From contig JBDSUN010000064.1 of assembly GCA_039927735.1 (NCBI GenBank), positions 1-31,243 of the forward strand: a stretch of DNA of 31,243 nucleotides, written 5' to 3'. Shown here piece after piece: positions 1-31,243 of the stretch; position 1 is the first letter of the stretch; the number at the start of each line of letters is the position of its first letter. The notes below the pieces were generated by a model, which saw only the letters and a list, made by a program, of their open reading frames with translations, was not told where the DNA came from and ran no database searches. Position numbers and translations under genes: made by a program. This DNA is from Acidimicrobiales bacterium. GTDB lineage: Bacteria; Actinomycetota; Acidimicrobiia; Acidimicrobiales; VFJN01.

Positions 1-397
1 CGACGTGGGGTCCGAGCCGCTGCACCAGCGCCCGGATCGGCGCCACCAGGACGCGGGGTGCCCGCTCGGGGTCGCGCAGGCGCCACATGGTGCGCAGCCG
101 CCGGCCCATCGTCTCCACCGACGGCGACACCCGCTCGAAGGGCAGCGTCTCCCAGGCCGGGAAGGTGTCGACGGCATCGTTGCCGAGGTAGGCCCGCAGG
201 TCGTTGGCCACCCGGTCGGCATCGCCGGTGGTGGGGGCCGCCACCACGATCGGCCGTCGGGACGACAGCGTGGCCAGCCCGGCGATGGCCAGCGCTCGCG
301 CCGGCTCTGGGACGGCCAGGACCGCCGAGGACCGGCCGAGCACAGACGCGAGGCCAGGCTCCTCACGCAGCAACGGGGGGAGATCACGGAGCAACAT
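1..397 (-). CDS. mfd: Transcription-repair coupling factor Mfd, 5' part; runs off the window start
   Basis: Manual translation from ATG 397 gives MLLRDLPPLLREEPG...FPAWETLPFERVSPSVETMGRRLRTMWRL...LVAPIRALVQ. FP-WETLP-ER-SP is the actinobacterial Mfd N-terminal motif. Absent from the ORF track because no stop falls in the window. Confidence 0.92.
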   Translation of the reverse strand, partial: MLLRDLPPLLREEPGLASVLGRSSAVLAVPEPARALAIAGLATLSSRRPIVVAAPTTGDADRVANDLRAYLGNDAVDTFPAWETLPFERVSPSVETMGRRLRTMWRLRDPERAPRVLVAPIRALVQRLGPHV

Positions 398-498
398 CGA
401 AGCGCTCAGGCTACCGGTGCCGACCCGAGGTCCAGCGGGCTCGTGACCGAGGCACCGAACGGCCCCGGGGTGGGAAGCGGTCGCCTACGCTCCCGAGC

Positions 499-1158
499 AT
501 CGCCAGCACCGACGACCTCGCCTCGCAGCTCGAGCGGCTCTTCGACAGCCAACCGGTCGTCGGCGAACCCGTCGAGGCGCCCGGACCGGAGCCGGTGAGC
601 ACGGCGGAACCCGACGCGATGGCGGCGCCGGGACCGAGCGGTCGTGGTCTTGATGGCGCCGCGGTGATCGAGGCCCTGCGCCGCGAGATGGACGTCCTCC
701 GCCAGCAGCTGGATGTCGCCTTCGACGAGGTGGTTGGGCGCGTCGACGGGGTCGAGCTCCGATTGACGGCCCTGCGCAGCGCCATCGACGAGGCCGTTGC
801 GGCCAGCCATCAGACGCGTCCGCCCGACCCCGCGATCGTCGACCTCGGTTCTGTGGCCGCCCGACTGGGCCAGCTCGACGAGCGCCTGGCCACCAAGCTG
901 ACGGAGAGCCGGATCCGGCTCGAGGGTGGGCTCGATCAGCTCCACCATCAGATCGCCGAGCTCCGTGACGCCCCCATCGAGCTCGACACCCGCACCCTGG
1001 AGGACGCCGCGCATCGGGAGTCCCTCCGCAACGCCGCCGACATCGCCACCTTGCGCCAGACCGTTGAGAGGCTCACCGAGGCCGTGCGTCGCCAGAGCGA
1101 GGACCTCGCCGAGCTCCGCACCACCCTCGGTTGGATCAAGGAACGTCTCCTTCGCTGA
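499..1158 (+). CDS. Hypothetical coiled-coil protein; start uncertain (ATC 499, GTG 595 or ATG 619)
   Basis: 3' part of ORF 58..1158 has high-GC3 codons and heptad-like L/E/R helices. The 5' part overlaps mfd on the opposite strand and is not credible. Confidence 0.7.
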   Translation: MASTDDLASQLERLFDSQPVVGEPVEAPGPEPVSTAEPDAMAAPGPSGRGLDGAAVIEALRREMDVLRQQLDVAFDEVVGRVDGVELRLTALRSAIDEAVAASHQTRPPDPAIVDLGSVAARLGQLDERLATKLTESRIRLEGGLDQLHHQIAELRDAPIELDTRTLEDAAHRESLRNAADIATLRQTVERLTEAVRRQSEDLAELRTTLGWIKERLLR

Positions 1159-1174
1159 GCGTGTCGAGGACTCG

Positions 1175-2440
1175 CTAGAGGCGTTCGACGTTGCCGGCGC
1201 GGGGAAGGCGGGCCTTGGTGTCGAGGACGTAGCAGGCCTGGGACACGATGGTGGCGGGGTCGAAGGCGTCGTGGTCGACGAGAAGGACGACGGCGTCGGC
1301 TCGGGCCAGCTCGCCGGGAGACGCCTCGACGGGGGTGACGCCGGGAGGGAACCGGTCCGGGGCGACGTGAGGGTCGGCGGCCACGAGGTCGGCGCCGAGC
1401 TCGGCCAGCAGCGCGGCCACCCGGTGGCTGGGGCTCTCCCGCCAGTCGCCCACGTTGGCCTTGAAGGAGATGCCCAGCAGCAAGATGCGGCTCCCCCGGA
1501 TGGCCTTGGCCTGGTCGTTGAGGGCCACCATCAGCCGACGTACGACGTAGTCAGGCATGTGCTCGTTCACATCGTTGGCCAGCTCCACGAAGCGAAAGCT
1601 CTGCCCGGTCCGGCGCTTCACCTGCCAGCTCAGGTAGCTCGGATCCACTGGTAGGCAGTGGCCGCCCACGCCGGGGCCAGGAGTGAAGCGCATGTAGCCA
1701 AAGGGCTTGGTGGAAGCAGCGTCGATGGCCTCCCACACGTCGATGCCGAGGTCGTGGGCGAACACGGCCAGCTCGTTCACCAGGGCGATGTTCACGTGGC
1801 GGAAGGTGTTCTCCAACAGCTTGGTGAGCTCGGCCTCCTTCGGGGTGCTCACGGGCACGGTGGTGTCCACGATCTGGTCGTAGAAGTGCTGCACCTTGGC
1901 CAGGCTGGCGGCGTCGATGCCACTCACGACCTTGGGCGTGCTGACCAGCGTCCAGGTCCGGTTGCCCGGATCGATGCGCTCCGGGCTGTAGCCGAGGTGG
2001 AAGTCGTCGCCCGCCCGCAGACCGGAGCCGGCCTCGAGGATGGGGGCTAGGCGCTCCTCGGTGGTGCCTGGGTAGGTGGTGCTCTCCAGCACGACGGTGG
2101 CGCCGGCCGTGAGCAGCGGGGCGAGCTGGGCGCCGGCGCTGTCGATGAAGGTGAGATCGGGGATGCCTTCCCGCAAGGGGGTCGGCACCGTGATGACGGC
2201 CACGTCGAACCGCTCGATGCTGGCGAGGGAGGTGACGGCCCGGTACCGGCCAGTGGCCAGCGCGGCGGCCACGTCGGCATCCGAGATGTCCTCCACGAAC
2301 GACGTGCCGGCCCCCAGCGCCTTGCTGCGGTGCTCGTCGAGGTCGTAGCCCACCACGTCGTAGCCCGCCGCCACTGCCCGCATCGCCAAGGGCAGCCCGA
2401 CGTAGCCCTGCCCGACGATGATGGCGATCTCGGTGGTCAT
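1175..2440 (-). CDS. Nucleotide-sugar dehydrogenase, UDP-N-acetylhexosamine 6-dehydrogenase (WecC/TviB/WbpA-like) subfamily
   Basis: Motifs GQGYVGLPLA, ESTTYPGTTEE, SPERIDPG, KLLENTFRHVNIA, GPGVGGHCLPVDP and RESP. Start trimmed to MTTEIAIIVG. Confidence 0.92.
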   Translation of the reverse strand: MTTEIAIIVGQGYVGLPLAMRAVAAGYDVVGYDLDEHRSKALGAGTSFVEDISDADVAAALATGRYRAVTSLASIERFDVAVITVPTPLREGIPDLTFIDSAGAQLAPLLTAGATVVLESTTYPGTTEERLAPILEAGSGLRAGDDFHLGYSPERIDPGNRTWTLVSTPKVVSGIDAASLAKVQHFYDQIVDTTVPVSTPKEAELTKLLENTFRHVNIALVNELAVFAHDLGIDVWEAIDAASTKPFGYMRFTPGPGVGGHCLPVDPSYLSWQVKRRTGQSFRFVELANDVNEHMPDYVVRRLMVALNDQAKAIRGSRILLLGISFKANVGDWRESPSHRVAALLAELGADLVAADPHVAPDRFPPGVTPVEASPGELARADAVVLLVDHDAFDPATIVSQACYVLDTKARLPRAGNVERL

Positions 2441-2495
2441 GTCTCCATGATGGTCGGTCGATGAGCGCCGCACGGTCGGGCGCCGATCGTCTGCC

Positions 2496-2513
2496 CCTAC
2501 GCTGCGCGCATGG
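2496..2513 (+). promoter_or_regulatory. Leaderless-type promoter TACGCT-N6-ATG; 18-bp sequence identical to the copy at 5687..5704 (-)
   Basis: cctacgctgcgcgcatgg occurs at both loci. TANNNT -10 box lies 6 nt before ATG. Confidence 0.65.
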
Positions 2514-3352
2514 TCACCCTCCACACGTTCCAGCACGCCGGGTTCAGCTTCGACGTCGACGACCGCGGTGGCGACGGGAGCGGTGACGCCGTCATCCTGC
2601 TGCACGGGTTCCCGCAGACGAAGGCGTCGTGGCACCAGGTCACCCCGGCCCTCGTCGAAGCCGGTCACCGGGTGCTGGCGCCCGACCAGCGGGGCTACTC
2701 CCCCGGGGCCCGCCCCCCGGGCCGGCGGGACTACAGCCTCGACAAGCTGGTGGGCGATGTCCTCGCCCTGGCCGACGCCGCCGACGTGGAGCGCTTCCAC
2801 GTCATCGGCCACGACTGGGGCGGCGCGGTGGCCTGGGGGCTCGGCGCCTCGGCCCCCGAGCGGGTCGCCTCCCTCACCTCGCTGTCCACGCCCCACGGCC
2901 GAGCCATGGCCACCTCGATGGTGACCAGCCTCCAGCTGCTGAAGTCCTGGTACATGCTCGCCTTCCAGCTCCCGGGGGCCCCCGAGAAGCTGATCGGCGC
3001 CGGCGGCGGCCAGCGGCTGCGAGCCCAGCTGCGCGACTCCGGTCTGCCGCCCGCCCAGGTCGACGCCAGCGTCGAGCTCATGACCTCCGGCGGCGCCCGG
3101 GGCGCTCTGAACTGGTACCGGGGCATGCCCTTCAGCCCGCCGGCCATGGCCGCCACCATCACCGTGCCCACCCTCTACGTCTACGGAGACTCCGACTTCG
3201 CCCTGGGCCGCAAGGCGGCCGACCTCACTGCCCGCCACGTCACCGGCCCGTACCAGTTCGAGGTCCTGGAGGGCGTCGGCCACTGGATCCCCGAGGAAGG
3301 CGAGCGCCTCAACCCCCTCCTCCTCGCCCACCTGGCCCTCCACCCTGCCTGA
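2510..3352 (+). CDS. Alpha/beta hydrolase, epoxide hydrolase-like
   Basis: HGFP, GHDWGG (Asp nucleophile), lid WY motifs and C-terminal GHW. Confidence 0.9.
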   Translation: MVTLHTFQHAGFSFDVDDRGGDGSGDAVILLHGFPQTKASWHQVTPALVEAGHRVLAPDQRGYSPGARPPGRRDYSLDKLVGDVLALADAADVERFHVIGHDWGGAVAWGLGASAPERVASLTSLSTPHGRAMATSMVTSLQLLKSWYMLAFQLPGAPEKLIGAGGGQRLRAQLRDSGLPPAQVDASVELMTSGGARGALNWYRGMPFSPPAMAATITVPTLYVYGDSDFALGRKAADLTARHVTGPYQFEVLEGVGHWIPEEGERLNPLLLAHLALHPA

Positions 3353-3370
3353 CCGCGACCGGTCCGTGCC

Positions 3371-4000
3371 TCAGGCGGGGTCGGGTCGGGCGTTGTAGCG
3401 GTTCATGGCCCGGTCGGGGCCGTCGCGGAGGATCAGCTCGACGGCATCGGCCGCCTCCTGCACGATGATGTCGAGCTCCTGGCGGTCGGCCTTGCCGGGT
3501 CGCTTCAGCACGTGGTCCACGCCCTGGGCTTTGCCGGGTGGCTTGCCGATGCCGAGACGGATGCGCACGAAGTCGTCCGTGTGGAGGTGGGCCTTCACGG
3601 ACTTGAGGCCGTTGTTGCCGGCCAGCCCGCCGCCCACCTTGACCTTGAACGTGCCCACCGGCAGGTCGAGCTCATCGTGCACGATGACGAGACGATGGGG
3701 ATCGTCGATGCCGTGACGACGCACGAGGGGCGCCACGGCCTCACCGGAGAGGTTCATGTAGGTGAGGGGGATGGCGAGGGCCAGGCGCTTCTGGCCCACG
3801 GTGATCTCGTCGACCATGGCCCGCTCCTTGCCCGTGCGGAGCCTGGCCCCGTGGCGCTCGGCGAGGAGGTGAACCACCTCGGCCCCGACGTTGTGGCGGG
3901 TGCCCTCGTACTCCGCGCCCGGGTTGGCCAGGCCGACCACCAGCAGGTCAGCTGGGGTGCCCCGGCGCTCGGCAGCCTCGCTCCGTCGTCGTCCGAACAC
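3371..4000 (-). CDS. pth: Peptidyl-tRNA hydrolase
   Basis: GLANPG, TRHNVG, HDELD, GNNGLKS and RIRLGIG; lies downstream of rplY. Confidence 0.96.
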   Translation of the reverse strand: MFGRRRSEAAERRGTPADLLVVGLANPGAEYEGTRHNVGAEVVHLLAERHGARLRTGKERAMVDEITVGQKRLALAIPLTYMNLSGEAVAPLVRRHGIDDPHRLVIVHDELDLPVGTFKVKVGGGLAGNNGLKSVKAHLHTDDFVRIRLGIGKPPGKAQGVDHVLKRPGKADRQELDIIVQEAADAVELILRDGPDRAMNRYNARPDPA

Positions 4001-4025
4001 CTAAGGGCCCGTGCTCAGTGGCCGG

Positions 4026-4736
4026 TCAGCCGTCGTCGCCGCCGGCGGCGTCGGCGTCATCGGAACCGCTGGCCTCGGCGTCGTCTCCACCCTCGCCCTC
4101 GGCAGCCTCGCCGTCGGGCTCGACGTCCTCACCGGTGTCGCCGGCCACCTCGGCCTCGGCCGCGGCCATGTCGGCGTCGGACACGCCATGGCTGGCGGTG
4201 ACCACCGGATCCTCCGGGTCGATGGGCGTGGTGACGCCGTCCGGCAGGGTGATGTCGCTCACCCGCATGGCCTCGCCGATCCGCAGACCGGAGATGTCGA
4301 CCGACAGGCCCGAGGGGATGTCGGCCGGCTTGGCGGTGATCATGAGGGCCTGCAAGACCTGGTCGACCACACCGCCCTCGCGGCCGACGAGCTCGGCTTC
4401 GCCTTCGAGGTGGATGGTGACCTCGACGTCGACGGTCTTGTCGAGGTCGACGCGGATGAAGTCGATGTGGAGCACGTTGCGGCGCACGGCGTGGCGCTGC
4501 ATGTCCTTTACCAGGGTGGGCGTGCGGGTGCCGTCGATCTCGAGGTTGATGACGGCGTTGAGGCCCTGCTCGGTGATGAGGGCGGCTCGCAGCTCACGCC
4601 ACTCCACCGTGAGGGTGACGGGGTCGGCCCCGAGGCCGTAGACCACGCCGGGGATCTTGCCCTGGTTGCGGAGGCGGCGAACGGGGCGGGTGCCCTGCGG
4701 GGGGCGCGGGGTCGCCTGGAGGATGATCTCGGCCAT
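4026..4736 (-). CDS. rplY: 50S ribosomal protein L25/Ctc, long form with acidic tail
   Basis: RRLRNQGKIPGVVYG, KDMQRH and LHIDF. SD AGGAG precedes ATG 4736. Confidence 0.96.
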   Translation of the reverse strand: MAEIILQATPRPPQGTRPVRRLRNQGKIPGVVYGLGADPVTLTVEWRELRAALITEQGLNAVINLEIDGTRTPTLVKDMQRHAVRRNVLHIDFIRVDLDKTVDVEVTIHLEGEAELVGREGGVVDQVLQALMITAKPADIPSGLSVDISGLRIGEAMRVSDITLPDGVTTPIDPEDPVVTASHGVSDADMAAAEAEVAGDTGEDVEPDGEAAEGEGGDDAEASGSDDADAAGGDDG

Positions 4737-4801
4737 CGGAACTGCTCCTACGTCTGAGATCGCGCCGGAGCGCAATGTCGATCGGTTTGCTGGACCGGGG
4801 G

Positions 4802-4807
4802 AGGCTA
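4802..4807 (-). promoter_or_regulatory. Candidate -10 box (TAGCCT) for rplY, giving a ~60-nt 5' UTR
   Basis: TANNNT match in the intergenic region upstream of rplY. Confidence 0.45.
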
Positions 4808-4835
4808 CCGGGCGGTCCCGGCGAGCGGCCAACCC

Positions 4836-5690
4836 TCAGGCGCGGCCGACGGCCTCTGCTGCGGCGCCCGCAGCTCTCACGGCCTCGTCGGCTTCGGCTC
4901 GAGCCTGCTGCGCCTCGGCTTCGGTTGCCTCCGCCGCATGCACGAGCCGGGCGGCTTCCCGGGCCAGACGGTCGGCCGTGCGCTGCCGTCCGGCTCGCTC
5001 CTTGAGGCGGAGGCGCTCGGCGGCCCGCTCGGCCTTGGCCGCCACCGCCTGCTCCTCGGCCACCTTCGCCTGCTCGGCCTCGGCTTCGGCACCAGCAGCG
5101 TCGTCGTCGTCCGGCGCAAGGTCCGGGACCACCCGGAGGGCCGCCTGGGACAGGGTGGGCTTCTTCTGGGCGGCCTCCTTGGGCGCGCGGGCGGGCCGGG
5201 GGGCGACAGGGCTGCCGTCCACCTCGAGGCCGAAGCCGAAGCCGGGCTGCTCGTGGTCGGTGCTCAGCACGCCCCGCTCGAGCTGGCCGGCCACGTCGCC
5301 GTCGAGTGCCGCCACCCGGAGGGTGGCCAGCAGCGCCGACCGCTGGGCGTCCACCCGGCCGCCGAGGTGAGCGGCCGCGGCCTGCACCACTTCGTTGGCG
5401 GCCTGGCGCTCGGTCTTGGTGGCTGCCCGCAAGCCAGAGGGATCGCCCGCCCCGGCCCCCTCCGACGCAGCGCGCAGCTCGACACCGGCCTCGATGGCCC
5501 TGGTCACCAGAGCCGGCTCGGTGCGGGCCACCTGGTTCAGGGCCCACGCCGCCGCGCTCGGCCGGCGGAGGGCGAGGACGGTGGTGGCGTCGAGCTTGCG
5601 GCTCTCCTTGCGCAGCTGCTTGGCCAGGGCGTTGCGGGCGGCGACGAAGGTCTCCGGCGCGAGGGCGTAGAGCGCGTCGGCCTCCTCCAT
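4836..5690 (-). CDS. Conserved hypothetical protein: helical N-terminal domain and coiled-coil C-terminus
   Basis: High GC3. N-terminus ADALYALAPETFVAARN...LRRPSAAAWALNQVAR resembles a widespread uncharacterised actinobacterial family. TACGCT-N6-ATG start. Confidence 0.8.
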   Translation of the reverse strand: MEEADALYALAPETFVAARNALAKQLRKESRKLDATTVLALRRPSAAAWALNQVARTEPALVTRAIEAGVELRAASEGAGAGDPSGLRAATKTERQAANEVVQAAAAHLGGRVDAQRSALLATLRVAALDGDVAGQLERGVLSTDHEQPGFGFGLEVDGSPVAPRPARAPKEAAQKKPTLSQAALRVVPDLAPDDDDAAGAEAEAEQAKVAEEQAVAAKAERAAERLRLKERAGRQRTADRLAREAARLVHAAEATEAEAQQARAEADEAVRAAGAAAEAVGRA

Positions 5691-5704
5691 GCGCGCAGCG
5701 TAGG
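5687..5704 (-). promoter_or_regulatory. Leaderless-type promoter TACGCT-N6-ATG (second identical copy)
   Basis: Reverse complement is cctacgctgcgcgcatgg. Confidence 0.65.
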
Positions 5705-5751
5705 CAGCGGACGGGGTGCCGGCCGCCCCGATGGGCCAGACTCGCGGACCC

Positions 5752-6987
5752 ATGGCCGACCCCGCCCCCACGGTGCTGACCGGTGTCTACGCCGTCGTGC
5801 GCGATCTGCTCCAACGGTCCTACGGCCTGTTCCCCGACGAGCTGGTGCCCGTCATGAGCGAGCTCGTCGAACAGCACACCGGGGCGACCCACCTCGAGCT
5901 CCTCCTGGTTGACCTCGACCAGCGGGAGCTGCGGGGCCTCGGCCGGGCCGGCCACGAGGGTTCGTCGTACCCCATCCTGGAGAGCGCCCCTGGCCTGGCC
6001 TTTCGCGACGAGGTCCCGGTCGCGCAGCCGATCGACGGCCGTCGCCAGCTTTGGCTCCCGGTGCTGGACTCGGCCGAACGCCTCGGCGTCCTTGGCCTTG
6101 TCGATGACAGCTCCGCCTCCATCGACGACTGGCTGGTGCTGAGCTCACTGGTCGGCGAGCTGGTCATGGCCAAGCAGGACTACGGCGACCACATCGCCAT
6201 CGCTCGGCGCCGTGAACCTGTGACCCTGGCCGCAGAGATGCGATGGGCGATGCTCCCGCCGCTCATGTTCAGCTCGCCGCGCGTGTGCGTCGCCGGGATC
6301 CTCCAGCCCTCCCACCTCGTAGCCGGCGACGCCTTCGACTACGCCGTCGGCGACAACACGGCCCTCGTCGGGATCTTCGACGCCGTGGGCCACGACCTCC
6401 AGGCCAGCCGGGTGGCCAACCTGGTCGTCGGTGGGTTTCGCAGCGGTCGGCGCCGGGGGCTCACCGTCGTCGAGACGCTCACGATGATCGACGACACCGT
6501 CACCGTCGAGCTCGGCCAGAACCGCTTCGCCACCGCCCAGGTCGTGGAGCTCGACCTGAGTGCCGGCGTCGCCCGGATCCACACGGCCGGCCACCCGCCG
6601 CCGGTGCACCTCCGCATGTCTGGCCCGCCGGAGATCGTCGAGGTGCAGCCCGGCCGGCCCCTCGGCCTCGGCCCCAGCGAGTACGTCGAGACCACCGTGC
6701 AGCTCGAGCCCGGCGACGCTCTGCTGCTGCACTCCGACGGCATCTACGAGGCCCGCTCACCCGACGGCGAGGACTACGGCTGGGACCGCATGATCGACCT
6801 CGCCCAGGCCCTCTTCGCCGTCGAGACCCGCCCGCCCGAGGTGCTCCGCCAGGTCATCCACGACGCCATCGACTTCCAAGGCGACGACATCCGCGACGAC
6901 GCCACCCTCGCCATGGTGCGCTGGCAGCCCAGCATCGTCGGCATCCCGTCGGCTCCCAGGGCCGAGAACGCCATCTTCCTCGACTGA
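5752..6987 (+). CDS. PP2C/SpoIIE (RsbU-like) Ser/Thr phosphatase with GAF-like N-terminal region
   Basis: Metal-binding motifs GDAFD, DAVGH, AGHPPP, SDG and DDAT. Confidence 0.9.
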   Translation: MADPAPTVLTGVYAVVRDLLQRSYGLFPDELVPVMSELVEQHTGATHLELLLVDLDQRELRGLGRAGHEGSSYPILESAPGLAFRDEVPVAQPIDGRRQLWLPVLDSAERLGVLGLVDDSSASIDDWLVLSSLVGELVMAKQDYGDHIAIARRREPVTLAAEMRWAMLPPLMFSSPRVCVAGILQPSHLVAGDAFDYAVGDNTALVGIFDAVGHDLQASRVANLVVGGFRSGRRRGLTVVETLTMIDDTVTVELGQNRFATAQVVELDLSAGVARIHTAGHPPPVHLRMSGPPEIVEVQPGRPLGLGPSEYVETTVQLEPGDALLLHSDGIYEARSPDGEDYGWDRMIDLAQALFAVETRPPEVLRQVIHDAIDFQGDDIRDDATLAMVRWQPSIVGIPSAPRAENAIFLD

Positions 6988-7052
6988 TCCGACCCTGCGT
7001 CCGCAGGAGCGAGCTCGTCCGCCTGGCGAATGCTGCTGACCGCAGCCGCTGG

Positions 7053-8036
7053 TCAGTTCTGGTTGGCGCCGTCGAAGATCTCGCTGACGGAGTTGTCTTC
7101 GAAGACGGCGTCGATGGTCTCGGCAAGGATCTTGGCCACCGAGAGCACCTCGATCTTGTCGATCTGCTTGTCGGGCGGCAGTGGCAGGGTGTTGGTGATG
7201 ACCAGCCGGTTGATCGACGAGTTCTTGATGCGGTCGATGGCGGGGCCCGAGAGCACACCGTGGGTGGCCAGCGCGTAGATGTCGGACGCGCCCCGCTCCT
7301 TGAGCTGGTCGGCGCCGGCGCACAGCGTGGCGGCGGTGTCGATCATGTCGTCGATGATCACGCAGGCCCGGCCCTGCACGTCGCCGACGATCTCGATCGC
7401 CTCCACGGTGTTCTTCACGCCCTTCACGCGCCGCTTGTGCACGATGGCGAGATCGGCGTGGAGCACGTTGGTGTAGCGCTCGGCCACCTTCACCCGACCG
7501 GCGTCGGGGGACACCACCACGAGGTCCTCGGGGAGGTGGGCCTTGATGTAGTCGACCAGCACGGGCATGGCGGTGAGGTGGTCGACGGGGCCGTCGAAGA
7601 ACCCCTGGATCTGACCGGAGTGCAGATCCACCGACATGAGGCGGTTGGTGCCCACCGCTGCGAACATGTTGGCGACGAGCTTGGCCGTGATGGGCTCCCG
7701 GCCCTCGGCCTTGCGGTCCTGGCGGGCGTAGCCGTAGTTGGGGATGACGGCGGTGATGCGCTTGGCCGACGCCCGGCGGGCGGCGTCGATCATGATCAGC
7801 TGCTCCATGATCACGTCGTTCACCGAGAGCTCCTCGGTGGCGCCGTGGGTCTGGATGATGAAGACGTCGGCGCCCCGCACGTTCTCACCGAGCTTGGAGT
7901 GGATCTCCCCGTTGGAGAACTCCACCAGGTTCGGGTGCCCGAGCTCCACGCCGAGGTGGTCGGCGATCTCGGCGGCCAACGGGAGGTTCGACCGCCCCGC
8001 CAGCAGGTGCAGCCTCTTCTTCGTGACCAGCTCCAT
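7053..8036 (-). CDS. prs: Ribose-phosphate pyrophosphokinase
   Basis: FSNGEI, YGYARQDRK, DLHSGQIQGFF, SPDAGR and DDMIDTA. Confidence 0.97.
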   Translation of the reverse strand: MELVTKKRLHLLAGRSNLPLAAEIADHLGVELGHPNLVEFSNGEIHSKLGENVRGADVFIIQTHGATEELSVNDVIMEQLIMIDAARRASAKRITAVIPNYGYARQDRKAEGREPITAKLVANMFAAVGTNRLMSVDLHSGQIQGFFDGPVDHLTAMPVLVDYIKAHLPEDLVVVSPDAGRVKVAERYTNVLHADLAIVHKRRVKGVKNTVEAIEIVGDVQGRACVIIDDMIDTAATLCAGADQLKERGASDIYALATHGVLSGPAIDRIKNSSINRLVITNTLPLPPDKQIDKIEVLSVAKILAETIDAVFEDNSVSEIFDGANQN

Positions 8037-8044
8037 GGGTCCCC

Positions 8045-9148
8045 TCAGCGCGTTGCGGTGCCCGAAGTGTAGAACGCGCCGGTGCGCGTGCCGGTCGGGA
8101 GATCCGTGCCGGGCTCCAGAGCGGCGTAGGGACCGACCACGCAGTCGTCCCCGATGGTGCTCAGGCGGGCCACGGTGTGCTCGAGGGTGGTGTGCTCGCC
8201 CACCGTGCAGTCCACGAGCCGGCAGCCCGGCCCGATCTCCACGCCGGCGCCGATGGTGGTGCGGCCCTGGAGGATGGTGCCCGGGAAGAGGGTCACGTCG
8301 GCGGCCAGCGACACGGTGGTGTCGACGTAGGTGGAGGCCGGGTCCACCATCGTCACGCCCCGGGCCAGCCACTCGGCGTTGGTGCGGGCCCGGAGCTCGG
8401 CCTCGGCGTGGGCCAGCTGGGCTCGATCGTTGATGCCGTGGGTCTCGTCGGCGTCGGCGGCCACCACCGTCACCACCCGGTGCCCGGCATCGGCCAGCAC
8501 CTCCACCACGTCGGTGAGGTAGTACTCGCCCTGGGCGTTGTCCGGGTGCACCATCCGCAGCGCGGGCGCCAGCAGGCTGCGCCGGAAGCAGAAGATGCCG
8601 GTGTTGATCTCGTCGATCTCCAGCTCGTCGGGGGCAGCGTCGCGCTGCTCCACGATTCGGGCGACGCGGTCGTCCTTGCCCAGCCGCACGATGCGGCCGT
8701 AGCCAGTGGGGTCGCCGAAGCGGGCGGTGAGGATGGTGCAGGCGGCGCCGGAGTGGCGGTGCTCCGCCACGAGGTCGGCGACGGTGCGGGCCCGCAGCAG
8801 CGGCGTGTCACCCGGCAGGACGAGCAGGTCGACGTCGTCGTCGAGGTCGTCATCGGGCAGGCCGGTGAGGCCGACGGCCACGGCGTCGCCCGTCCCCCGC
8901 TGGACGGCCTGCTCCACGAACTCGAGGCGCAGGCCGGCACTGTCCTCGGTGAGCTTCTTGGTCACTCGCTCCGCCCCGTGGCCCACCACCACCACGGCAT
9001 GGTCGATCTCGGCGGCCGGCAGCGCATCGAGGACGTACAGCACCATGGCCCGCCCGCACAGCAGGTGCAGCGGCTTGGGCCGGGTCGACCGCATCCGCGA
9101 CCCCTCCCCGGCAGCCAGCACGACAGCGGACAGGCGACGTTCGCTCAT
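8045..9148 (-). CDS. glmU: GlmU-type GlcNAc-1-phosphate uridyltransferase, C-terminally truncated (367 aa; acetyltransferase site missing)
   Basis: LAAGEGSRMRS, GTGDA, GDTPL, GYGRIVR, EINTG, NAQGEYYLTD and GINDRAQL, followed by a partial left-handed beta-helix. Sits in the canonical slot before prs. Confidence 0.92.
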   Translation of the reverse strand: MSERRLSAVVLAAGEGSRMRSTRPKPLHLLCGRAMVLYVLDALPAAEIDHAVVVVGHGAERVTKKLTEDSAGLRLEFVEQAVQRGTGDAVAVGLTGLPDDDLDDDVDLLVLPGDTPLLRARTVADLVAEHRHSGAACTILTARFGDPTGYGRIVRLGKDDRVARIVEQRDAAPDELEIDEINTGIFCFRRSLLAPALRMVHPDNAQGEYYLTDVVEVLADAGHRVVTVVAADADETHGINDRAQLAHAEAELRARTNAEWLARGVTMVDPASTYVDTTVSLAADVTLFPGTILQGRTTIGAGVEIGPGCRLVDCTVGEHTTLEHTVARLSTIGDDCVVGPYAALEPGTDLPTGTRTGAFYTSGTATR

Positions 9149-9192
9149 GCGAACAGGTCTACCGCGCCCCGCCCCCGGCCAAGCGCACACCT

Positions 9193-9249
9193 CCAGGATC
9201 TGTGTGCGGAAATGCGCACCATGTGCGCACAGGCGCACACAGATCCTGG
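9193..9249. repeat. Intergenic two-tier hairpin A (REP-like)
   Basis: 16-bp perfect outer stem ccaggatctgtgtgcg/cgcacacagatcctgg, 4x4 internal loop, 7-bp inner stem tgcgcac/gtgcgca. Confidence 0.8.
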
Positions 9250-9253
9250 GGGG

Positions 9254-9709
9254 TCAGCCGAGGCGCTCGGCGTCGACGTCGCCCTCGACGACCTGGACGT
9301 AGTAGCGGCCGTCGAGGCCGTCGGCGGTGACGGTGTCGATGTCGACGGTCTCGCCGTCGCTGAGGACGACCGCGACCGAGGTGGTGTTGCTGGCGGCCTT
9401 GCCGAACACGACGGTCTGGTCGCCGAAGGTGGCGTCCTGGGGGGTGAGGGTGCAGGCGCCGGTGAGCTGGGCGCCGTCCTCGTAGAGAAAGGCGCAGAAG
9501 TCCCCCTCGACGTCGCGCAGGGCGTCGACCCGCCACTCGACGCCGTCGAGGGTGCCCTCGTCGAGGGTGACGGATCGCTCGGCATCCGGGTCCTCCTGCT
9601 GGTTGAGGGCGGCGCCTACGACGAAGCCGACGATCACCACCGCCGGCAGGAGCAGCGCGATGGTGAGGCAGCCGGGGCCTGAGCGCTTGGCTTCGGGGTT
9701 GGAGGGCAT
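9254..9709 (-). CDS. Membrane-anchored hypothetical protein (151 aa) with an acidic extracytoplasmic domain and a Cys pair
   Basis: N-terminal TM segment LTIALLLPAVVIVGFVVGAAL and high GC3. The upstream ORF extension overlaps the tRNA and was discarded. Confidence 0.8.
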   Translation of the reverse strand: MPSNPEAKRSGPGCLTIALLLPAVVIVGFVVGAALNQQEDPDAERSVTLDEGTLDGVEWRVDALRDVEGDFCAFLYEDGAQLTGACTLTPQDATFGDQTVVFGKAASNTTSVAVVLSDGETVDIDTVTADGLDGRYYVQVVEGDVDAERLG

Positions 9710-9712
9710 GGG

Positions 9713-9785
9713 CTCGGGGGGGAGGACTCGAACCTCCAACAGCCGGCTCCAAAGGCCGGTGTTCTGCCAATTGAACTACCCCCGA
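9713..9785 (-). tRNA. tRNA-Gln (anticodon TTG); CCA not encoded
   Basis: Full cloverleaf: TCGGGGG/CCCCCGA acceptor, GTTC/GAAC D-stem, CCGGC-CTTTGGA-GCCGG anticodon arm, GGAGG-TTCGAGT-CCTCC T-arm, discriminator G. Located upstream of glmU as in other actinobacteria. Confidence 0.97.
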
Positions 9786-9801
9786 TCGGGCAGCCCTCAG
9801 G

Positions 9802-10956
9802 CTACGTCAGCACCTCACGGAGCTTGAGGCGTCTTCCGGTGCGCACGATGGCGCGGCCGTAGATGGTCGACCCGAACCGGATGGTGAGCGCGATGGCCAC
9901 CACCAGCAGTCCGAGGGAGACGGCCAGCTCCACCGGGCTGGTGACGCCGACCGCGACCCGGGTCGGCGTCATCAGCGGGGAGGTGAGGGGGACGTAGCTG
10001 AGCACCGTGCCCAGCGGGCTGTCGGCGGCGCTCTGGGCGACGAGGAAGGTGCCCACGAGGACGAAGGTGAGCGGCGTGACCGCGGAGCCGGCCTCCTCCT
10101 GGCGCTCCACCAGCGCTCCGAGGGCGGCGGAGAGCGTGAGGTAGAGGGCCAGGCCGAGCACGAACCAGGCGGCGCTCCCGGCCAGCGCTCCGCCCAGCCC
10201 CTCGGGCAGGTCACCCCCGAGGCCGAGCTTCACCACCACCGGGAGGAAGCCGGCCGCCAGGGTGCCGAGCCCGGCCAGGCCGACCCCCAGCACCTTGCCG
10301 AAGAGCAGCACGCCGGGGCGCACGATGGGCAGCAGCACCTCGCTGATCCGGTTGGCCTTCTCCACCGCCGTCCCGGTGGCCACCTGGGCCATGAGGCTGA
10401 GGAGGAGGATGTAGAGCACGAGCGACAGCACGAAGGACGCGGCCCGACGGGAGGTCGTCTCCTGCTGCACCTCTTGCAGGCGCGGCCCGGGGGCGGCGAT
10501 GACGTCTTGGACCTCGGCCTCGCTCAGGCCGGCTGCGCCGAGCCGTTCGACGAGGGCGGCGGTGGACAGCGCCTGGCCGGCCGCCCCCACCAGCCGGTCG
10601 TTCTCGCCGGCCTGCACGATGATCCGGGGGTCGTCGCCGGCCACCACACCGATGTCGGCCTCGTCATCTTCCACCCGGCGCTGGGCGGTGGCGATCTGGT
10701 CGACGGTGGTGATGTCGAGCTCGGCGTCGAGGTTCTGCTCCAGGCCGAGCAGCGCCTCCTCGACGATGGGGGCGTCGCCCACCAGCACGATGTCGTAGCG
10801 GGTGGCGCCCTCGTCGCCGATGATCTCCGGCACGATCATGGCGGCGGTGGACCCCACCAGCAGCACACCGAAGACGGCCCAGAAGCTCTTGCGCCGGGCC
10901 GCCTCCCGCAGCTCCCGGCTGGCCACCAACCACACCAGCGACCGGTTGCTGCTCAC
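9802..10956 (-). CDS. ABC-2 type transporter permease (NatB/YhaP-like)
   Basis: TM1, a large loop, then five TMs; AVEKANRISEVLL and LFGKVLG. GTGA overlap with the ATPase gene. Confidence 0.9.
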   Translation of the reverse strand: MSSNRSLVWLVASRELREAARRKSFWAVFGVLLVGSTAAMIVPEIIGDEGATRYDIVLVGDAPIVEEALLGLEQNLDAELDITTVDQIATAQRRVEDDEADIGVVAGDDPRIIVQAGENDRLVGAAGQALSTAALVERLGAAGLSEAEVQDVIAAPGPRLQEVQQETTSRRAASFVLSLVLYILLLSLMAQVATGTAVEKANRISEVLLPIVRPGVLLFGKVLGVGLAGLGTLAAGFLPVVVKLGLGGDLPEGLGGALAGSAAWFVLGLALYLTLSAALGALVERQEEAGSAVTPLTFVLVGTFLVAQSAADSPLGTVLSYVPLTSPLMTPTRVAVGVTSPVELAVSLGLLVVAIALTIRFGSTIYGRAIVRTGRRLKLREVLT

Positions 10957-11915
10957 CGTTCGCTCCCATGGTGGTCCTCGTCGTGGCGTGGCTGGTCGGG
11001 CTCGGCGCCGAGGACGGCGGCGTCAGCACCGGCGGCGTCGAGGAACAGCTCCGACAGGCTCGGCGCCTCCACCGCGAAGTCGGTGACGGTGACGTGCTGG
11101 CGCACCGCGTCGAGGACTGCGCCGGCATCGGTGCCCGGCGCCATCCGCACCCGGCAACCCGACGCATCGGTGCTGTCCACCTCCGCCTCGAGCCCCTCCA
11201 CCCACGACGGCTCCACCTGTACATCGACGCGCAGGAAGCGGTCGGGGCTGTCGGCCTTCAGCTGGCGCACGTCGCCCTGCAGCACCACCGTGCCCTGGTG
11301 GATGAGGGTGATCGACTCGCAGAGATCCTCGACGAGGTCGAGCTGGTGGCTGGAGAACAGGAGGATGCGCCCGGCCCGCACGTGGTCGCCGATCACCTCG
11401 GACAGGAACGCCACGGCCACCGGGTCGAGGCCGGCGAAGGGCTCATCCAGCACGAGCACCTCGGGCTCGTGGACCATGGCGGCCGCCAGCTGCACCCGCT
11501 GGGCCATGCCGCCGGAGAGGTCCTCCACCTTGTCGCCGTGCCGGTCACCCAGGCCGAGGCGCTCGAGCAGCGCAACGGCCTGCGCCTCACCGGTGGCCTT
11601 GCCGAGACCGTGGAGGCGAGCGATCCAGGTGAGCTGGTCGAGCACCCGCATGTCCCGGTAGAGGCCGCGCTCCTGGGGCATGTACCCCCAGCCGCGCCGG
11701 TCGTCCTCGGTGGCCGGCCGGCCCTGCCACTCCACGGTGCCGGCATCGGGCTGGAGCACCCCGAACAGGATCCGCATGAGGGTGGTCTTGCCGGCGCCAT
11801 TGGGGCCGAGCAGCCCGATCACCTGACCGGCCGGCACCTCGAGGTCCACCCCGTCGAGCACCACCCGTTCCCCGAACCGCTGACTGATCCCCCGCGCCAC
11901 GAGGTCGTCGGCCAT
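10953..11915 (-). CDS. ABC transporter ATP-binding protein
   Basis: GPNGAGKTT, LSGGMAQR, LVLDEP and SSH. Confidence 0.95.
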   Translation of the reverse strand: MADDLVARGISQRFGERVVLDGVDLEVPAGQVIGLLGPNGAGKTTLMRILFGVLQPDAGTVEWQGRPATEDDRRGWGYMPQERGLYRDMRVLDQLTWIARLHGLGKATGEAQAVALLERLGLGDRHGDKVEDLSGGMAQRVQLAAAMVHEPEVLVLDEPFAGLDPVAVAFLSEVIGDHVRAGRILLFSSHQLDLVEDLCESITLIHQGTVVLQGDVRQLKADSPDRFLRVDVQVEPSWVEGLEAEVDSTDASGCRVRMAPGTDAGAVLDAVRQHVTVTDFAVEAPSLSELFLDAAGADAAVLGAEPDQPRHDEDHHGSER

Positions 11916-12010
11916 GGGCCCAGTCTGCCTGCCCCACCGTCGGCCCCTCGATCCCGCTGTTCACACTTCGGTCCCGTTCCGCCCCTGGAGGGGTGGTGCA
12001 GGATGCGACG

Positions 12011-12484
12011 GTGGACCTCGATGCTCGGGTAGAGCAGGTGCGGGCGGCCTATGTGGCCGTCCACCTGCCGCTCTGGCGGGCGGTGCTGGCCTACAGCGGC
12101 TCGGTGGAGGTGGCCGACGAGGCGGTGGCCGAGGCCTTCGCCCAGCTGCTCCGCCGCGGCGACGGGGTGGATGACCCCTCCGCCTGGGTGTGGCGCTCCG
12201 CCTTCCGGATCGCGGCCGGCGAGCTGAAGCGCCGGAGCTCGGCCGCGATGACGGGCGGCGTGCCCGACGTCGGGGTCTGGCTGCCCGAGCCGGCCCTCGA
12301 CCTGATGGCGGCCCTGCACCACCTCAGCGTGCAGCAGCGGGCCTGCGTCGTCCTGTGCGACCTGGCCGGCCACGGCGCGCCAGAAGCGGCCCGCCTGCTC
12401 GGCACCACCGCCGCCACCGTGCGCGTGCAGCGCATGCGGGCCCGCCGGCGCCTGCGCGACCTCCTGGAGGACCACGATGCCTGA
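12011..12484 (+). CDS. ECF RNA polymerase sigma factor (alternative start 11993)
   Basis: Sigma2-like region (ADEAVAEAF, AWVWRSAFR) and sigma4.2 region (LSVQQRACVVL...EAARLLGTTAATVRVQRMRARRRL). CAGGAT-N6-GTG start. Confidence 0.88.
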   Translation: MDLDARVEQVRAAYVAVHLPLWRAVLAYSGSVEVADEAVAEAFAQLLRRGDGVDDPSAWVWRSAFRIAAGELKRRSSAAMTGGVPDVGVWLPEPALDLMAALHHLSVQQRACVVLCDLAGHGAPEAARLLGTTAATVRVQRMRARRRLRDLLEDHDA

Positions 12485-14483
12485 TCCCTACGACCCCGAC
12501 GCCGTCCGCCGAGCCCTCGACGAGGCGAGTCCGGCCGCCGATCTCTGGGCCGAGGCCGAACGCCGAGCCGCCGACCGCTCGGTCGTGCCACTGGCCACCG
12601 GTGGCGGTCGCCGTCCCGGGCGGTGGCTGGCGGTGGCCGCCATCGCGGCGCTGGCGGTCAGCACGGTGGCCGTGATCACCAGCGACGACGACCAGGCCGT
12701 CGACACCAACCCGAGCGACAGCTCGCCTCGCACGAGTGGCCCGCTGTGCGACTTCGCCAGCCCGCGCATCCTGCAGCGCGGTCCCGCCCCCGCCCTCATC
12801 ACCCCGGAGCGCACCGACACCGGGCGCGTCTACTTCTCGGGGCTGGGCCCCGCCATGCTGGCGGCCGACACGCAGCAGCTCGAGGTGGCGGTGCCGTCCG
12901 ACCCCCGGGCGGATGCCGATGCCCGGGAGACGACCCCGGTCGAGCTGGAGCGCGGCAGCGCGCTGCTGCGCACCACCCCCTACTTCACGCAGGTGCGTTG
13001 GGAGCCCGAGGGCGCCGGGCTCTGCGCCACCTTCTCCGTCACGCTGCAGTCCCGTCCCTCCGACGCCACCACCCAGGTGGTCGTCGATCTGGCCAACGAC
13101 ATCGAGCTGCTCGGCGAGCTCCCCGCCGGCGGCCAGCTGACGTCCGTCGCCGACCCCACCGACTGCCGCGTCGCCATCAGCGGCGAGCCCGTGAGCCTCC
13201 CGAGACTGGGTCCAGTCGACCAACCGATCCTCGGCTCCCTCGGTGCTGCGCCCGACCAGGCGACGGTCCAATACCAGCTGGGCTCGCAGCGAGCGGAGGT
13301 GAGCGTGCCCGGCTTCACCGTCCAGGACCTCCTCGGCGAGCGGGTGGAGGACCTCGAGCTGGCCCGGGGGACCGCCCAGATCTGGTTCACAGAAGACTTC
13401 GTGCAGGTGCGCTGGTTCCCCGGCGGCGACGAGCCGTGCGACTCCTTCACCGTCACGGTGGCCGGCGGTACGGAGGACTCCAACCGACACGTCGCCGTCG
13501 ACCTCGCCGACCGCCTGCTCCTCGCCAGCGACCTCGCCGGCCCCTCCCTGCGCGGCACCGAGTGGCAGCTCGAGCGCTCCACCATCGACGGCCAGCCGAC
13601 GGATGGCGACGGCTCCACCTTCCGCTTCCGCCAGAACGACGTCTCCTGGAGCGACGGCTGCAACCAGTTCAACGGCTCGTTCCGGCAGGACTTCGCCACC
13701 CAGCTCGTCATCGGGGGCGACGACCCCACCACTGCGGCCACAGGCACCAAGATCTACTGCCCGCCGAACGCAACGTCCGACGCTGTCAGCACCGTCATGG
13801 CCTCCAACCATCGCATCGACGTCCGCTATGAGGACAACCTCCTGATCCTCACTGCCGGCCTCACCGAGCTGGTGCTGCGTCCACTGGCCGGCGCTGCGGA
13901 GAACGGGTCCACGACCGCTGGCGAGGGCTTCGCGATCTGGCCCGAGACGTCGCCGGGCGATGTTGGCGACGGCGACGGGACCCTCCGATCCGGCTCGACG
14001 GCTGCAGTTCGGTTTGCTGACGAGGTCCTGGGCTGGACTGACGCAGCCACCGAAGCGGACCAGAGCGAGCCGAGCGAAGACGGCCGTGAGGGCGGGGAGG
14101 TGCACACTGTCCGTAGCCCGTCACGTGGCTCTTCGGTGAGCGTCAACGTCGCTCCGGCCCGCCTCGCAGGCCCGGGACCGTTCGTCTACGTCGTGTACCG
14201 AGTCGACGTGCCGGGTCGCACCGAAAGTCCAGGCGCCGAGGAGTCCGTTCGCGTTGCGGGCTCGGCCGCAACCGCAGTGGTCTTGCCTGTGGGCGACGCG
14301 TCGGTGCGGGTGCGGTTCATCTACGGCGACGACAGCGCCGCAGTCGACGGCTTCGGCCGAGTCACCATCGATCGGGATCCGCTCGCACCTGGTGCCGTGC
14401 TCGTGCTCCTGTTGGACATCGACGACGAGGTCATCGGGGCGTGGGGCCGGGCGCTGCCGGCGGGCGATTTCGCCGTCGGCTGA
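12477..14483 (+). CDS. Putative membrane anti-sigma factor with two tandem novel repeats, a META domain and a C-terminal module
   Basis: Overlaps the sigma gene stop. Short cytoplasmic N-terminus, TM at about aa 50-68. META motif (WQL...GCN-FNG...T-IYC) at about aa 357-469. Confidence 0.8.
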   Translation: MPDPYDPDAVRRALDEASPAADLWAEAERRAADRSVVPLATGGGRRPGRWLAVAAIAALAVSTVAVITSDDDQAVDTNPSDSSPRTSGPLCDFASPRILQRGPAPALITPERTDTGRVYFSGLGPAMLAADTQQLEVAVPSDPRADADARETTPVELERGSALLRTTPYFTQVRWEPEGAGLCATFSVTLQSRPSDATTQVVVDLANDIELLGELPAGGQLTSVADPTDCRVAISGEPVSLPRLGPVDQPILGSLGAAPDQATVQYQLGSQRAEVSVPGFTVQDLLGERVEDLELARGTAQIWFTEDFVQVRWFPGGDEPCDSFTVTVAGGTEDSNRHVAVDLADRLLLASDLAGPSLRGTEWQLERSTIDGQPTDGDGSTFRFRQNDVSWSDGCNQFNGSFRQDFATQLVIGGDDPTTAATGTKIYCPPNATSDAVSTVMASNHRIDVRYEDNLLILTAGLTELVLRPLAGAAENGSTTAGEGFAIWPETSPGDVGDGDGTLRSGSTAAVRFADEVLGWTDAATEADQSEPSEDGREGGEVHTVRSPSRGSSVSVNVAPARLAGPGPFVYVVYRVDVPGRTESPGAEESVRVAGSAATAVVLPVGDASVRVRFIYGDDSAAVDGFGRVTIDRDPLAPGAVLVLLLDIDDEVIGAWGRALPAGDFAVG

Positions 14484-14508
14484 GGGCGCCGGTAGCGTGG
14501 CAACCCTC

Positions 14509-14610
14509 ATGGGTTCACTGATCAAGAAGCGCCGCAAGCGCATGCGCAAGAAGAAGCACAAGAAGATGCTGAAGCGCACGCGGTTCAAGCGCAGAGCAGC
14601 CGGCAAGTAG
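14509..14610 (+). CDS. Small ribosomal subunit protein bS22 (AURKAIP1/COX24 family), 33 aa
   Basis: MGSLIKKRRKRMRKKKHKKMLKRTRFKRRAAGK closely matches mycobacterial bS22 (MGSVIKKRRKRM...). TAGCGT box upstream. Confidence 0.93.
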   Translation: MGSLIKKRRKRMRKKKHKKMLKRTRFKRRAAGK

Positions 14611-14639
14611 CCGGCGCGCTCCCCGCACCACATCTTCTG

Positions 14640-14674
14640 GCGACCGACCGCCTCCTCCGGGAGGCGGTCGTCGC
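14640..14674 (+). terminator. GC-rich hairpin after the bS22 gene; candidate terminator without U-tract
   Basis: cgaccgcctcc-tccg-ggaggcggtcg 11-bp stem, plus gcga/tcgc extension. Confidence 0.55.
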
Positions 14675-14689
14675 GCGTCAGGCGGCACG

Positions 14690-15850
14690 GTGGCTGGGGT
14701 AAGGGCTGACCGGACGCGGCCGACCGCGGCCGCCGTTGCAGTGATGTTCGCTGTGAACGGGCTGGCCCTGGGATCGTGGCTGCCTCGCCTGCCGGAGGTG
14801 CGAGACCAGCTGGACGTGGGCGACGCCGCCCTCGGGCTCACGCTGCTCGGTGCGGGCGTGGGTGGCCTGGCCATGAGCCTGGCCGCCGGCCGCATCGTGG
14901 ACCGGATCGGTAGCCGACGGGCGATGGTGTCGACCTCGATCGCGTTGGCGCTTCTGCTGCCCGGCATCGCGTGGGCGCCCTCGCCGGGGGTGCTCTTCGG
15001 CGTGCTGGTCGCCATCGGGGCCGTCGACGGGGTCACGGACGTGGCGCAGAACTCCCAAGCCCTCGAGCTGCAACGGCACCGCCAGCGGTCGCTCCTCTCC
15101 CGCATGCACGCCGCCTGGTCCGTCGGCAGCCTGACGGGCGGGGTGGTGGCCAGTCGGGCGGCGGCGGCCAACGTGTCGTTGGGGACCCACCTCACCGTCA
15201 CCGCCGGCGGCCTCGCCCTGGCCTGCCTGCTCGCCGCCCCGCACCTCCTCCCGGATGAAACCAGGGCCGAGACCCGTGCCGCGGCGGCCGACGGGCGCTC
15301 GGCCCGGATCGGTCTGCTCGGGCTGCTGTTCGGCGTGGGGGTCATCAGCGTCCTCACGGAGAACCCGCCGATGGAGTGGGCGTCCCTCCTGGTCAGCCAG
15401 CGCTTCGACGTCGCCACCGGGACGGCCGGGCTCGGGTTCGTGGCCTTCACGGCCGGCATGGTTGCCGGGCGCCTGTCCGGGGATCGGGTCGTGGACCGCA
15501 TCGGCCCGGAGGGCACCCGCCGGTGCGGGGCCGCCACCGCCGCGGTCGGCATCGCGTGCATCGCCGTCAGCCCGGGCCTGAGCCTGGCCCTGGCCGGGTT
15601 CGTCCTGGCGGGGGTGGGGGCGTCATCGCAGTTCCCGATGGCCGTGCGTCGGGCCGGGGAGCTGGTGGCGGGTTCGCGCGGTGTAGCCCGCTTCAGCGCT
15701 GGGACCCGGGCCGGGATGCTGGTCGGTTCGCCGGTGATGGGCGTCCTCAGCGCCGCCACGTCCCGCACGACGGCCCTCGTGCTGGTGGCCGGCACCGCGG
15801 CCGTGATCGCGGCGCTGCTCCGGCTGCCCGACGTCCCTTCATCCGACTGA
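14690..15850 (+). CDS. MFS transporter (start uncertain)
   Basis: About 12 TM segments and MFS motif A (GRIVDRIGSRR; repeated as SGDRVVDRIGP). Confidence 0.9.
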   Translation: MAGVRADRTRPTAAAVAVMFAVNGLALGSWLPRLPEVRDQLDVGDAALGLTLLGAGVGGLAMSLAAGRIVDRIGSRRAMVSTSIALALLLPGIAWAPSPGVLFGVLVAIGAVDGVTDVAQNSQALELQRHRQRSLLSRMHAAWSVGSLTGGVVASRAAAANVSLGTHLTVTAGGLALACLLAAPHLLPDETRAETRAAAADGRSARIGLLGLLFGVGVISVLTENPPMEWASLLVSQRFDVATGTAGLGFVAFTAGMVAGRLSGDRVVDRIGPEGTRRCGAATAAVGIACIAVSPGLSLALAGFVLAGVGASSQFPMAVRRAGELVAGSRGVARFSAGTRAGMLVGSPVMGVLSAATSRTTALVLVAGTAAVIAALLRLPDVPSSD

Positions 15851-15898
15851 CCCGATTTCGACCAGCGCCGGCCGGCCATGGCGAGGGCGACTACTCGG

Positions 15899-16795
15899 TC
15901 AGGGCGGTGCGGAGCCGTAGTCCTGCCAGGGGTCGTCGCGGTCTCGGATGACCTGGCGGAAGCCGTCCTGCTGAATGGACTCCTCCCAACGGCGGGCCTC
16001 CTCGGTGTGGCGGGTGATGCCGTCGAAGAGGGTGCCGAGGAGCTGGTTGGTGCGCAGGCCCATGTTGTCGAAGGCTTGGTTGATGAGCAGCTTGTTGAGG
16101 GCCAGCTGGTTGGCCGGGATGTGGGCGAAGCGGCGGGCGTGCGCCTCCACGATGCCGGACAGGTCGTCGGGCGGGTGCACCTCGGACACCAGGCCGATGC
16201 GCAGGGCGGTGGGAGCGTCGATGGCTTTGCCGGTGAGGAGGAACTGCTTGGCGTGCTCCAGGCCGATCCGGTGCACCCACAGCATCGTGGTGGGCGTGCC
16301 GTAGATGCGCGACGGTGCGTAGCCGATGATGGCGTCGTCGGCCATGAAGAGCTGGTCGCAGCACAACACCAGATCGGTGGCGCCGCCGATGGCGAAGCCG
16401 TGGATCTCGCCGAGCACGGGCTTCGGACACTCCCATATCTTCATGAAGCGACGGACGTTGTTCCCCATGAACTGCAGGTCGCGCACCGGGTCCCAGGCGC
16501 CGGCCCGGTGCTCCACGCGTGGCGCGTCGTAGGGCGTCGACCAGCCGGCGTAGCTCGGATCGGGATGGGCGACCGGTGAGGCCTCAGGATCGCCCTGGAG
16601 GTCGTAGCCAGCTGTGAAGGCTCGGCCCGCCCCCCTCAGCACCACGGCCCGGACGGTCTGTGAGACGGTGGCGGCATCGATGCCGTCGGCCACACCCTGG
16701 ACCATCGGCTCGGTCAGGGTGTTGAGGCGCTCGGGCCGGTTGAGGGTGATGACGGCGATGTCATCGCGCTCCTCGTACAGGACGGGTTCAGCCAT
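15899..16795 (-). CDS. Crotonase/enoyl-CoA hydratase family protein
   Basis: ITLNRPERLNTL, FTAGYDL, KPVLGEIHGFAIGG and ALRIGLVSEV. Confidence 0.9.
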   Translation of the reverse strand: MAEPVLYEERDDIAVITLNRPERLNTLTEPMVQGVADGIDAATVSQTVRAVVLRGAGRAFTAGYDLQGDPEASPVAHPDPSYAGWSTPYDAPRVEHRAGAWDPVRDLQFMGNNVRRFMKIWECPKPVLGEIHGFAIGGATDLVLCCDQLFMADDAIIGYAPSRIYGTPTTMLWVHRIGLEHAKQFLLTGKAIDAPTALRIGLVSEVHPPDDLSGIVEAHARRFAHIPANQLALNKLLINQAFDNMGLRTNQLLGTLFDGITRHTEEARRWEESIQQDGFRQVIRDRDDPWQDYGSAPP

Positions 16796-17504
16796 CCCCG
16801 GAGCCTGGCACGGTGCTGACGACGACGCGGCCGTCGCCGGGGTAGGCCCCGTCGACGAACCAGGTGCTGCCGCTGCCGGCCAGCACCGGAATCAGACCGG
16901 TGGCATCGCCGAGGCGATCGCGCCAGCGGGCGAGGTCGGGGGCGACGACGAGGGCAGCCGGTTCGAGGTCGTTGGGGCCGTCGCCGTGCGGGCCCCCGAG
17001 CCCATCCCAGGCGGCGTAGACGGCCGGGGTCGAGCAGTGGACGGGCGGGGTGAGGAGGGTGAAGGTCAGCGCCTCGAAGGCGAGCGGCTCGACCCCCTCC
17101 CCGATGCCGGTGACCCGGGCCCGGCCCCCGGTGAGGCAGAAGGGCACGTCGGCCCCGAGCCGGGCGGCGAGGTCGAGATCCGTCACCCCGGCCCAGCGCA
17201 GCACCGCAGCCGCGTCGGCGGAGCCCCCGCCGAGGCCAGCCCCCGATGGGATGCGCTTGTCGAGGCGAACCTGGGCCATCCGATCGACCGCCCGCAGGGC
17301 TCGGCGGACGAGGTTGTCGTCATCGGCGCCCACGTCCGGTCCGGCGCCAGTGACGTCGAGGCCGTCGCCCTTGGTGAAGGTGAGGGTGTCGGCCAGGTCG
17401 AGGCTCACCATCTCGGCGTCGATCAGGTGGAAGCCGTCATCGCGCACCCCAGTGATCCGCAGCGACCGGGTGAGCTTGGCGGGGGCGCTGACGACGTCCG
17501 GCAC
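16788..17504 (-). CDS. ispE: 4-diphosphocytidyl-2-C-methyl-D-erythritol kinase (compact, 238 aa)
   Basis: APAKL, IPSGAGLGGGSADAAA, GADVPFCL, NDLE and GSGST; follows rsmA. Confidence 0.93.
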   Translation of the reverse strand: MPDVVSAPAKLTRSLRITGVRDDGFHLIDAEMVSLDLADTLTFTKGDGLDVTGAGPDVGADDDNLVRRALRAVDRMAQVRLDKRIPSGAGLGGGSADAAAVLRWAGVTDLDLAARLGADVPFCLTGGRARVTGIGEGVEPLAFEALTFTLLTPPVHCSTPAVYAAWDGLGGPHGDGPNDLEPAALVVAPDLARWRDRLGDATGLIPVLAGSGSTWFVDGAYPGDGRVVVSTVPGSGDG

Positions 17505-17507
17505 GGC

Positions 17508-18341
17508 TCAGGACCCTACGTCTGCACAGACGTCGGCCAGTCGGAGCCAGTCGGCCAGGGTGAGCTCTTCGGCGCGCGCCTCGGGGTTGATGGCGACGGC
17601 TTCCAGGTCCCCCGGCTGCACCTTGTCGGCGAGCGAGCGGCGAAGCATCTTGCGGCGCTGGCCGAACCCGGTGGCCACGAGGTCGAACACGACCGCCCGC
17701 TGCTCGTCGGTGCCGGCCGGCGCGTGGCGGCGGAGGTCGACGAGGGCGGAGTCGACCCGAGGCTGGGGGATGAAAACGGTGGGGGCGACCTTGGCCACGA
17801 CGGCGGCATCCGCCCACCAAGCCCGCTTCAACGACGGGATGCCGTAGGTCTTGGTGCCGGGCCCAGCCGCCAGGCGCTCTCCCACCTCGAGCTGCACCAG
17901 CACCAGCATGCGCTGGATGGCCGGAGCGTCGGCGAGGAGGTCGAGCACCAACGGCGTTGCGATGTTGTAGGGCAGGTTGGCGACGAGGGTCCAGGGTCGG
18001 GTCGGGTCCGGCGGGCCCAGCAACGCCACCCAGTCGAGCTCCATGGCGTCGGCCTCGATGACAGTGGCGCCGCCTGGCTCGACGATGCTTCGCAGCACCG
18101 GTGCCAGGCGCCGGTCGACCTCGATGGCGGTCACCTCGGCACCGGCCTCCAGCAGCGCCAACGTCAGCGAACCCAGCCCGGCTCCCACCTCCACCACCCG
18201 GTCACCCGCACCGACGCCCGCCAGCCGCACGATCTTGCGCACGGTGTTGGCGTCGGCCATGAAGTTCTGCCCCAGGGCCCGGGACGCCTCCAGCCCATGT
18301 TCGGCCAGCAGCCCCTGGATGGCCGAAGGCGAGTGCGTCAC
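17508..18341 (-). CDS. rsmA: 16S rRNA m6,2A1518/1519 dimethyltransferase KsgA
   Basis: LGQNF, VEVGAGLG, ANLPYNI and QRRKMLR. Confidence 0.96.
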   Translation of the reverse strand: MTHSPSAIQGLLAEHGLEASRALGQNFMADANTVRKIVRLAGVGAGDRVVEVGAGLGSLTLALLEAGAEVTAIEVDRRLAPVLRSIVEPGGATVIEADAMELDWVALLGPPDPTRPWTLVANLPYNIATPLVLDLLADAPAIQRMLVLVQLEVGERLAAGPGTKTYGIPSLKRAWWADAAVVAKVAPTVFIPQPRVDSALVDLRRHAPAGTDEQRAVVFDLVATGFGQRRKMLRRSLADKVQPGDLEAVAINPEARAEELTLADWLRLADVCADVGS

Positions 18342-18379
18342 ACCGCCAACCCTTGCAGGCCCCGGCGGCGGATCACCGT

Positions 18380-18436
18380 TCTGACTGGCCGCCCGCTGCG
18401 CGCCGGTGGCACCACCGGCGTTCCAGCACTGTCAGA
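18380..18436. terminator. Compound hairpin downstream of the rpf gene
   Basis: Core cgccggtg-gcac-caccggcg, with gctg/cagc and tctgac/gtcaga outer pairings. Confidence 0.5.
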
Positions 18437-18445
18437 GCAGGAAGG

Positions 18446-19090
18446 TCAGGTGTAGCCGAGCTGGCGGGAGCAGTGGGGCCACTGGCCCCAGCCGGCGCGG
18501 GCCTGGAGGATCTTGCCGCGGTGGATCTGCTCGTCCCGGGAGGCCTGGTGGGGGTAGCCGGCACCGCCGACGTTCTGCCAGGAGGCCAGCGAGAACTGGA
18601 GGCCGCCGTAGTACCCGTTGCCGGTGTTGAGGCCCCAGTTGCCGTAGCTCTCGCACTGGGCCAGGCGGTCCCAGGCGGCGGGGTCGTTCGGGTCGCCGGG
18701 GCCGGCGCTCGGCAGCGCCGGCGGGGCGGACGCGGCGGGGGGAGGGGGCGGAGCGGCGGTGGTCGTCGGCGAGACGGGTGCCGGAGCCCGGAGGGCCTGC
18801 ACCGCCGGGGCCTGGGTGGTCGGCGGCGCCTCCGTGGTGGAGGTGGTCGTCTCCGGCGCAGCCGTCGTGGTGGGTGCGACGGTGGTCGTGGTGGTGGTAG
18901 GACGCATCGCGGCCGTCACGACGTTGCGGCGTTGCGACGAGGAGCTCACCTCGTCGGCGCTGGTCAGCACCTCGACCCGGTCGTCGCTGGTCTCGGCGGT
19001 GGCCGGAAGGTTGTCGATCAAGAGCACGGGGAGCGCGGCCAGCGTGATCGCCGCTGCCAAGGCCAGTCGGCTGCGCTGGGCGCGAGCCAT
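18446..19090 (-). CDS. Resuscitation-promoting factor (Rpf) family lytic transglycosylase (alternative start 19204)
   Basis: C-terminal WDRLAQCESYGNW...NGYYGGLQF...W...EQI..G...G.GQWPHC, N-terminal signal/anchor and Thr/Pro-rich linker. SD GAGGT precedes ATG 19090. Confidence 0.93.
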   Translation of the reverse strand: MARAQRSRLALAAAITLAALPVLLIDNLPATAETSDDRVEVLTSADEVSSSSQRRNVVTAAMRPTTTTTTVAPTTTAAPETTTSTTEAPPTTQAPAVQALRAPAPVSPTTTAAPPPPPAASAPPALPSAGPGDPNDPAAWDRLAQCESYGNWGLNTGNGYYGGLQFSLASWQNVGGAGYPHQASRDEQIHRGKILQARAGWGQWPHCSRQLGYT

Positions 19091-19213
19091 GGGAGCGACC
19101 TCGAGGTCCTCGACGTCAGGGCTGGGGGCGATCTCAGCCCGCAGTGCCGTCGTTCCCGCCAGGTGGCGCGGGGTCGGTCGCTGCCGATGGGGCCCTGAAC
19201 GCATCCGGGGGAC

Positions 19214-19231
19214 GTTACGCAGGTTCGTAAC
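19214..19231. promoter_or_regulatory. Inverted repeat GTTACG-N6-CGTAAC overlapping a candidate rpf -10 box (TAACGT, 19212..19217, minus strand)
   Basis: Perfect 6-bp dyad in a locally AT-richer intergenic segment. Confidence 0.5.
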
Positions 19232-19279
19232 ACGATTGCAAACAACAGGCTTGTGATTCGGCGAACGCCGGTTCGACGG

Positions 19280-20038
19280 TCAACCCAGCGGCAACCCGTA
19301 GGTGGCGGCGGCCGTTTCCCATGTCGACGAGGCGACATCTTCGAGGTCGACAGCCTTCAGGCGGGCCAGTGCTGCGGCCACGTCGACCACCCACGCCGGC
19401 TGGTTGGGCTTGCCCCGGTGCGGCACCGGCGCCAGGTAGGGGCTGTCGGTCTCCACCAGCAGCCGATCGAGCGGGCACAGCACGAGGGCGGCGTGGAGAT
19501 CGGTGGCCGACGGGAAGCTGATGATCCCGCTGAAGGACAGCACGGCGCCGAGGTCGAGGCAGTGACGAGCCTCGTCGGGACCACCCGTGAAGCAGTGGAA
19601 CACCGTCCGGGGTGGCGTGCCCTCGGCAGCCAGGATGTCGAAGGTCTCCGGCCACGCCTCCCGGGTGTGGATGACCAGGGCCAGGTCGTGCTGGTGGGCG
19701 AGGGCGATCTGGGCGGCGAAGACCTCAGCCTGCTGGTCGCGGGGCGAGTGGTCAAAGTGGAAGTCGAGCCCGCACTCGCCCACCGCCACCACCTCGGGCT
19801 CCCCCAGCAGGGCCTCAAGCCCCCCGATGCCGTCCTTGGCTTCGTGAGGGTGGACGCCGACGGTGGCCCACACCGTGCCGGGATAGCGACGGGAGATGTC
19901 GATGTAGTCGGCCGACTGGCCCACGTCGCAGCCCACGGTGATGAGCCGCTCGACGCCGACGGCCGCGGCCGCCGCCACCTGCTCGTCGGCCCGCACCGGA
20001 TCCCGGTTCAGGTGACAGTGATCGTCGATCCAGCGCAC
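19280..20038 (-). CDS. tatD: TatD family deoxyribonuclease
   Basis: DDHCHL, GVHPH, VGECGLDF, IHTREA, FHCFTG and VETDSPYLAP. TACCGT-N7-GTG start. Confidence 0.95.
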   Translation of the reverse strand: MRWIDDHCHLNRDPVRADEQVAAAAAVGVERLITVGCDVGQSADYIDISRRYPGTVWATVGVHPHEAKDGIGGLEALLGEPEVVAVGECGLDFHFDHSPRDQQAEVFAAQIALAHQHDLALVIHTREAWPETFDILAAEGTPPRTVFHCFTGGPDEARHCLDLGAVLSFSGIISFPSATDLHAALVLCPLDRLLVETDSPYLAPVPHRGKPNQPAWVVDVAAALARLKAVDLEDVASSTWETAAATYGLPLG

Positions 20039-20060
20039 GTGTCGCACGGTAGACCCCGAT

Positions 20061-20107
20061 GTCTGTGCACGAAAACGTCCGGATAGCGGACGAAACCGTG
20101 CACAGAC
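20061..20107. repeat. Intergenic two-tier hairpin B (same geometry as hairpin A)
   Basis: gtctgtgcacg/cgtgcacagac outer stem, 4x4 internal loop, cgtccg/cggacg inner stem. Confidence 0.8.
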
Positions 20108-20115
20108 GTTGGGCC

Positions 20116-21834
20116 CTAGGTGGTGCGGCGGCCTTGGTCGAGGACAACCACCTGGGTGGCTCGTTCGAGGACGGCGACGCGGTGGCTGACGACGAGGATC
20201 GTGGTGGCCGTGCCGGCGTCGAGGAGGCCCTCCCACATGCGGGCCTCGGTGTCGACGTCGAGGGCGCTGGAGATGTCGTCGATCACCAGTAGCTCGGGGC
20301 GGCGGACGAAGGCCCGGGCGGCGGCGGTGCGCTGGATCTGGCCGCCGGACAGGCGCACGCCCTTGGCGCCCACCACCGTGCCGAGACCGTCAGGCATCCA
20401 AGCGACGTCGTCGTCGAGGCAGGCCAGGCGGATGGCCTCGGCCAGACCAGCCTCCTCCACGCCGAGGAGCACGGCGTCCGACAGCGGCTCGCTGAACAGG
20501 CGCGGCACCTGGGCGACGTAGGCGGAGCGGGGCGGCACCAGCAGCTGCGAGGGGTCCGGGGCGAGGACGCCGTTCCACCGGATCTCGCCGCCGTCGATCG
20601 GCGTCAGCCCGAGCAGGGCGCGCAGCAAGGTGGACTTGCCGGCGCCGACCGGTCCGGTGACGACGGTGAGCGAACCCCGGACGAGGGTCAGGTCGACTCC
20701 GAAGACGCCACCGCCACCCGGGTGAACGGCTGTGAGCCCGCTGACCGTGAGCTCGCAGAGCCGGTCGTCCCCGGCCCGCCGCTCGGGGGCGGTGACCGGC
20801 GCGGGCGGGAAGGTCCCCGAGCCGCGCCGCAGCTGGAGCGGGGCGGGGGCGACCACGCCGTCGGGGACGCGATCCGGGAGCAGGCGGGCCATGCGCTCCA
20901 CGGACACTTCAGCCTGGCGGTGGTGGGCGCCGAGGCTGGCCGCCCACCGGGGCAGGTTGGCCAACACCGCGACGGCGCTGGCGAACAGTCCGACGTCGCC
21001 CACGGTGGCCCGGCCCTCGGCCAAGGCGGGCACGATGAGGAGCACGACCAGGCCGGTGCCGAGGTTGCCGATGGCGGCCGAGCTGGTGCGCAGGACCTGG
21101 GTGGCCACCTGGTCCACCTTGGCTGCGGCCGCTCGGGTCTCGCCGAGCTCGTCGAAGCGCCGGACGACCGAGGCCTCGGCGCCGGCCACCTTGATGGCCC
21201 CGATGGAGCCGAACACGTCGCCGATGAAGCCGGTGACGGCGCTGGTGGCCTCCCGCTCCCGTCGGCGCCAGGCCCGGAGCCGGTTGCCGAGCAGGCGGCA
21301 CAGGAGCAAGGCGGCGACGACGGGGACCACGACCACGAAGGTGACCCGGGCATCCACTGCGGCCATGACGGCCACGGCGGACAGGCCCGCGACCACGGCT
21401 CCGGACATGTCGAGCCACACGTCGAGCACCATCGCGAGGTGCATGGCGTCGTCCCGGAAGCGGCTGACTGCCTCCCCACTCGAGCTCGGCAGCCGCCCGA
21501 CGGCCGGCCCGGGCGCGCTCACCAGGGAACGGAGCATGTTGACCCGGGGAAGCGTGTTCCAGAACACCCAGCACCCATGCCACTGGACCACTGCGAAGCC
21601 GAAGATGGCCCAGCGCCCGACCTCGACCACGGTCAGCGCCACCAGGAGGCCGAGCACCGGCGAGGTGCTGTCGTTCGACACCCGATCGAGCACGGCCTTG
21701 AGGAGGAGCCCGGCCGGAATCGGCATCACGTTCCACGCCACCCAGGACGTCCAGGCGATGGCGTAGGCCACCGGCTCGCGCCGCCCGAGCTGCCGAGCGA
21801 CGGGGATGGCTCCCGGGGCGGCGCGCCGCATCAT
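20116..21834 (-). CDS. ABC exporter half-transporter (TMD-NBD), degenerate Walker B
   Basis: GPVGAGKST, LSGGQ, LLVIDD and SHR. ATGA overlap with the upstream partner gene. Confidence 0.92.
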   Translation of the reverse strand: MMRRAAPGAIPVARQLGRREPVAYAIAWTSWVAWNVMPIPAGLLLKAVLDRVSNDSTSPVLGLLVALTVVEVGRWAIFGFAVVQWHGCWVFWNTLPRVNMLRSLVSAPGPAVGRLPSSSGEAVSRFRDDAMHLAMVLDVWLDMSGAVVAGLSAVAVMAAVDARVTFVVVVPVVAALLLCRLLGNRLRAWRRREREATSAVTGFIGDVFGSIGAIKVAGAEASVVRRFDELGETRAAAAKVDQVATQVLRTSSAAIGNLGTGLVVLLIVPALAEGRATVGDVGLFASAVAVLANLPRWAASLGAHHRQAEVSVERMARLLPDRVPDGVVAPAPLQLRRGSGTFPPAPVTAPERRAGDDRLCELTVSGLTAVHPGGGGVFGVDLTLVRGSLTVVTGPVGAGKSTLLRALLGLTPIDGGEIRWNGVLAPDPSQLLVPPRSAYVAQVPRLFSEPLSDAVLLGVEEAGLAEAIRLACLDDDVAWMPDGLGTVVGAKGVRLSGGQIQRTAAARAFVRRPELLVIDDISSALDVDTEARMWEGLLDAGTATTILVVSHRVAVLERATQVVVLDQGRRTT

Positions 21835-23585
21835 GCGAGGGCTCCGCGGGTGGCGGAGGAGACAGCCAGGAGGCGTGCAAACTCGGAGGTTGGATCGGCG
21901 GCCAGGTTGGCCCGGCGGCCGTGCTCGAGGACGCGACCGCGCTCGAGGACGAGCACCTCGTCGACCTGATCGAGGGTGGCGAGGCGGTGGGCGATGATGA
22001 CGACGGTGCGGCCCCGCAGGGCCCGGTCGGCGGCCAGGGTGAGGCGGGCTTCGGTGTCGGGATCGAGACGGCTGGTGGCCTCGTCGAGCACCACCAGTCC
22101 CGGGTCCGACAGGAGCACCCGCGCGAACGCCAGCAGCTGGGCTTGTCCGGCCGAGAGCCCGCCCCCGCCGTCGAGCACCGTGTCGAGCCCGTGATCCAGG
22201 CCGATGGCCCAGTCGGCCAGCCCGACGTCGGTGAGCGCCTCGAGCAGCTGGGCGTCGCTGGCCACCACGGTACCGAGGAAGGTGAGGTTGTCGCGCAGGC
22301 TGGCCCGGAGCAGCTCGACGTCCTGGCTGACCACGGCGACTCGCCGACGCAGGTCCGGTGTGGCCGCATCGCGCACGTCCACACCTCCGAGGCGCACCGC
22401 GCCGCTGGTGACGTCCCACAACCGGGCCAGCAGCCGACCGAGGGTGGACTTGCCGCTCCCCGTCCGCCCGACCACACCGAGGGTGGTGCCTGGCGTGAGG
22501 TGGAGGTCGAGGTCGACGAGGACGTCGCTGTCGCCCTCGTAGGCGAAGGAGACGTCGTCGAGGTGCACGTCGAGGGCGCCGTCGGGCAGCGGGTCCCCTC
22601 GCCCCTCGGGCAGGGACGGGGCCGTGGCCAGCAACCGTCCGGCCCGCCGGGCACCGGCGGCTGCCTTCTGGAACTCCTGCATCTGCTCGGCGATGCGCTC
22701 GATCGGCTGCCGGACCATCTGGGAGAAGCGGAAGAGCGTGAGCAGGGAGCCGAGGGTGAGGAGCCCGTCCCGGTGCAGCAGCACCCCCACGCCGAGTGTG
22801 AGCACCGAGCCGATGCTGAAGGCGGTGGCGGCGGCCGTGTAGGAGCCGTCGCCCAGGAAGGCGGCGTGGCGGGCGGCGTGCCACCAGCGCGAGGAGTGAT
22901 GGGCGAGCTGGTGCACGGCGTAGGGGCCGGCGCCGTTGGCCCGCAGGTCCTCCAGGCCCCCGAGCCGCTCCTCGAGGTCGCCGTAGAGCTGCGCCTGGAT
23001 CTCCCGCTCGGCATCGTGGGCGGGCACGGCCACGCTCCGGAGGCGGATGAGCAGGTAGGCGGCCACCGCCACGGAGCCGGCGATCAGCAGCCCGGCCCGC
23101 CAGTCGATGACGAAGGACACCACCAGCACGCCGACGAGGAGGATGGCGTTGCCGAGCACCTGCAGCACGGCCACTGACGAGAACTCGACGATGGCCTCCA
23201 CGTCGCCGTCCAGGCGCTCGATCATCAGCCCGGGGCTGTGGGTGCCGTGCCAGTCGAGGTCGAGGCGCAGGGCGTGGCGGGCCAGGTCGAGCCGGAGGTG
23301 GTTCCCCACCCGCCAGGCCAGGTCGACCGATTGCCAGGTGACCAGCACCTGCAGGGCGTCGGAGCCCACGGTGACGACCAGGAAGATGACGGCGATGCCG
23401 ACGAGATCGGCGGTCGGCTCACCGCGCAGGGCGGCGTCGATGGCCTTCCCGAGCAGCACAGGTCCGGCCACCGGGGCCAGCGTGGAGACCAGGAGGACCA
23501 CGCCCAGCACCAGCAGCCGGGCCCGCTCGGGGCGCAGGTACGCGGCGAGCAGGCCCACATCCGTTCCGTGGGAGGGCCCTGCCAT
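21831..23585 (-). CDS. ABC exporter half-transporter (TMD-NBD), variant signature motif
   Basis: GRTGSGKST, LSAGQ, LVVLDEATS and AHRL. Confidence 0.93.
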   Translation of the reverse strand: MAGPSHGTDVGLLAAYLRPERARLLVLGVVLLVSTLAPVAGPVLLGKAIDAALRGEPTADLVGIAVIFLVVTVGSDALQVLVTWQSVDLAWRVGNHLRLDLARHALRLDLDWHGTHSPGLMIERLDGDVEAIVEFSSVAVLQVLGNAILLVGVLVVSFVIDWRAGLLIAGSVAVAAYLLIRLRSVAVPAHDAEREIQAQLYGDLEERLGGLEDLRANGAGPYAVHQLAHHSSRWWHAARHAAFLGDGSYTAAATAFSIGSVLTLGVGVLLHRDGLLTLGSLLTLFRFSQMVRQPIERIAEQMQEFQKAAAGARRAGRLLATAPSLPEGRGDPLPDGALDVHLDDVSFAYEGDSDVLVDLDLHLTPGTTLGVVGRTGSGKSTLGRLLARLWDVTSGAVRLGGVDVRDAATPDLRRRVAVVSQDVELLRASLRDNLTFLGTVVASDAQLLEALTDVGLADWAIGLDHGLDTVLDGGGGLSAGQAQLLAFARVLLSDPGLVVLDEATSRLDPDTEARLTLAADRALRGRTVVIIAHRLATLDQVDEVLVLERGRVLEHGRRANLAADPTSEFARLLAVSSATRGALA

Positions 23586-23647
23586 GGCGGAGCGACGCTA
23601 CCGGCGCGCCCCCGGTCGACACCGAACGATTTCTGTGGGGTGGAGGG

Positions 23648-24904
23648 TCAGCCGGCTTCGGGGACGCCCCAAGGGCGGACGTCGCCGCTGGCCCGGCGCT
23701 GCACCTCGCCCTCGCCGTCGCCGAGGGCGAAGGGGAGCTCGGGCCCGTCGCGGTGGGCCCGCAGGGCTTCGATGCGATCGAGCTGTCGGTCGAGCTGCCG
23801 GCGCCGAGGCCCGGTGACCTCCTCGAGGCCACGTTGGGCGGTGTCGAACTTCCGCACCACCCCGTCGAGCGACTCCGAGAACTTGGTCCACTCCTTGCCG
23901 AAGCCGGCCAGGCACTCGAGGATCTCGTTGCTCGTGCGGGTGAGCTGCGTCTGCTCCACCGCCTGGCGGATCACGGCCAGCACCGCGAACAGGCTCACCG
24001 GCGAGCAGAGCACCACCTTCTGACGGAGGGCGACGTCGATCAGCTGCGGATCCCGCTCGTGGATGAAGGCCCACACGCTCTCGTTCGGGATGAAGAGGAG
24101 CACCTCGTCGAGGGTGGCGTCGGCATCGATGTACCCCGAACGGGCCGACAGCTCCTTCACCCGCGCGCGCACGTCACGCAGGAAGGCCTTGGCGTGCGTC
24201 TCCCGCTCCGCAACGCTCCCGGCTTCGAGGTGGCGGAGGTAGTTGTCGACCGGGAACTTCACATCCATGTGGAGCACGCGACCACCGGGCAGCAGGAACG
24301 TCACGTCGGGGATGGCGCCGCCGGCGATGCCCGTCTGCTTCTTGTAGGTGACGCCTTCCACCATGCCGGCGAGGCGCAGCACGTCGTCGGCCATGCGCTC
24401 GCCCCACTGGCCGCGCGCCTTGGGGCTGGCGAGGGCCTCCCGCAGGTGGCCGGTGGTCTCGGCCAGCGCCCGGGTGGACGACGTGGCCTCCTTGAGGCCC
24501 GACAGCAGCTGGCCATGCTGCTGGGCGCCGTCCTTCTGCAGGGCACCGACCACGTCGCCGAGCCGCTCGAGCTGGCTGGTGAGGCCTTCGACCCGCTTCT
24601 CGAAGGCCGTGGTGCGCAGATCGAGCTGGCGGGTGCCGCTCGACATCGAGTCGCCCAGCTTCTCCCCCGCCATCCGGGCGGCCATGTCGGCCGCCGAGCG
24701 CACCGTGTGCTCCCGCTCCATGCCCAGCCGGGCCTCGAGCTGGACGGCCTGCTGCGCCAGCGCCACGGCCTGCTGCTCGAGGGCGGCAGCCATCCGCTCG
24801 TCGGCCATCGCCCCACTGGAGCGGGCGGCCCGGGAGCCGATGACGTAGGCGAGAGCGAGGACGGCAGCCACCCCGAGGGCAGCGAGGAGGATCGTGATGA
24901 CCAT
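23648..24904 (-). CDS. rmuC: DNA recombination protein RmuC
   Basis: N-terminal TM, coiled coil, KARGQWGE, PD...DVKFP nuclease motif and LFIPNE. Confidence 0.92.
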   Translation of the reverse strand: MVITILLAALGVAAVLALAYVIGSRAARSSGAMADERMAAALEQQAVALAQQAVQLEARLGMEREHTVRSAADMAARMAGEKLGDSMSSGTRQLDLRTTAFEKRVEGLTSQLERLGDVVGALQKDGAQQHGQLLSGLKEATSSTRALAETTGHLREALASPKARGQWGERMADDVLRLAGMVEGVTYKKQTGIAGGAIPDVTFLLPGGRVLHMDVKFPVDNYLRHLEAGSVAERETHAKAFLRDVRARVKELSARSGYIDADATLDEVLLFIPNESVWAFIHERDPQLIDVALRQKVVLCSPVSLFAVLAVIRQAVEQTQLTRTSNEILECLAGFGKEWTKFSESLDGVVRKFDTAQRGLEEVTGPRRRQLDRQLDRIEALRAHRDGPELPFALGDGEGEVQRRASGDVRPWGVPEAG

Positions 24905-24910
24905 GCCAAG

Positions 24911-24933
24911 AGTGTGCGCAGGGGGTGTGACAA
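24911..24933 (-). promoter_or_regulatory. RecA-NDp/PafBC-like promoter motif tTGTCAC-N10-CACACT, 6 nt before the rmuC ATG
   Basis: Geometry matches the mycobacterial TGTCRG-N10-TANNNT motif, with two mismatches. Confidence 0.5.
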
Positions 24934-24986
24934 CGGCCGCGGATGCCGGCGAACACCCTGGTCAGCGCCGAATAGCCTGCTCGGCG

Positions 24987-26099
24987 ATGAGCACCTGGAT
25001 CCTGCGCACGGACGCGCCCGGCACCGGCCCCCGAGTGGCCATCAAGGACCTCATCGACCTCGCCGGCACGCCCACCACCGTCGGCAGCGCAGTCGTGGCC
25101 GCCACCGCCGAGCCTGCCACCGTCGACGCCGCCTGCATGGCGTCCCTGCGAGCCGCCGACGTGGCCATCGTGGGCAAGACGAACCTGCACGAGCTGGCCT
25201 GCGGCGGCACAGGCGTGAACCCGCACTTCGGCACACCGGTCAACCCTCTCGATCCAGCTTGCATCCCGGGCGGCAGCTCCAGCGGCAACGCGGTGGCGCT
25301 GGCGAGCGGCGAGGTCGAGATCGCCATCGGCAGCGACACGGCCGGGTCCATCCGCACGCCGTCGGCCTGCTGCGGCACGGTCGGCCTGAAGACCACATGG
25401 GGCCGCATCCCGCTGGAGGGCGTCTGGCCCTTGGCCCCGTCGCTCGACACGATCGGCCCGATGGCGCGCGACGTGGCCGGCGTGATCGAGGGGATGGCGC
25501 TCCTGGAGCCCGGCTTCGCCGCGGCCGCCATGGCGACCCCCGTGCTCGGACGGGTGCGGGTGCCCGACGTCGATCCCGCCATCGACGCCGCCGTCGACGC
25601 CGCCCTGGCCGCCTCGGAGCTGGAGGTGGTCGACGTCGTCCTCCCCGGCTGGGATGCCGCCCTCGGGGCCGGGTGGGCGATCATGTTCCACGAGCTCTGG
25701 CAGGTCGACGGCCACCTCTACGAGCTCGACCCGGACGGCCTCGGTGCTGACCTGGTGGAGCGCCTCCAGCAGGGCGCCGCCGTCACGCCGGCTGCCTACG
25801 ACGCCGGCCGGGACCACCGACCGGGCTGGCGCGCCGAGCTGGCCACCGCCTTCGACCGGGCGCCGGTGCTCGTCTGGCCCACCCTCGCCATGTTCCCGCC
25901 CCGACTCGACGAGCCGGTGCCCAACACGCGTCGCACCAACCTCGTCGTCAACCATGCCGGCCACCCGAGCCTGGCCCTGCCCGTGCCGGCGCCCGGACGC
26001 CGCTGCCCGGCCAGCCTCCAGGTCGTCGGCCCCGACGACAGCGAAGCCCTGCTCTGTGCGACGGGCCTCGTGATCGAAGCCGCCGCCCGAACCCTCTGA
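24987..26099 (+). CDS. Amidase signature family enzyme (short form)
   Basis: AIKDLID (catalytic Lys), GKTNLHE, PGGSSSG and GSDTAGSIRTP. TAGCCT-N8-ATG start. Confidence 0.92.
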   Translation: MSTWILRTDAPGTGPRVAIKDLIDLAGTPTTVGSAVVAATAEPATVDAACMASLRAADVAIVGKTNLHELACGGTGVNPHFGTPVNPLDPACIPGGSSSGNAVALASGEVEIAIGSDTAGSIRTPSACCGTVGLKTTWGRIPLEGVWPLAPSLDTIGPMARDVAGVIEGMALLEPGFAAAAMATPVLGRVRVPDVDPAIDAAVDAALAASELEVVDVVLPGWDAALGAGWAIMFHELWQVDGHLYELDPDGLGADLVERLQQGAAVTPAAYDAGRDHRPGWRAELATAFDRAPVLVWPTLAMFPPRLDEPVPNTRRTNLVVNHAGHPSLALPVPAPGRRCPASLQVVGPDDSEALLCATGLVIEAAARTL

Positions 26100-26158
26100 C
26101 CACCTCGATCGGTGGGCCGAACACCCTGGCGGTGCTCAGCGCCCCAGATCTGGTGAGG

Positions 26159-26312
26159 TCAGGGGAGGTCGACGTACGGGTCCAGGAACGCTCGTGCGGA
26201 CGGGCTGTCCATGCGGTAGGCGACGTTGGTGGCGTAGCAGGGGCCGTCCCCGGTGATGGTGGTGCCCGCCAGCAGCTCCACTCCGCCGATGGTGGCGAAC
26301 GGGCTTGCGCAT
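26159..26312 (-). pseudogene. Probable small protein gene (~50 aa) interrupted by a +1 frameshift after codon 4; alternatively a 40-aa ORF from GTG 26281
   Basis: 43 of 46 codons in frame 26299..26162 end in G/C. TAGCAT-N6-ATG at 26312 is one base out of frame. Confidence 0.5.
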
Positions 26313-26351
26313 CAGCCGATGCTACGCCCATCGCCGATACGGTCGACCCTC

Positions 26352-26783
26352 GTGGCACGCATCCGGGTGAGCACCATCGTCGACGCCTCGCCGGCCGAGG
26401 TGTGGGCCGACGTGCAGGACATCAGCAGCCACGTCGAGTGGATGGCCGACGCCACCGCCATCCGGTTCCTGGGCGACCAGACCTCTGGTGCCGGCACCCG
26501 CTTCGAGTGCGACACCAAGGTGGGGCCGATCACCCTCACCGACATCATGGAGATCACCGAGTGGGTGCCCGGGAAGGTGATGGGCGTGCGCCACTCGGGC
26601 GTGGTCACCGGCACCGGCAAGTTCACCCTGAAGAAGGCCAGCCGCGGTCGCACCCAGTTCCAGTGGCGCGAGAAGCTCGTCTACCCCTTGTGGATGGGCG
26701 GCCCGGTCGGCGCCTTCCTCAGCAAGCCGGTGCTCCGGTGGATCTGGCGCCGCAACCTCAGCCGGTTGGCCCAGCGCTTCTGA
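26352..26783 (+). CDS. SRPBCC/polyketide cyclase (START-like) family protein
   Basis: IVDASPAEVWADVQD...EWM, GTRF, ITEWVPG and W-E pattern. Start trimmed to GTG 26352. Confidence 0.85.
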   Translation: MARIRVSTIVDASPAEVWADVQDISSHVEWMADATAIRFLGDQTSGAGTRFECDTKVGPITLTDIMEITEWVPGKVMGVRHSGVVTGTGKFTLKKASRGRTQFQWREKLVYPLWMGGPVGAFLSKPVLRWIWRRNLSRLAQRF

Positions 26784-26810
26784 GGAGCTCGCCAGCGCGA
26801 TGATGCCGGG

Positions 26811-27152
26811 ATGGCCGACGCCCTGCAGGAGTACATCGACGCCATCGCTCCCGAGCACCGGCCGTTGTTCGACCGCGTGCACCACCTGATCAAGGAAGCG
26901 CACCCCGACGCCCGCATGGTCCTGTCCTACAAGATGCCCACCTACGAGGTCGGCAGCTTCCGCCTCTACGTCGGGGTCTGGAAGCACGGCCTCTCGCTCT
27001 ACGGCTGGGAGCAGGACCGAAACGCCGGCTTCACCACGCGCCACCCTGAGCTCGTGACCAACAAGGGGACGATCCGGCTCCGCCCTGCCGACGCCGCCGA
27101 GCTACCCGACCACGAGCTGCGCGACCTGGTCGCCGCCGCCCTCGGCGGCTGA
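26811..27152 (+). CDS. DUF1801 (YdhG-like) protein
   Basis: EYIDAI, LIKEAHPDA, LSYKMPTY, WKHGLSLY and KGTIR. Confidence 0.85.
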   Translation: MADALQEYIDAIAPEHRPLFDRVHHLIKEAHPDARMVLSYKMPTYEVGSFRLYVGVWKHGLSLYGWEQDRNAGFTTRHPELVTNKGTIRLRPADAAELPDHELRDLVAAALGG

Positions 27153-27162
27153 CGGGCCCGCG

Positions 27163-27990
27163 TCAGGCGATGAGCAAGGCGGAGCCGCCCACCACGACGC
27201 CCATGGCGATGACGGCGCCGAGGATGAGGGAGGGGTCCTTGAGGTAGCGGGGGCCGAGGTCGACGAGGAGCCAGCCGGCCAGGAACCCGCCGATGAGCCC
27301 GCCGACGTGCCCACCCACCGAGATGTACTGCGACAGGGTGAAGGTGATCACCAGGTTCAGGACGATGGTGCCGCCGAGCCCTGTCGACATGACGTCGATG
27401 CCCCGCTGGCGCAGGGTGGCGACGGCGGCGCCCATCAGCCCGAACACCGCACCCGAGGCTCCCACGGTGAGCCTGTCGGGGCTGAGGATCATCACGCCGA
27501 GCGAGCCGCTGAGCATGGCGACGAAGTAGACGGTCGTGAAGCGCAGGCGACCGAGGGCTCCCTCCAGGAGCTGGCCGAGCTGGTAGAGCACGAACATGTT
27601 GAAGCCAAGGTGCAGCAGCCCGGAGTGCAGGAACCCGGAGGTGACTATCCGGTACCACTCCCCGTTGGCCACACCAATCCGCTCGCCGCCGCCCAAGAAG
27701 CCATCGGCGATGAGGCCGCCGTCCAGCACGAGCTGGTCGCCCTGCATGCTCATCCCGACCAGGGCCACGGCCACGTTGAGGCCGATGAGCACCTGGGTGA
27801 CGATGGGGCGGGTGACGAGGTCGCGCGGCCGGACGATCTTCTGGGCGCCCGACTTGGTGCACTCGGGGCAGTGGAAGCCCACCGAGGCCTGCCGCATGCA
27901 GTCCGGGCAGATGGGCCGGTCGCATCGCTGGCACACGACGCCGGCGCGCCGATCACCGTGCCGGTAGCAGGTCTGGATCTGGGTGCTCAC
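27163..27990 (-). CDS. Rhomboid intramembrane serine protease with N-terminal B-box-like Zn finger
   Basis: CYRH...CQRC...IC..C...VGFHCPEC, WYR, HLGFNM, GASG (Ser) and HVGG (His). TAGAAT box upstream. Confidence 0.94.
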   Translation of the reverse strand: MSTQIQTCYRHGDRRAGVVCQRCDRPICPDCMRQASVGFHCPECTKSGAQKIVRPRDLVTRPIVTQVLIGLNVAVALVGMSMQGDQLVLDGGLIADGFLGGGERIGVANGEWYRIVTSGFLHSGLLHLGFNMFVLYQLGQLLEGALGRLRFTTVYFVAMLSGSLGVMILSPDRLTVGASGAVFGLMGAAVATLRQRGIDVMSTGLGGTIVLNLVITFTLSQYISVGGHVGGLIGGFLAGWLLVDLGPRYLKDPSLILGAVIAMGVVVGGSALLIA

Positions 27991-28044
27991 GATGGCGGAT
28001 TCTACCGGTGAGTCGGGTGGCTTCCCCGGCAGGTGACGGCGGTC

Positions 28045-29423
28045 TCAGCGGTGGAGCGGCAGCACCTGGTCGTGCCACAGCCGGCGACCATCGCCCGCGG
28101 ACGGATCGTTGGAGTGCGCCTCGGCCAGCGTCTCGAGGAAGGCGTCGACCGGTGGCTCCTCCCCGAGCTGCTCGTAGAGGTCGATGGCGCGCGCGGCGTA
28201 GCGCAGCACCTGCACGGTCTCGGTGCCGGCGAGGTCGTTGAAGAACCATCCGCAGGAGGTGTACATGAGCAGTGCGTTGCGCTGGGCGTCGAGGAGCACC
28301 CCGGCCTCGTGCCCGTCGCCGACGATGTGCTCGGCGGCGAAGTCATCCCAGGTGCGGGCGCCGAGCAGCAGGCTGAGGTAGTCGTCGCGCGCCGCCCACG
28401 GGTCGCGCAGGAGGGTCACCCCCCGTCGATCCATCACGTCGATGCCCCAGTCGCGGAGCAGGTCGAGCGCCTGGCGGAGCGGCCCGCGCCATCGTTGGTG
28501 CCAGCCGTCGTGACCGCCGGTGTGGCAGCCGCAGTCGTCCATCCAGCGGCCAACGCCATGGGCGCAGGACCACGCGCTCGTGCGCACCCGAGCTTGGCGA
28601 GTGGGCGGATCCTGGTCGAGCACGTCGCGCAGGCGAGGCACCCGCACGCCGCGCGCCGGGGCCTCGACCGTGAGGGCATCGGCCAGCACCTCGTCGGCGC
28701 CGTGGTGGTGGTGACCGAAGGTCTCGCCGTCGGTGGCCGCCACCGTCAGCCCTCCGTTGGCGACCGCCGCATCGACGATGGCTTCGCTCGAAGGCCCACC
28801 GAAGGCGAGACGGTGAGCGAGGTCGCCGTCGTAGACGACGAGGTCCACGCCGCGACCGGAGCCGTCCGGGTGGCACCAGCGCACCACGTCCGATCCCGGG
28901 CTCGCCCCGAGGTCGGTCCACCCTCCCCCAGCGCCGAGCGGACGGGTGGCGGTCACCTGGCCAGGAGCCAAGATGGTGAAGCCGATCCCCGCGTCGGCCA
29001 GTGCCTCGAGGGTGGCGTCGTCGACGGCCGTCTCCGGCAGCCACATCCCGTCGGGCCGACGGCCGAACCGGTGCTCGAAGTCGGTGATGCCCCAGCGGAC
29101 GTGGGTGCGCAGGTCGAGCTCGTTGCACAGCGGGAGGATGGCGTGCCCGTAGGCCTGGGCGATGGCCCGGCCCGTCCGGTGGTCTGCCTCCACGATGCGC
29201 TCGTACACGTCGACGTGGTGCGCCTCCAACCACGACAGCAGGGTGGGGCCGACGTCGAAGGAGAGGTGCTCGAAGGTGCCCCGCTCGGCGTTGGGCCGAT
29301 AGCACTCCGCTGTTATCCGCTCGTTCCAGTCGTGGAAGGGCGCCGCCGCCGGCTGCTCGGGCACCTCCCCCGTCCAGGGGTCCTCGCGGGGCGGTTGGTA
29401 GAAGTGGCCGTGGACGACCAGCA

Positions 29424-29424
<1 letters not shown>
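28045..29424 (-). CDS. Glycoside hydrolase family 57, DUF3536-type (459 aa)
   Basis: HGHFYQPPRE.PW, WNERITAECYRPN, GMWLPET (nucleophile), ATDGETFGHH (acid/base) and MYTSCGWFF. TGATG overlap with glgB. Confidence 0.88.

Positions 29425-31243
<1,819 letters not shown>

Follow-up and report, generated by a model that had tools for sequence, protein, structure and literature searches.

As an antibacterial target, GlmU is regarded as universal, essential and bifunctional. The bifunctional enzymes of E. coli and M. tuberculosis (family model TIGR01173) combine an N-terminal uridyltransferase domain, recognizable by the LAAGxGxRM signature and the catalytic residues, with a full left-handed beta-helix (LbH) bearing the acetyltransferase site (profile positions ~345-452, including Lys351, His363, Tyr366, Asn386 and the C-terminal arm), and their genes are located directly upstream of prs. 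The engineered variant GlmU-Tr331 (PDB 1FWY/1FXJ), in which the uridyltransferase domain is followed by a short beta-helix stump, is trimeric and active solely as a uridyltransferase. The idea of an N-terminal-only GlmU is itself not new, as natural proteins of this kind from other phyla, e.g., from Polystyrenella longa, are described in the part of a recent preprint covered here (Fong et al., 2026, bioRxiv 10.64898/2026.06.23.733835). The same part states that an unidentified acetyltransferase must exist and deals with species possessing a eukaryote-like uridyltransferase, NagU; no Acidimicrobiia are named in it. Among the papers searched, none mentions both GlmU and Acidimicrobiia.

The stretch of DNA analyzed in this work (hereafter the window; 31,243 nucleotides) originates from the genome, designated G000, of a bacterium of the order Acidimicrobiales, whose members are often met in samples from soil, wastewater and aquatic habitats. 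The window contains a short glmU gene in the slot typical of the bifunctional enzymes, ksgA-ispE...glmU-prs (Table 1). The first-pass annotation, made from the sequence of the window, had described this gene as a glmU cut before its acetyltransferase active site, with all uridyltransferase motifs intact, Arg333 replaced by Glu and no room for a frameshifted remnant, and each of these statements agrees with the alignments presented below. The translated protein of 367 aa terminates with ...GAFYTSGTATR followed by the TGA codon, and its start at 9148 is backed by homologues of 367-372 aa with 99-100% query coverage; an exact-sequence look-up of the protein matched no record. Since only 8 nt lie between the stop codon and prs, no other reading frame can hold a continuation or a frameshifted remnant of the gene.

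Table 1. Features of the glmU locus; positions are those of the window.
Feature	Coordinates	Strand	Remarks
prs (ribose-phosphate pyrophosphokinase), 327 aa	7053..8036	(-)	canonical downstream neighbour of glmU
spacer GGGGACCC, 8 nt	8037..8044	(-)	between glmU stop and prs ATG (at 8036)
glmU short CDS	8045..9148	(-)	367 aa + TGA stop at 8045-8047; TIGR01173 positions 2-344 of 452
non-repeat tail TSGTATR, seven residues	8048..8068	(-)	variable among relatives
left-handed beta-helix stump	8069..8386	(-)	residues ~255-360; Pfam Hexapep 282-311; aligns up to M. tuberculosis GlmU 360
nucleotidyltransferase (uridyltransferase) domain	8453..9127	(-)	residues 8-232; LAAGEGSRM signature; Pfam PF00483 (3.2e-20) and PF12804
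conserved hypothetical gene upstream of glmU	9254..9739	(-)	N-terminus looks hydrophobic by eye, membrane-anchor-like; not an acetyltransferase
tRNA-Gln (anticodon TTG)	9711..9785	(-)	upstream of the glmU-prs unit

In the syntenic locus L052, the counterpart of prs displays the Pfam domains Pribosyltran_N, Pribosyltran and Pribosyl_synth, and the 158-aa counterpart of the hypothetical gene at 9254..9739 has no Pfam match. Elsewhere in the window, the ORF 18446-19279(-), together with a gene matching Pfam Transglycosylas in the same syntenic locus, points towards a putative rpf.

Comparison with the bifunctional family shows where the protein ends. Residues 7-359 correspond to profile positions 2-344 of 452 in the NCBIfam model TIGR01173 with a score of 350.4 bits, i.e., below the cut-off of 366.85, and the matches to all eleven GlmU equivalog models of NCBIfam end near one and the same point. 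In phmmer searches against the PDB, residues 8-361 aligned with residues 9-360 of the 495 of M. tuberculosis GlmU (about 45% identity by eye over the aligned part) and residues 1-360 with residues 1-348 of the 456 of the E. coli enzyme, while the alignment with Tr331 (1fwy, 331 aa) spanned almost the entire chain (query 4-342 versus chain 4-330). The uridyltransferase residues, aligned to M. tuberculosis R19, K26, Q83, G88/T89, D114, G151, E166, N181 and N239, are all kept. The first coils of the helix (roughly six, as counted by eye) are also retained, but the LRPG motif of M. tuberculosis has become LEPG, with Glu in the position of Arg333, and the helix stops immediately ahead of the FVE.K...HLxYxGD block, the bearer of Lys351, His363 and Tyr366 of the acetyltransferase. 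This block and everything downstream, including the site for acetyl-CoA and GlcN-1-P, are absent in alignments that included full-length GlmUs. In the relatives, a semi-conserved GPFY motif is followed by tails differing in both length and sequence. The protein is orthologous to GlmU, but because the active-site region is missing and the score is below the cut-off, it does not belong to the bifunctional family; it has the organization of Tr331, with an intact N-terminal domain and a beta-helix that breaks off ahead of the acetyltransferase site. It differs from Tr331 in being natural, about 20-30 residues longer and evolutionarily fixed across a whole order.

The distribution of the short form was assessed at several taxonomic levels. 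The close relatives retrieved from a collection of 5.8 billion proteins are 335-377 aa long and belong to Acidimicrobiales wherever a taxon name is given; many of them carry the automatic label 'bifunctional ... acetyltransferase', which is wrong for proteins of 367 aa. A set of related genomes, 40 in all and with single-contig ones included, comprised 24 from the genus itself and 16 from other families of the order; in each of them the GlmU match ended at profile position ~344, or the gene was a fragment. Within a class sample of 120 evenly drawn genomes, 25 of the same order possessed the short GlmU and four had no GlmU match; in the other orders, the full-length protein was encoded by about 85 genomes (profile 2-450; E 1e-148 to 1e-169). 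A further 300 genomes of the order, representing 72 families and 179 genera, yielded a single match better than 1e-112 (none in the 284 high-quality genomes), and this lone match, a piece of GlmU spanning profile 66-451, opens a small contig of an assembly contaminated to 6%. Some of the tallies in this work include the unpublished genomes G004, G160, G204, G242, G271 and G535, no claim resting on any of them alone. Thus, the members of Acidimicrobiales share the truncation as a derived trait.

Shortening of GlmU is also found beyond the order. The genome G124, which lies outside Acidimicrobiales, encodes a GlmU of ~250 aa wholly devoid of the beta-helix in the same ksgA-ispE-glmU-prs slot, and this shortening is an independent and more severe event. 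In several other lineages of Actinomycetota the GlmU matches end at profile positions 343-372, and, taken together with G124, they indicate that the truncation arose repeatedly. Within the order, GlmU is gone entirely in three genomes of one genus (g7) and in the genome G141, all of which retain GlmS, GlmM and MurA.

The remaining genes of the pathway are in place in G000 as well. GlmM is canonical (500.7 bits, over the cut-off), a GlmS-like gene lies directly downstream of glmM, and MurA is retained; genomes streamlined to 1.7-2.1 Mb still encode GlmS and a GlmM scoring over the cut-off. The retention of these three enzymes indicates that UDP-GlcNAc is still required and that glucosamine phosphates are still made. 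A TIGR01173 profile search found no second glmU in G000 (81% complete, 411 contigs), and no full-length GlmU was met in the 300 sampled genomes of the order either, except for the contig from the contaminated assembly mentioned above. At this completeness the absence of a gene from G000 is weak evidence, so the argument is carried by the complete relatives. When the LbH proteins that TIGR01173 and Hexapep searches found in G000 were compared with the acetyltransferase region of GlmU (profile ~305-440), the matches stayed at the level of generic LbH proteins (E 4e-11 or weaker); by eye these proteins are WlbB/WbpD-like (its gene adjoining DegT and Gfo/Idh/MocA genes), WbbJ-like, CysE-like, DapD, NeuD/PglD-like and ManC-like, and they were rejected as GlmU-type enzymes. 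The complete 2.0 Mb genome G030 (two contigs) gave only one weak C-terminal LbH match.

Several other genes were considered as possible replacements and discarded. An 828-aa fusion of NTP-transferase, LbH and phosphohexomutase (G000:C151; full in G019) matched best to mannose-1-P guanylyltransferase and archaeal-type GlmM/PMM, and its LbH likewise ends before any acetyltransferase site. The 1142-aa GlmS encoded next to glmM has a C-terminal extension of 320 aa with no Pfam match and a poor AlphaFold model (pLDDT 66); this extension does not follow the short GlmU across genomes, being present in many orders with full-length GlmU and not found in four Acidimicrobiales genomes. The best-scoring GNAT, located 3-5 kb downstream of glmS in the relatives, is RimI of an alr-tsaEB-rimI-tsaD operon; a GNAT of G030 near NTP-transferase genes is RimJ-like by eye and is found beside MobA and GalU, and a GNAT on contig C186 looks MshD-like. 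A GlmM paralogue on contig C252 is a PMM of an apparent manB-manA cluster. Unlike in the species with NagU discussed in the covered part of the preprint (Fong et al., 2026), a search for a UDPGP/NagU-type uridyltransferase (PF01704) gave no match here, but the control genomes were equally blank, so this negative is unvalidated.

Considering these data, we regard it as very probable that the gene encodes a natural GlmU with uridyltransferase activity only, and that the acetyl group is added by a separate enzyme. A single event in the ancestor of Acidimicrobiales would have cut the beta-helix right ahead of the active site of the acetyltransferase, and the shortened GlcNAc-1-P uridylyltransferase would have been retained since; the helix stump most likely only holds the trimer together, as in engineered GlmU-Tr331. 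Glucosamine phosphates would still be made by GlmS and GlmM, and UDP-GlcNAc still consumed by MurA. With these three enzymes kept and the acetyltransferase site missing, a separate acetylating enzyme should exist, its substrate presumably being GlcN-1-P or GlcN-6-P and its action preceding the formation of UDP-GlcNAc by the short GlmU. The first-pass annotation had proposed that the glmU-prs slot encodes a monofunctional uridyltransferase and that a non-orthologous acetylation step complements it. This proposal is in line with every test run, all of them computational.

The shortness of the gene might be suspected to be an artefact due to a deletion in the assembly, a frameshift or pseudogene decay, and G000 is indeed fragmented and incomplete. 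This suspicion is refuted by the conservation data: an identical end point without internal stops occurs in more than 60 independent genomes, single-contig G003, G058, G105 and G149 included, the short proteins share 75-88% identity over their full length within the genus, and prs follows the stop after just 8 nt. An assembly deletion at 8045, against which the first-pass annotation had set its reading, is excluded by the fixation of the short form across the whole order. A different objection is that the short protein might still be bifunctional, the acetyltransferase site having been rebuilt in the remaining coils. Some LbH acetyltransferases, e.g., PglD, do work with about 100 helix residues. 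However, the equivalent of Arg333 varies among the relatives (Glu, Gly, Gln and others), the stump and the variable tail contain no conserved His, Lys or Asn, and G124 has no LbH at all; engineered E. coli Tr331 was reportedly found by Pompeo et al. to be devoid of acetyltransferase activity. We therefore consider a rebuilt site highly improbable.

Two further explanations accept the loss of the acetyltransferase and change the pathway around it. Under obligate salvage, GlcNAc would be imported, or wall fragments recycled, and phosphorylated without any de novo synthesis of GlcNAc phosphate, so that the short GlmU would only uridylylate. Some aquatic actinobacteria are known consumers of GlcNAc, and the searches of G000 for glmU and LbH proteins turned up no proven acetyltransferase. 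Yet GlmS and an above-cut-off GlmM persist down to genomes of 1.7-2.1 Mb, GlcN-1-P has no other known use, and an obligate dependence is hardly expected across ~180 sampled genera with genomes from 1.5 to 7 Mb, which makes salvage unlikely. Alternatively, the pathway might be re-ordered via UDP-GlcN, with the short GlmU uridylylating GlcN-1-P and a sugar-nucleotide N-acetyltransferase acting later. The canonical GlmM, by which GlcN-1-P is probably made, agrees with this order of reactions, as do the LbH proteins resembling by eye the sugar-nucleotide acetyltransferases NeuD/PglD and WlbB; but the genes of these proteins sit in variable polysaccharide clusters, and the complete G030 offers just the one weak C-terminal LbH match. 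Moreover, the short GlmU keeps the Asn aligned to M. tuberculosis N181, the residue touching the N-acetyl group. A detour through UDP-GlcN consequently appears quite unlikely.

In Acidimicrobiales, an entire bacterial order has lived without the acetyltransferase half of GlmU since its origin. The question raised by the covered part of the preprint, namely who acetylates glucosamine phosphate when the C-terminus of GlmU is missing (Fong et al., 2026), can now be tested in a genome-rich group. To the truncated GlmUs described there, likewise consisting of the uridyltransferase part only, this work adds the order-level scope, the independent event in G124, the complete loss of GlmU (g7, G141) and a falsifiable candidate gene.

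The candidate encodes a GNAT at G000:C356:342-785(-), the proteins of its family being 143-148 aa long. It was picked from the nine PF00583 GNATs of streamlined G030 filtered by their conservation in G000. Its AlphaFold model is of high quality (pLDDT 92.8), and the motif WIEDVVVD of the 143-aa protein aligns with HIEDVVVD of the glucosamine-phosphate acetyltransferase GNA1 of T. brucei (PDB 3fb3/3i3g; PMC4964394). In GNA1 this Glu-Asp stretch makes up the beta4 bulge and touches GlcN-6-P at its amino group, with a Tyr serving as the general acid (PMC4964394). Among 17 orthologues of the candidate, E80, D81 and Y128 do not vary, and neither do the motifs LIPQLS and DLTSRPSR; in general form, the Glu-Asp motif of the family is WxEDVxVD. 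Strand-swapped dimers with the sugar-phosphate site at the interface are a further hallmark of GNA1. The candidate shares with eukaryotic GNA1 (PDB 1I12, 3CXP, 3I3G) the GNAT fold, a length of ~145 aa, the beta4 Glu-Asp pair and a Tyr at the position of the general acid. It differs in that its nearest characterized relatives are not GNA1, either in sequence or in structure. In a profile search, the best match was 1z4e (2e-16); T. brucei GNA1 came in fourth place (1e-9), and the human enzyme reached 2e-5. Foldseek ranked T. brucei GNA1 24th, and GNA1 was absent from the top 50 of VIA-align. Sequence and fold searches were led by generic GNATs (1z4e, PaiA, AAC(3), RimI, Naa30), with GNA1 lower, and none of the NCBIfam models scored over its cut-off with the candidate.

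The occurrence of this GNAT was set against that of the short GlmU, with mixed results. It was detected in 295 of the 301 Acidimicrobiales genomes, covering 72 families; in the class sample it was strong in 29 of the 30 genomes of the order (the gene of the 30th being a fragment at a contig end), compared with only 18 of 30 for a control GNAT, and the genomes devoid of GlmU encode it too. In the class sample, strong matches beyond the order were confined to G124 and to genus g79, the latter having a full-length GlmU. The candidate stands beside a full-length GlmU also in family f54 and in one genome of family f67, and none of the lineages with a short GlmU in families f61, f70 and f90 is among the 22 GNAT-positive genomes of the phylum sample. 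Since the control GNAT of the order is weakly shared by G124 and g79 as well, part of the pattern may be explained by relatedness rather than by function. The first-pass annotation had proposed profiling the short glmU for a co-occurring acetyltransferase; this GNAT accompanies the short form within the order and in G124, but the association is broken by lineages having the GNAT with a full GlmU or a short GlmU without the GNAT. Of the three routes it had listed (a GNAT-type GlcN-6-P acetyltransferase plus mutase, a stand-alone LbH enzyme, or obligate amino-sugar salvage), the GNAT-type route is weakly the best supported, and the stand-alone LbH enzyme has fared worst.

We therefore only tentatively suggest that this order-core GNAT could be the acetyltransferase replacing the C-terminal half of GlmU and acetylating glucosamine phosphate, and hold this particular assignment to be rather doubtful. 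Should it be correct, the free-living, walled bacteria of an entire order would use a eukaryote-like GNAT step in UDP-GlcNAc synthesis, and the prior presence of the GNAT would have let GlmU shed its acetyltransferase half and later, in g7 and G141, disappear as a whole. The loss of whole GlmU in the latter genomes implies another, further uridylyltransferase. The genomic context also speaks against the candidate, as its neighbours at the loci examined are never amino-sugar genes. In G000 the gene is translationally coupled to a paralogue of CBS-citrate synthase, in one family its neighbours are NUDIX, PAC2 and HTH_67 genes, and in G124 it lies between apparent (by eye) polyamine-type ABC permeases and agmatinase.

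Loss of the C-terminal part of GlmU was also found beyond the order Acidimicrobiales, namely in G124, a genome of a different order of the class Acidimicrobiia, in which the short GlmU, reduced to the nucleotidyltransferase domain, occupies the same ksgA-ispE-glmU-prs slot and represents an independent truncation event. The candidate GNAT, considered a putative replacement acetyltransferase, is encoded in this genome as well, ca. 20 kb from the short GlmU. In four genomes from other Actinomycetota families (G172, G228, G243, and G275), the GlmU matches stop at profile positions 343-372; two of them, G243 and G275, possess an additional separate open frame of ca. 420 aa matching GlmU positions 240-435, which could be a split acetyltransferase. 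Within the order Acidimicrobiales, the sole GlmU match reaching the C-terminal region among 301 genomes (G674:C460:23-1138) is located where a small contig begins; the assembly shows 6% contamination, and the match is probably a contaminant.

No GlmU homologue was detected in four other genomes of the same order, 98-100% complete and 1.7-2.1 Mb in size (G030, G129, and G145 of genus g7, and G141). GlmU is missing there but GlmM (above the cut-off), the long GlmS and MurA are retained, which implies another, non-GlmU uridylyltransferase; the candidate GNAT is retained in these genomes too.

Coordinates of the features discussed in the text
Feature	Location	Strand	Remark
GlmU cut to ~250 aa	G124:C3, L077:1755-2582	+	nucleotidyltransferase domain only
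CBS-citrate-synthase paralogue and candidate GNAT	G000:C356:342-2395 (L075)	-	
Unusual GlmS, 1142 aa	G000:C118:1604-5032 = L033:526-3954	-	immediately 3' of glmM
NTP-transferase fusion	G000:C151:1032-2972		incomplete at contig end
Full-length copy of the fusion, 828 aa	L050:1215-3701 (G019)	-	

In the genome studied (G000), the candidate GNAT gene follows, 5 bases after the stop codon, that of a citrate-synthase paralogue whose N-terminus carries a CBS pair. PAC2-like and NUDIX-like genes, assigned by eye, adjoin this gene pair.

The long GlmS combines a Cys1 amidotransferase start and SIS domains with an insertion of ca. 190 aa close to the N-terminus and a conserved C-terminal extension of ca. 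320 aa, for which no Pfam match was obtained and the AlphaFold model was poor (pLDDT 66). This form occurs in about half of the sampled class, irrespective of the presence of the short GlmU. The fusion protein, found throughout the sampled relatives, comprises an NTP-transferase that resembles mannose-1-P guanylyltransferase, a short LbH and a phosphohexomutase of the archaeal type.

If the hypothetical ORF upstream of glmU in the window is read at its maximum length (9254-9739), its 5' end overlaps with a tRNA-Gln gene (9711-9785); the true start of this ORF is therefore probably a later codon.
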